DNA of 64,000 nucleotides from positions 299,708,001 to 299,772,000 of the forward strand of contig OZ024742.1 in NCBI GenBank assembly GCA_964016885.1, written 5' to 3'. Origin of the DNA: Eledone cirrhosa. Taxonomy: Eukaryota. The position numbers and the translations under genes were made by a program. This document shows positions 1-64,000 of this stretch, one piece after another (position 1 is the stretch's first letter; every line of letters starts with the position of its first letter). Below the pieces are notes generated by a model. The model was not told where the DNA came from. It did not search any database and saw nothing but the letters and a program-made list of their open reading frames with translations.

Positions 1-433
1 GGTAGTGGTGGTAGTGATGGTGATGATAACAATAGCCTCAACAAGAACAACAGTGATATAGAGAGAGGAGAGGAGCAGATAGACAGATGATGCGGTCAGA
101 ATTGTATGTAAAACAACATTTGTATACAATTGAAATATAAACACTAACAGTATATATGTTACTTCCGTCAATAACATTTACATAGAGTATATGAAAGTAT
201 ATACTAATACATATACATACGTACGCTTTCAGTCACACACACACATGTGTGTGCTTCTTTTCTACACAGGTATATATGGATAAATAGAGAGATAGAGAGA
301 TAGAGAAATAGAGTAAGCGATGGATATATATGTATATGTAGGCATATATGTATATATGTATATACATATATGTGTTTGTGTATAGATCAATTTAAAAAAA
401 AAAAAAAACAGGTGAAGGTAGATAGTTAGTTCA

Positions 434-566
434 TCGTTTTACGATCGTTTCAGAAGGTCCATTGACTGGTGGAGATTGATATACCGAGAAGCATGATAGT
501 GGTTAAGTTACTACCTATTTCTAGCCTCGAAATCCTTGTTCAATCGGCCGTATTCCTCAGAAACAA
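434..566 (-). ncRNA. Type I hammerhead ribozyme with long stem II insertion
   Basis: Minus strand reads ttgttt-CTGAGGA-(~100 nt, partly self-complementary)-GAAA-C-gatc-G-TA-aaacga. Stem I is ttgttt/aaacga and loop 3 is palindromic. Confidence 0.65.
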
Positions 567-600
567 ATTTAATATAGAAATGGCTTCTACAGGACTAGAA

Positions 601-665
<65 letters not shown>

Positions 666-2423
666 ATTCCTTAGATCCTTAGAGATTGTTTTTGTAAAAA
701 AGCAGGAGCGTAGTTTGTAGTTACGTTGCAGATACAGTATAATAAATGTTTACTTTTAATAAAATTAATAACGAGGCTGATGTTACATAAATCGTTTATT
801 CATCATAATTATTTCAACGGTTCTCCTATGCAATTAAGATGCAATTCATGCATTTGTTGTTATGAGAATGGTATCCTCAGATGAAATTCGATTTTGTGAT
901 ATGCCGCCGACAGGAAAGACACTTCTGCTCCTACAACCCGAGAGAGTGTAACAAATGGTTGTCCGCATGAGATGGAGAAAGACGGGTAAGGATGGGTTCA
1001 ATGGTGGGGGAGGAGTAGGAGGTTGAGTGGAAGTTGAGGCGGAAACCTCGGGTAATGAAGTAGTGGGGAGGAGACCTGAGTATCGTAACGTGATTTTGTG
1101 AAGAAGAGATTGGCGTGAAGCAAGGAGGAATTGATGCAAATAGAGGGTAGATGGTGGAGGATGGGTTTGGGGTGTGGAATAGAGCTGGCGGTGGAAGGAT
1201 TTGAGATTGGGCATGATTGAGGGCTGAGTGTGTGGAGAGGGTGGAGAAGCGACAGAGTGGAGAAGCGACAGAGTGAGACTAGCAGTTCGGCAGAGAAATA
1301 GACTTGAGGTGGAGACAAGGTGAGTCTAGGTGGGGCGGAGAAATAAACGTGAGGTGGTGGATAGAAGAGGCAAAAACACACAGGTGGAGGTTAGAGTAAA
1401 GAGTGGGAGGAAACTAGATAGTGTACCGGGCTGAGAGAGAAATAGAATGGTGAGATGGAGAAGATGAGAAGGGAGTAGTCAGAGAGAACTGTAGATAAAA
1501 AGTGAGTGTGAGTCGTGAGATATTGGTGTAATGCAAATGGATCTAAAGAATGTGCCAGGTTGCATAAATTATTACTAGGATCAACATGCTCATCTAAATC
1601 CCTTAAAGACGGTTCCCCGGCAAGACTGAAACTAGTAAAAAAAAAACAACTAAATTGTTCTAAACCAGCTTTAAGAAATTCTTTCCTTTCATAAAGTAAC
1701 ATTCTGTAATTCAAACATTTCCGGAATTCAGTGTCCTAATTGTTCTATCAAAGGAACAACTCGTCAAATATACGTTCAAGTGTCTCAGCATTCTACTGCT
1801 GCAAGTAGTATTGAAATAATTCTCAATGAGATTTAGCATGACACTATGTGACAAGGCTTGTCCTTTCATTTACGTATACACTCCATTCGAAGGGTTACCA
1901 AACAGTTACCGTCCACCCAATTTCACTCACAAGACTTGGGTCGACAGGGATTATATGCAAGTTATCACACATCGAACCAAAGAGCTTATGATTGCAAAGC
2001 TAACTTTTTAACCACTCTGCCATAACTGAATAAGTCACTAAACGAATTTCTATCGACAGAAACATACCCAAATATCTACATTCTTAGTAATCTAATCTAT
2101 GTTTTAGCTCTCATCGATCTGTTTCTTAGAAATCATACTTGTATATTTTTTTCAAACACATGCCCGTCACACCACGCAGGTATAAGAAAACTCAATATCT
2201 GAGAAATGTAAACGCTAAATGTTTGTTTAATAATCCGACTTAGTAATCCATGACTTGAGGTTTCATATGCTAAGGTTATCCTTCAGATCTCAGTAACTTA
2301 TATTACAATATACATACATTCGTGCTCACACTTATTTCCGAACACCATCATCACCACGCGTAAGTAGATCAAATACATCGACCTCATACTAAAATGATAG
2401 TATAAATGAATTTTATGATTTAT

Positions 2424-2488
<65 letters not shown>

Positions 2489-2543
2489 TGTATGTATGTA
2501 TGTATATGTATGTATGTATATATGGATGTATGTATATATATAT

Positions 2544-2614
<71 letters not shown>

Positions 2615-2621
2615 AAAAAAG

Positions 2622-2708
<87 letters not shown>

Positions 2709-2809
2709 ATTACGAGGATCAGCTGAAAAAGCCATCGGATTGATGTTAGAGCCGCGAAATCTTGCGTGCATTAATTTCAACTCTTCTTCCAGCATAGTTA
2801 CGTCCCTTT

Positions 2810-2925
2810 GAGTTCAAATCCCGTCGAGGTTAACTTTGCCTTTCATCCTTACAGAGTCGATAAAATAAAGTACCAGTAATGCACTGGGTAATTGCTGGCC
2901 TTGTGCCAAAAGTAGGAACAATTAA
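2810..2925 (+). mobile_element. Same SINE family, 5'-truncated copy
   Basis: gagttcaaatcccgtcgaggttaactttgcctttcatcc...gtaccagtaatgcactggg. Confidence 0.85.
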
Positions 2926-3059
2926 TTTCAACTCTTCTTATTAATAACTGAATTGTTTCTTTCCAGGAACTATGTTGAAAAATATACCTCATTTGGTCAG
3001 TCAATGAGTGTATCTTGGTCAGCGGTCAGCGTATGAACCTTTCGGCTGACCCTCGTACA

Positions 3060-3850
3060 TGGACGAATGTGATGTATCGATATATATGTAGATGGCAGAA
3101 GAAATAGTAAATAGAAGAAAAGCGAGATAAAACATTTGATGGTAGGATAAATACGAGGAAAATGAGAAATGCACATGAGAGTAATGATAGCAAGATGGAC
3201 TAAAGAAAGGATTAACGTCTGAAAGGATAGACACTGAAGAAAGGATGGAAGGATAGAGAAATGAATTAAAGAAAGTTTGCAAGGATGGAAGGATAAATAT
3301 TGTGAAGGATAGAGAGATCCACCGAAGGAACGATAAATGTTAAATAGACAAATGGAGTGAAGGAAAATGATAAATGGATAGACGGATGGACAGATGTACT
3401 AAGAAAGAATAGAAGGATAAATAGACGAAATGAAGAAATTGTTGATGGATAGAAGAATGCGTGGAAGGATGGAAAGATAGGCAGTCTGACTGAAGTTAGG
3501 ATGGAAGGATATACAGATAGATTGAAGAAGGAGCGAAGAGTTGAAAGGATAGAGATATGGTCGAGTGAAACTGTGGAATAATGAATGGTTGGGGGTAAGG
3601 TTAGATATATAAACGGAAGAAATGAAAAATGGAGTGAAGAATAATGAGGTGGGCGAAATGCAGGCTGGAAGGATAGAGAGATGGTCTGAAGAATGAATAA
3701 AGGAAATAGACAGTTGGAAGAACGAAATGATAGTCAATTAAACAGAAGAATGAAAGGAGAAATAGACTGGAAGGAATGATCGAAGGATGGACTGAAGTAA
3801 TGATGGAAGGATAAATGAAGCTTGAGTGACAGTATGAAATATGAAGGGGT
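3060..3850. repeat. Degenerate purine-rich (GGAAGGATA-like) low-complexity repeat
   Basis: Recurring gaaggatgga/gaaggataga units. Confidence 0.7.
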
Positions 3851-4559
3851 TTTAGATGAATACCTTTGCATGTACAAGATCATATATAATAGATGGGGGA
3901 GAAGTAAACTAATTGTCTACGAAAAATACATTAAGGAGAGTCAGTGCAAAATAATCAGTTATAATGTGTTTATATAATTTATGTCCTGAACACTTCTAGC
4001 ATTTCCTTTTTAAAGCGTTGGCTTCATTCCAAAACCACGAGGCTAGTTAACCTGATAGCTGGGAACTACCTCGATGGAGAGCGTCTGGCAGCTGGGAACT
4101 ACCACAATGGAGACTGCATGATGACTGGAAACTACCTTGATGGAGACAGCTTGGTGACTGGGAAATGCTGTGATAAAAATAACCTAGTAATTGAGAACGG
4201 ATGTGCTGGAAGAAGAAGCCATGTTGTTATTGATAGGAGTTTTAAGCTGGTTTTAATTTGCTGGTTTGGTCTTAAGGAAAGGACTGTGCAGTCAATCCGA
4301 GACTAGTGAAATGACAATTAATGTTCCATTAATGAACAGCTGCATGTGGCCGGCTACAGAAAAAAACATGTGCAAAGAGCAACAACGTGCAGAGTGGGGA
4401 GAACTGAGCATAATAGTTAGTGATAGTTTTGGACATGGTACAATACAAATGACGAGAGAAAGGAAAATGTGCGAATCGGCAATGTGTGAATGTAAGTGGT
4501 TCAAGAAAGAGCGGCCAGCTCCAAGGAGTAAAGGTTACAGGGATTCGTGACAGCATGAC

Positions 4560-4950
4560 TATGAATGAAAGGATGGAATGTATTGTTGAACGAATTCTTG
4601 CCATTCAGTCGAGTAGCCTTTCATTCATGTGGTCTATGATGTCTGCGTTGCATCAGTTGTAGATGTTAGTAGTGGTTGGTGGCTGGACTATTTTCTGGCC
4701 CTGAAGTGGAAGATCAATGTTTGTCAAGCAGTTTTGTGGTGCGTTCACCAGAAGAGATCATCAGTGATGTTGGAGCCTAGCATTGAGCGCATTAATTGCT
4801 TGCTAGTCAAGTGGTTTCCGACAATTTTTTAAAAGTACGTTTGGTTCTCGGAAGAATCTAGCTCACTGGTGTTTAAAGAAATGTGCCAACTATCGTTCAG
4901 ATTTGCGTCGTAAGCTGTATTTTCTAATTTCCTTCTCTTGAACTGCTAGA
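4560..4950 (-). pseudogene. Very old LINE (CR1/L2-like) ORF2 remnant
   Basis: Patchy minus-strand peptides LGSNITDDLFW and FRARK resemble the post-RT region of CR1-type ORF2; many disablements. Confidence 0.3.
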
Positions 4951-5031
4951 CTAAATTACGTTTGTACAAGATTTATAAACTGTACTATATATATATGTGA
5001 GTGTGTGTGTGTATGTATATAGAGAGAGGAG

Positions 5032-5100
<69 letters not shown>

Positions 5101-5101
<1 letters not shown>

Positions 5102-6850
5102 TGTTTCTTTTATTTGCCACCAGGGCATCAAAAGTGGGACAAGTACAATGGGGGGAGTTTACAAAACAAGGTGTCCTCAATAAGGAGGAGGCAATAACAA
5201 TATATAAAAAAAAAATAAAATATAACAAAAAATAAAATTTATAACAAAGTCCTCAATAGAGAGGAGGCGCCTTGGGGGGTCGCACACACCCCCGAAAAAA
5301 GTGTGCAACCCTTCTCCTCAAGAGCACAGAGAAGGGGTGCTCCCTTGGTATTTCATCTTCCTCACCTATAGTCTGATGTAGAGTGAAGGCCCATTCACAC
5401 GGGCCATTCTCGCCACTTTCACCCATCTTTCATAGAAACGGCTGGGGTGCAGCACCTCTCTCTCCATCCTGATCCTTCTTCCGAAATGATATCGGAAGAA
5501 ACGGACCAGTTGTTGGCCAGAGAGAAAGGTGTCTGACCTCAGTCCTTTCAGACGCGTCCACCATACAACCTCTTTCGCCATGGCTATTACGCACAGAAAC
5601 ACCGCCTCTCCTTCGTTTTTGAAGAGGGGAGGCGGCTTGATCGTTACAATAGACTCGGTGGTCAACCGGATTGGTCCCACCCTTGACAGCAGTTGTTCGA
5701 CATAACCCCACAGATCGGCAATGCCCGAGCAGTGTACCAATGCGTGTGCAACGGTTTCCTCGTCGCACACGCATCTGGGACAGATCTTTTTCGATGGGTC
5801 CCTACCCGGGCGCCCGTGTCTGTAGAGCCTTTCTCGAACGGGCAGAGCCCTTCTGTAGCATTGCCAGGCCAGGGACCTCTGGAAGTTATCCATGGATCCC
5901 GGGCTGAATGTCCTACCGAACAGGTTGGCCAGTTCGTCTTCCTCCATGCCTAGGGCTTCTCCGAGGGCGTCGTCGCACCTGCTAACCACCAGCCCTCTAT
6001 AGAATGACGAGGTGGATTCTCCACTGACAGCCGGGTCCGCCTGCCAGAGAGCCGTGAGTGCCTGGGCACACTCGGTGTGCCAGGCGCCCAGTTTTCTCGG
6101 TCTTTGCTTGACCCAGGATTGCAGCTCGGTGAGTGAGACGAGTCTGGGATAGGCTCGCCTCACAAACGGGGCCCACACCGGTTGACCGGAGAGGAATACC
6201 TGAAGGTGCCGTAGCCTTAATGCGTGTTTACGTATCATTAGCCACGGCATCCCCAGCCCTCCTTTCGAAGGGTGTTGACAGCAGATGGATCTCCTCACCA
6301 TAGGAGCCCGCTTCTTCCAAAGGAATTGGAAGAGTGTGCGCTCCATTTTGGCGAGCGTTTCCCTTGGGCAAGGCACAACGGTCAGGCGGTAGTAGATGAC
6401 GGACGCTATATAAGTGTTCGCCACCTCCGCCCGTCCTTTCAGGGACAGTTTGCACTCGGCCCACTTCTGGGTCAGTGCAAACACCCTGTTCGTCACCTCA
6501 CCCCAGTTCTTCTCCACCTGGAGGTCTGGTCCGAACCAGACCCCGAGCAACTTCACTGGGCTCTCCGTCCAGCGCCCGACGACGCCATCGGAGGGCATCG
6601 ATCTTCCCCTCCACGTGCCGAGTTGCAGACCGATCGACTTGTCCCGGTTCAGCTTAGCCCCTGTAAACCTTTCGTACTCCTCCAGTAAGGTGCCGATCGC
6701 CCTGATTTCCAAGGCCGTCGACATCGGCGTAGGCTGACACCGCTTTCCGCAATCCCGGTTCCAACGGGATGCCCTGCAACAACTCCAACTTCCGCAGCAG
6801 TGGCTCTAGAGTCATTACATACAGAAGGGAGGAGAGAGGGCACCCCTGTC
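5101..6850 (-). mobile_element. 5'-truncated Tx1/L1-clade LINE (RT core end, zf-RVT, 3' UTR, (ATCT)n tail)
   Basis: 6850-6725 encodes IRQGCPLSSLLYVMTLEPLL...AYAD, then shifts frame into ORF 5366-6724 (GAKLNRDKS, KLLGVWFG, LSLKGRA, KGGLG, CPRC..ETVAHALVHC). AATAAA precedes the (ATCT)n tail. Confidence 0.9.
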
Positions 6851-7294
6851 GGATAGATAGATAAATTTATTTTAGATTTTCTAATATACGCATGTTTTGC
6901 GAATATATTTCTAACATAATTAATCAAGGTGCCGGTGCATGCACGCCATACAGATTAGACTGAGCATTTCCGCTGAATTCTGGTTTATGTTTGATATAAA
7001 TAGTATTTGAAAATATATATATACACTTAGGAATGCTTGTCTCCTGGTGATTGGAAAACTACCTTTGAAAAATATAGAGTTAATCTCTTATGTGTTTCTG
7101 TGTAGGATGAGAATGACTGAATGTTTTTCTCGTTTATTTACGTTTTCAGAGTGAGGCTTATAAACTATGATTATAGCTACACTAAATACGCGGGAATATC
7201 TAAACTATAATAAAGGAAGGTCTGCGGGACTGCGTACAGTTTATTTTTGTTTTATCCAGTTAGTAAAATAAGTTGGATTACTTTGAATAAATAA

Positions 7295-7480
7295 TTGTTT
7301 CTACTTTTGGCACAAGGTCAGGAATTATCCAGTGTATTACTGGTACTTTATTTCATCGATCCCCGTAAGGATGAAAGGCAAAGTTAACCTCGGCAGGATT
7401 TGAACTCAGACCATAAAGGGCCGTAACTCTTTGCTGCAAAGCAAGGCCTCCGACGCTCTACCGATTCTGCAAATCCACCA
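7295..7480 (-). mobile_element. tRNA-headed SINE with gcctttcatcc..ggggtcgataaa..gtaccag core (MetaSINE-like)
   Basis: B-box gagttcaaatcc plus the shared core; many copies in the window. Confidence 0.85.
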
Positions 7481-7924
7481 GCCTTACTTTGAATAAATAA
7501 TGAATGAATTTTGACATAATTTATCTACTAAATTTCGTAAACAAAAATAATTTCGTAAAAATAAATAATTTAAAATTTACTTCTTTTCAAAGTTGCACTT
7601 CCGGTATATCGTTGCCACTACGACCACCACTTCAACTACCATAATATATATATATAGAGAGAGAGTGTGTGATGTCAACACTTCCGGTGGCGATCACTTA
7701 AATAAACATACTAATTTTCTGTCACTAATTTTCTCCTAATGCAGTTTATATATAATATCGTCTTTTTTTAATGTATCATGGATTACGTTTCTGATTACAT
7801 AAGACAGTGTAACAACGTCTTCGTTCAATTTCTGTTTATATTGTCAACTACGATTTTATTTGATGTATCATATCTACATGTATATATACTTGCGTATTAT
7901 ATCAATATACACACTACACTTGCG

Positions 7925-7960
7925 AGCAGAAAACCACCCGGCGGGTGGTTTTTCTGCTAG
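7925..7960 (+). mobile_element. Helitron-like 3' terminus (GC hairpin followed by CTAG|T)
   Basis: agcagaaaaccaccc-ggc-gggtggtttttctgct then CTAG-T. Confidence 0.5.
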
Positions 7961-8067
7961 TGTATTTAATAACATATCAGAAGTTAATAGCTCTTTAAAG
8001 CCGATCTAGTGACCTGCTGCTCTGGGTATTTCCCTATATTTTACAGGATTCAAGATCTGCCTTAATA

Positions 8068-8200
<133 letters not shown>

Positions 8201-8289
8201 CAAAGGGATATTTAATTTGTTGGTAATTCAACAAATATATATATTTATAACAGATTCGAAGCACTCGACAAGTTTTCTCGAGTATAATA

Positions 8290-8507
8290 TCAATGATATT
8301 AATAAATGGAAACTATATTTATAAAACCATATTTATTCTATTATATATATTTCAAGGGTACCAAACTTTGGTACGTTCTCATCTGATAAAATATGTCAAC
8401 ATTTATAAAACAAGCTCTGTATTTTATCAGATGAGAGCGTACCAAAGTTTTGGAAACCTTGAAATATATATAATAGAATAAATATAGTTTCCATTTATTA
8501 ATAGCAT

Positions 8508-8510
<3 letters not shown>
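8290..8510. mobile_element. Inverted pair of hammerhead-like pLTR/retrozyme fragments (core CAGATGA variant)
   Basis: 8422-8478(+): ttttat-CAGATGA-stem-GAAA-t-atat-a-TA-atagaa. Mirror copy at 8336-8391(-). Flanked by (TA)n. Confidence 0.6.
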
Positions 8511-8560
<50 letters not shown>

Positions 8561-8561
<1 letters not shown>

Positions 8562-9367
8562 GGTGCCTTTTATTCTTATAGCCTGGTCTAATTGATTTTT
8601 TGTGTGGTTAATTATGCTGATTGGGAGTAGAGATGATGTATATATATAATCAAATAATTCTCTGGACATGCTTTACTCTATAGTATTTTGCTCTGATTGT
8701 TTAATTTATTAATTCTTCATTGAGCCACATCATGAATAGTAGCCAAAACACATATATACCTGTGACTTTGTTTAATTGGTGTATGTGTAAATATTTATAT
8801 TTAATAATCTCCATAAGGTTGAGATACAATTTGGGCGATATTGGGCTGCGCTTTCTAGCAACCAACCCACTTGCCGTAAGCAACCAATCACACCCTTCCT
8901 GACTTGACCACTGCCACCTCACAGTTCTCAACCATTTTGAATTCGTGTTTGGCGGGGCCACTTCGGAAAATAATCTGTCCTAGCGAGTTTGTCCCCTGAA
9001 GAGCTCTAAACTCGAGATTTATCCTTAATAAGGTATCTCAAAATGTGAGCGAAACCCATGGGTCGGGAATTAGTGATCCTGGTATGTATATAAGCATTTT
9101 TAACTTTAATTTTTTTCCTAATTATGTATGGTTGACCGTATATTTAATTAATTTCCACGTGCTGTTAAAATGTTGGTTAAATATTCTATAGCGGTTGGAC
9201 GCGAAGACGCTGTTGTTGTGTATTTATTTACTGTTTCTTCATAGGTGCCTTTTATTCTTATAGCCTGACTAATTGATTTTTTGTGTGGTTAATTATGCTG
9301 ATTGGGAGTAGAGATGATGTATATATATTATCAAATAATTCTCTGGACATGCTTTACTCTATAGTAT
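8561..9367 (+). mobile_element. ~680-bp non-coding hammerhead element (family A) with ~125-bp terminal direct repeat
   Basis: 8562-8686 is repeated at 9243-9367; (TA)n on both sides; homologues at 30475-31150 and 31303-31782. Confidence 0.8.
8992..9068 (+). ncRNA. Type I hammerhead ribozyme
   Basis: tccc-CTGAAGA-gctc...gagc-GAAA-C-ccatgg-G-TC-ggga. The catalytic core is complete and predicted cleavage is after C9064. Confidence 0.85.
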
Positions 9368-9697
9368 AAATATATATATATACATATGTCTATATATATA
9401 TTGTTATACTTGGGGAGGGTCATATTTGTGTAATATTGCCAGAATTAATAACAGAACATACTCACTGTTTGGTTGGTTTTCGCTTCTCGCTGTCTTTTAT
9501 ATCGGTAATCTAACTTACTCGGTCCTCAATGTTGCCATTGACTGACCGACGGTCAAAAATAATACAGATACAATATAGACACAAACACATATATACAGTT
9601 TATCATAAATCTTTCGTTGCACATCTGCAACATCGTCAGTGGTGTTATATTTTCCTCCTGTTGTGTTGTATGTCTACGCCATTTTTTATTCAGTCTG

Positions 9698-9737
<40 letters not shown>

Positions 9738-9740
<3 letters not shown>

Positions 9741-9894
9741 AAAAGGTATGACCCCGACGGCAGAGCTCAAGCCGTTTCGACGGCTATCTATTTCTGGACT
9801 ATTTCATACTTTTCCTATTTCCCAATCTACTACCCTAAGTATTGAGTACTCTGGTGCGTTATGGTCCATCTGGCTCCTCACCACAATTTCTTTG

Positions 9895-9898
<4 letters not shown>
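9738..9898 (-). mobile_element. Short (TA)n-embedded repeat carrying the 3' half of a hammerhead (GAAAcggc..gccGTC)
   Basis: Homologues at 43563-43710 and 56136-56328; the latter contains an internal inversion. Confidence 0.6.
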
Positions 9899-9961
<63 letters not shown>

Positions 9962-10066
9962 ACAGGACCAGCAATTATTCACTTTACACTTACATGCTTC
10001 TAAATTAAATCAAAGCCAACATCGAACCGAAGCGAATGTACACACACACACACATATATATATATG

Positions 10067-10099
<33 letters not shown>

Positions 10100-10486
10100 G
10101 CGTGTGTGCATATATATGTATTCATATGTATTAAAAAATACTTATATACATTCGTACATAAATGTATACATACATTGATAAATAGATAATACACACATAC
10201 ATAGACACATATATATATACATAAAACATACATACCTACAAACATGAGAACCTTTCATTGACTGGTTCGTGCTGTTACCTTAGCTCCCTATATAGAAACA
10301 TACATACATATATGCAAGCATGCATACATTCACACATGCAAGCAAGCATACATATATGCATGCATACGTACACATATATGCAAACATACATACACGCATG
10401 CATGTAAGTATATTTACATATATAATGACATGCATACATATATATACATACATACATATTTACATACATGTATATATACATACAAA

Positions 10487-10790
10487 CATGATGGCTGAGC
10501 CCTCGTTATCGAGTGTGTCCATTGCATGATATACCATTAATAATAATTATTAATTAATTCTATCGTGCAATGCATGTGCGTGAAGATATTTTTTAAAGTG
10601 AGGAAAGACTGTGCACTGAGCCAATCCCACTCTCTGAGCGACAGTAGCTATAACCCGAAAAGAAGAAAATATCAACATTATCGGTAACTACTGAGGCGCA
10701 CGTTTTATATCGGAGTTTTCCCAGTTTTCTGAGAAGAATGCCCTGACAAAGGCTAGGGGTCCTTCACTCCCAGTGGTTTAACCGCGCGGT
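10487..10790 (-). mobile_element. Non-autonomous RTE-derived element, family X (copies 13967-14247 -, 39790-40135 +)
   Basis: Three recognisable copies share the tctaggagaagg.aactc motif and the 3' end gcagccatcat(gtat)n found on the RTE at 19128. Confidence 0.75.
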
Positions 10791-11199
10791 ACATGTGTAT
10801 ATACATATTTACACACTTTTGGATGGCCATTGACACTTATGAGTTCTTCCGCCCTTTGCTTGGTTTTTTTTTTGTCCTGCAGGGTGTCTAAAATCACCCT
10901 CCTCACTAAGTAAACTTGGTGGGGTTGCCGGTTTAGTCGCCGGCATGTATGCATACGCATATACTTGCATCCATGCATACATACATACGTACATAGAAAC
11001 ATACATTCATACATACATGCATACATACACACATGCATGCATGCATGCATACGTATATACTCGCATGCATACATGAATGAATGCATGCATGCATCCATCC
11101 ATCCATACATAAATACATACATACATACATACATACATACATACATACATACATACATACATACATACATACATACATGCATATTTACATACATATATA

Positions 11200-11811
11200 C
11201 ATGGTGGCTGCCAACTCGTTTTCGAGTACGGCCACTACTTTATATCCATGTAGGAGAACCCCCACCGATGCGCTGAACGAGTGTGACTTTTTAGTCCAGC
11301 CAGCGACTTGAAAACCCTGGTACAAACACTACACGTGTGACAATTATTGACACATAGTGCTGGGCCCGTGGTACCATGTGACGACAAGTGCAGAGAGATC
11401 TCCAGATATAAAGCAATACCTGTGCCGTGAAGCTTTTATAGTGATCAAAGGCACTGCACAAAGCCAATCACACTCTCTTAACCAAGATGATATTTACCAA
11501 AAAGAAGAACAAGTCAACATCATTGGATACCATCAGGGTTGCAGGTGTGATATCAGAGTTTTCCTTCTCCTAGAATTCTGCCTTGACAAAGGCTAAGGGG
11601 TCATCTCTCCCGGTGATTTTGGATGGCCATTGACTCTTAAGAGCTCCGTTGCCCTTAGACAGGTTTTGTTTTTAGTCCTGCAGGATGTCCAAAGTCACCC
11701 TCCTCACCAAGAAATCTTGGTGGGGTTGCCAGTTTTGTCGCCAACGACCCCACCATGAGACAGGTTGTACTGGGATACAGGTTACCAGTAGCACCAACTG
11801 GTGACCTGACA
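11200..11811 (-). mobile_element. Non-autonomous RTE-derived element, family Y (copies 14348-14838, fragment 10815-10945)
   Basis: Repeated in the window; contains ctaggagaaggaaaactctgat and ends gcagccaccat(gtat)n. Confidence 0.75.
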
Positions 11812-12389
11812 TATATACATACATACATGCATACACACATACATACAATCTAACATATATACCTATAAACATACATACACATATCAGGTTGTATGTGATG
11901 CATGAAGTGTGTCAGAAAAAATACAATTAATATAAATTGAATATTAATTAAAACTGAACGGTAGAGTGAATGAATAAATAATGAGTTATTACAAATGGCT
12001 GTAAAACAGTGTAGCGAATGATAAGATGAATGAACGAGCGTAGCAAAGGAATGAATACAAAGCTAGGCGTGTGTTGATGAATGGAGTCAGATTGGCACCT
12101 GTAAATCTGATATATATATATATATATATATATCAATGAAAATAGTGTATACACTGGAGAAATGTTGCAAACAGCTACAGCTGCATTGATAAATAGAGGC
12201 TGATATCGAAAGCGTATGTTGTAAGGTATTGATAATCACTCATTGACACTCGCATACATACAGGGAGAGAGAGAGAGAGAGAGGGTGAGAGAGAGACGCA
12301 CGCATACATACACACATACAAGCACACTTACAGGCATACATACATACATATATACATACATATGTATACATGTATGTGTGCGTTTTATA

Positions 12390-12447
<58 letters not shown>

Positions 12448-12863
12448 AACACACACACACACATATATATATAAATATATATAATGTATAATAAACAATA
12501 CAATATAATTACCTCATTACCAGAGGTTTCCCGAATAAGACAAGGCAATTTAAAACATAGTGAAATAATTGTAAAATCTCCTCAAGAAAGGCAAGAGTTT
12601 AACGGGCAAAAAAAAAAAATAAAGCAAGAGATATATAAAAATAAGGAAATATAGTTAGGGTATATGTATAAATGTGTATATATTCACTCACAAATGTACA
12701 TATGTGTGTATGTACAAATGCATGTGTATAGTGAAAATGTGTGTGTTCGTCAGTACGTATATGAGGGCAAGCATAATAGTCTATGTGTGACCAATACGTA
12801 TATAATATAAGTTGAAAAATAATGTACATCCACTTATAAATATATATATACATATATATATAC

Positions 12864-12936
<73 letters not shown>

Positions 12937-12999
12937 CATAAATAGATAGATAGATATAGATATATACATTTATATACACACACGAACACACACAGACAT

Positions 13000-13087
<88 letters not shown>

Positions 13088-14275
13088 GGTTGTATGCTTG
13101 TGTGTGTATATAGACGATGCATATAACTATAAAAAAAGAGCCCATTTCTGAGTACATGCGATCTGACATAAACAGTATTACACTTGATTACATGCTATTA
13201 ACGCATAAAGACAACGTAATGATAGCATTGAAGCCGGCATACGTCACCTTTCACATTACAAAGTGATCTTGGCGGGTATTTTCAGAATGGAATCTCTTGA
13301 ACGTTATGCAGACAGGAAATAATGATTCTAGAAAGCTGATACGTTAGCTACCTGTATGCTATCTATTATCTGTGATATATCATAAGATAAGCAGCTTCAC
13401 CAAATGTTCACCTGTTACAGTGTTTTCTCATTAACCCTTTCTTATATTTCTTATGAAATACACGCCTGACCTATGATTTTCGAAAATCAATCTTCAAAAC
13501 GATTTACTCACTTTCTCGTTATTTATCTCGTATTTGAAACTTGGTTCTTACATAAAATTATGATAATAGTTTTTTTTAGATATAAATAAACATTTTATAA
13601 CAAACATTTATACATACATACATACATACATATAATTACAAGTACAATCCATTAATGGAACAGTAAAAATATGTAAAACATTCCAAAACTTTTAAATCTT
13701 ATAACAGCATATACACATGTACAGATACAAAGTATATACACACGCACGCATACAACTCAAAGCATACACATTCCATCCGCACATACAATAACATCCATAC
13801 CAACACATGCATGCATGCAGACATGCATACATATCTACCTAGTTGATGTTGTGTAAATTCCAATGAGAGAGTCTTGTATCTATGTTAGAAACCGACTCTC
13901 TCTCTATTGGCAAACATTTGTAAAATTATAAAACCAGAAGAACATACATACATACATGCATACATACATGATGGCTGCCCCCACGTTATTGATCATTATC
14001 AATTAATGCTATAGTGCAATGCCTGTGCCTAAAGATTTTTTTTAAGTGAGGAAAGAATGTGCACTGAGCCAATCCTACGCTCTGAGCGACAGTAGCTGCA
14101 ATCCGAAAAGAAGAAAAGATTAACATCATCGGTAACTATTAAACCGCAGGTTTTATGTCGGAGTTATCCCAGTTTTCTGAATTGCCTTCTCCTAGAAGAA
14201 TGCCTTGACAAAGGTTAACGGTCCTTCACTCCCAGTGGTTTAACCGGATACATACATATATATACTCACACACCC

Positions 14276-14306
<31 letters not shown>

Positions 14307-14316
14307 CATACATACA

Positions 14317-14349
<33 letters not shown>

Positions 14350-16140
14350 GGTGGCTGCCAACTCGTTTTCGAGTACGGCCACTACTTTATATCCATGTAG
14401 GAGAACCCCTACCGATGCGCTGAACGAGTGTGACTTTTTAGTCCAGCCAGCGACTTGAAAACTCTGGTACAAACACTACACTTGTGACAATTATTGACAC
14501 ATAGTGCTGGGCCCATGGTACCATGTGGCGACAAGTGCAGAGAAATCTTCAGATATAAAGCAATGCCTGTGCCGTGAAGCTTTTATAGTGAGCAAAGCCA
14601 GTCCCATTCTCTTAACCAAGATGATATTTACCAAAAAGAAGAACAAGTCAACATCATTGGATACCATCAGGGTTGCAGGTGTTATATCAGAGTTTTCCTT
14701 CTCCTAGAATTCTGCCTTGACAAAGGCTAAGGGGTCATCTCTCCCGGTGATTTTGGATGGCCATTGACTCTTAAGAGCTCCTTTGCTCTTTGACAGGTTT
14801 TGTTTTTAGTCCTGCAGGATGTCCAAAGTCACTCTCAACATACATACATACATACATACATACATGGCTTCTCCATGGTACTGATAATAATACCTAGGAT
14901 TTTACCAAGTCAAAGGGTCTACTATAGTATCTCAGAGTGGTGAACAGAATCGAATGCATCCCTGTAGACCAGCCAGACTGAATGTATGTATGCATATATG
15001 TATGTGTGTAAGTATGTATGTATATATATATGTATGTATGTATGTATGTATTATTTATATAGTGATGTGAAAACGGAAATAGAAAAAAGTGTTTATAAAG
15101 ATTCTTATGAGGGCTTTCTGGTTGGCGCGTTGTGGAGGGAGAGATTTTTAAAGGTATCTTCAAGCCGAGAGATTGAAAAGATATAGCTCTATCGAGAAAA
15201 GCGAAATATATATCATAGATATAAAAATAAACTTACACACAACTGTACATGGCCTTCGATGTATTTAATATTCTATAATGCTCTGATTTGTACTATTTGT
15301 ACATGTCGTTGAACACTTCAATTTATTTGCATCCGACGAGAATGTGCATTTACGTTTTGTATGGCTATATTGTTGGCTTGAGTAAACATAATTTCTATTT
15401 TCAGGACGTGCGTATCTATATGTATATATATATACATATATATTTGTATGTCTTTGCATAAAATACTGATCTCTATAGCAAGGGTACATTTTGAACTCAG
15501 ATTTTGATATATTGATCTCAAGTTTCTAAACTAAACATATAGTCATTATTGATCAATGCTTAATTTCTCATATTATATATCTATGTCCCATTCATGAATA
15601 TTGATACTTAACAATTTATATGAAATGAATAATAAAAATATAACTCAACTTAATATGACATGACGTTAAGTTTTCATTGCACCCCCTCTCTCTATATAGT
15701 ATTTCTCTCTCTTGAGTTTCTCTCCCTGTATGATGACTTGATATCTCTCTGTTGCTTTCCTTTGTTTTTCTTATTTCTTCTTTTTCTTTCTTTCTTATTT
15801 ATTATTTTTATTTCGTCCTATCTTTATTTATCTCTTTCTTTTCTCCATACATTTCTCTCTCTCTCCGTTATTTATCTCCTTCTTTTCTCCATACATTTCT
15901 CTCTCTCTCCGATATTTCTCCAGGTTTTCTTTCTATTTTTCTTTCTTTTTTCTTTCTATCTTTCTCTCTCTCCGTCTTTTTTCTTTTTCTTTTTCTTTAT
16001 CTCCGTCTTTTTCTAATTGTGCTTAACACTATGACTTATTAAAACAATATAAACAATTCACTATCCAGACAGTCTCCGAAAGTAATGGTTGTATTTTGGA
16101 GGGTATGTCAAAGCTATTTGTAAAACTGTTATATATTGTA

Positions 16141-16201
16141 TTTTGTCTGATGGAGGCATGCCATAATTTAGTATGGTATCCCTGAAATATGTATAATGAA
16201 A
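16141..16201 (+). ncRNA. Degenerate hammerhead-like motif (family of 8290/43413/52142)
   Basis: ttttgt-CTGATGG-stem-GAAA-t-atgt-a-TA-atgaaa; A9 is altered. Confidence 0.45.
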
Positions 16202-16242
16202 TAAATATGGTTTTATAAATATAGTTTCCATTTATTAATATC

Positions 16243-16315
<73 letters not shown>

Positions 16316-16317
<2 letters not shown>

Positions 16318-17186
16318 TTTATGGATCTAACAGAAACTAGAATTTAATTGAAACGTCCAGTCTAATTTTTATGATTTGCATTTGTTTAGGCCCGTAATTA
16401 TTAAACTAAAACACATTTATGCATAACAAAACATACATTAGCCAACTAGCTGTGACACATGAAAAAGCAATACTGTCATTTTTCTCAGTACGAAGAGAAT
16501 TCCAGAAGTTGTTCACAGTTAACGCTGTAAGGCTAATAATTAAAACAATGTAGTTATAGTTGCCTTAACTTTATCTTAGATTTTCTCATATACACTATTT
16601 TATGCGTGAGCATTTATTATATAAACAACGATGTTTGAAATATTTTCATTAAAGCAGGATGGCAGCAAACAGATGATGTATGGAAATGAAAGCAAAATTG
16701 TTGATACACGTACAATATATGGGACATAACGAATTATTAAGAGATTTTTCAAACATACAACCTGAAATAAAGTGCAAATTATACAAATAAAATTACTTCA
16801 TAAGGCATACTGTTGGTTGAAGTAATATTAATCAAAAATACCACATGAAAGTCTACACTGTAGACTCTACAGTTTTTAAGCCAAGAAAGGAACTTAACAT
16901 TGTAACTTTAATACAGCTTCTAAGCAGCCCCGAGCAACGCCGGGCTTTACTGCTAGTATATAATAAAATGTAGTTTGCTTGAAGCATTGTATATAATATA
17001 TAATGTGGAAAGTGATATATGTCATAAGGCTAAACAAAATGTAAAATGGACGGTAAGATGAAGGCAACGAAAATGTTAGTTACCTGGCTTTGCTTTTTAT
17101 TTTCATTACAAGATTTTCGTTGCCGCCATCTTACTGCCCATTTTGCATTGCTTAGCCTTATTAAATATATCACTTTCCACATTATA

Positions 17187-17268
<82 letters not shown>

Positions 17269-17840
17269 GAGTTAGAGAGAGAGAGAGAGAGGGGGGGAGA
17301 GAGACAGAGAGACAGAGAGACAGAGTCAGCGGCAGAGACACAGAGAGGGTATAGTTTAGTATTTTATTTGTATAATTTGCCCTTTATTTTAGGTTGTATG
17401 TTTGAAAAATCTCTTAATAATTCGTTATTATGTCCCATATATTGTACGTGTATCAACAATTTTGCTTTCATTTCCATACATCATCTGTTTGCTGCCATCC
17501 TGCTTTAATGAAAATATTTCAAACATCGTTGTTTACATAAATGTTCACGCATAAAATAGTGTATATGAGAAAATCTAAGATAAAATTAAAGCAAGTATAA
17601 CTACATTGTTTTAATTATTAGCCTTACAGCGTTAACTGTGAACAACTTCTGGAATTCTCTTCGTACAGAGAAAAATGAAAGTATTGCTTTTTCATGTGTC
17701 ACAGCTAGTTGGCTAATGTATGTTTTGTTATGCATAAATGTGTTTTAGTTTAATAATTACGGGCCTAAACAAATGCAAATCATAAAAATTAGACTGGACG
17801 TTTCAATTAAATTCTAGTTTCTGTTAGATCTATAAATCTA
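16316..17840. repeat. ~480-bp inverted repeat (16316-16795 vs 17360-17840); left arm continues to a Helitron-like 3' end at 16956
   Basis: Arms are near-identical reverse complements; cccgagcaacgccggg hairpin followed by CTAG-T at 16928-16957. Confidence 0.8.
16996..17189. mobile_element. MITE-like element with ~80-bp imperfect TIRs in TA context
   Basis: atataatgtggaaagtgatatat...ggcaacgaaaat pairs with attttcgttgcc...atatatcactttccacattatat. Confidence 0.65.
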
Positions 17841-18961
17841 TCCACACACACACACATTTATTTATTTATTCACTGCTTATCAGACAGGATATAGCAGTGT
17901 CCATGGTCCTTTTCAGATCCACAAGAAGTGTTGTGAGGAAAGCAGAGAGGAGGAGAGGTAGGTATCTTCAATCAGGACCGGATTTAATGGGTGGCAAAGG
18001 GGGCAACTGCTGTGTATTTTATTTTGTTGTGTATGAGATCCCCCCCCCCCCCAAATCCGAAGTGCCCCCGGCCCGTGTACGAAGAGAATAAAAAAAGGAT
18101 TTCACATTTGTTTATGTTTTTACAGCGCAGCATATATTTAATATGAAAACTATAGTATACATATAATAAATTTCTTAGATAGTTGTTTCCAAATTATTGA
18201 TCAACACGATGCTATGATAGAAAACACGTACTGAACGTGTCGGTACAGAATGTGAAACAATGTGGTGCAAACATTTTAACTACACAACTTTGCCTACATT
18301 TAAAGCTATAGCATTCATAATGAAGTGCGAAGCACGTCCATGGAGACTGAATATTTACGGCAGCATTAAAATCCAAATACTCGATATCCTAGAGAGAAAT
18401 TTAACTACAAAGAAAATAAGTGCATTGGTTCAAACCTGGAAATAGGGAAATTACAAGTAGGTTTTGTTGTACTGAATCCATTAAAAAAAGCAATAAAGAA
18501 TAGTGTCTTCTTATTGTATGAAACATCTGTATATAACCATTGGTTTCAACAAAGCAATTTCCTCTAATTGTCATTCTTGCAAAAGACATGTAACGTTAGA
18601 CATCCGTCGGTTCAAAGACCAGCGTTCCAATTGTTCAAACAACGGAACAGCCTAGTCTTGAAAGTAAAATACAACTGGCTGAGCACTCCAAAAATGCCTG
18701 TGCTGCAAATGCAGTTCACTCTATGACAAGACAGATCACAGATAAGACTCCTTTTTGACGGCAGAATGGCTGGGAGCATACATACAAACATTTGTATATA
18801 CATATATGCATACACATACATACATATATATATATATATACATACATACAGATTCATACATACATGTATACATAAATACATACGTACATGTATACATAAA
18901 TACATACATACATGTATACATAAACACATATATACAAACATACATACATATATACATACAC

Positions 18962-19082
<121 letters not shown>

Positions 19083-19127
19083 CATACACACAAACATACA
19101 TGTATACATACATACATGCATACACAC

Positions 19128-20140
19128 ATGATGGCTGCAAACTCGTGTTAGAGCATTGCCATCGCCCGATAAAATGATCAAAAATGTGAGGCACGAATGT
19201 GGCTCTTTAAACCAGCCAAAGATTTGCACTATCTGTCACATACATGGAAACTGTAGACTTTTCTGGGACTTTCCATTCTCTTGTTCTGGCTGTGTGTTCT
19301 CATGTGTCTTTTAAGACATCCCGTGCTAGCACATTCCTTGCCACATTCCTTACACCATTTCAGATCATAATTTACATGAGTTCTACTAATATGACTTTGT
19401 TTGTGTCTAATCAAACCAGCTTTGCTCAGGCAGACTCGACCACAGTACTGGCAAACCAGATGTTGCTCAACAGCAGGCAGTTCAGAATAGTCTTTTTCCT
19501 TACCTTCCTTTTCAGTGTTAGGTGTTCTCTTCGACGAGTTTCAAAGTGTTCTTTATCTCCACTTAACACGCTCCTCAGTCATTTTCTCCCATTCGTCAAA
19601 TGAAATTCTAGCACAAGCCAAGGTGCCCCCGACACAGTCCCGCTACCGCATTTTTGGTTTGTGTGGTGGTCGCCTTCCTTCACACAGTTCTCCGTAGAAA
19701 AGTTGCTTTGGAATACGATCATCAGACATCCGGACCACGTGTCCGCACTACCTCAACTGATGTCAAAAGACCATGCTCTCTACAGTCACGCACCTGCTCT
19801 GTTCGAGAACTTCCAAATCACTGACGAACATTTTCCATCGCACCCCAATTAACTTACGAAGAGATTGTTGGTGAAATCTCTCCAGTTCCTTGAGGTGCTT
19901 TCTGTATGTGACCCACGTTTCACATGCATAAAGCAAAGAGACGACACAAGTCAGAGAGACTTTTACCTTGGTTTCGATAGTGATACATCGTCTGGACCAT
20001 AAACGGTCATGCAACCGTCCAAAAGCATCACTGGCTTTCTTGATTCTTAAGGATATCTCATGATCAAGTGTGCATGAATTGTTCAACGTACTACCAAGGT
20101 AAACAAACTTGTCAGCAACTTTTAGCCTCTCTACACACAC
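19128..20140 (-). mobile_element. RTE-clade LINE 3' fragment
   Basis: FVYLGSTL, EISLRIKKASDAFGRL, LLYACETW and a C-terminal C2H2 (CKECGKEC..LKRHMRTH); tail gcagccatcat(gt/gtat)n. Confidence 0.9.
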
Positions 20141-20270
20141 GTACACACTTGGTGTAGTGTATTCTTTTCATACATACATACGGACGTACGTACATAAATA
20201 CATACATTTATAACTGTGGTTGGCTTCGATTCTGAACTTCAATATATCTCAAAGAAAATGCATGTATATT

Positions 20271-20301
<31 letters not shown>

Positions 20302-21169
20302 ACATGCATACATATATACATGCACATATAAGTATGCACATGCGCACATATATGTATACATGCGTACACGCATACTCATTCATGCATGTATGCATACATA
20401 CATATATGCATACATACATGTATGTACCTACATGTATGTACCTACATATACACACAAACATACATGTATATATACTATTAGTCAATATATACACACGCTC
20501 AATTACGCTAAGCCATACGTATCAATAAATGAAAAAATATATTGATTCTGAGAAATGTCGGCAAAAATCTGTTTAATGAAATTTCGCAGTATTGAATATA
20601 TTTTTGTGCCATGAGAAGAAATAAATAAAGTCTGATATTCTTTTATTCCTCTACTGGTTAAGGCATTACTATGACCATGCTGGAGCATTGCTTTGATTTA
20701 GTCGATTATATTGACCCCAGTAATTGTATTTTCAAGTTTGATACTTATTTTTTTCGGAACCTGAGATCATAACGGTCAGCCACTTTCTTTCTAAATATAA
20801 CCTGTTTATTAGGGTATTAGTCTTCCGTTCGACTCCCAGACCTGGAGATGCATTGGGTTTGAGAGTAAAACATTTTATTTCATATAGCTTCAGTTCATTT
20901 AGATAGGGAAAAATAAGAACAGGCAGTAACAGAAAGTTAAGCTTACAATGGACTAGTGTCTCGTCCAGGGGAAGGCTTTTATTCATAGCTGCTTGACAGC
21001 AATGATATTGAAATAGACTCCGAGCTTTCCGGATACATTCTAACCACATGCCTGTAATATTGGAGCTGTGATCTCTCAATTCAGAGATGTAGTGGCTCTA
21101 TCTGGAACGACTCGCTAATTTCCGAGCTACAAATCTGTCGAGAAACGTTACATAAAAACAAAATTCGGT

Positions 21170-21625
21170 GTATTCTCATTTCAGTCGCTTATATTCGCGG
21201 TCGTATTCTTTGATCATTATCCAAGATTGATGACCATAGGTAAGGGTTCGCACGAACACCAAATTTCATTACTGCACCAGCTGCTGCAATTCTTGCACTT
21301 AATTCAGCCCTCTGCCTCACATCACTCGTGAACTCGGCTCCAAAATTACTGAATTTCTCCACCTGCTTTAATGAAACTCTACTCAGATGTAGAGTGCACT
21401 GCGCAGGCTTCCTTGTGAGGACGAGTGTCTCAGTCTACGCAGCCCTGATTTTCATTCCAGCCGAGCAGCACTCGGCATTAAACCTATCAAGCACATGTCA
21501 GAGATTCCCTTCTGACGGGTTAAGTAATACCATGTCGTCTGAAAATTCCATCACTGATATTACACCCGCCAGTCGTAATAGCACTTCCAACTCGGCTGCT
21601 CATGTCAATCCAGTTCATGAAGATC
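21170..21625 (-). pseudogene. Degenerate RTE-like RT fragment
   Basis: Minus-strand FSDDMVLL, AGMKI, QVEKF and TLTYGHQSW, with stops. Confidence 0.65.
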
Positions 21626-22349
21626 AAATCCCAGCAGAGTTGTTCTGCTTGCGAATGACTCGCAGATGACGGATAGCTATACAGCTACCAAATGGTTAGT
21701 TCTGATATAAGTGGGCGCCTGCCTGACGAATAAGCAATTCCGAACCAACAGCGGTAAACTAAGAGAGATGAAGCAATGCGTGACACGTTTAGCACTCGAG
21801 AAAACTTTCACAGCCCATTAACGTAGCTATAATGAGGAGAGTAAGAGCCTCCTTTAGAAAAGCTTAGTCTTCTAGAAAACAGTTTGGAACTAACAATACA
21901 ACATATTTAATCAAATCAATGCTAGAAATCAAATACAGTCACAAATACGTTAAATTCATCATTCAAACCAAACACAAAAATTAGAATTGGAAACTAAAAT
22001 GCACAAACAGTGCTAAATTTATAATAGAATATTATAACTACATCCGTCTAACATTGAAACACCACGCTGCCACAAGAAATGACTACGCCACCAACGGCAA
22101 TAGTCAAAATCAGACGTAGAGAACCCATATCTTCCGCCATTACATTGGCTCAGAAAACTAATTCTTTTATACACATCAAAAACTCGAATATACATTAAGC
22201 TGTTAATTAGCATAATACCCACATAAATTGAATAAAAAATGAATCATAGTTATTTCACGTAGTTTATCCAACATAGTATGTGTGTACATATGTATGTGTG
22301 TACATATGTAAATAATGTACATACATATGCATGTATGTGATTTCCTGTT

Positions 22350-22455
<106 letters not shown>

Positions 22456-22504
22456 TGTGTGTGTGTGTGTGTGTGTGGCGGCGAATTGGCAGTCATTAGA
22501 ACGT

Positions 22505-22543
<39 letters not shown>

Positions 22544-22589
22544 ATATAAATATATATATATATACATGTGTGGTTTGTGTGTGTGTGGT

Positions 22590-22918
22590 GAATTGGCATA
22601 GTCATTCGAACGTCGGGTAGAATACTTTGAAATATTCGTTCCGGCTCTCTGATCTCTGAGTTCAAATCCCACCGAGGGCAACTTTACCTTTCATCCTTTC
22701 GCGGTGGATAAAAGAAGTACCAGTCTAATACTGAGGTCGATTCTTCCTCTATATCTCTTTCTTACTTATTCTCTCACTTTCTTTCCTTCTTCGGAAAATA
22801 TCTGCTATATTCAGACCTGGAAAGGAGATGGGCCCCGCCGGGATTAAAAGTGCCCTAGAAACGCTGTATTTCAATACGAAGTCCCTATGATTATATCAGT
22901 ACTTACGGGACCATACAT
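22590..22918 (+). mobile_element. SINE with alternative long 3' tail ending acgggaccatacat; partner copy 24827-25166 (-)
   Basis: Same head and core as the main SINE, but the tail is homologous to the reverse complement of 24835-24970. Confidence 0.7.
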
Positions 22919-23169
22919 GTGAATTTTGAGTTGTCTTTCTTTGTTATATGATCGTTCACCGGTGGAGTGGGGACAGGTCTCTAGGTACTTGAGTCACTGA
23001 CCCCTCTCTTCTTCATATTAAATGAACACTTTTAGTTAAAATTCAAAAATATATTTCAATCTTTTCTTCCCATGCCACATCATGCCGCTATCTAACTTAG
23101 CAGTTGTGTCTAACGGCCAAGATACAGTAATAAGCCCTAGGTAAGGAACGCTGATAGTTTTATGACATT

Positions 23170-23355
23170 GGATTGGCAGTATCGGTTGAGGGTCGGACGC
23201 CAGGCTTTGCAGCAAAGAGTTACGGCCCTTTATGGTCTGAGTTCAAATCCCGCCGAGGTTAACTTTGCCTTTCATCCTTACGGGGTCGATAAAATAAAGT
23301 ACCAGTAATACACTGGGATAATTGCTGACCTTGTACCAAAAGTAGAAACAATTAA
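23170..23355 (+). mobile_element. MetaSINE-like SINE, full copy
   Basis: ggattggcagtatcggt...gagttcaaatcccgccgaggttaactttgcctttcatcc...agtagaaacaatta. Confidence 0.85.
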
Positions 23356-26334
23356 CAGTTATACTGGACAAAACACTACACTACACGTAGTATATATAGT
23401 GATAATTTTCTATTGTATTTAATTGTATTTAACTAACAAATGACATTATGCAAACATTAATCAATTATTACAGCAATAAAATAATACAATGGATGTATTG
23501 TATTTTGTATAACGTGCTAATTAGGGAAGAGAAAAAGAAATTACAAAAATAATCTATAAGGAAATTATTTTCATTCGATCAGTTGTGTTTTAACGACCAA
23601 TTGATCGCACTTGTATTATTATTTAAGCTTTTCAAAAAGGTTAGACGCTATGTAGTCTAGAAATATATTCTGGTTGTTTTGTAGAGAATTACCACTTATT
23701 ATATATTTATGATTGTCAAAGAGAATTTTTGTGAAGAATATACAAACCTTTGTATATCAGCACAAACACACCGTATAACATGGCGAATAATTGTTTGTTA
23801 TTTTATTCAAATTTATACATCACTAAAACAAAAATAAGAAAAATAACATTATTAAAGCAATTTTAAATGTGTAAAAATATGAAGGCTTGAAGAATAACAA
23901 ACTGTTAATATTTGCATTAAATGTAGAGATGATGTTGCATTTATCATAGAAACCTGGAGGACAAACAATGATTCGCTTTGTTAAAAAAATGACAAGACTT
24001 TTTTTAAAGATACATTTTCTGCCTTGCATGCTGAAAACGTTTTTAAAAAAATAAATGCTTTTTTTTTTTTAAATGAAATGTGTGATTTGAATGACAGGAA
24101 GAATCAATTCAGTTTTTGCTATAAATCAATTAAGGGATCTAGAAGTAATTGCTACCAGATCATTTAGAAGCGTAGTGTGGTGGATGAGATAAAACACAAC
24201 TAGTTTTCGTTTGGACACTGTATATTCTGAGATGAATGGCTAGTAGCTGTTCAAGGTAGTTATTTCCTGCTGCAAGTAATTATATTTTCCTACAAAGCAA
24301 TATTGAGCTATTTGCTAAGATATATCAAGCTCGTTCTCTGAAACATTCTAACAACAAAAATCACCTGTATGCTACACAAAAGAGCAAATTACCAGTTGAA
24401 ACACTAGTGTTAGTAGTAATTGCTTCTTCAATCAGAGAGAATATCGATCAGAATAAACAACAATAACTCTATAATATTCAAATAGCATAATAGCTCATTA
24501 TTATTTCTACATGAATAAAAGAACATATCATCTTTATTCACCCCCAAAACATATAAATAAACAAGATGCAATGCTCTCATATAACACGTAAAGGATAAAT
24601 ATCTCCAGGGAAATGTTACTGAACATGGACATTCTCATCAATGGAAAGTGATTTAGGCAGGAATGAATTTGTTCCTCTGAAACGACGCATTAATCTCAGA
24701 ATATAATATTCTTTAGAGTATTATAAATAATACCGAAATGATTAAGGGGTTCTTGTCACAATTATAAGGCCCCGGATTCGAACTCACTGAGTGTTATCTT
24801 GGGAATGTGTCATTACTCAGCTTGATAGTATGTATGTATGGTCCCGTAAAACCTGATAGAGTCGTAGGGGCGCCGTATTGTCACACGACGTTTCTTGGGC
24901 ATTTTTAAGCCTGGTGGAGCCCATCCTTCCCCAGGCCTGAGTACAGCAAATTTCTACCAGAGAAAGGTTGAAAGCGAGAGAGAGAAACAAGAAAGAGATG
25001 TAGAGGAAGAATCGACTCCATTACTAGACTGGTTATTTTTTATCGATCTCAAAAGAAGGAAAGGCAAAGTTGACCTCGGCGGGATTTGAACTCAGAGAGC
25101 CGAGAGCCAGAAGAAATACCATAAAACATTCTATCCGACGTTCTAACAACTCTGCCAATTCGCCGGCTTAACTTGATAGTAACAGAAGCCAAATATTTCC
25201 AAAAGAATATATTTGATAGAGCGGTTCTAATTATACTGTATCTGAAAAGTAAAAGATATAAAGAAATAACAAAAGAACGATGGAATAGATTTGGGCTTAA
25301 ACCTGTTCGATACATGATTATCTTGGGCTAAACAATAACTAAAAAACTAATAACGATATTAATTAGCTATCTTTAATAACCCCTGTGTGGAGTATTCAAA
25401 CCGATTTGTTAACAACAAACAGGCAATCTTGCAAAGCCCTAGCACAACCTTTAAAAATCCAACGGTGAAACTTAAATCCATAGAAATTTACCATAGATCA
25501 CCTATGGATCACTAAAGACTGTAACAAAATTGTATTTTATCCCACAGTGCAGGCAATATTTGTAATATTAAAGTTCAATATCGATCTTGGAAACTCAGTA
25601 TAAGATTAAGATATATACAGATCGTTCCCTATAATTTAGATTACATAAAGTAAAGTCAGTCCTAAGTCCAGAGCTCATTAGGCTGAAGCATATCTTGGTT
25701 TCTTAAGCGATCAGCAACTAAGAGTAAAAGTTCACTGGAGTAATGTGAAATGAAATATTCTGCTTAAAAACACAATGCGGGGCGAACTTCTTAACCATTT
25801 TGGCATATGGCGTCTACTGAATTGAATGCGGGCTATAGCATAGTAATTGGTATATTTTTTACTGGCATCCCATATATATATATACCATAGATTATTTTTA
25901 AATGCATGTGGTTAGCTTTTTGCCAGAGAGTCCCGTCTGCCATTCGGAAGCAGATAAGAGATAGACGTTTCATTTCATATAATGGTGGATTGACTCAAGT
26001 AACGCATCCATAGATCTGCTAATTCACTGACATCTAATTATACAAAGCTGTGTAGAATTGAATATAGTGCTCAAAATACACGCCAAAACATCTGCAGCAG
26101 ATGTGAAACTGAGACCAATTCGATATCCACACCACCGTTATTTTGCTTCTATGGGGCATAAAATGACCCCTGAATCTACATATAGATTATCGGAAGTTAC
26201 CAGATACTTTGGAAGTAGCCAGTAGACAACTATATCAATCTCCTCACAGACAATTTTTCAGTTTTGCTGTCTGTTGAAATCAACTAGCCTGATGTATCTT
26301 TTTACAGTACATACACGCACGCACGCGCACGCAC

Positions 26335-26411
<77 letters not shown>

Positions 26412-26704
26412 GAGAATTATAGTTTATAGTTATTTATTTCAGAAACTGCGTTCGTTTAGGCGTTCGGTTCCCAAATGTAAGGTCCCTCAAAGCTGGAAAA
26501 AAAATTACTTGCAATTCGAAGGACCAGCCTTATATCACACTATGTGACACTGAATCTCCGTGAGAGTATGTTATGGGTATAAATGTCTAGGGAATGCTCG
26601 GCTATGTTAATTTCACGTACAAGCTATTCTGTTGTTTGAGCCATCGAATCGGTGGAAGTCTAACAAAAACATTTATAGCCACTGTATATTACAGTTATAA
26701 GACT

Positions 26705-27025
26705 GCACGTGGCTTTTTGGTTAGGGTATATGGCTCACGATCGTAAGGTCATGAGTTTGATTCCTTGCGGCGCGTTGTGTTCTTGAGCAAGACACTATAT
26801 TTCACGCTGCTCCAGTCCACACAGCTGGCAAAAATGAGTTGTACCTGTAATTCGAAGAGCCAGTCCTGTCATATTCTATATCCCTCTGAATCTCCCTGAG
26901 AACTACGTTAAAGGTACGCGTGCTTGTCGAATGCTCAGCCACATGCATGTTAATTTCACAAGCAGGCTGTTCCGTTGATAGTATCAACTGGAATACTCGT
27001 CGTCGTAACCGACGGAGTGCCACTG
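26705..27025 (+). mobile_element. CORE-type tRNA SINE (other copies 31975-32130, 49818-50010, 62930-63155 -, 25660-25790 -)
   Basis: A/B-box head followed by tgtgtccttgagcaagacacttta, which resembles the CORE domain. Confidence 0.75.
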
Positions 27026-27307
27026 ATATTACAGCAGCACTTAATCGTTTAGACTGATTTGCATTTCGCTGGCTGTGTCGTCAAAATAAGGATTTATGAC
27101 ATATTCAAATATTACTGAATTATTCCCTGAATAATTATTTATATGCTGATGTACAAACCAGCGTATGATCAATATTTCCAAATATACATTAAGATGTAAT
27201 TTTATATTAGTGCAAATTGATAGAACGTCATCAACTTTGCGTTGTTTACTCTGGCTCTCTGCATTATAATGTCAATTTTGGCTTTCGTCCGTTCAATGAC
27301 GATAAGG

Positions 27308-27483
27308 CAGAGTCCACAAACTTTTTCAAACGCGAAACTCCTTTTTGGTTCAGAAACTTTTGGGAGAACACCAAAGTCTAATACTATTATATGGTCGTAA
27401 TATCAATATATTCCTCTACCTTTATTCACGGAACCTCAGACACTCCTTTGCAGAAGCCTTGGAACCCACTTTATGAACCACTG
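27308..27483. mobile_element. hAT (Charlie/MER5-like) MITE with 8-bp TSD
   Basis: CAG...aaccaCTG termini; TSD CGATAAGG at 27300-27307 and 27484-27491. Confidence 0.8.
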
Positions 27484-27608
27484 CGATAAGGAAAATACCA
27501 ATCCAATACAGGGTCAATTATTTTAAGTCTATTTCTTACATTCCTTCTTCTTTTTCACTCTCTCTCTCTTTTTCTGTCTTTCTCTCTTTCATTATCACTT
27601 TCCTTTTC

Positions 27609-27657
<49 letters not shown>

Positions 27658-27989
27658 GAAGAAGAAGAAGAAATCGGTTATGATATGACATGGAGAGGTA
27701 TGGGCTTGTCGGTGTCCCTACGATTCCATCAGGTGTTGAAGACATTTATAAGTGCTTCAAATTTGTTAGCCATCACTGTGACGTGAAACATTGAAATCGA
27801 GTCAGGCCAATCCTTCTATTTCTGCCTAGGGGTGGGCAGGAGATTGCGGGGGGGGGGATACATTTAATTATATTTGTTCAAAACATTTGTAAAATACACA
27901 CAACCCCCACACCCACACACACACACATACACACATATATATGTGTGAGTGTGAGAGAGAGAGAGATAGGAGAGATAGATAGAGAGAGA

Positions 27990-28054
<65 letters not shown>

Positions 28055-28284
28055 CCTGGTTCAATCGGGGGTAACCACAGTAAGTTACTCAATACATTAG
28101 TTGAGTGGGAACATCATATTTGATATAGAAATAGCTCCTACAGGACCAGAACTGTTTCATTCAAAGGAAATCACAATGATTTATTTTGAATGAAACAGTT
28201 CTAGTCCAGCATAAGCCATATCAAACATAATATATATATATATATGGAGGAAGTTGTAGTTTACTTGAAGCATTGCGTAATGAG

Positions 28285-28611
28285 GTATAAACGTTTGGAG
28301 TTGGAAGGCCAAGACAATGCAGGTATGGATATAGAATATAAATACAAATGCAAAAGATGTTGTTGACAATTAGTCTTTTACCTTAAATTTATTTAAATAT
28401 CCTTAATTTTCGAGATAATATCTCTTCTTCGGAGGGAAGTAAAGGGGTTAATCCACTGTTCTAATTACTTCCCTCCGAAGATGAGATATTATCTCGAAAA
28501 TTAAGGATATTTAAATAAATTTAAGGTAAAAGACTAATTGTCAACATCTTTTGCATTTGCATTTATATTCTATATCCATACCTGCATTGTCTTGGCCTTC
28601 CAACTCCAAAC

Positions 28612-28618
<7 letters not shown>
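28285..28618. repeat. ~155-bp-arm inverted repeat with degenerate hammerhead (CCGAAGA-tgagatattatctc-GAAA) in each arm
   Basis: 28285-28441 is the reverse complement of 28466-28618; (TA)n follows. Confidence 0.75.
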
Positions 28619-28674
<56 letters not shown>

Positions 28675-28949
28675 TAGCTCTGACAGTTGGCAGGTAAACA
28701 CTATACTATACCGATGAAGGCTAATCCCCTAGAAACAGTGTCTGCAGTTCTGTTTACATGCCAACACAAGAGCAAGAGTGACGGAGTTATTCTACTGACA
28801 TGGTTTTGAAGAGGCTGTTTGCATAATTGTAAACAAATCCAATATTATTATTAATATTCGAAAAACTCAGATTACATTTATTGTATTCAGCCATGTTGAG
28901 CGATAAACTATTTGTTATATATATATATATATTTGTTATATATATATTC

Positions 28950-29362
28950 TACCGATTCTGTCAATCCACCGCCATTGAGTTTCTACTTTTAGCACAAGGC
29001 CAGCGATTATCCCAGTGCATCACTGGTACTTTATTTTATCGACCCTGTAAGGATGAAAGGCAAAGTTAACCTCGGCGGATTTGAACTCAGAACACAAAGG
29101 GCCATAACTCTATGCTGCAAAGCACGGTGTTTGATGCTCTACCGATACTGCCAATCCACCGCTTATGTATGTATATATAATTGTTTCTACTTTTGGCACA
29201 AGGCCAGCAAATTACCCAGTGCATTACTGGTACTTTATTTCATCTACCCCGTAAGGATGAAAGGCAAAGTTAACCTTGGTGGGATTTGAACTCAGACTGT
29301 AAAGGGAGGCAACTATGCTAGAAAGCATGGCGTCCGACCTTCTACTGATACTGCCAATCCAC
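28950..29362 (-). mobile_element. Tandem MetaSINE-like copies
   Basis: Two full units plus a head fragment. Confidence 0.85.
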
Positions 29363-29496
29363 TATATAATGTAGATTATTCAGTAATTTTGTTGATTACT
29401 TGAGGCGGTATCATTGTGACCATTCAATGCTATAGCAGAGTGTATATATTGTTTCATGCGACGAATTTTCACTTTAAAATGTTTTTACTCAAAATC

Positions 29497-29588
29497 GATC
29501 GATACATATGTTTCACAGATGATTTGACTTGCGATCAATATCGATATGATAGACTTAGATCCAGCATCGATCTACTCCTCAGACGTGT
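29497..29588 (-). ncRNA. Hammerhead with long stem II and weak stem I
   Basis: CTGAGGA-gtagat...atctgt-GAAA-C-atat-G-TA. Confidence 0.45.
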
Positions 29589-29681
29589 AGACTCATTCAA
29601 ACATTTACATCTAAATGTAATATTAAATATATATATAACATGATATAATATAATATATATATAAACACACACGCACACATA

Positions 29682-29731
<50 letters not shown>

Positions 29732-29795
29732 CATATATATACATATATATACATATATATATATACATATATATACATATATATACATATATATA

Positions 29796-29839
<44 letters not shown>

Positions 29840-30390
29840 TATATATATGTATATATATATAAACATATGGACTTATAATATATGTGTGTGGGGGTGCATA
29901 TATTTATGCATTACACACAGTATATTATATAAGTGTGTATGTATGTATGTATGCACGCATGTATGCATGTATGCACTCTGAAAAATTCATGCATATTTCG
30001 AAAGAAAGGAACCAACAAGCCGACAGTCAAGCAGTCAAAGAGACAGACAGAGGAGCAAGCAGATAGACAGGCAGATACGCAGCGTAGGAGAGGTTGAGAG
30101 AAAGTATGTAAGAAATATAAAGAGAGAGACAAAGTGACAGACAGAAAATAGTAATATAACATTATTATCGAAGAGTTTGATTCAATAGAAAATCCTGATG
30201 TTTTTTTACTTTTTATTGCATAGGCATTGATACGGTTTCTCCTCTAAGCTTAGCATATGTAAATCTAACGGTAGCCGCAGCATCACATATACTCAAATAC
30301 ACATGTACATGCACATAGGAACACAAATATAAACATACATACATACGTAGTCATGTGTATTTGTGTATATATTAAATACACACACACACA

Positions 30391-30465
<75 letters not shown>

Positions 30466-30771
30466 GGGGGGTGTATTTAATTAATTTGTCATTGAGCCAC
30501 ATCGTGAATGGTTGCCAAAAACTTATATATATATATATCTATGGCTATGTCTGGTTTATGTATATGTAAACCTCTATATTTTATATACTCCCGTAAGGTT
30601 GAGTAGAACTTTAGGCAGTATTCGGCTGCGCTTTCTAGCAACCAGCCTACTCGCCGTCAGGCACCAATCACAAGCTTTCTGACTTGACCACTGGCCATGT
30701 GACAATTCTTAGCCATTTTGAATTCGTTTCTAGCGGGGATCATTTAAGAAAAATCTTGGTCCAATTGAGTT

Positions 30772-30856
30772 TGTTTCCTGATGATTTCAAAACTCGTTGA
30801 TTTATCCATGATCGCATATTTCCAAAAAGCGAATGAAATCTCATGGGGTAGAAACA
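30772..30856 (+). ncRNA. Type I hammerhead ribozyme (family A, diverged copy)
   Basis: tgtttc-CTGATGA-...-GAAA-t-ctcatggg-G-TA-gaaaca; the 6-bp stem I differs in sequence from 8992 but still pairs. Confidence 0.75.
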
Positions 30857-31222
30857 TAATTTTGGTATGTTTATGTACATTTTTTCTTCTAACTTTGATT
30901 TTGTACCTAATTGTGTATGGTTAGCTATATGTCTAGTCAATTTCTACGGGCTATTAGAAATACTACGTAAATCTTCTGTGGCTGTGGATGGCTGATGAAA
31001 TAGCTATCATTTATTTATCTATTATTTCTTCATTGGTACGTTTTAAACGTATAGCCTCGTTTAATGGGTTTTTAATGTGGTTGATTATGGTGATTGGGAG
31101 GAGAAATACTGTATATATTTTATCAAATGATTCTATGGACTTACTTTCTTATATATATATATATAAACGAATGCGTGTCTGCGTGTATATACTCACATAC
31201 ATACGTACATGTATATATATTA

Positions 31223-31305
<83 letters not shown>

Positions 31306-31781
31306 TAAAACATGTCTATAGAATCACCAGATAAAATATATACCATTTCCTCTCCCAATTAGCATAATTAACCATATAAAAAATCGATTAGACCAAGCTA
31401 TAAGAATAAAGGCTTCTATGAGGAAATCTCCGACAAATAACCGAAAGCAGCCCTTCGTGTCGGTTGTATTTTACACCTAATTCTGTTTGGTTGACTGTAT
31501 ATCTGAGCGATTTTTACACGCTGTCGAAATACTCGATAAATACTCCGTCGCAACCGACGCGAAGGGCTGCTTTCGGTTATTTGTCGGAGATTTCTTCATA
31601 GAAGCCTTTATTCTTATAGCTTGGTCTAATCGATTTTTTATATGGTTAATTATGCTAATTGGGAGAGGAAATGGTATATATTTTATCTGGTGATTCTATA
31701 GACATGTTTTATGATATATAGCTCTGATTATTTAATTTATTAACTCTTCATTGAGCCACAAAGTGACCCGTTGCAAAACAC

Positions 31782-31819
<38 letters not shown>

Positions 31820-31912
31820 CTTTATATATATATATATATATATGTAAACCTTTATATATATATATATATATATATGTAAACCTTTATATATATATATATA
31901 TATATGTAAACC

Positions 31913-31977
<65 letters not shown>

Positions 31978-32392
31978 GCTTAGTGATTAGAGAATTAGAT
32001 TCATTGTAAGTTCGAATCCCGGACTGGGTGATGCGTTATGTCCTTGAGCAAGACACTTTATTTCACGTTGCTCCTTCTACCTGGAATTGCGACCGATGGA
32101 TAGTATTAGCAATTGGAAAGACCGATGGACGTATATTAGTGGAGATGTTAGTGGGCTGTGGGAGGAGGGCTAGTAGGGGGCGGGGCGAAGAGATAGAAGG
32201 TGCTGGAGACAGTATGAGTGAGTGTAATGTACTGGTGTGTCTGTGCGTGTTTGGGTATGAGTGTTTGTTTGTGAGGTAGGGTGGGTGTTAGTATTATTAG
32301 TGGTGGGGGGGAATACGGGTGTGTGAGTGGGGGTTAGTGGTGGTAGTGTGGGTGTGAAGTGGGTGATGCATCGGTATATATATATATATATA

Positions 32393-32475
<83 letters not shown>

Positions 32476-32501
32476 TGTATATATATATATATATATATGT
32501 T

Positions 32502-32565
<64 letters not shown>

Positions 32566-32591
32566 TGCATATATATATGTGTGTGTATATA

Positions 32592-32652
<61 letters not shown>

Positions 32653-32862
32653 AATGGAAGTACAGCATATTCGAAGCTCGAGCCGCAGCTACGCCGACGA
32701 ATGCATTCAGAAGTGCAACCAAGCACTCGACAAGGTATAAAACCTCAGAGTAATAACATACAGTTTAAAGGGCTGTGCAAATTGAAAATAGCGACCGGTA
32801 ATTCAGCCGCGGGGTCCGTAGCAACGAAAGAACTAACTCGCGAGAAAAAATACATACATATA

Positions 32863-32903
<41 letters not shown>

Positions 32904-33531
32904 CCTGGACCATCGCTTCGAAATTTTGCAATATCTCAGTTAGGTTTCTGTAAATCCGAAATCAACAAAATCCGCTTGTAGTGTATGCAAGTTAAGTTTC
33001 TGGAAGATCGAACAGTGGATTTACTTTCTCAACAGGCTTTCGCTCTGACACCAGTCCGGTTGTGAGGGCACATGTTACTCCAAAGGGAGCTAACCCCAGT
33101 TTATGGCGTTCAAATACAAATTATAAGAAATGGAAAAAGTTCCATACACAAACTGAATTAAGCACTCAACCAGACCGTTATTAAACTAACATAAATAATT
33201 AACCAATCAATTGTATTGTCTAATTAAATCAATCAATTAATCATTAGGTCTAGGAGATAGTAATATAAATGGAAGTACAGCATATTCGAAGCTCGAGCCG
33301 CAGCTAAACCGACGAATGCATTCAGCAGTGCAGCCAAGCACTCGACAAGGTATAGGACGTCAGAGTAAACATTTCCAGCTGCAATGGCTAACTACTTCTG
33401 TCAGGCACCGAGACAGATTATTCTTACGTCGCATCAATGGGCATGTCGACAATTTGCGAACTGGTGTCAAGAGGAATTAGTTAATTACATCGAAATCGAA
33501 ATCATGCAGAAATAATAAACATGCTCCTGCT

Positions 33532-34299
33532 TTATTCACTTTTCTTCTTTTTAGCCGGAGTTTCGTTGTTCCATTCTATATTGAGTTTAAATTGTCCATC
33601 AACTGCATCTTCTTGTGAATTTGGTGGTACGGTTTCGTTACATTCTAGGATTATTGTATCGTTATCGGATTCTGGACTTGCAGGTTTAGATATATTTATG
33701 ATAGGTCTGTTTACCTCATCTACGCTTTCAATAGCTTCTAGTACTTTGCACAATTCTTCATCATCCGACGAAATTTCGTGATGTACTTGTAATTCTGAAA
33801 CGTAATCGTTAAAATGTATTTCCCACATTTCGGGAGTCAATTGTCTCTTCGTGCTTTTGAGAAACGGTGTTGCCGTTCTAAACATATATTTTGTTATTCT
33901 GCTTTTAAAAGCTTCTTTTTCGGTTGAAGGCGCGTGTCTATCAAACGGCGAGTTAGTAGTTATGAAAATAGGAGTTCTGTTAACTATCTGCGCAGGTTTA
34001 TATTTTATCTCTACAGCGCATGGTTCTCCCTCAGATATTTTTTTAAATGGTTGCAGTGTTTCTAATGTCATATTCGGTTCCTCAAATATTACAATTTCGG
34101 TATTAGGTATTTCCATGAATGGAAAATTGCTAGTTTCGTGTATCGTCGCTGTGTATCGAAATAGTTCTGCTATTGATTGTGTTATAAATGTCTTTCCGCT
34201 ATTAGGTACACCTTCTAGTACGAACGTGTTTTATTTAGGTTTCGATTTATTGATGATGTCCCACACATCTTGTATAAATTGGTGCTCGTCAATGCCTTG
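33532..34299 (-). pseudogene. Endogenous parvovirus/densovirus NS1 fragment (SF3 helicase plus acidic/NLS tail)
   Basis: QGIDEHQFIQDVWDIINKSKPK*NTFVLE, then Walker A GVPNSGKT (34212-34189), Walker B IVIFEEP, and EIKYK..RTPIFITTN (B'/C). One in-frame TAA at 34233-34231. Ends PAKKKKSE* with an overlapping AATAAA. Confidence 0.9.
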
Positions 34300-36037
34300 T
34301 TACCGACATGTTACCTCCGACATTAACCCAAGCCTTCATGTCGTCATGGAAAGACCTAACTAAAGCAAGGAACTTATCAGGGCAACCAAGTTTCTGGTGA
34401 ACCTTCCATAATGCATTTCTGTTAACAGTATCGAAAGCTTTTGTCAGATCGACAAAAACCTGATACAGATCCAAACCTTGTTCCATGCACTTCTCCTGGA
34501 GCTGTCCAGCTGAGAAGATCATATCAGTAGTGCCGCGTCCAGCACGAAAACCAGATTGACTTTCAGGAAGAACACAATCTGCAATGTGTGTCAGCAGACG
34601 GTCCAGAAGCACCCTACATAAAACTTTCCCTACGACAGAAAGCAATGATATACCTCTGTAGTTCCCACAATCATTCCTGTTACCCTTTCCCTTGTACAAG
34701 ACCACCATTACTGCATCTCTCCAGTCTTCAGGTACGGATTCATTAGCCCATATCCTGCCAAACAAAGAGTGAAGATGTTGCAGGAGTCTCTCACTACCAT
34801 ATTGTAGGAGCTCAGCATGTATGCCATCCATACCTGGATACCTTCCACTGTTCAGCTTCGAGATAGCCACTGCCATCTCCACGAGCGTCGGAGGTTATGC
34901 GAGAGCTATTTTCACAGGACTTTCTGGAATGAGATTGAGGAAATCTTCACTGACGACAGACGGCTGATTCAAAAGATCATCAAAGTGCTCTCGCCACCTT
35001 CGTAGAATTCTTTATGAGTCACGAAGAAGTTATTTGCCATCCTTGCTGCGGAGCGGTGTCACCAGAGAAGAAGACGGTCCATAAACCTTACGCAAGAGAC
35101 TGTAAAACAGCTTTGTGTTATTGGAATATGACGCAGTTTGTATCTCACCAGCCTTCTCACTCCACCACTGATCCTTCATCTGAGAAAGACTCCGCCTAAC
35201 ACGTGATTTTACATTCTTGAGTTCCTCATGCAACGTATTCCTCTCCTGTGGTTTTGCCGTCAAGTAGCGTGACAGAGCACGCCTCTTATCAGCCAACAAG
35301 TCTTCTATATGTACATCATTCTCATTAAACCAGTCCTGATGTTTTCTCTGCACCAATCCCAGAACACGCCTGCCTACATCATAAACCGACGTTTTAAGAG
35401 TCGGCCAATCCTCACCAAGATCTGCAGCCAATGTCCTCTTCACATTTTCACCCATAAGACGAGCAGCATTCAGTCTCCTAGTCAGGGTAACACCAGGAGC
35501 CCGGATTTTACGTTTAGTGATTAGTTTCACTTTTGCGCGTACTAGGCGGTGGTCCGTCCAGCACTCAGCTCCACGAAGAGCACGAACACACTGCACATCC
35601 TGTCTGTCACGCATCCTGATTAGGACGTAGTCCAAAATATGCCATTTCTTAGATGCAGGATGCATCCATGTGGTCTTGAATTTGTTCTTTTGTTGGAACA
35701 TGGTGTTGGTAACACACAGATCCAGTTCCTCACACATCTGCAGCAGGAGCATACCATTGTTGTTACACCTTCCCACCCCATGCCTTCCGATTACATTCCA
35801 TGTGTTAAAATCCCTACCCACTCTAGCATTAAAGTTACCAAGCACGATGACTTTGTCTGCCTGAGGGATATTTCTTAAAACACCTTTCAAGGCATGGTAA
35901 AAGGACACTTTTACTTCAACGACAGAATTCATAGTTTGAGCATACACACTCACCAGGGTCGCATATCTTCCTTTGTCCGGCGGAATTCTCATGGACATAA
36001 GACGCTCACTAATCCCTACTGGGAATTCTTCTAATTT
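34300..36037 (-). mobile_element. RTE-clade LINE internal fragment (APE endonuclease plus RT N-half)
   Basis: LGNFNARVG, TWMHPASKKWHILDYVL, TDHRLV; NYRGISLLS, ESQSGFR, FVDLTKAFDTV; frameshift near 35030-34900. Confidence 0.92.
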
Positions 36038-36083
36038 GTATATATACATACATACGTACATACATACATACATACATACATTC

Positions 36084-36114
<31 letters not shown>

Positions 36115-36149
36115 CATACATACATACATACATACATACATACATACAT

Positions 36150-39100
36150 AGAAAGGTCAGCTGACTCTAGTAGTAATTGTCACCACATCAACAACGAGGC
36201 TGAAATTCATGACTCTACTGAACAAACAGAGCACCAAAAACTTGTGGGCTCCCTACAAGTGATATGGAACGATATGTTTCAAGAGATACACAGCCTTAAT
36301 GTGAGTGACAGACCATACAACACTAGAGTCAGTAAAGAACCCACTAAATTGGAATTGGAAGCGGTGAACGAAATAGCTGGCAGTTATCTGAAGGCTATAC
36401 GATCTAAAGGTGTAGAAACGACATTTGAAACGCTTAATGTTTTGTTATATGTTTCAGCTGTCACATTGCTATCATATAACACACATCTAAAACCACGCAA
36501 TCAAGATACAAGCAGAAAGCCTGAACCAGCGTGGATGCGAAATTTAAAATCCAAAATGTTGTCCCTGAGACGAAGTATCTCACATATCGCAGTCGTTATG
36601 AAATGCAACATAGAGAGCAACCTCACACGACACCAGGAAGACCTAAAGATAAAGTTAGAGAGAAGATTTGGAGATACAAAATTTAAAACTTTGAACTCCA
36701 AATTACACCAGTTGAAACAACAACTCACAGCTACAACAGAAAGATTGAAATATAAGTCAACAGCACATAAACGACAAGTGCTAAATAGATTGTTTGCCAG
36801 AGATCCTAAATCAGTTTATCGCAGCTTCGGTGGCAAAAGCTCAATCTCTGTAAATGACACCCCTTCAAAAGAACAGGTTGAGAGCTACTGAAGATCTGTA
36901 TGGGAAACGGATGACGGATTCAACAGACAAACTAATTGGCTAAAAGAACTGGAACAGGACTACTGCCAACATGTCCAGACAAAACAATATGACATAGATG
37001 GGTCAATACTGGAAACAGCTCTACAGAAAATGTCGAATAGGAAATCGCCAGGCCCAGACCTCATTACAGGATACTGGTTGAAGAATTTCACTTTCTATCG
37101 GCAAGATCTCATACGGCTGTTTACAGAAACCATTAAGGGCACACAAGAACTGCCCAGATGGTTATCAACTGCCTCTACTCTCCTCATTCCCAAAAATAGC
37201 CAAACCACCCTTGCTAAAAATTACCGCCCAATTGCCTGCCAAAACATCATGTATAAATTATATACTGGGTGCCTTAACCTGTTCTTACAGGATCACTGTG
37301 CTACCAACAACATCATAACACCTGAGCAAGCTGGTGGAAAGAGGGAGGTGTGGGGTTGCATAGATCACCTACTAACTAACAAAATGATTCAGGAAAAAAC
37401 AACAAAGAATCGCAGAAACATGACTGTCGTGTGGCTGGACTATCAAAAAGCATTTGATAGTGTACCTCATGGTTGGATTGTTAAGGCTTTACAGTAAGCT
37501 AAAGTCCCACAACCATTGGTAGCTGCTGTTGAACGCCTGACCAAGAACTGGTACACCAGTTTGATCCTTAGAGGTGAGAAGGAGCAGGTTAAGACTGATA
37601 AGATACATTACCAGAAGGGCATCTTTCAAGGTGATAGCTTGTCAGTGCTACTCTTCGTTCTCTCACTGAATCCACTATCTTACCTACTCAGGAAACAAGG
37701 TGGACAAAGAAGTGGGCCCAGAAGTATCTCCCATCTTTTCTTTGTTGATGACCTGAAGTTGTATGGGCCAAATATCAATGACATCAAGAAACAATTGGAC
37801 CTCATTACACAATTTTCAACCGACATCAAAATGAAATTTGGTGAGTCCAAGTGTGCATATTTGGCAGTAAAACGTGGAAGAGCTGTGCCCTCCTCTAGAA
37901 ATCTAGAGATGAACGGCCTGACAATACAACCTCTGCAGTCAGGTGACAACTACAGATATCTTGGACAGGATGAGAATGTCAGATATGATGGACCCATAAA
38001 TAAGGAGAGAACCAGAACTGAATAACTCAGAAGAGTAAAGAAAATATGGTCATCAGAACTGTCAGCATACAACAAATACATTGCCCACAATACTTATGCT
38101 GTGCCAATTCTAACGCCAACATTTGGCCTACTGAACTGGTCATTGCAAGAACTAAGTGAGATGGATGTTAGAACTCGAAAACTTCTCAGTGTTACTGGGA
38201 ACTTTAACATCAATGGTGATGTGGATAGGCTATACTTCTCACGCAAGGAAGGTGGCCGGGGTCTAAAATCAATATTAACAACATATGAGACCCGGATAGT
38301 AACACTGAAGCAACACCTTCAACAGAGGAAAAAGGTTGGCAACCATCTTGCCCAGGTTTATGACCATGAAAAAAGAAATATCATTAGAATAGCGACTGAT
38401 CTGGAGGAGAGATATGGAATAAAGCCTGATATAAATCTCTCACCCAGAGAAATCGGAAGATCCTATTCAATGTTCAAACAAGATAAAAAAATTGACCAAT
38501 TTACAGAAAAAGTTGTGCATGGATACTTGAGGCGTAAAACACAGACCATAGAGGGGATAAACCACTCAAAAAGCCTGGCATGGAGTTCCGACAAGTTTAT
38601 GACATCACACCTTGAGGGATATCTCTATGCAATACAGGAACAAGAACTCCCTACCAAATATCTGCTGCACAAAAGAGGAGGGCCAGCAGCTGACAATAAA
38701 TGTAGGCTATGTAAAACAAAGATCGAGGATGTAAGCCACATTGTTGCCAGCTGCGAAAGAATGTCATCTCGCTACTACCTCCCCATGAGACACGATGGGA
38801 TAGCTAGAACCATCTGGAACGCACTTCGGAAAACAAAATTAACAACAAACGAGGAAGAATATATTGAGACAGATGGCACTAAGGAATACTGGTGGAACCT
38901 GAAAATAAAAACTGCCACCAAATTAAAGCACAACCGGCCTGATATTGTAGTTTGGGACCATACATTGAAAACGTGTTCTGTTGTGGAGATCAGCTGCCCA
39001 CTTGATGTAAACGTTGTCAGAAAAATGCAGGAGAAGGAGGACATCTACGGACCATTGATGAGGAGTTTACAAATCCAGTATCCAAGATACACCTTTAGCT

Positions 39101-39353
39101 TCATACCCATCATTATTGGTGCTACTGGTTATATACCAACCCGCTTGGACCAAAGTATGACTGAACTTGGATTTGCGGACAAAAAGCGCAGCTCCCTAAT
39201 TCATAGTCTACAAATGGCTGCGATAGCTGGCACCTTCAAAATTTGCAAAACATTCTTGCGATTCAAGGGATGACAATTTCTTTTCTTTTACAACCTTGCC
39301 ACCAGGAAGGTGGCCGGTCAAAAAAATATACTCGAAATTAAGAGAAAGAGAAA
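36150..39353 (+). mobile_element. R4/Dong-like non-LTR retrotransposon (RT, CCHC, restriction-like endonuclease), 5'-truncated, three in-frame stops
   Basis: Four ORF pieces share one frame: KSPGPD, NYRPIAC, LDYQKAFDSVPH, GIFQGDSLS, FVDDLK, CRLC..HIVASC, RHD, RPDIVV..VVEISCP. Confidence 0.93.
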
Positions 39354-40145
39354 ACATACATACATACCAATACACAAACAGATAAACATGCATGTATGTA
39401 TGCACAAAAACGTACATACATATAGACATAAATACACGCAAACATACACACATACATATGTATACACACAAAAACATACATACATACGTACATACATACA
39501 CACAAATGTACATACCTACAAGCGTATATAGCTACATACATACATGAATACATACACATCAATTCACCTTCACATCTCATCACATCCATCTGCCTCCTAT
39601 ATTTGTTTCTTTTTTCGTGTTATTTCATCACCAAATAAGATTATCAATAAATTGCATGTTTAAATTCTTAACTTTCGTAGTGTTCTTGTTTGTCCTGTTA
39701 GTAGAATAATCTCGTTAACTTGTTAATATTACAGAATGATTCAAACTATAAAGATCATGTATGCATGTATGAACGTATGTACATATGTATGCGCGGGGAC
39801 ATAGAAATAATCGGGCTGGATACGCGATCGCGCGGTTAAACCACTGGGAGTGAAGGACCCTAGACTTTGTCAGAGCATTCTTCTAGGAGAAGGCAACTCA
39901 GGAAACTGGGATAACTCCGATATAAAACCTGCGGCTCAGTAGTTACCGATGATGTTGATCTTTTCTTCTTTTTTGGTTATAGCTATTGTCGCTCAGAGAG
40001 TGGGATTGACTCAGTGCACAGTCTTTCCTCACTTAAAAAAAAAAGTTCACGCACAGGCATTGCATGATAGCATTAATTGATAATTATTATTAATGGTATA
40101 TCGTGCAATGGCCATACTCGAGGCGGCAGCCATCATGTATGTATG

Positions 40146-40915
40146 TTTCTCTTTCTCTTAATTTCGAGTACATTTTTGACCGGCCACCTTCCTGGTGGCA
40201 AGGTTGTAAAAAAAAAGAAATTGTCATCTCTTGAATCGTAAGAATGTTTTGCAAATTTTGAAGGTGCCAGGTATCGCAGCCATTTTTAGTCTATGAATTA
40301 AGGAACTGCGCTTTTTGTCTACAAATCCAAGTTCAGTCATACTTTGGTCCAAGCGGGCTGGTATATAACCTGTCACTCCAATAATAATGGGTATAAATCT
40401 GAAGGTGCATCTTGGATACTGGATCTGCAAACTCCTCATCATTGGTCCGTAGATGTCCTCCTTCTCCTGTATTTTTCTGATAACGTTTACTCAAGTGGGC
40501 AGCTGATCTCCACAACAGAACACATTTTCAATGTGTGGTCCCAAACAGTAATATCTGGCCGGTTGTGCTTTAATTTGGTGACAGTTTTTATTTTCAGGGT
40601 CCACCAGTATTCCTTAGTGCCATCTATCTCAACATATTCCTCCTCATTTGTTTTTAATTTTGTTTTCTTTAGTGCATTCCAGATGGTTCTAGCTATCACA
40701 TCGTCTCCCATATGGAGGTAATAACGAGAAGATATTCTTTCACAGTTGGTAACAATGTGGCTAACATCTTCGATCTTTGTTTTACAAAGCCTACATTTAT
40801 TGTCGACTGATGGCCCTCCTCTTTTGTGTAGCAGATATTCGGTAAGGATTTCTTGTTCCTGTATTGCATAAATATATACTTCAAGGTGGGTTGCCATAAA
40901 CTTGTCAGAACTCCA
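40146..40915 (-). mobile_element. Second, shorter copy of the R4/Dong-like element
   Basis: CRLCKTKIEDVSHIV, KHNRPDI, KTFLRFK and the same 3' UTR. Confidence 0.93.
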
Positions 40916-40929
40916 TATATGTATGTTCT

Positions 40930-41145
40930 TCTTTCGGGACAAATGCATTCGATTTTCAGAGAGTGGAATTGGCCCCGTGCAAGCCCTTTCCTAAATTAAC
41001 AAAGCTTCAAGCACAGACATTGCTTAATATGTGACATATTCTTTTGCAATACATGGTATTGCTGGCCATAGGCAAGTCCCTAGCAGGACTAGGAAGCCAT
41101 GTCCGTGATGCTCATGCTTAAGTATCGAGTTGCAGCCATCATCAT
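40930..41145 (+). mobile_element. RTE 3' end remnant
   Basis: GKSLAGLGSHVR (zinc-finger-like) followed by gcagccatcatcat(gtat)n. Confidence 0.55.
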
Positions 41146-41684
41146 GTATGTATGTATGTATGTATACATGTATGTATTCATGTATGCATTCATGTATGTA
41201 TGATATATATGTGTGTGTATATAAAAATATATATTTGTAAAAATAAAAGTGTTAAAATCTCTTTAAAACATGGCTACAGTTTACTGAAACCAGTAACTAA
41301 TATTTATCCTCCAATTTTTACATAATTCCATGTAAGTAATATATTAAATATCTTAAACGTATTCAGTTAGTGAAGATAGGAATTAAAACCTAGCATATAT
41401 CAACACTAGAGTATACATACTACCATGTCGTACATTGTTCCACTATCTTTATATTTATCTTTGACGGTAGGAATAATCGAGAATATATTTTGAATTGTGA
41501 TAACAAGATTACAAGCGTTGCATTGGGCTCTTGGGCAATAATACATTGTACCATTCTTATCTTGCAAATTGTATATACGCTCATCTTGCGAAAGTGTACA
41601 TACGCTTTGTATTGAAGGTTACGAGAATGAGTGCTCAATATCGTAGAGTAAATTAATATCTTCTTTATTAATGCCAAGTTAGAA

Positions 41685-41735
41685 TACTATTACTCTGGAA
41701 TTTCGCCTGTGTATTCACAGTTTCATCAGAAAAGA
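41685..41735 (-). ncRNA. Hammerhead motif (degenerate relatives inside the 41.9-42.5 kb palindrome)
   Basis: CTGATGA-aa-ctgtg-aata-cacag-gc-GAAA-ttc-ca-gag-TA; weak stem I. Confidence 0.5.
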
Positions 41736-41818
41736 TGTATTGTTTGACGAACATGTGAATACACAAATGAATCTCCAAACTTGGCGCCAAAAACGATTCA
41801 TGTATGCACAATTTACTT

Positions 41819-41870
<52 letters not shown>

Positions 41871-41899
41871 TGTGTGTTTCTCTGTCTGTGGATTGGCAG

Positions 41900-42500
41900 T
41901 AACGGTAGAGGGTCCGACGCCATGCTTTGACGCAAAGAGTTACGGCCCTTTCCATTCTGAGTTCAAATCCCGCCAAAGTAAACTTTGCCTTTCATCCTTA
42001 CGGGGTAGATAAAATAAAGTACCAGTAATGCACTGGGTCATTGCTGGCCTTGTGCTGAAAGTAGAAACAATTATGTATATTAAGGCTAAAAAGTAAGTCT
42101 TGTTATTCCGGAGTTTTGCCTGTTTATCACAGGGTCATCATGCGAAACTTCTAAGTAACAAGATTCATTTTAGCCTTAATATAAATGCATATTAAAATTC
42201 TAATTTTAATATGCATTTATATTAAGGCTAAAATGAATCTTGTTACTTAGAAGTTTCGCATGATGACCCTGTGATAAACAGGCAAAACTCCGGAATAACA
42301 AGAATTACTTTTTAGCCTTAATATACATAATTGTTTCTACTTTCAGCACAAGGCCAGCAATGACCCAGTGCATTACTGGTACTTTATTTTATCTACCCCG
42401 TAAGGATGAAAGGCAAAGTTTACTTTGGCGGGATTTGAACTCAGAATGGAAAGGGCCGTAACTCTTTGCGTCAAAGCATGACGTCCGACCCTCTACCGTT
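41900..42500. repeat. ~600-bp near-perfect palindrome including a SINE in each arm
   Basis: Centre near 42200 (atgcatattaaaatt-ct-aattttaatatgcat). Confidence 0.9.
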
Positions 42501-42766
42501 ATATATATATATATAGTAATAATAATCAATTTGAAGACTAAAATCCAAAGAAGGCTCGATAAGGATAAATATATATCAAATATATAAGAACCGTAGAGCA
42601 AATATTTATTAAAATAACAGATTAAAGTTTAAGCAAAGAATCGTTGCTTTCACCCTTAACGGGATCTTCTGAAACTAACAAAGTCAATCTGTGAACGCAG
42701 AAATGAATATTTCAAAAAACGTTGCAACCGGAGGAAGACAGGAAGACAATACTTTGGTTCGTGGAA

Positions 42767-43037
42767 ACGTTCCCTGGCAAAGAACGGGAAAAGACGAATA
42801 TAATACGTCATTAATAGGAGCGTTGAAAAACAATTACACGCAAAGACAAAATCACGTAAATGGTATAAAAGAAGTCGTAGACTAATATTCTATTAGGTGG
42901 TTCATAGAGACGTTCTCTGGCAATGAACGAAGAAAACGAAGATAATACGTCATATGTGGAGCGGGGAGAACAATTGCACGCAAAGACAAAACCACGTAAA
43001 TTGTATAACTGAAGTCGTAGACTAAAATTCTAACTAG
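42767..43037. repeat. Imperfect ~143-bp tandem duplication inside an element with ~35-bp inverted ends (42602-43208)
   Basis: acgttc.ctggcaa...gaagtcgtagactaa occurs twice. Confidence 0.75.
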
Positions 43038-43199
43038 GAAACCGAATGATTCTCGGCTTCAGAGTTAAGAATAAAGTAAATAAAATACAGAGGTAAATGA
43101 AATTAAATAAATACATACACGCATCCATATACGTACATACACAAGCATAGGCGAAAACACTCGCCATATGTATTGCTTAAACTTTAGTCTGTTATTTTA

Positions 43200-43272
<73 letters not shown>

Positions 43273-43412
43273 AAGGTTAAACAAGGTTCAATGAATAAAT
43301 TAAAGAATGAGTTTTACGATAGATTGGAAGCACTCAAGAGCTATGGTTTTCCGGAGTTATTAATATTAATTCAAAATATTAACAAAAATAGACATTCGTG
43401 TGATCAAGTATA

Positions 43413-43475
43413 TTTTATTATACATATTTCAGAGGTACTAAGCTATCTTCAACAGTACGTCCTCATCAGATAAAA
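43413..43475 (-). ncRNA. Type I hammerhead ribozyme
   Basis: ttttat-CTGATGA-ggacgtact..agtacctct-GAAA-t-atgt-a-TA-ataaaa. Confidence 0.7.
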
Positions 43476-43531
43476 TAAGATGATGCATGACATACCCTGA
43501 CTTAGTAGATGGTTAAGATTCAGTCATGGTA

Positions 43532-43567
<36 letters not shown>

Positions 43568-43706
43568 CGAAGGAAGTGTGGTAAAGAACCAAGTGGACCA
43601 TAACGCACCAGAGTACTCGATACTTTGGGTAGTAGAGTGGCTAATATGAAAGGAGTCCAGATATAGCCGTAGAAACGGCTTGAGCTCTGCCGTCGGGGTC
43701 CTGAGT

Positions 43707-43746
<40 letters not shown>

Positions 43747-43747
43747 C

Positions 43748-43818
<71 letters not shown>

Positions 43819-43834
43819 CATATATATATATATG

Positions 43835-43943
<109 letters not shown>

Positions 43944-43956
43944 GTATATATATATG

Positions 43957-44005
<49 letters not shown>

Positions 44006-44232
44006 GATATAGCAGTTGAGCAGTTGAAGTATAAGGACGTGTTTTTACTTCTCTCCCCGAGTAAGCAGCAAGTCACACAGCCACAAAACAAAACCACAAG
44101 ACAAAACCAAACAAACAAAAATTGACCGGTTAATACATTTTCATACATCTATATTATTATATATTTGAAAATTGACCGGTTAATACATTTTTCATACATC
44201 TATATTATTATATATTTGAAACCACGTGTTTT

Positions 44233-44960
44233 CGAACTTGTGAGTACATTTTCCTTTAACTACAAATTATTATTATATACTTTCGTCTTTTCATTAACTT
44301 AATTAATTTCAAATAACCAGAATATACATATATATATATATATATACTCATATTTATATATATACGCTTCTCACTCACACACAAGAAAAACAAAAAACAA
44401 AAATAAATCAAAAATCAAAAATAAATTTAAAAAAAATATATATATATATTGAAATACTTAACTAAAACACACACACCCGAACTTGTGAGTACATTTTCCT
44501 TTAACTACAAATTATTATTATATACTTTCGTCTTTTCATTAACTTAATTAATTTCAAAAAACCAGAATATACATATATATATATATATATACTCATATTT
44601 ATATATATACGCTTCTCACTCACACACAAGAAAAACAAAAAACAAAAATAAATCAAAAATCAAAAATAAATTTTAAAAAAAAATATATATATATTGAAAT
44701 ACTTAACTAAAACACACACACCCGAACTTGTGAGTACATTTTCCTTTAACTACAAATTATTATTATATACTTTCGTCTTTTCATTAACTTAATTAATTTC
44801 AAATAACCAGAATATACATATATATATATATATATACTCATATTTATATATATACGCTTCTCACTCACACACAAGAAAAACAAAAAACAAAAATAAATCA
44901 AAAATAAATTTTAAAAAAAATATATATATATTGAAATACTTAACTAAAACACACACACAC
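44233..44960 (+). repeat. Three 245-bp tandem monomers in the LINE 5' UTR
   Basis: cgaacttgtgagtac at 44233, 44478 and 44723. Confidence 0.95.
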
Positions 44961-44971
44961 TCAAAACTAGA

Positions 44972-46148
44972 ATGGCTAACCAGCAAAAATCCAAACAGAA
45001 CTGGTCTGATAATGAAATCGACATTCTAATAAACACATGGCATTGCCTTTCCCAAACTGAAGACATACATGCTTCATCTCTGAACGACATTGCTAAACGT
45101 ACAGTTCAATTTTTGAAAACTCGATCTGAACAACAGATTCAAAATAAATTAAAGCAAATCGAAATTGCTTTTAAATTAATCAATAAACATTTGGATAAAC
45201 TACGGTGTGTTTTCTCTTCGAATGCTGTCCAGCAGCAGCAACAACAACAACAACAGCTACAACAGCAACAACAACAACAGCTACAACAACAACATCAACA
45301 ACAGCTACAACAACAACATCAACAACAGCAACAACAACAACAACGACAACAACAGTGTGAACCACTCCTTGATTCATCAACAATGGCCGATCTACTAAAT
45401 GAAACTATTGACCCCCCCAGTAGCCTCTGTCTCACAGCATGAAACGCCACATCCTTTCTCTGGCCCAGCAGTCCAATCATCACCACTGCCAACATCTCTG
45501 CCTACTACTACTACTACTACTACAACATTTTTGTCTACTGCTATGTCAAGGAATTTACCTTCTAATACCAGAACAAGAACTCTCCCTCCCACAGTCCACA
45601 AAGGTCGTCAAATCCTACCCAAACCATCATCTACACCTCTCACAACACCCACACCCACATACCCACCCACTCGAAACCCCATCATTTGCCGCTACTCTCT
45701 ACGCTATAGAATATGTACGGATAGTGGCTGCAAATTCACCCATTTACCTAGGACAAAACGATCTATCCCCACAAACAGCCACCACCATAATACATACTCT
45801 AATTTAACACCAACACAACCACCAATAACTCAAACAAGGAATCCACAAATCTGCCGTTTTTCCCTGCGAGACAGATTGTGTTTAGACCGGGATTGTCCCT
45901 TTACCCATCTCCCGGGGACCCGTCGGATAAATGAAAATAAAATTAAAAATAAAAGCAAAAACAAAAACCATAACCTACATAAAAATAACCACTACCACAG
46001 TCACCAACAGTCTTCTAAACAGGAAACTTCTTCCTCTTTTTTAGCCATAATGAATCTGGCAAAAGAACTGGAAAAAAACATTCGAGCTATCACCCAGCAC
46101 CACCCTCCACTATCACCCCACTGCACAAACTCCCATTGCTGCCATTAA
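44972..46148 (+). CDS. LINE ORF1: Myb/SANT-like domain, polyQ, Thr/Pro linker and two CCCH fingers; split by a 1-nt shift, probably in the C7 run near 45412
   Basis: WSDNEIDILINTW..RSEQQIQNKLKQI; CRYSLRYRICTDSGCKFTH and CRFSLRDRLCLDRDCPFTH. Confidence 0.7.
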
Positions 46149-49100
46149 CAAACAAACAAATTAACAACACACCAAAACAATTAAAACCATCCACTCTCGC
46201 CTCTACATTTTTGCTTAACGCCCAAGGCATCAGCCCTTCCACCAATACTCAAAAATGGAAGATCAAATTCCTGGAGGACTGGATTGATGTCCATCCAAAC
46301 CACATCCCTTTCTTCGTCCTCACTGAAACCCATCTCAGTAACCTCCACTTGGAAGCCGAGGTGAAAGTGAAAAATTTCAAAGCCATCCGTGCTGATCGCG
46401 CTGGCAGAAGAAAGGGCGGAACTGCCATTTATGTCCATAATTCTTTCTCAACAGAGGCTATGAACATATTCACTAATGGATACTGGGAGGCAGTCACTGT
46501 ATTCAGTCAAACCAACAACCTATTAGTAGTTGGGCTCTATAGGCCACCCCAAACGCCTGTACCATGCTTCAAGGAATGCCTCAACAGCATAAAGTGTTTC
46601 ATCCAAGAGTGTCACCCTGACAACATCTTAATGATGGGGGACTTCAACCTCCCCGGAGTTGACTGGTCCACAAACACCCTGCCACCAGGTTCTTCTGCCT
46701 CAACCTCTGACAGGGAAGCTGTGGAATCGCTTCTTGACTTCATGGATGATTTCTTCCTATCCCAACTAGTGCTCGAACCAACGAGGTGCCACAAAAACGT
46801 CCTAGACTTAATTTTCAGCAATCACACTGAAAATATCCACAATATTGCAGTGGAGAAAACTCTACTCTCTGATCATGACATGGTTCTCTGTGATCTGAGA
46901 TTCCACCGTCCAATATACAAACCCAATGTCATCTCTCCTGTCCATCCGTTTGACGCTATGGATTTCCACAATGCAAACTGGGAAGCGATCAGTCATGATC
47001 TTGCACATGTCGACTGGTCCTTCACGCACACTCATACACCCACTAACATCAAAAAGTCCTGGCAGACATTTGTGGACACTGTTACAAACATATGTGCTAA
47101 ACACACCCCATTAAGAACTATAAACAAATCTAAGAGCAGAATCCCTAGAAATAGAAAAACGCTCATCAGAAAAATTAAGAGAACGAACAAAAAAATCAAC
47201 AAGCTGAAATACTGTCAGCAGCAACACATCAACTTGACTGCCATTTCATCACTAGAGATTAAAAAACATAACCTCCAAAACAACATAATGTCCCTCATCA
47301 ACAATCAGAGAAGAGCTGAAGAGGCCTGGGCCATTGAGAAGATCAAACTCAATCCCAAAGTGTTCTTTTCATTTGCAAAAAAACACAAAATCACTGGCTC
47401 TACTGTTGGCCCTCTAATTAATGAAAATGGCACTCTTCAAGACAATGCTAAAACCATGGGTGAGATACTGCAGAAACAATACTGCTCTGTTTTCAGCAAT
47501 CCTGATATGGCCGATCTGGGCTGTATCGGCGATGTTACTCCCCATTACACCTTATAGGACATAACGTTTGGCGCCCCTGATGTCTTGGCGGCAATAAAGG
47601 AAATCAAGCATAATTCAGCAGTAGGTCCCGATAGGTTCCCTGCTTGTGTCTTGAAGGCGTGTCAACACCAACTTGCTTCTCCTCTTGCCAATCTGTGGCG
47701 GAACTCACTGGATGCTGGATATGTGCCAGAAAACCTTCTATCCCAGTCTGTTGTCCCAGTTTTCAAAAAGGGAAACAAATCCCTTGCCGTGAATTACCGT
47801 CCAATCTCACTCACCTCTCATATCATTAAGGTATTTGAGCGAGTGGTGAGATCGCGAATGACCCACTTCCTTGAGAGTAACAATATGCTGAACTCCAACC
47901 AGCATGGATTCCGTAATGGAAGGGATTGCCTGACGCAACTACTGCATCACTTTGATGACATTTTGAGAGCCTTGGGAGAGGGTTCCAACACTGATGTTAT
48001 CTACCTTGATTTCAGCAAGGCCTTTGACAGGGTCGATCATAACATTCTACTGAGAAAGCTGTCCAATATTGGTGTCACTGGAAAGCTGCTGCAGTGGATC
48101 AAGAGCTTCCTGTCAAACAGAACCCAACATGTTGTAGTTGAGGGAGTCAAATCAAGCCCAGCCAAAGTCAGTAGTGGAGTCCCACAAGGCACTGTGTTGG
48201 GCCCACTTCTCTTCATCATCTATATTAATGACATCACTGACATCATCAAACACAGCAACATTAAAATTTTCGCTGATGATTCCAAGCTCCAAAAGGTCAT
48301 CAATGGCGTGGATGACCGGATAAGCCTTCAGTCAGACCTACTGGCTGTTACCCAATGGGCAGAAAAGAACAACATGTTACTGAACGAAGACAAATTCGAA
48401 CTGATCCACTTTGGAAAAGAGGATGCTCTGAAACTCCCGTACTCCCTTCCCTCCGGGGAAACTCTCGTGGCATCTAACAACATCAGAGACTTGGGAGTAA
48501 CCGTGGACAGCAACATAAGCTGGACCACGCATATAAGCAGCAAAGTTGACATGGCCCGCAGAATGTGTTCCTGGATCCTCAGAACCTTCCAGTCGAGAGA
48601 TTCCGGCACCATTATCCTTCTCTTCTCTACTTTCGCCCGACCACACCTTGAATACTGTTGTCCACTGTGGTCTCCCCACACGAAACAAAGTATCATGAAA
48701 CTTGAAGCTCCTCAAAGGGCAATCACGAAAAAGATAGATGGCATGTCAGACCTTGACTACTGGGGTCGATTGGAAAACCTGAAACTTTACTCACTCCAAC
48801 GACGCCGTGAGCGTTATATTATCTGCATGATGTGGAAAATGTTCCATCATCACTGCCCAAATGATGTTGGCATCGCCTTCAAGATACACCCAAGGCTTGG
48901 GCCCCGTGCTATCCGTCCCATTCAAAAATCTAAATCGCAACTCATAACAACAATACGGCACAATTATTTCACCTCAATCGGCCCTGCTCTCTTCAACATC
49001 ACACCAGGACACGTCAAAACAGAAACTGACCACACAAAATTCAAGAAGTCTTTGGACAAATTCCTCCAAGTAATCCCGGACAAACCACCCACACCCGGAT

Positions 49101-49156
49101 ATGTCTCCGCAAACAGTAATTCTCTTCTCGAATGGGCCATGGTGCCCAAATCCTGA
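46019..49156 (+). CDS. LINE ORF2, APE endonuclease plus reverse transcriptase; single in-frame TAG at 47555
   Basis: LTETHL, GDFNLP, LDL, SDH; NYRPISLTS, YLDFSKAFD, GVPQGTVLGP, FADD, RPHLEYC. Confidence 0.93.
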
Positions 49157-49250
49157 ATTGAAAGACTTCGCCAGGTGGTGCTATTAAGTTAGACATGGCC
49201 TGGGCCAATACTGGCCAAAACATTTCAAAGTTATTCAAAGTTATTCAAAG

Positions 49251-49306
<56 letters not shown>

Positions 49307-49307
49307 G

Positions 49308-49408
<101 letters not shown>

Positions 49409-49421
49409 GTATATATATATG

Positions 49422-49481
<60 letters not shown>

Positions 49482-49489
49482 TGTATTTG

Positions 49490-49523
<34 letters not shown>

Positions 49524-49534
49524 TATGTATATGT

Positions 49535-49588
<54 letters not shown>

Positions 49589-49599
49589 ATATATATGTA

Positions 49600-49818
<219 letters not shown>

Positions 49819-50034
49819 GGCGTGTGGCTGAGTGGTTAGAGAATTGAATTCGCAATCGTAAGGTTGTGAGTTCGATTCCTGGACCAGGTGATGCGTTATG
49901 TCCTTGAGCAAGACACTTTATTTCACGTTGCTCCTTCTACCTGGAGTTGCGACCGATAGATAGTATTAGCAATTGGAAAGACCAACGGAAACATTGTTCC
50001 CTCGGTCCGATTTGACGAAAGTCGATCGTTCCTT

Positions 50035-50085
<51 letters not shown>

Positions 50086-50090
50086 GTATA

Positions 50091-50142
<52 letters not shown>

Positions 50143-50382
50143 TAGATAGATATACATATCTATATATATAGATAGATATACATATCTATATATATAGCGT
50201 GAGCATAAAGTATTTCCCTGATTATAAAATACCATATCTCGGACACTATTTGAAATTTTAATTTTTCATTGTTTTAATTCATAACTTTAAAGTTTTAAGT
50301 TTTTTCTCTTCTCATGGAGTAATTGTAATTTTCAATAACAATATGACATCTATGAAACAAAAACCAAGATTTTATGCTCACC

Positions 50383-50427
<45 letters not shown>

Positions 50428-50890
50428 CATGTGAAGAAAGAAGAATACTGCGTGGTTGCACATGGGTTACATATGATAAAAATAGTCCTTCGTCAGTGAT
50501 TTGCCAACCATCATTGATATTTCATCGCATTAAAAATCAGATACCTCAGGTTGGTGCGAGCAATAGCTAAATAAAGCTATTGGGACAAGTAAATCGCGTA
50601 AAGCGAGTGAGACAAGTAAACAACATAGAAGGATGAAAGCAACGCAAAGATGGGAATAAACAAGCAACATGGTTATCCGGTCAGCATAAGCTGGGTGGAT
50701 TTCATGAACGATCGAGATACAGACCGTCCGACGTGAGTGAGATGTGAGCAAGAAGAGAACCCACTACTAGCCAAACGGGAGGAAGTGAGAAGGGGAGAAA
50801 CAGAGAGTGAGTGAGTGGAAAAAACAGGTTGAATCATCATTTATTTGTCAATTTTAGATATTTTTAATGTAATATATATATATATATATT

Positions 50891-52026
50891 ACAAGTAAGT
50901 ATGTTTTGAAACAGTGAGCAGGTTTGAAATTAGAAAATAGAATAGCTTTCACCGTATTTTTGACTAAAGAAATAAATTTTAGTCAGATAATGGGGTTTAG
51001 AACTCTCAGATAAATGGAAAAAGATGAGTATTGACGTACATGGGAGTCGAGCCCACATCTTTGGTTATCCAGACCACTGTGCTACCATTACACCAGCACA
51101 TCGCCCATCTCCTTCCATTCAAATTAGAAGCTACATTCTTAGCGAGTATAAATGACAAGTAAGTATGTTTTTCCATTTATCTGAGGGTTCTAAACGCCAT
51201 TATCAGACTAAAATTTCTTTAGTAAAAAATACGGTGAAAGCTATTCTATTTTCTAATTTCAAACCTGCTCACTGTTTCAAAACATACTTACTTGTCATTT
51301 ATACTCGCTAAGAATGTAGCTTCTAATTTGAATGGAAAGAGATGGGTGATGTGTTGGTGTAATGGTAGCACAGTGGTCTGGATAACCAAAGATGTGGGTT
51401 CGACTTCCATGTACGTCAATACTCATCTATTTCCATTTATCTGAGGGTTCTAAACGCCATTATCAGACTAAAATTTCTTTAGTAAAAAATACGGTGAAAG
51501 CTATTCTATTTTCTAATTTCAAACCTGCTCACTGTTTCAAAACATACTTACTTGTCATTTATACTCGCTAAGAATGTAGCTTCTAATTTGAATGGAAAGA
51601 GAAGGGTGATGTGTTGGTGTAATGGTAGCACAGTGGTCTGGATAACCAAAGATGTGGGTTCGACTTCCATGTACGTCAATACTCATCTATTTCCATTTAT
51701 CTGAGGGTTCTAAACGCCATTATCAGACTAAAATTTCTTTAGTCAAAAATACGGTAAAAGCTATTCTATTTTCTAATTTCAAACCTGCTCACTGTTTCAA
51801 AACATACTTACTTGTCATTTATACTCGCTAAGAATGTAGCTTCTAATTTGAATGGAAGGAGATGGGTGATGTGTTGGTGTAGTGGTAGCACAGTGGTCTG
51901 GATAACCAAAGATGTGGGTTCGACTCCCATTTACGTCAATACTAATCTTTTTCCATTTATCTGAGGGTTCTAAACCCCATTATCAGACTAAAATGTCTTT
52001 AGTCAAAAATACGGTGAAAGCTATTA
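50891..52026. repeat. 260-bp unit array: one inverted copy plus 3.3 tandem copies
   Basis: ttccatttatctgagggttc at 51171, 51431, 51691 and 51951; reverse-complement copy at 50891-51170. Confidence 0.95.
51348..51418 (+). tRNA. tRNA-like cloverleaf, anticodon GGA, short variable loop (copies 51608-51678, 51868-51938, and 51032-51102 on -); probably a pseudo-tRNA
   Basis: Acceptor gatgtgy/gtacgtc; D arm gtgt-aatggta-gcac; anticodon arm tggt-ctGGAta-acca; T arm gtggg-ttcgact-yccat; A and B boxes present. Confidence 0.65.
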
Positions 52027-52141
52027 TATATATATATATATTTATTAAAATAACAGATTAGTCTTCAAATTTATTATTATTACTATATATATATATAAAA
52101 ATACAAATATTAATAAAATAGATGTTCTTTTTATCAATTAC

Positions 52142-52194
52142 ATTTTATTATACATATTTCAGATGTACAACAGTACGTCCTCATCAGACAAAAT
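52142..52194 (-). ncRNA. Type I hammerhead ribozyme
   Basis: attttgt-CTGATGA-ggacgtac-tgtt-gtacatct-GAAA-t-atgt-a-TA-ataaaat. Confidence 0.75.
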
Positions 52195-52649
52195 ATAATG
52201 ATACATGACATACCCTGAGATGTTAAATGGTTAAGATTTAATCAAGGTAGTGATTAACCTAAGAGAAAGTTTAACATTTATACCCTAATAATGAGAAAAT
52301 GCGGAAACGTAATAAATTCAATAGAGAATGTGTGAGTAAGAAAAACGTTGCTTAATGTAACAGTCATAGAGATTTTAAAATGTATGATACTACAATTCAT
52401 CAGGGAAAGCTGTCAATGAGAGCCGCTGAGATAATATATATAGAGAGAGGGAATATATGTAGAAGGAGATTTTCCGAAAGTTAAGTTTGAAAATATTTAA
52501 TTTATGCTATTTTAGGGAAAATAGTTAACGTAAGATGTGGGAAAAATAATTCAAACTCAATTCAAAAAGAATCAGGATATAGATTCATCCAACAGAATTT
52601 AGTGAAATCCAGGGGAAAATCAATAGACCCTTAACTCATGATAAAATAA

Positions 52650-52681
<32 letters not shown>

Positions 52682-52684
<3 letters not shown>

Positions 52685-53490
52685 GGTGGCTCTTAGCAAT
52701 AGGTAATTTTCCGAAAGTTAAACTTTTGCTACTCCCACCTCCTAATCCTGATTCAACTAACAAAATCACGGGCTGTGTAAAATTTCAGCTCAATCGGACA
52801 ATTGTTAGGTGACCCTCAAAGGCCTTGAAGTTGGAACATAGTATACGCAACGATCAATTCTGTTCAAAAGCCATTTTCTTTTTTCTTCTTAGAGAAATTT
52901 ATCTGGACACATCCAGGCAACCCCAGCAAATGTTTAAAAACGTTCTGAATCAAATTTACCAATATTTAATTTGAAAAATTCCTGAAATAACATGAAAAAC
53001 TTAAGAAATATTAGGTTTTCTTAATAAAGCACACAACTTCTATAAGAGAAACGCATTTTTATTTACAACAATAATTTCAATAGAATCAAAAACATAATGT
53101 GAACACTGAACACTGAATATTGAACATTATTTTTGCTGGCCTTGTGCCTAACGTAGAAACAATTATTTTTGCATAAGAGAGGATTTAGTGGCAGTTAGGC
53201 GTGTTTTTCAGTTTTCGGTAACGATCTGTAAGTTTCTCAGTTTCATCTTTTGTGAGAATGTTATTTTAATCCTGAATGAGTTTGACACCTCTTTCTGTAA
53301 CGTCATTCACAACAACTGTCTTCTCAAGTTTTTTAAGTCCACTTTTGTAACCAAGATCATACTTCCATGTTGAAGGAAATCGTTGCTGATAGAAAATCCT
53401 GTGAAGAAAGTGTTTGCACTAGGAGTTACAAAAGACGTTGATTTTTTTTCTTTTTCCTCTTCTTCACCTTTGTCTGCTTCCAGCATACCT
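52682..53490 (-). mobile_element. hAT (hATm-like) transposon end with transposase C-terminal relic
   Basis: Minus strand reads FVTPSANTFF..NDF/PSTW..VVNDVTERGVKLIQD*NNILTKDE; terminus taaggtggctctta at 52682. Confidence 0.6.
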
Positions 53491-55262
53491 TGCTCTCCTT
53501 TTCTCATTGCTCTCCGTGCTCTCCGTTTATCCTTGCTCTCCTTGCTCTTCTTTCTTCATTGCTCTCCTTGCTCTCCTTTTCTCATTGCTCTCATTGCTCT
53601 CCTTTTCTCATTGATCTCCTTGCTCTCCTTTTCTCATTGCTCTCTTTGCTCTTCTTTTATCCTTGCTCTCATTGCTCTCCCTTTCTCATTGCTCTCATTG
53701 CTCTCCATGTTCTCATTTTCTCATTGCTCTCCTTGCTCTCATTGCTCTCCTTTTCTCATTGCTCTCCTTGCTCTCCTTGTTCTCCCTTTCTCATTACTCT
53801 CCTTGTTCTCATTTTCTAATTGCTCTCCTTGCTCTCCCTTTCTAATTGCTCTCTTTGCTCTTCTTTTATCCTTGCTCTCATTGCTCTCCTTTTCTCCTTG
53901 CTCTCCTTTTCTCCGTTTCTTCTTCCTCGTCTTGCTCTACTTGTTCTCCCTTTCTCATTGCTCTTTTTGCTCTTCTTTTCTCCTTTTCTCCTTGCTCTCC
54001 TTGCTCTCCTTGCTCCCCTTTTATCCTTGCTCTCCTTGCTCCCCTTTTATCCTTGCTCTCCTTGTTCTCCTTTTCTCATTACTCTCCTTGTTCTCATTTT
54101 ATCATTGCTCTCCTTGCTCTCCTTTTCTCATTGCTCTCATTGCTCTCCTTTTCTCATTGCTCTCTTTGCTCTTCTTTTATCCTTGCTCTCATTGCTCTCC
54201 TTTTCTCCTTGCTCCCCCTTTCTCCTTTTCTTCTTCCTCGTCTTGCTCTACTTGTTCTCCCTTTCTCATTGCTCTCTTTGCTCTTCTTTTTCTCCTTTTC
54301 TCCTTGCTCTCCTTGCTCCCCTTTTATCCTTGCTCTCCTTGTTCTCCTTTTCTTATTACTCTCCTTGTTCTCATTTTCTCATTGCTCTCCTTGCTCTCCT
54401 TTTCTCATTGATCACGTTGCTCTCCTTTCTTCATTGCTCTCTTTGCTCTTCTTTTATCCTTGCTCTCATTGCTCTCCTTGTTCTCCTTTTCTTCTTCCTC
54501 GTCTTGCTGTGCTTGCTCTCCCTTTTTCATTGCTCTCCTTGCTCTCCTTGTTCTCCTTGTTCTCCTTGCTCTCCTTTTATCCTTGCTATCCTTGTTCTCC
54601 TTTTCTCATTACTCTCCTTGTTCTCATTTTCTCATTGCTCTCCTTTCTCTCCTTTTCTCATTGATCTGATTGCTCTCCTTTTCTCATTGTTCTCTTTGCT
54701 CTTCTTTTATCCCTGCTCTCATTGCTCTCCTTTTCTCCTTGCTCTCCTTTTCTTCGTTTCTTCTTCCTCTTCCTGCTCTCATTGCTCTCCCTTTCTCATT
54801 GCTCTCCTTGCTCTCCTTTTCTCCTTGCTCTCCTTTTCTCATTACCCTCCTTGCTCTCCTTTTCTCCTTGATCTCCTTGCTTTCACTTTCTCATTGCTCT
54901 CCTTTTATCATTTATCTTTTACCATTTATCTGCTTGCTCTCCTTTTCTCCTTTTCTGCTTTTCTCCTTGCTCTTCTTTCTCCCCTTGCTCTCACTTTCTC
55001 ATTGCTGTTCTTGCTCTCATTTTCTCCTTGCTCTCCTTGCTCTCCATTTCTCATTGGTCTCCTTTATCTCCTTTTATACTTGCGCTCCTTGCTCTCCTTA
55101 CTCTCCTTTTCTCCTTTTCTCCCTTTCTTCTTCCTCGTCTTGCTGTGCTTGCTCTCCCTTTCTTATTGCTCTCCTTGCTCTCATTTTCTCCTTGCTCTCC
55201 TTGCTCTCCATTTCTCATTGGTCTCCTTTCTCTCCTTTTATCCTTGCTTTCCTTGCTCTTCT
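53490..55262. repeat. 1.8-kb pyrimidine-rich minisatellite based on the 9-mer TTGCTCTCM
   Basis: ttgctctcc/ttgctctca/ttttctca units with higher-order blocks. Confidence 0.95.
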
Positions 55263-55370
55263 TGTATATATATATATACATATATCTGTATATATGTATA
55301 TATATACATATTACTCAATACCGAGTACTCATTTCTCTCAGCTGTCAACCACATACGGATATATGTATAT

Positions 55371-55733
55371 TAGGGTGGCCCTTAGGTAATTTTCCGAAGA
55401 TTAAAATTGTGTTGCTCCCACAGCGAAAAATAGGTGTTTGCCTTATACCTGCGCTCGGTCCCCAGCTTAGCAAGTTGCCTTCCCTGTAATATGTATTGTC
55501 ACTTACCCTTCTAATACCAAGAATAAGTCTTAAGTTGTTTTTTTTAATTTAAGAGAAAATCATATAAGAGGTAAACAAATTTTCTCTGAAAAATCTCTTT
55601 CACGGTCGATGAGGGTCGTCTTGCAGTTATCCACTTGAGCTAAAGTTTTGCATAGATTGGTTGTTTGTTAATTGGAACAAGATAGGGCGGTGGGAGCTAA
55701 AGTTTTAGAAAGTTGAAAAGTAAGGGCCATGTA
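55371..55733. mobile_element. Non-autonomous hATm-like MITE
   Basis: Imperfect TIRs tagggtggccctta ... taagggccatgta; left end is similar to 52682. Confidence 0.6.
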
Positions 55734-55928
55734 TATATTTGAGTATGTGTTGGTTGTTTATTTGAGTATGTGTTGGTTGTTTATTTGAGAATGTGTTGGT
55801 TGTATATATATACATATATATATGCAGAGGTTATAATTAATTTGTTGGGATTCAACAAGCTTAAATATATATATATATAAAATAAGTAAGTCAGACATGT
55901 TAAAGCTGGCTTCGTTTATTATAATTTC

Positions 55929-55981
55929 CTGCTATATATATTTCAGTGACAGCTATTATTAGGTGTGACCTCATCAGGCAG
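55929..55981 (-). ncRNA. Type I hammerhead ribozyme
   Basis: ctgc-CTGATGA-stem II-GAAA-t-atat-a-TA-gcag. Confidence 0.75.
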
Positions 55982-56005
55982 TACTTCCTTCGTTTTATAT
56001 ATATT

Positions 56006-56103
<98 letters not shown>

Positions 56104-56765
56104 TATATAAAACGTATGTATATATATATACATATATAACGAAGGAAGTGTGGTAAGGAACAAGATGGACCATAACGCACCAGAGTACTCAATACTTAGG
56201 GTAGTAGAGTATGTAATAGGAAAATGTTTAACCCCGACGGCAAAGCTCAAGCCGTTTCGACGTTTGGACTCAGAAATAGCCGTCGAAACGGCTTGAGCTG
56301 TGCCGTCGGGGTTAAATATTTTCCTATATATATATATATATATATCAGACAAAGGACGAGGGACCACCTCGAGGGACCACCTCGTGGCAGTTGAACATGT
56401 TGATCTCTACCATCACACTCTCGTATGGACAAATGATTTGTAACACTCCCCAGTTCTCACCAGATTCTTGAGTCTACCCTATCTCTACATCTCTTCATAA
56501 CTTTACTTGTGTATGAACAGTTGGTGATGTTGTTATTGTCATTGTGGTTGTCGTTGCTGAATATTTTTTAACCTGTTAGTTCTTTCGTTACTTTGGTATT
56601 GTGTGGTTGGGTTTTGCCTACTGCAATGTTCAAGTTGTCAAGCTATTTAAACGTATGATATTACTCTAAGGACCTACCCTAACTGAGTGCTTTGCTAACT
56701 CATTCCTATTGTAGGTCGACTTTGCTTGGCCACAGCCAAAGCTTCGATTTTACTAAGCTTCCACT

Positions 56766-56799
<34 letters not shown>

Positions 56800-56804
56800 G
56801 AAAT

Positions 56805-56855
56805 GGCTTCTACAGGTCTAGAACTGTTTCATTCGGGAAAAATCATCAGGAAGCC
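56805..56855 (-). ncRNA. Type I hammerhead ribozyme within an inverted-repeat element (relatives at 575-600, 28125-28225, 59740-59830)
   Basis: ggcttc-CTGATGA-short stem-GAAA-cag-ttctagac-ctG-TA-gaagcc. Confidence 0.75.
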
Positions 56856-57363
56856 CTCCGAATGGAACAGTTCTAGTCCTGTAGAAGCCATTTCTATATT
56901 AAATATGTATACTCTGCTATGTCTTGAGTACCTTACTTACCGTGGTTACCCCCGATTGAATCCGGGATAAACTTATGTATATATATTAACATTTTGTACT
57001 GCCTCTTCGCTTCCACGTTGTTGTTGTTTTTGTTTACTGTTTCCACTATAAAATATATATATATATCTATATTACAATTGCCGTTGATGTACAGTTGTGA
57101 TTGCAGCTTCAGTTACATTTGATGCATTAGAAACACCTACAGCCCAGATAAATAAACTGTTTCTTTGTTATTTCTTGACATTGTCATCTCTACGAGGTTT
57201 AAACGTCTATGTTGTTAGTTCGCAGTTTTTCTTTTCTAAATCGAATGAGTCGCTACTCTAAAAGAAAACATTTACTTCGTGCATCGTTGAGTGAAAATAG
57301 GGTCATCTCAGATAATTCGACTCGTGTTACTTTATTGTTGGTACGACTGCGATAAATTCCTTA

Positions 57364-57485
<122 letters not shown>

Positions 57486-58002
57486 ATTTCTGATTTAGGC
57501 ATATGGCTAACAATTTTGGGGCAAAGCTAACCTCGGCGGGCTTTGAACTCAAAACGTAATTGCCTTTTCATTTCCTGTATCGGATGTGACATTTCTATTT
57601 GATGCTCAACAAAGCAGAAAAGATGTTGGCTAAAGTTTGGGCCACATATTGCTGTCCATAATTGTGTTCAATATTAGCCGATGCAGTACATATTAAACAT
57701 AACATAGCGTCTCCCAACAACTCCAGGATATATTGCATAGCACCAAGTTTCTAAGTCATGCCGTATGCATCTAGCATTAGATGCATTGTAGTATTGACTA
57801 CATGCTGTTATTTAGATCTACATTTTTACTATTGGTTTACATTTAACTATATATCGGTCTTTCGTTTCTGAATTTGTTTAGCAAGATTCTTTATATCCAT
57901 TAAATATTTGCATCCATCAGATGCATTTCCGATCAACATAAGATTTGTTTTATGTACTGTTTCATTATCATTATATTTATACTCAAATATGCATCATATA
58001 TG

Positions 58003-58041
<39 letters not shown>

Positions 58042-58117
58042 CTCTCTCTGTATATATATATAAATATATGTGTGTGTGTGCATATACATATATATATATA
58101 CATATAAATACATATAT

Positions 58118-58226
<109 letters not shown>

Positions 58227-58411
58227 TATATAAAAATAATGTATTGAGCTTTTAAGGAACAACGAAATCGAGATGTTTTTATTTCGATACACTTTTGCTT
58301 GCCTATATATATATATAAGTGTGTGTGTGTGTGTGTGTTTGTGTGTGTGTAAATATATATGTTTTTATATGTATATATATATATGTATATGTGTGAATAC
58401 ATATGCATATA

Positions 58412-58451
<40 letters not shown>

Positions 58452-59839
58452 GTACATATATGTGTGTATGTTAATGTCTGTGTGTCCCAGCTGACAAAAC
58501 TTTATCAACTATTATCGATCTATTTCTTCCCCCTGAAGTGATGTATACACTTAGCCATTACCCTTCGGCAATGCTCAATATTCAATCAATAGAAATAATT
58601 AAGGGATTTGTTTAAAGTCAACATGAAAGAGAAAAATCTATCATGTATCTATCTCTTGCCAGCTTCCTATATAATTAAACGATAATATTCTTTAATTCAT
58701 TGCATTGTCTTAATAACAAATGTACATCTTTTCTCAAACTGTTTTACTGATAAATGGAACTCCGTCTGTTTCGACGATGTGTGTTCCATTGTTGGATCAA
58801 CGGAACATCCTGCTAGTGAAATTATGTGACTGAGATTTCCACAGACACGTGTTTGTTTAATGTAATTCTCAGTGAGATACAGTACGACCCAGGGTATGAC
58901 AAGGTTGAAGCTTGGAAATACAGCAGATCTGCCAACCTCTAAAAACCCAAACGGGGACTACCATGGAACAAAGTGGCCCCAAAACGGGGAGAAATGGGGC
59001 AAAATGGGGAGATTTTACATAATGAAAGCTATATCCATTTTCACAAGAGAAGACCTATGTTACCCACCACAAAGTTGGTGAGAGATCTCCCCGTCCGTGA
59101 TCCAACTAGAGGGTATAGTAGCTGATATTTGCCCAAGACGCTACTCAGTGGTATCAATCTCTGGATCTAATAATTGTCAAGCAAACTTCTTCACCGTTCA
59201 TTCATTCTGCGTCCACAAAAGATAAATTATCAAACGTTAATACACCAATATCTCAACTGGATTCATCATCTTATTAAACTTACTTTTACTGAATACAAAT
59301 TAACAAAAACATTGTTGGCTCCGTACATATCTTATTCGCTTTCATTATCCATCTCTGGACCCTGTTGTCTTGTTGTCCTGGTAGTGGCGTGTGAAACCCC
59401 TTGTGATATATAACGTGTCCTGTGCCAGTAAGAGAAATAGAGTGAGAAAGAGAGAGAAGGATATTGAAGAAAAATCCACTCAAGTACTGAAATGGTACTT
59501 GAAAGGATGTACTGCAAAGTTGGTCTCGGCAGGTTCTGAACGCAGTGACGAATGCCGCAGAGCATTTATCCGATTTTCGCATATATATATATATATATAC
59601 ATCCTTTCAAGTACCATTTCAGTACTTGAGTGAATTTTTCTTCAATATCCTTCTCTCTCTTTCTCTCCTATTTCTGTTACTGGCACAGAGATTGGCTTTG
59701 CTAGGCATAAATGCACAGGACATGTTATATATCATGATATATGATGATTTCTCCCGAATGAAACAGTTCTAGGCCTTTTCTGTATTAAATATGTATACTC
59801 TGCTTTGTATTGAGTACCGGGATTGAACGCGGGATAAAG

Positions 59840-59925
<86 letters not shown>

Positions 59926-60088
59926 CTATGGAGATATAAAAGATACAGAAGCGAAAACCAAACCAAATAGTGAGTGTGTTCTGTTATTATTTCTGGCAAT
60001 ATTATAACAATATTACTCTCCCCAAGTATAACAATATATATATATTTATATATGACGTTTATCTATTTTCTTTTTTTTTTCTTTTGGT

Positions 60089-60354
60089 AACGTTTATCTA
60101 TTTTTTTCTTCAAACTTACATTTTAGACTTAGCTCCGTTTAAATGATTATTTGTGTAGTTAATTTCTACGGACTAAGAGGAAAGATTATGTAAATTTTAT
60201 CTGACTGTTCTTCATAAAGGGGAATCGATAACATTTATCTGTTATTTCTTCAAAGTTACATATTAAATTTAGCTCCGTTTAAATGATTATTTATCTAGTT
60301 AATTTCTACGGACTAAGAAGAAAAAATTGGATAAGTTTTGTTTGACTATTCTTC
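60089..60354. repeat. ~141-bp tandem duplication
   Basis: ttagctccgtttaaatgattattt..agttaatttctacggactaaga occurs twice. Confidence 0.8.
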
Positions 60355-60673
60355 AAACTTATAATTTTTTATATATATATATATACAGAAGGAGATTTTA
60401 AAAAAGAGAAACACAGAGATACAAAACAATTAATCTTATTAGGTTGACGCTTGGATGAAAAATTGAAAAAAGTTCAACGATTCAGGCTTTCGGCCTTCGA
60501 TTCAGACTTCGATTTAGGCCTTCGTCAAGAGATACATATTAAAGATAGAAAAAACATTTTTAAAAAACACATCGTTAAATCAACATGCTACTTAAGTGGA
60601 CAAGCTAGATTTGAAATGAAAGAAAGTCAGTTAGAGTCGTATATCTTTCTATTTTTCTTTTATCTCTCATTCT

Positions 60674-60712
60674 ATCTTCTGATGAAGGACTAATGCCCGA
60701 AATATTAAAACA
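60674..60712 (+). ncRNA. Minimal or degenerate hammerhead-like motif (another at ~60480-60535 on -)
   Basis: CTGATGA-agg-actaatg-ccc-GAAA-tat-TA; weak stems. Confidence 0.35.
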
Positions 60713-60887
60713 CTTTTCCTAATATATCAAGCGTTAAACTAATATATGTCTTCATAGTACTGTATCGTTTCCCTGTGATTTTTATATGTGTATTTTTCAC
60801 AAACATACATATATATATATATATATAAAAATACATATACATATATATATATATATATAAATACATACACATATACATATATATATT

Positions 60888-60937
<50 letters not shown>

Positions 60938-61251
60938 CATACATACATGTATATGTGCACATGTATATATATATATTTCGTTTCTGAAACCAACCAACCA
61001 ACCAGAAATTTATAAATTCTTAAATTCTTAAATTTATAAATTTAATTTATAATAAATTGGAGTGAAATCACTGGTGCGTGTGTTTCTTATTGGCAACATG
61101 ACCCTCCCAAAGTATAACAATATATATATATATATATACTTGTATATATGTATATGTATATATATTTCAGAAGATCCCGTTAAGGATGAAAGCAGCGATT
61201 CTTTTCTTAAATTTTGATCTGTTATTTTAATAAATAAATAAATATATATAT

Positions 61252-61390
61252 ATCTATCTAAGGCGGGTAAAATTCCCGAGATCCATGGACGAGTACTCTC
61301 CAGCGGTCTCTGTCCCTCGTTATCGCTGCCATATCCTGCATCTCCAACAGACCAGTGTCTGTCCTTAGGGCATCAACATATGTTAACCTT
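61252..61390 (-). mobile_element. LINE (RTE-like) extreme 3' fragment
   Basis: LTYVDALRTDTGL..MAAITRDRDRWR..* followed by a simple-repeat tail. Confidence 0.65.
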
Positions 61391-62686
61391 GAGAATGTTG
61401 AGGATATATATATATATATATACATTTCAAAGGAAATAACCAAAGGGTTTGGTTGAAAACATTTATTTCTGCTACCACCATTTTACCCCACGGATTACAT
61501 CCTGGATGTTGTCCCTTGCAGGAGTTGACCTGAATAAAACATCGAGCTTTAATGCACATGTGGATTTTTCCACTTTTCATTATTCTCTTTTATATATATA
61601 TTTATATATATATATATTTCAAAGCCAATACTACACTATATACGTAAATTGATACACATGTGTTATCATATTTCTACATACTTATCTTTCTATATTCTTG
61701 GTTTATGTATACTGCTTTTGTCACAATTATTATTTCAATGGTTTATTTCTAAATATGTTCCACTTTCTATAATTCTGTCATTTTCAAAATATATTTCAAA
61801 CTGGAATTGGAATTGGGAATTCGTTTTCATCTCTCCGCTTTTCTTTTTTTTTCCGATCTTTTCCCTGCCAATAATTTTCCCATTTCTAATAGCGCTACAG
61901 GAAACATTTTTATTTCATTCATACTGCGCTACTTTTGACCAAATAGTTTCTATATTTCCCTTGAGTAATGAATAAGTCTTTTATATTGAAATGAAAAAAT
62001 GCCCGATGAGTCTCTTTGAACTATTGTAAACTTTTGTTCATTTCCGTAGTGCAATCTAATGTTCAGATATGACAGTTCTATGAAAGAGTTTTTTATGTGG
62101 ATTTTGGCATATAATTACTTGCAAATCATTCATTAAATATCGTACTATATATTAAAGAGACGTGTTGTAGAAATATCCATATGTCCTTTGAATGCTAGGA
62201 GAATCTAAAATGATTACTTTTACAACTGAATCAGATTCAAGATTAAGATCGCATTCACATGGAAATATAAAACTTTTCCTTATTTCTAAAAGACTTATTC
62301 CAATAGAATTATCCACTACCTACATAGTTTAGATATAGAACTCTCATCAAAAGGAGGTTTAAAATCTCGGTTAAATTTTTTGAGCTTTCAAAGTAGTATT
62401 TTGCCGAGAGAAATGAAATAGTTCTTTTACATCTCCCGGCTTATTATTGCTGATATTTTTGTTATTATTTTTTAGCTCCCGTATAGTCCCCATTGAAGTT
62501 GCATTCAAAGGTGTTACAATAATGACATCCAGCTATTTTCTTTAAAATAAAATGTATTGTTTAAATACATTCGATAACTGCCTTACTCAATATACCCTTG
62601 TTTCTTTTAATACTTCAGAACAGGATTTGAGAGAATTTGATAGTTATTTTTAACAGACTAAAGTCTAAAGTCTGTCTTAAGATAGA

Positions 62687-62906
62687 TTTCTTTATTTACC
62701 ATAAAGGCATAAAAAGAAGGGACAAATACAAAGGGGGAGTTTACATATAATCGAGTAAAAAGGGTGTAACATGAAAATAATCGAAAATAACCTCAAAAGG
62801 GAGGGGACGTGATGGGGGTTGCACACACCCCCGAAAAAGTGTGCAATCCTTTGCCCGGGGAGCACATGGAGAAGGTGTTCCCCTCTCCTTTACTTCTTTA
62901 CCTACA
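62687..62906 (-). mobile_element. Tx1-like LINE 3' UTR-only insertion with 20-bp TSD
   Basis: Homologous to 5101-5370; aaagtctgtcttaagataga at 62667-62686 and 62907-62926. Confidence 0.85.
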
Positions 62907-63852
62907 AAAGTCTGTCTTAAGATAGAAGGCTCGTTAGGCTTATACCGGTTTCATGGTGTGAAGCAACTGAGAGTACAGTGCATCGTAGGGTTAAACCCCC
63001 AGCTATTACTGGTACTCATTTTCAGTTGTGTATACTGGAGCAACGTGAAATGAAGTGTTTTTTCTCAAGAACACGACACACAACCCAGCCTAGGAATCGA
63101 ACCCACGGATTATGATCATAAATCCAACACCCTTGCCACTAAGCCACGCGCCTCCAAATTTTTAACAGACAATGTGGTAAATTGGCTGGGTCTTAGAGCA
63201 TCGATTTAAATGGCTTGGTATTTGTTCCAGTTCACTCGCTTTGAGTTCACCGAGGTCAGCATTGCCTTTCATCCTTTTTGCTGGATCGATAAAGTATTAG
63301 TCAAGGGCAGTAGATTAGCGGAACTGTTAAAGAATTGGACAAAATGATTTGCGATATATCTTCTGGCTCTCTGCATTCCAAGTTCAAATCCCACTTCGTT
63401 CTTTTTTCATTTCCTTTATTTTTTTTCTAAATATTCTCCTTCGCTCGTCTCATTTTATATTATATTCTACACGAGTTTCAGCTTCCTCTGAGAATCTCCA
63501 TAGTAACGAAAGGTTACTTCTGACTTCAGATAATATTTTCTTATATCCATGATGATTCTTCACATATTTTGTTGTTGTACATATCTAGCAAGTAACTTGT
63601 CACCATAAAGCAATAATCTCGCGGAAAAATCATTTTAGCCATTCAAAACGTCTTGAGAACTGCACTTTATATTTATAGTTTTTTTTTTCTTGGTATCAAG
63701 GTTTTAGTAGCTCTATTTTCGAGTGGAATTTGACACTAGGAAATAATTGATAAATGTAAAGTTAATAGATCTTGTGAGTTTTTCAATAGCTAAAATGATT
63801 CTTCGACGCTGAAATTCTTTTTCATGTATAATATAAACATAATATTACATTT

Positions 63853-63883
<31 letters not shown>

Positions 63884-63928
63884 GTGACGAAACAGAAGTC
63901 AATTGCATGAACTCATAATCCTTTATTT

Positions 63929-63984
63929 ACTGCTATATATATTTCGATGATAGCCATTGAATGGCTATGACCTCATCAGGCAGT
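63929..63984 (-). ncRNA. Type I hammerhead ribozyme
   Basis: actgc-CTGATGA-ggtcatagccat-tca-atggctatcatc-GAAA-t-atat-a-TA-gcagt. Confidence 0.85.
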
Positions 63985-64000
63985 TAGTCAGTCCTTAGAT

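Follow-up and report, generated by a model that had tools for sequence, protein, structure and literature searches.

Fossils of rearranged parvoviruses next to repeats have been described before, and a 2016 listing already includes octopus ones. The available text of Francois et al. (PMC5013282) lists the Octopus bimaculoides sequences KOF81493/A0A0L8GWZ8 and KOF62817 together with Sepia and Euprymna sequences. Both of these octopus entries are genomic and carry a 'Yes' under 'Adjacent transposable element', in a table whose columns may be shifted (PMC5013282). The O. bimaculoides sequences and the viral gene in our window, as we call the whole 64,000-nt stretch of DNA analysed here, belong to the same NS1 family (46–50% to P0010, which is A0A0L8GWZ8, and 53% to P0013, a 172-aa protein with the N-terminus of KOF62817). 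The remark of the first-pass annotation that few cephalopod parvoviruses had been described needs qualifying, as parvovirus-related sequences, including the protein of this family, stood in the 2016 listing. Those entries are, as far as the available text goes, fragments without junction anatomy, whereas the window copy pairs with another fossil of the same genome (L092) in a separate sub-branch of a 45-row NS1 tree (96/91 support). Beyond that listing, we found no paper devoted to these octopus elements in a search that left most subscription journals and bioRxiv supplements outside, and the available portions of PMC13122204, PMC11357303 and PMC12287923 contain no cephalopod elements or LINE capture.

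Three other systems are close enough to be compared. The IHHNV element of Penaeus monodon (PMC8982415) is, like the window locus, made of reordered and inverted parvovirus fragments in a repeat-rich genome and is common to individuals; however, the part of that report available describes 9 kb with many repeated units between 590-bp host direct repeats, whereas the octopus insert has two pieces, 0.9 kb altogether, and is flanked by two unlike repeats that are both truncated. In the LINE chimeras described in the accessible parts of PMC2104539 and 10.1101/2025.02.02.635956, the captured RNA lies 5′ and the LINE 3′ end with its tail lies 3′, in one orientation and with flanking repeats. The U6/L1 and fungal two- and three-part chimeras share with the window a spacerless same-strand LINE join (PMC2104539), but order, orientation and tail all fail to match: in the window the order is reversed, one viral piece is antisense and the LINE tail is missing. 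Non-retroviral endogenous viral elements (EVEs) of mosquitoes that lie beside same-strand LTR elements have been read as copy-choice captures in piRNA clusters (10.1101/127498, in part). Mosquito and octopus fossils both share a strand with retroelements over tens of kilobases, but the mosquito cases join RNA viruses to LTR elements whereas the octopus ones join a DNA virus to mixed retroelement classes, with no clear strand bias around the window. Among viruses, a segmented densovirus (PMC10267136) and circular and segmented parvovirus-like groups (Buck et al., 10.1101/2024.03.25.586562) have been described, the latter in a text whose available part does not mention octopus.

The window contains a real, single-copy, rearranged parvovirus-type fossil. 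The viral insert totals about 0.9 kb in two pieces of opposite orientation and stands in a composite that runs (TA)n, high-copy repeat, inverted NS1 piece, NS1 3′ half, RTE piece, (ATAC)n (Table 1). Its anatomy, its three junctions, the loss of the RTE 3′ end, its single copy and its presence in several samples are directly established.

Table 1. Parts and junctions of the composite locus, in window coordinates.
Feature	Position	Strand	Remarks
(TA)n array	32375..32650	.	TRF; other end of composite
Truncated high-copy repeat	32651..33368	- (inferred from fixed end)	615-nt unit + 106-nt direct repeat
Junction 3, viral piece to repeat	33368/9
Inverted fragment of NS1 N-terminal half (~residues 141-180 of full-length relatives)	33369..33497	+	homology
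Junction 2, between the two NS1 pieces	about 33498-33530		~30 nt past AATAAA
AATAAA	33531..33536	-	overlaps NS1 stop; T-rich tract next; no poly(A), no stable hairpin
3′ half of parvovirus-type NS1 (SF3 helicase + acidic tail)	33532..34299	-	255 codons, one stop
Junction 1, RTE to virus	34300..34303	-	0-3 unassigned nt, out of frame, single copy
Internal RTE-type LINE fragment (endonuclease end to mid-RT)	34303..36037	-	1,735 bp
(ATAC)n array	36040..36150	.	at RTE 5′ truncation point, TRF; same repeat as RTE family 3′ tail

We assessed the identity of the larger viral piece. It carries the motifs GVPNSGKT, IFEEP and RTPIFITTN and a single nonsense codon (TAA, 34233–34231), as reported before, and has the Walker A, B, B′ and C motifs of an SF3 helicase. 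The earlier assignment to parvovirus-type NS1 was borne out by a Pfam Parvo_NS1 score of 53.5 bits (E 2e-14, cutoff 20) against 37.4 bits for papillomavirus E1, and the piece aligns with AAV Rep. In a PDB search the margin between parvoviral and other SF3 proteins was small (3e-7 vs 3e-6). The top match among 1.8 billion representatives is an unnamed 593-aa protein (45%). Parvo_NS1 scores higher in all 15 matches scanned out of the 150 listed, and 2 of 10 looked-up matches carry names, both Parvoviridae. Judged by these scores, parvoviral NS1 is nearer to the piece than any other type of SF3 helicase compared. Its nearest named relatives are Octopus proteins, in agreement with the cephalopod host that had been thought probable. 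A search for longer homologous proteins with the 232-aa piece as query found none. Only a 40-residue piece of the N-terminal half, where an HUH nicking domain would lie, is present in the window; full-length relatives show an HFH motif, which we take to be the HUH nicking motif. No capsid gene (often with a PLA2 domain) and no further viral piece were found in the window and the surrounding 264 kb.

The AATAAA that had been placed at the NS1 stop does overlap it, but the insert goes on past this signal into the inverted NS1 piece. The latter (33372–33497, + strand) has 37–51% identity to 17 out of 30 related loci and matches database proteins too. We weighed an ambisense capsid gene downstream of AATAAA and rejected it, as the sequence there is NS1. 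A possible microhomology of 6–7 nt at junction 3 was also discarded, being one base out of register and dependent on distant relatives. The unclassified repeat beyond that junction (2.8% from its family majority, 2,693 first-look genomic candidates) has one end fixed in (TA)n, while its other end is variable and falls at many places among copies. Its partial tandem direct repeat and fixed (TA)n end suggest a non-autonomous retroelement. Rfam returned only weak, microsatellite-driven matches. We do not claim a Penelope-type label for the 615-nt unit, as neither a Pfam identity nor a hammerhead motif was found for it.

The retroelement at the other end of the virus comes from a family with AP endonuclease and RT in one ORF and a microsatellite (ATGT)n tail (RVT_1 E 5e-16, endonuclease E 0.004). 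The clade is presumed to be RTE from its motifs and from the first-pass annotation. At least 39 copies occur in the genome, 93–96% identical, and TATG repeats terminate all 12 copies with a visible terminus among the 18 fetched. The window piece differs by 2.3% from the family majority and has three stops and a 15-nt deletion. Its 5′ truncation exceeds 450 nt, and about 1.7 kb (1.6–1.8) is lost at the 3′ end, including the (ATGT)n tail; this missing half was not found within 264 kb around. The family sequence continues past the junction in all 19 full-length matches. The RT frame terminates at ..AWVNVGGNMS near 34300, as the first-pass annotation stated: eight other copies match to 34305–34302 (family copies to 34303/34302) and then diverge. 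Similarity of NS1 to other genomic loci begins at 34299, 2–3 nt past the RTE end, so the supposed spacerless join stands to within a gap of 0–3 nt. The reading frames of RTE and virus do not match at the fusion, and that of the RTE meets a stop four codons into the virus. Because of this and the three RTE stops, no fusion protein is encoded, and the octopus locus is predicted to be an inert fossil. A search of the 3.0-Gb genome for the 26-mer across junction 1, with two mismatches or fewer tolerated, gave this single site; the check proposed before, for other copies with this junction, found none. Microhomology at the junctions is unreadable: the closest viral relative is just 68% identical.

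The 5′ flank of the RTE piece is the tail repeat of its own family, and several other truncated copies have similar 5′ flanks. This fits an ordinary insertion, primed from its own 3′ end, that afterwards lost that end. The argument is indecisive because the neighbouring LINE bears the same repeat on its flanks, and the (ATAC)n array might be part of that LINE rather than of the RTE. The RTE piece also has an excess of G-to-A changes (14 vs 3), which we dropped as a special feature of the window since it occurs in most other copies.

Sequencing reads support the locus as a shared germline element. In three short-read runs, all of one sample that is possibly the source of the assembly, one contig each covers 33329–34328/32 at a depth of 5–13 and crosses junctions 2 and 3. 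The same contigs overlap the RTE by 26–30 nt, just below the 31-nt bridge rule applied, so junction 1 is likely shared too, short of strict bridging. They have single-copy depth and resolve two alleles that differ at two sites. RAD-seq data of another study contain one or two viral reads in three out of three samples, one of which has unbroken depth across junctions 2 and 3. No skipping joint was seen among the reads, which could not show an empty allele. A misassembly, or a contaminating virus joined to repeats, is scarcely credible. The short RTE overlap and the single, perhaps identical, sample would allow it; the contigs recovered in every run, the two alleles, the RAD-seq reads and the broken ORF speak against it.

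We compared the insert with related fossils in the genome, where searches gave at least 44 matches for the helicase piece and 69 for a longer relative. Rows with <80 aligned residues were excluded from the NS1 tree; the one virus with a name in it, at 32%, is an uncultured densovirus, which sits on a long branch. The densovirus-like affinity suggested in the first-pass annotation is a tentative one. IMG/VR, scanned with a full-length relative as query, yielded nothing related. The copies number dozens and range from near-identical to decayed, a record of repeated germline infection of an octopus by at least three NS1 lineages of unusual gene order. Three other fossil stretches out of 32 are inverted, and 11 out of 32 are inverted or have repeated pieces; 59 of 108 fossil block ends are cut mid-gene. 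A hairpin follows NS1, past the poly(A) signal, in three relatives and is lacking in the window. Since a processed mRNA would be without it, this hairpin favours DNA as the source, as do the inverted and repeated fossils.

The NS1 proteins of L084 (C998), L085 (C10) and L089 (C14) are 97–100% identical, each with a partial inverted repeat of the element. To go by this similarity, they are very recent integrations, and their stretches have no retroelement coding match. ORFs with a PLA2 domain (PF08398) are linked to relatives, as is a weakly capsid-like ORF with a low recognition score and no match in PDB. In L078, L079, L082, L095, L096, L102, L103 and L107 a 527-aa PLA2-domain ORF lies upstream of NS1, an unusual order. 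A second set, a PLA2/capsid-like ORF followed by a 24%-identical second NS1, often lies within the same locus. Co-infection, or a virus with a segmented genome, would account for two gene sets per locus. L087 (6480–6570) and L097 (4350–4470) share a conserved stretch past the post-NS1 hairpin with a small stem-loop, the loop being ATAAGCCGATTA, which is reminiscent of a rolling-circle origin.

Retroelement-coding DNA lies directly at 3 out of 59 broken viral ends, where about 4 are expected from its 7.5% cover, so direct fusions are no more frequent than chance. In all three (window, L087, L097) the retroelement is 5′ of NS1 and on the same strand. The 3′ ends of L090 and L103, once counted as direct junctions, vanished with a trimmed library and were dropped. 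L087 (1545–4517; G000:C18, about 15.08 Mb) holds a 991-codon frame in which Ty3/gypsy pol (protease, RT, RNase H and cut integrase) is in frame with NS1 from about residue 80. It makes a stronger case for capture by a reverse transcriptase than the window does. L097 (4200–5559; G000:C13, about 30.71 Mb) has 413 nt from the interior of a high-copy LINE, presumably Tx1-like from its motifs, fused 5′ of an NS1 3′ end that retains its poly(A) signal and long hairpin. A role for a reverse transcriptase is still conceivable in view of these two loci, with same-strand retroelement coding DNA 5′ of NS1; LINE capture of a viral mRNA is not supported.

Where retroelement pieces lie no more than 1.5 kb from other fossils, 12 out of 13 are on the viral strand, against 7 out of 12 further out in the same stretches. 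At 5–40 kb this strand is shared by 32 out of 40 pieces, which are non-independent and come from eight chosen regions searched with a repeat library of about 7 families. The strand sharing was noted across L078–L108 and L135–L174. Because the bias reaches this far, it looks regional and is by itself no sign of co-insertion. Same-strand fossil clusters lie at C12, C18, C27, C3 (58 Mb) and C841. Around the window the bias is weak or absent (9,345 + vs 8,881 - bases in 264 kb). Piwi-cluster-like domains or long introns are possible sources of the strand sharing. The single locus matters little and the wider fossil set is more useful, as its strand sharing with retroelements allows the question whether molluscs have an antiviral memory of piRNA type to be put to small-RNA data that already exist.

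Chromosome breaks can be closed by end joining. The origin we prefer, with about even confidence, is that rearranged viral DNA patched such a break, at the cost of the 1.7 kb at the 3′ end of a resident RTE copy. The RTE and the 0.7-kb repeat would have inserted independently into a single compound (TA)n/(CATA)n microsatellite, and a break between or within them would have been sealed when its ends were joined to viral DNA in which replication had produced a fold-back or a template switch. All steps would fall within a similar span of 2–3% divergence, or about 6 My on the O. vulgaris scale (age scale and ~66% repeat content from the available part of PMC13282606). The inverted second viral piece, the lack of poly(A) and the absent LINE 3′ tail argue for patching. 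So do the family tail repeat on the RTE's 5′ flank, the frequent rearrangement of the other fossils, the hairpins of three relatives, direct retroelement junctions at chance level, the single NS1 stop, which fits the RTE's age, and the precedent of the jumbled shrimp element (PMC8982415). Against it, no empty or ancestral allele was seen and the order of events is reconstructed. RTE and repeat are also similar in age (2.3% and 2.8%), and the TA runs on the outer flanks could be a target duplication; both count against patching because a single insertion would also give them. Finally, the 12 out of 13 same-strand neighbours and the three junctions of one polarity repeat the mosquito copy-choice pattern. 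A somewhat unlikely alternative is that a jumbled, longer viral fossil and an ordinary RTE inserted separately near each other, and a later deletion took away part of the virus, the 3′ end of the RTE and whatever lay between them; as for the repeat of 0.7 kb, it may be a normal 5′-truncated insertion beside the virus. The inverted piece, the missing RTE 3′ end and the family-tail 5′ flank fit a deletion equally well, and fossil ends cut mid-gene and the many positions of the repeat's variable end agree with it. Yet one or two extra events within a short time would be needed, and the virus seems to be of the same age as the RTE or younger: 0.8 stops are expected in NS1 at the RTE's age and one is seen, in a loose divergence range of 0.1–16%.

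We also considered origins by reverse transcription. A 3.4-kb composite made in one event with three template jumps, from (TA)n-primed repeat RNA to an antisense viral strand, to sense NS1 RNA or DNA and to RTE RNA, is unlikely. It would account for the one strand of RTE, NS1 3′ piece and, by its fixed end, probably the repeat, as well as for the similar ages, the outer TA runs and the fusions of the same polarity at L087 and L097, and three-part LINE chimeras are known (PMC2104539, in part). It requires a jump onto an antisense strand, however; the known chimeras terminate in the tailed 3′ end of a LINE or SINE, the distant strand sharing need not mean co-insertion, and direct junctions are not in excess. 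Distinctly unlikely is the broader idea that RTs of three classes (RTE, the LINE of L097 and Ty3/gypsy of L087) have captured, time and again, strands from a parvovirus-like lineage of octopus that is undescribed and deposited them, always on one strand, in strand-biased repeat domains that would serve as piRNA-cluster-like antiviral memory, this locus being one multi-jump product. The LINE capture of a viral mRNA proposed in the first-pass annotation, with the RTE enzyme starting on the viral poly(A) and switching once to RTE RNA, is very improbable. The shared strand and the AATAAA at the NS1 stop are as it would have them; on the other side stand the polarity, opposite to that of known LINE chimeras, the missing LINE 3′ tail and the lack of poly(A). 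No target duplication surrounds the virus or virus plus RTE, and only TA runs flank the whole composite. The antisense viral continuation past the signal largely refutes this model.

Other repeats in the window were also recorded. A near-whole LINE (36013–39273, +) with RT and a C-terminal zinc domain, flanked by ATAC/TACA arrays, stands head to head with the RTE and is presumably R4/Dong-like from its motifs. A partial inverted copy of it lies 1.2 kb beyond (40487–40990, -). Two further LINE remnants are at 45399–49156 (+; endonuclease and RT) and 5366–6805 (-; zinc-binding C-terminus). Tandem arrays at 44233–44958, 51170–52029 and 53488–55265 have 245-nt, 260-nt and pyrimidine-rich 17–52-nt units, respectively.
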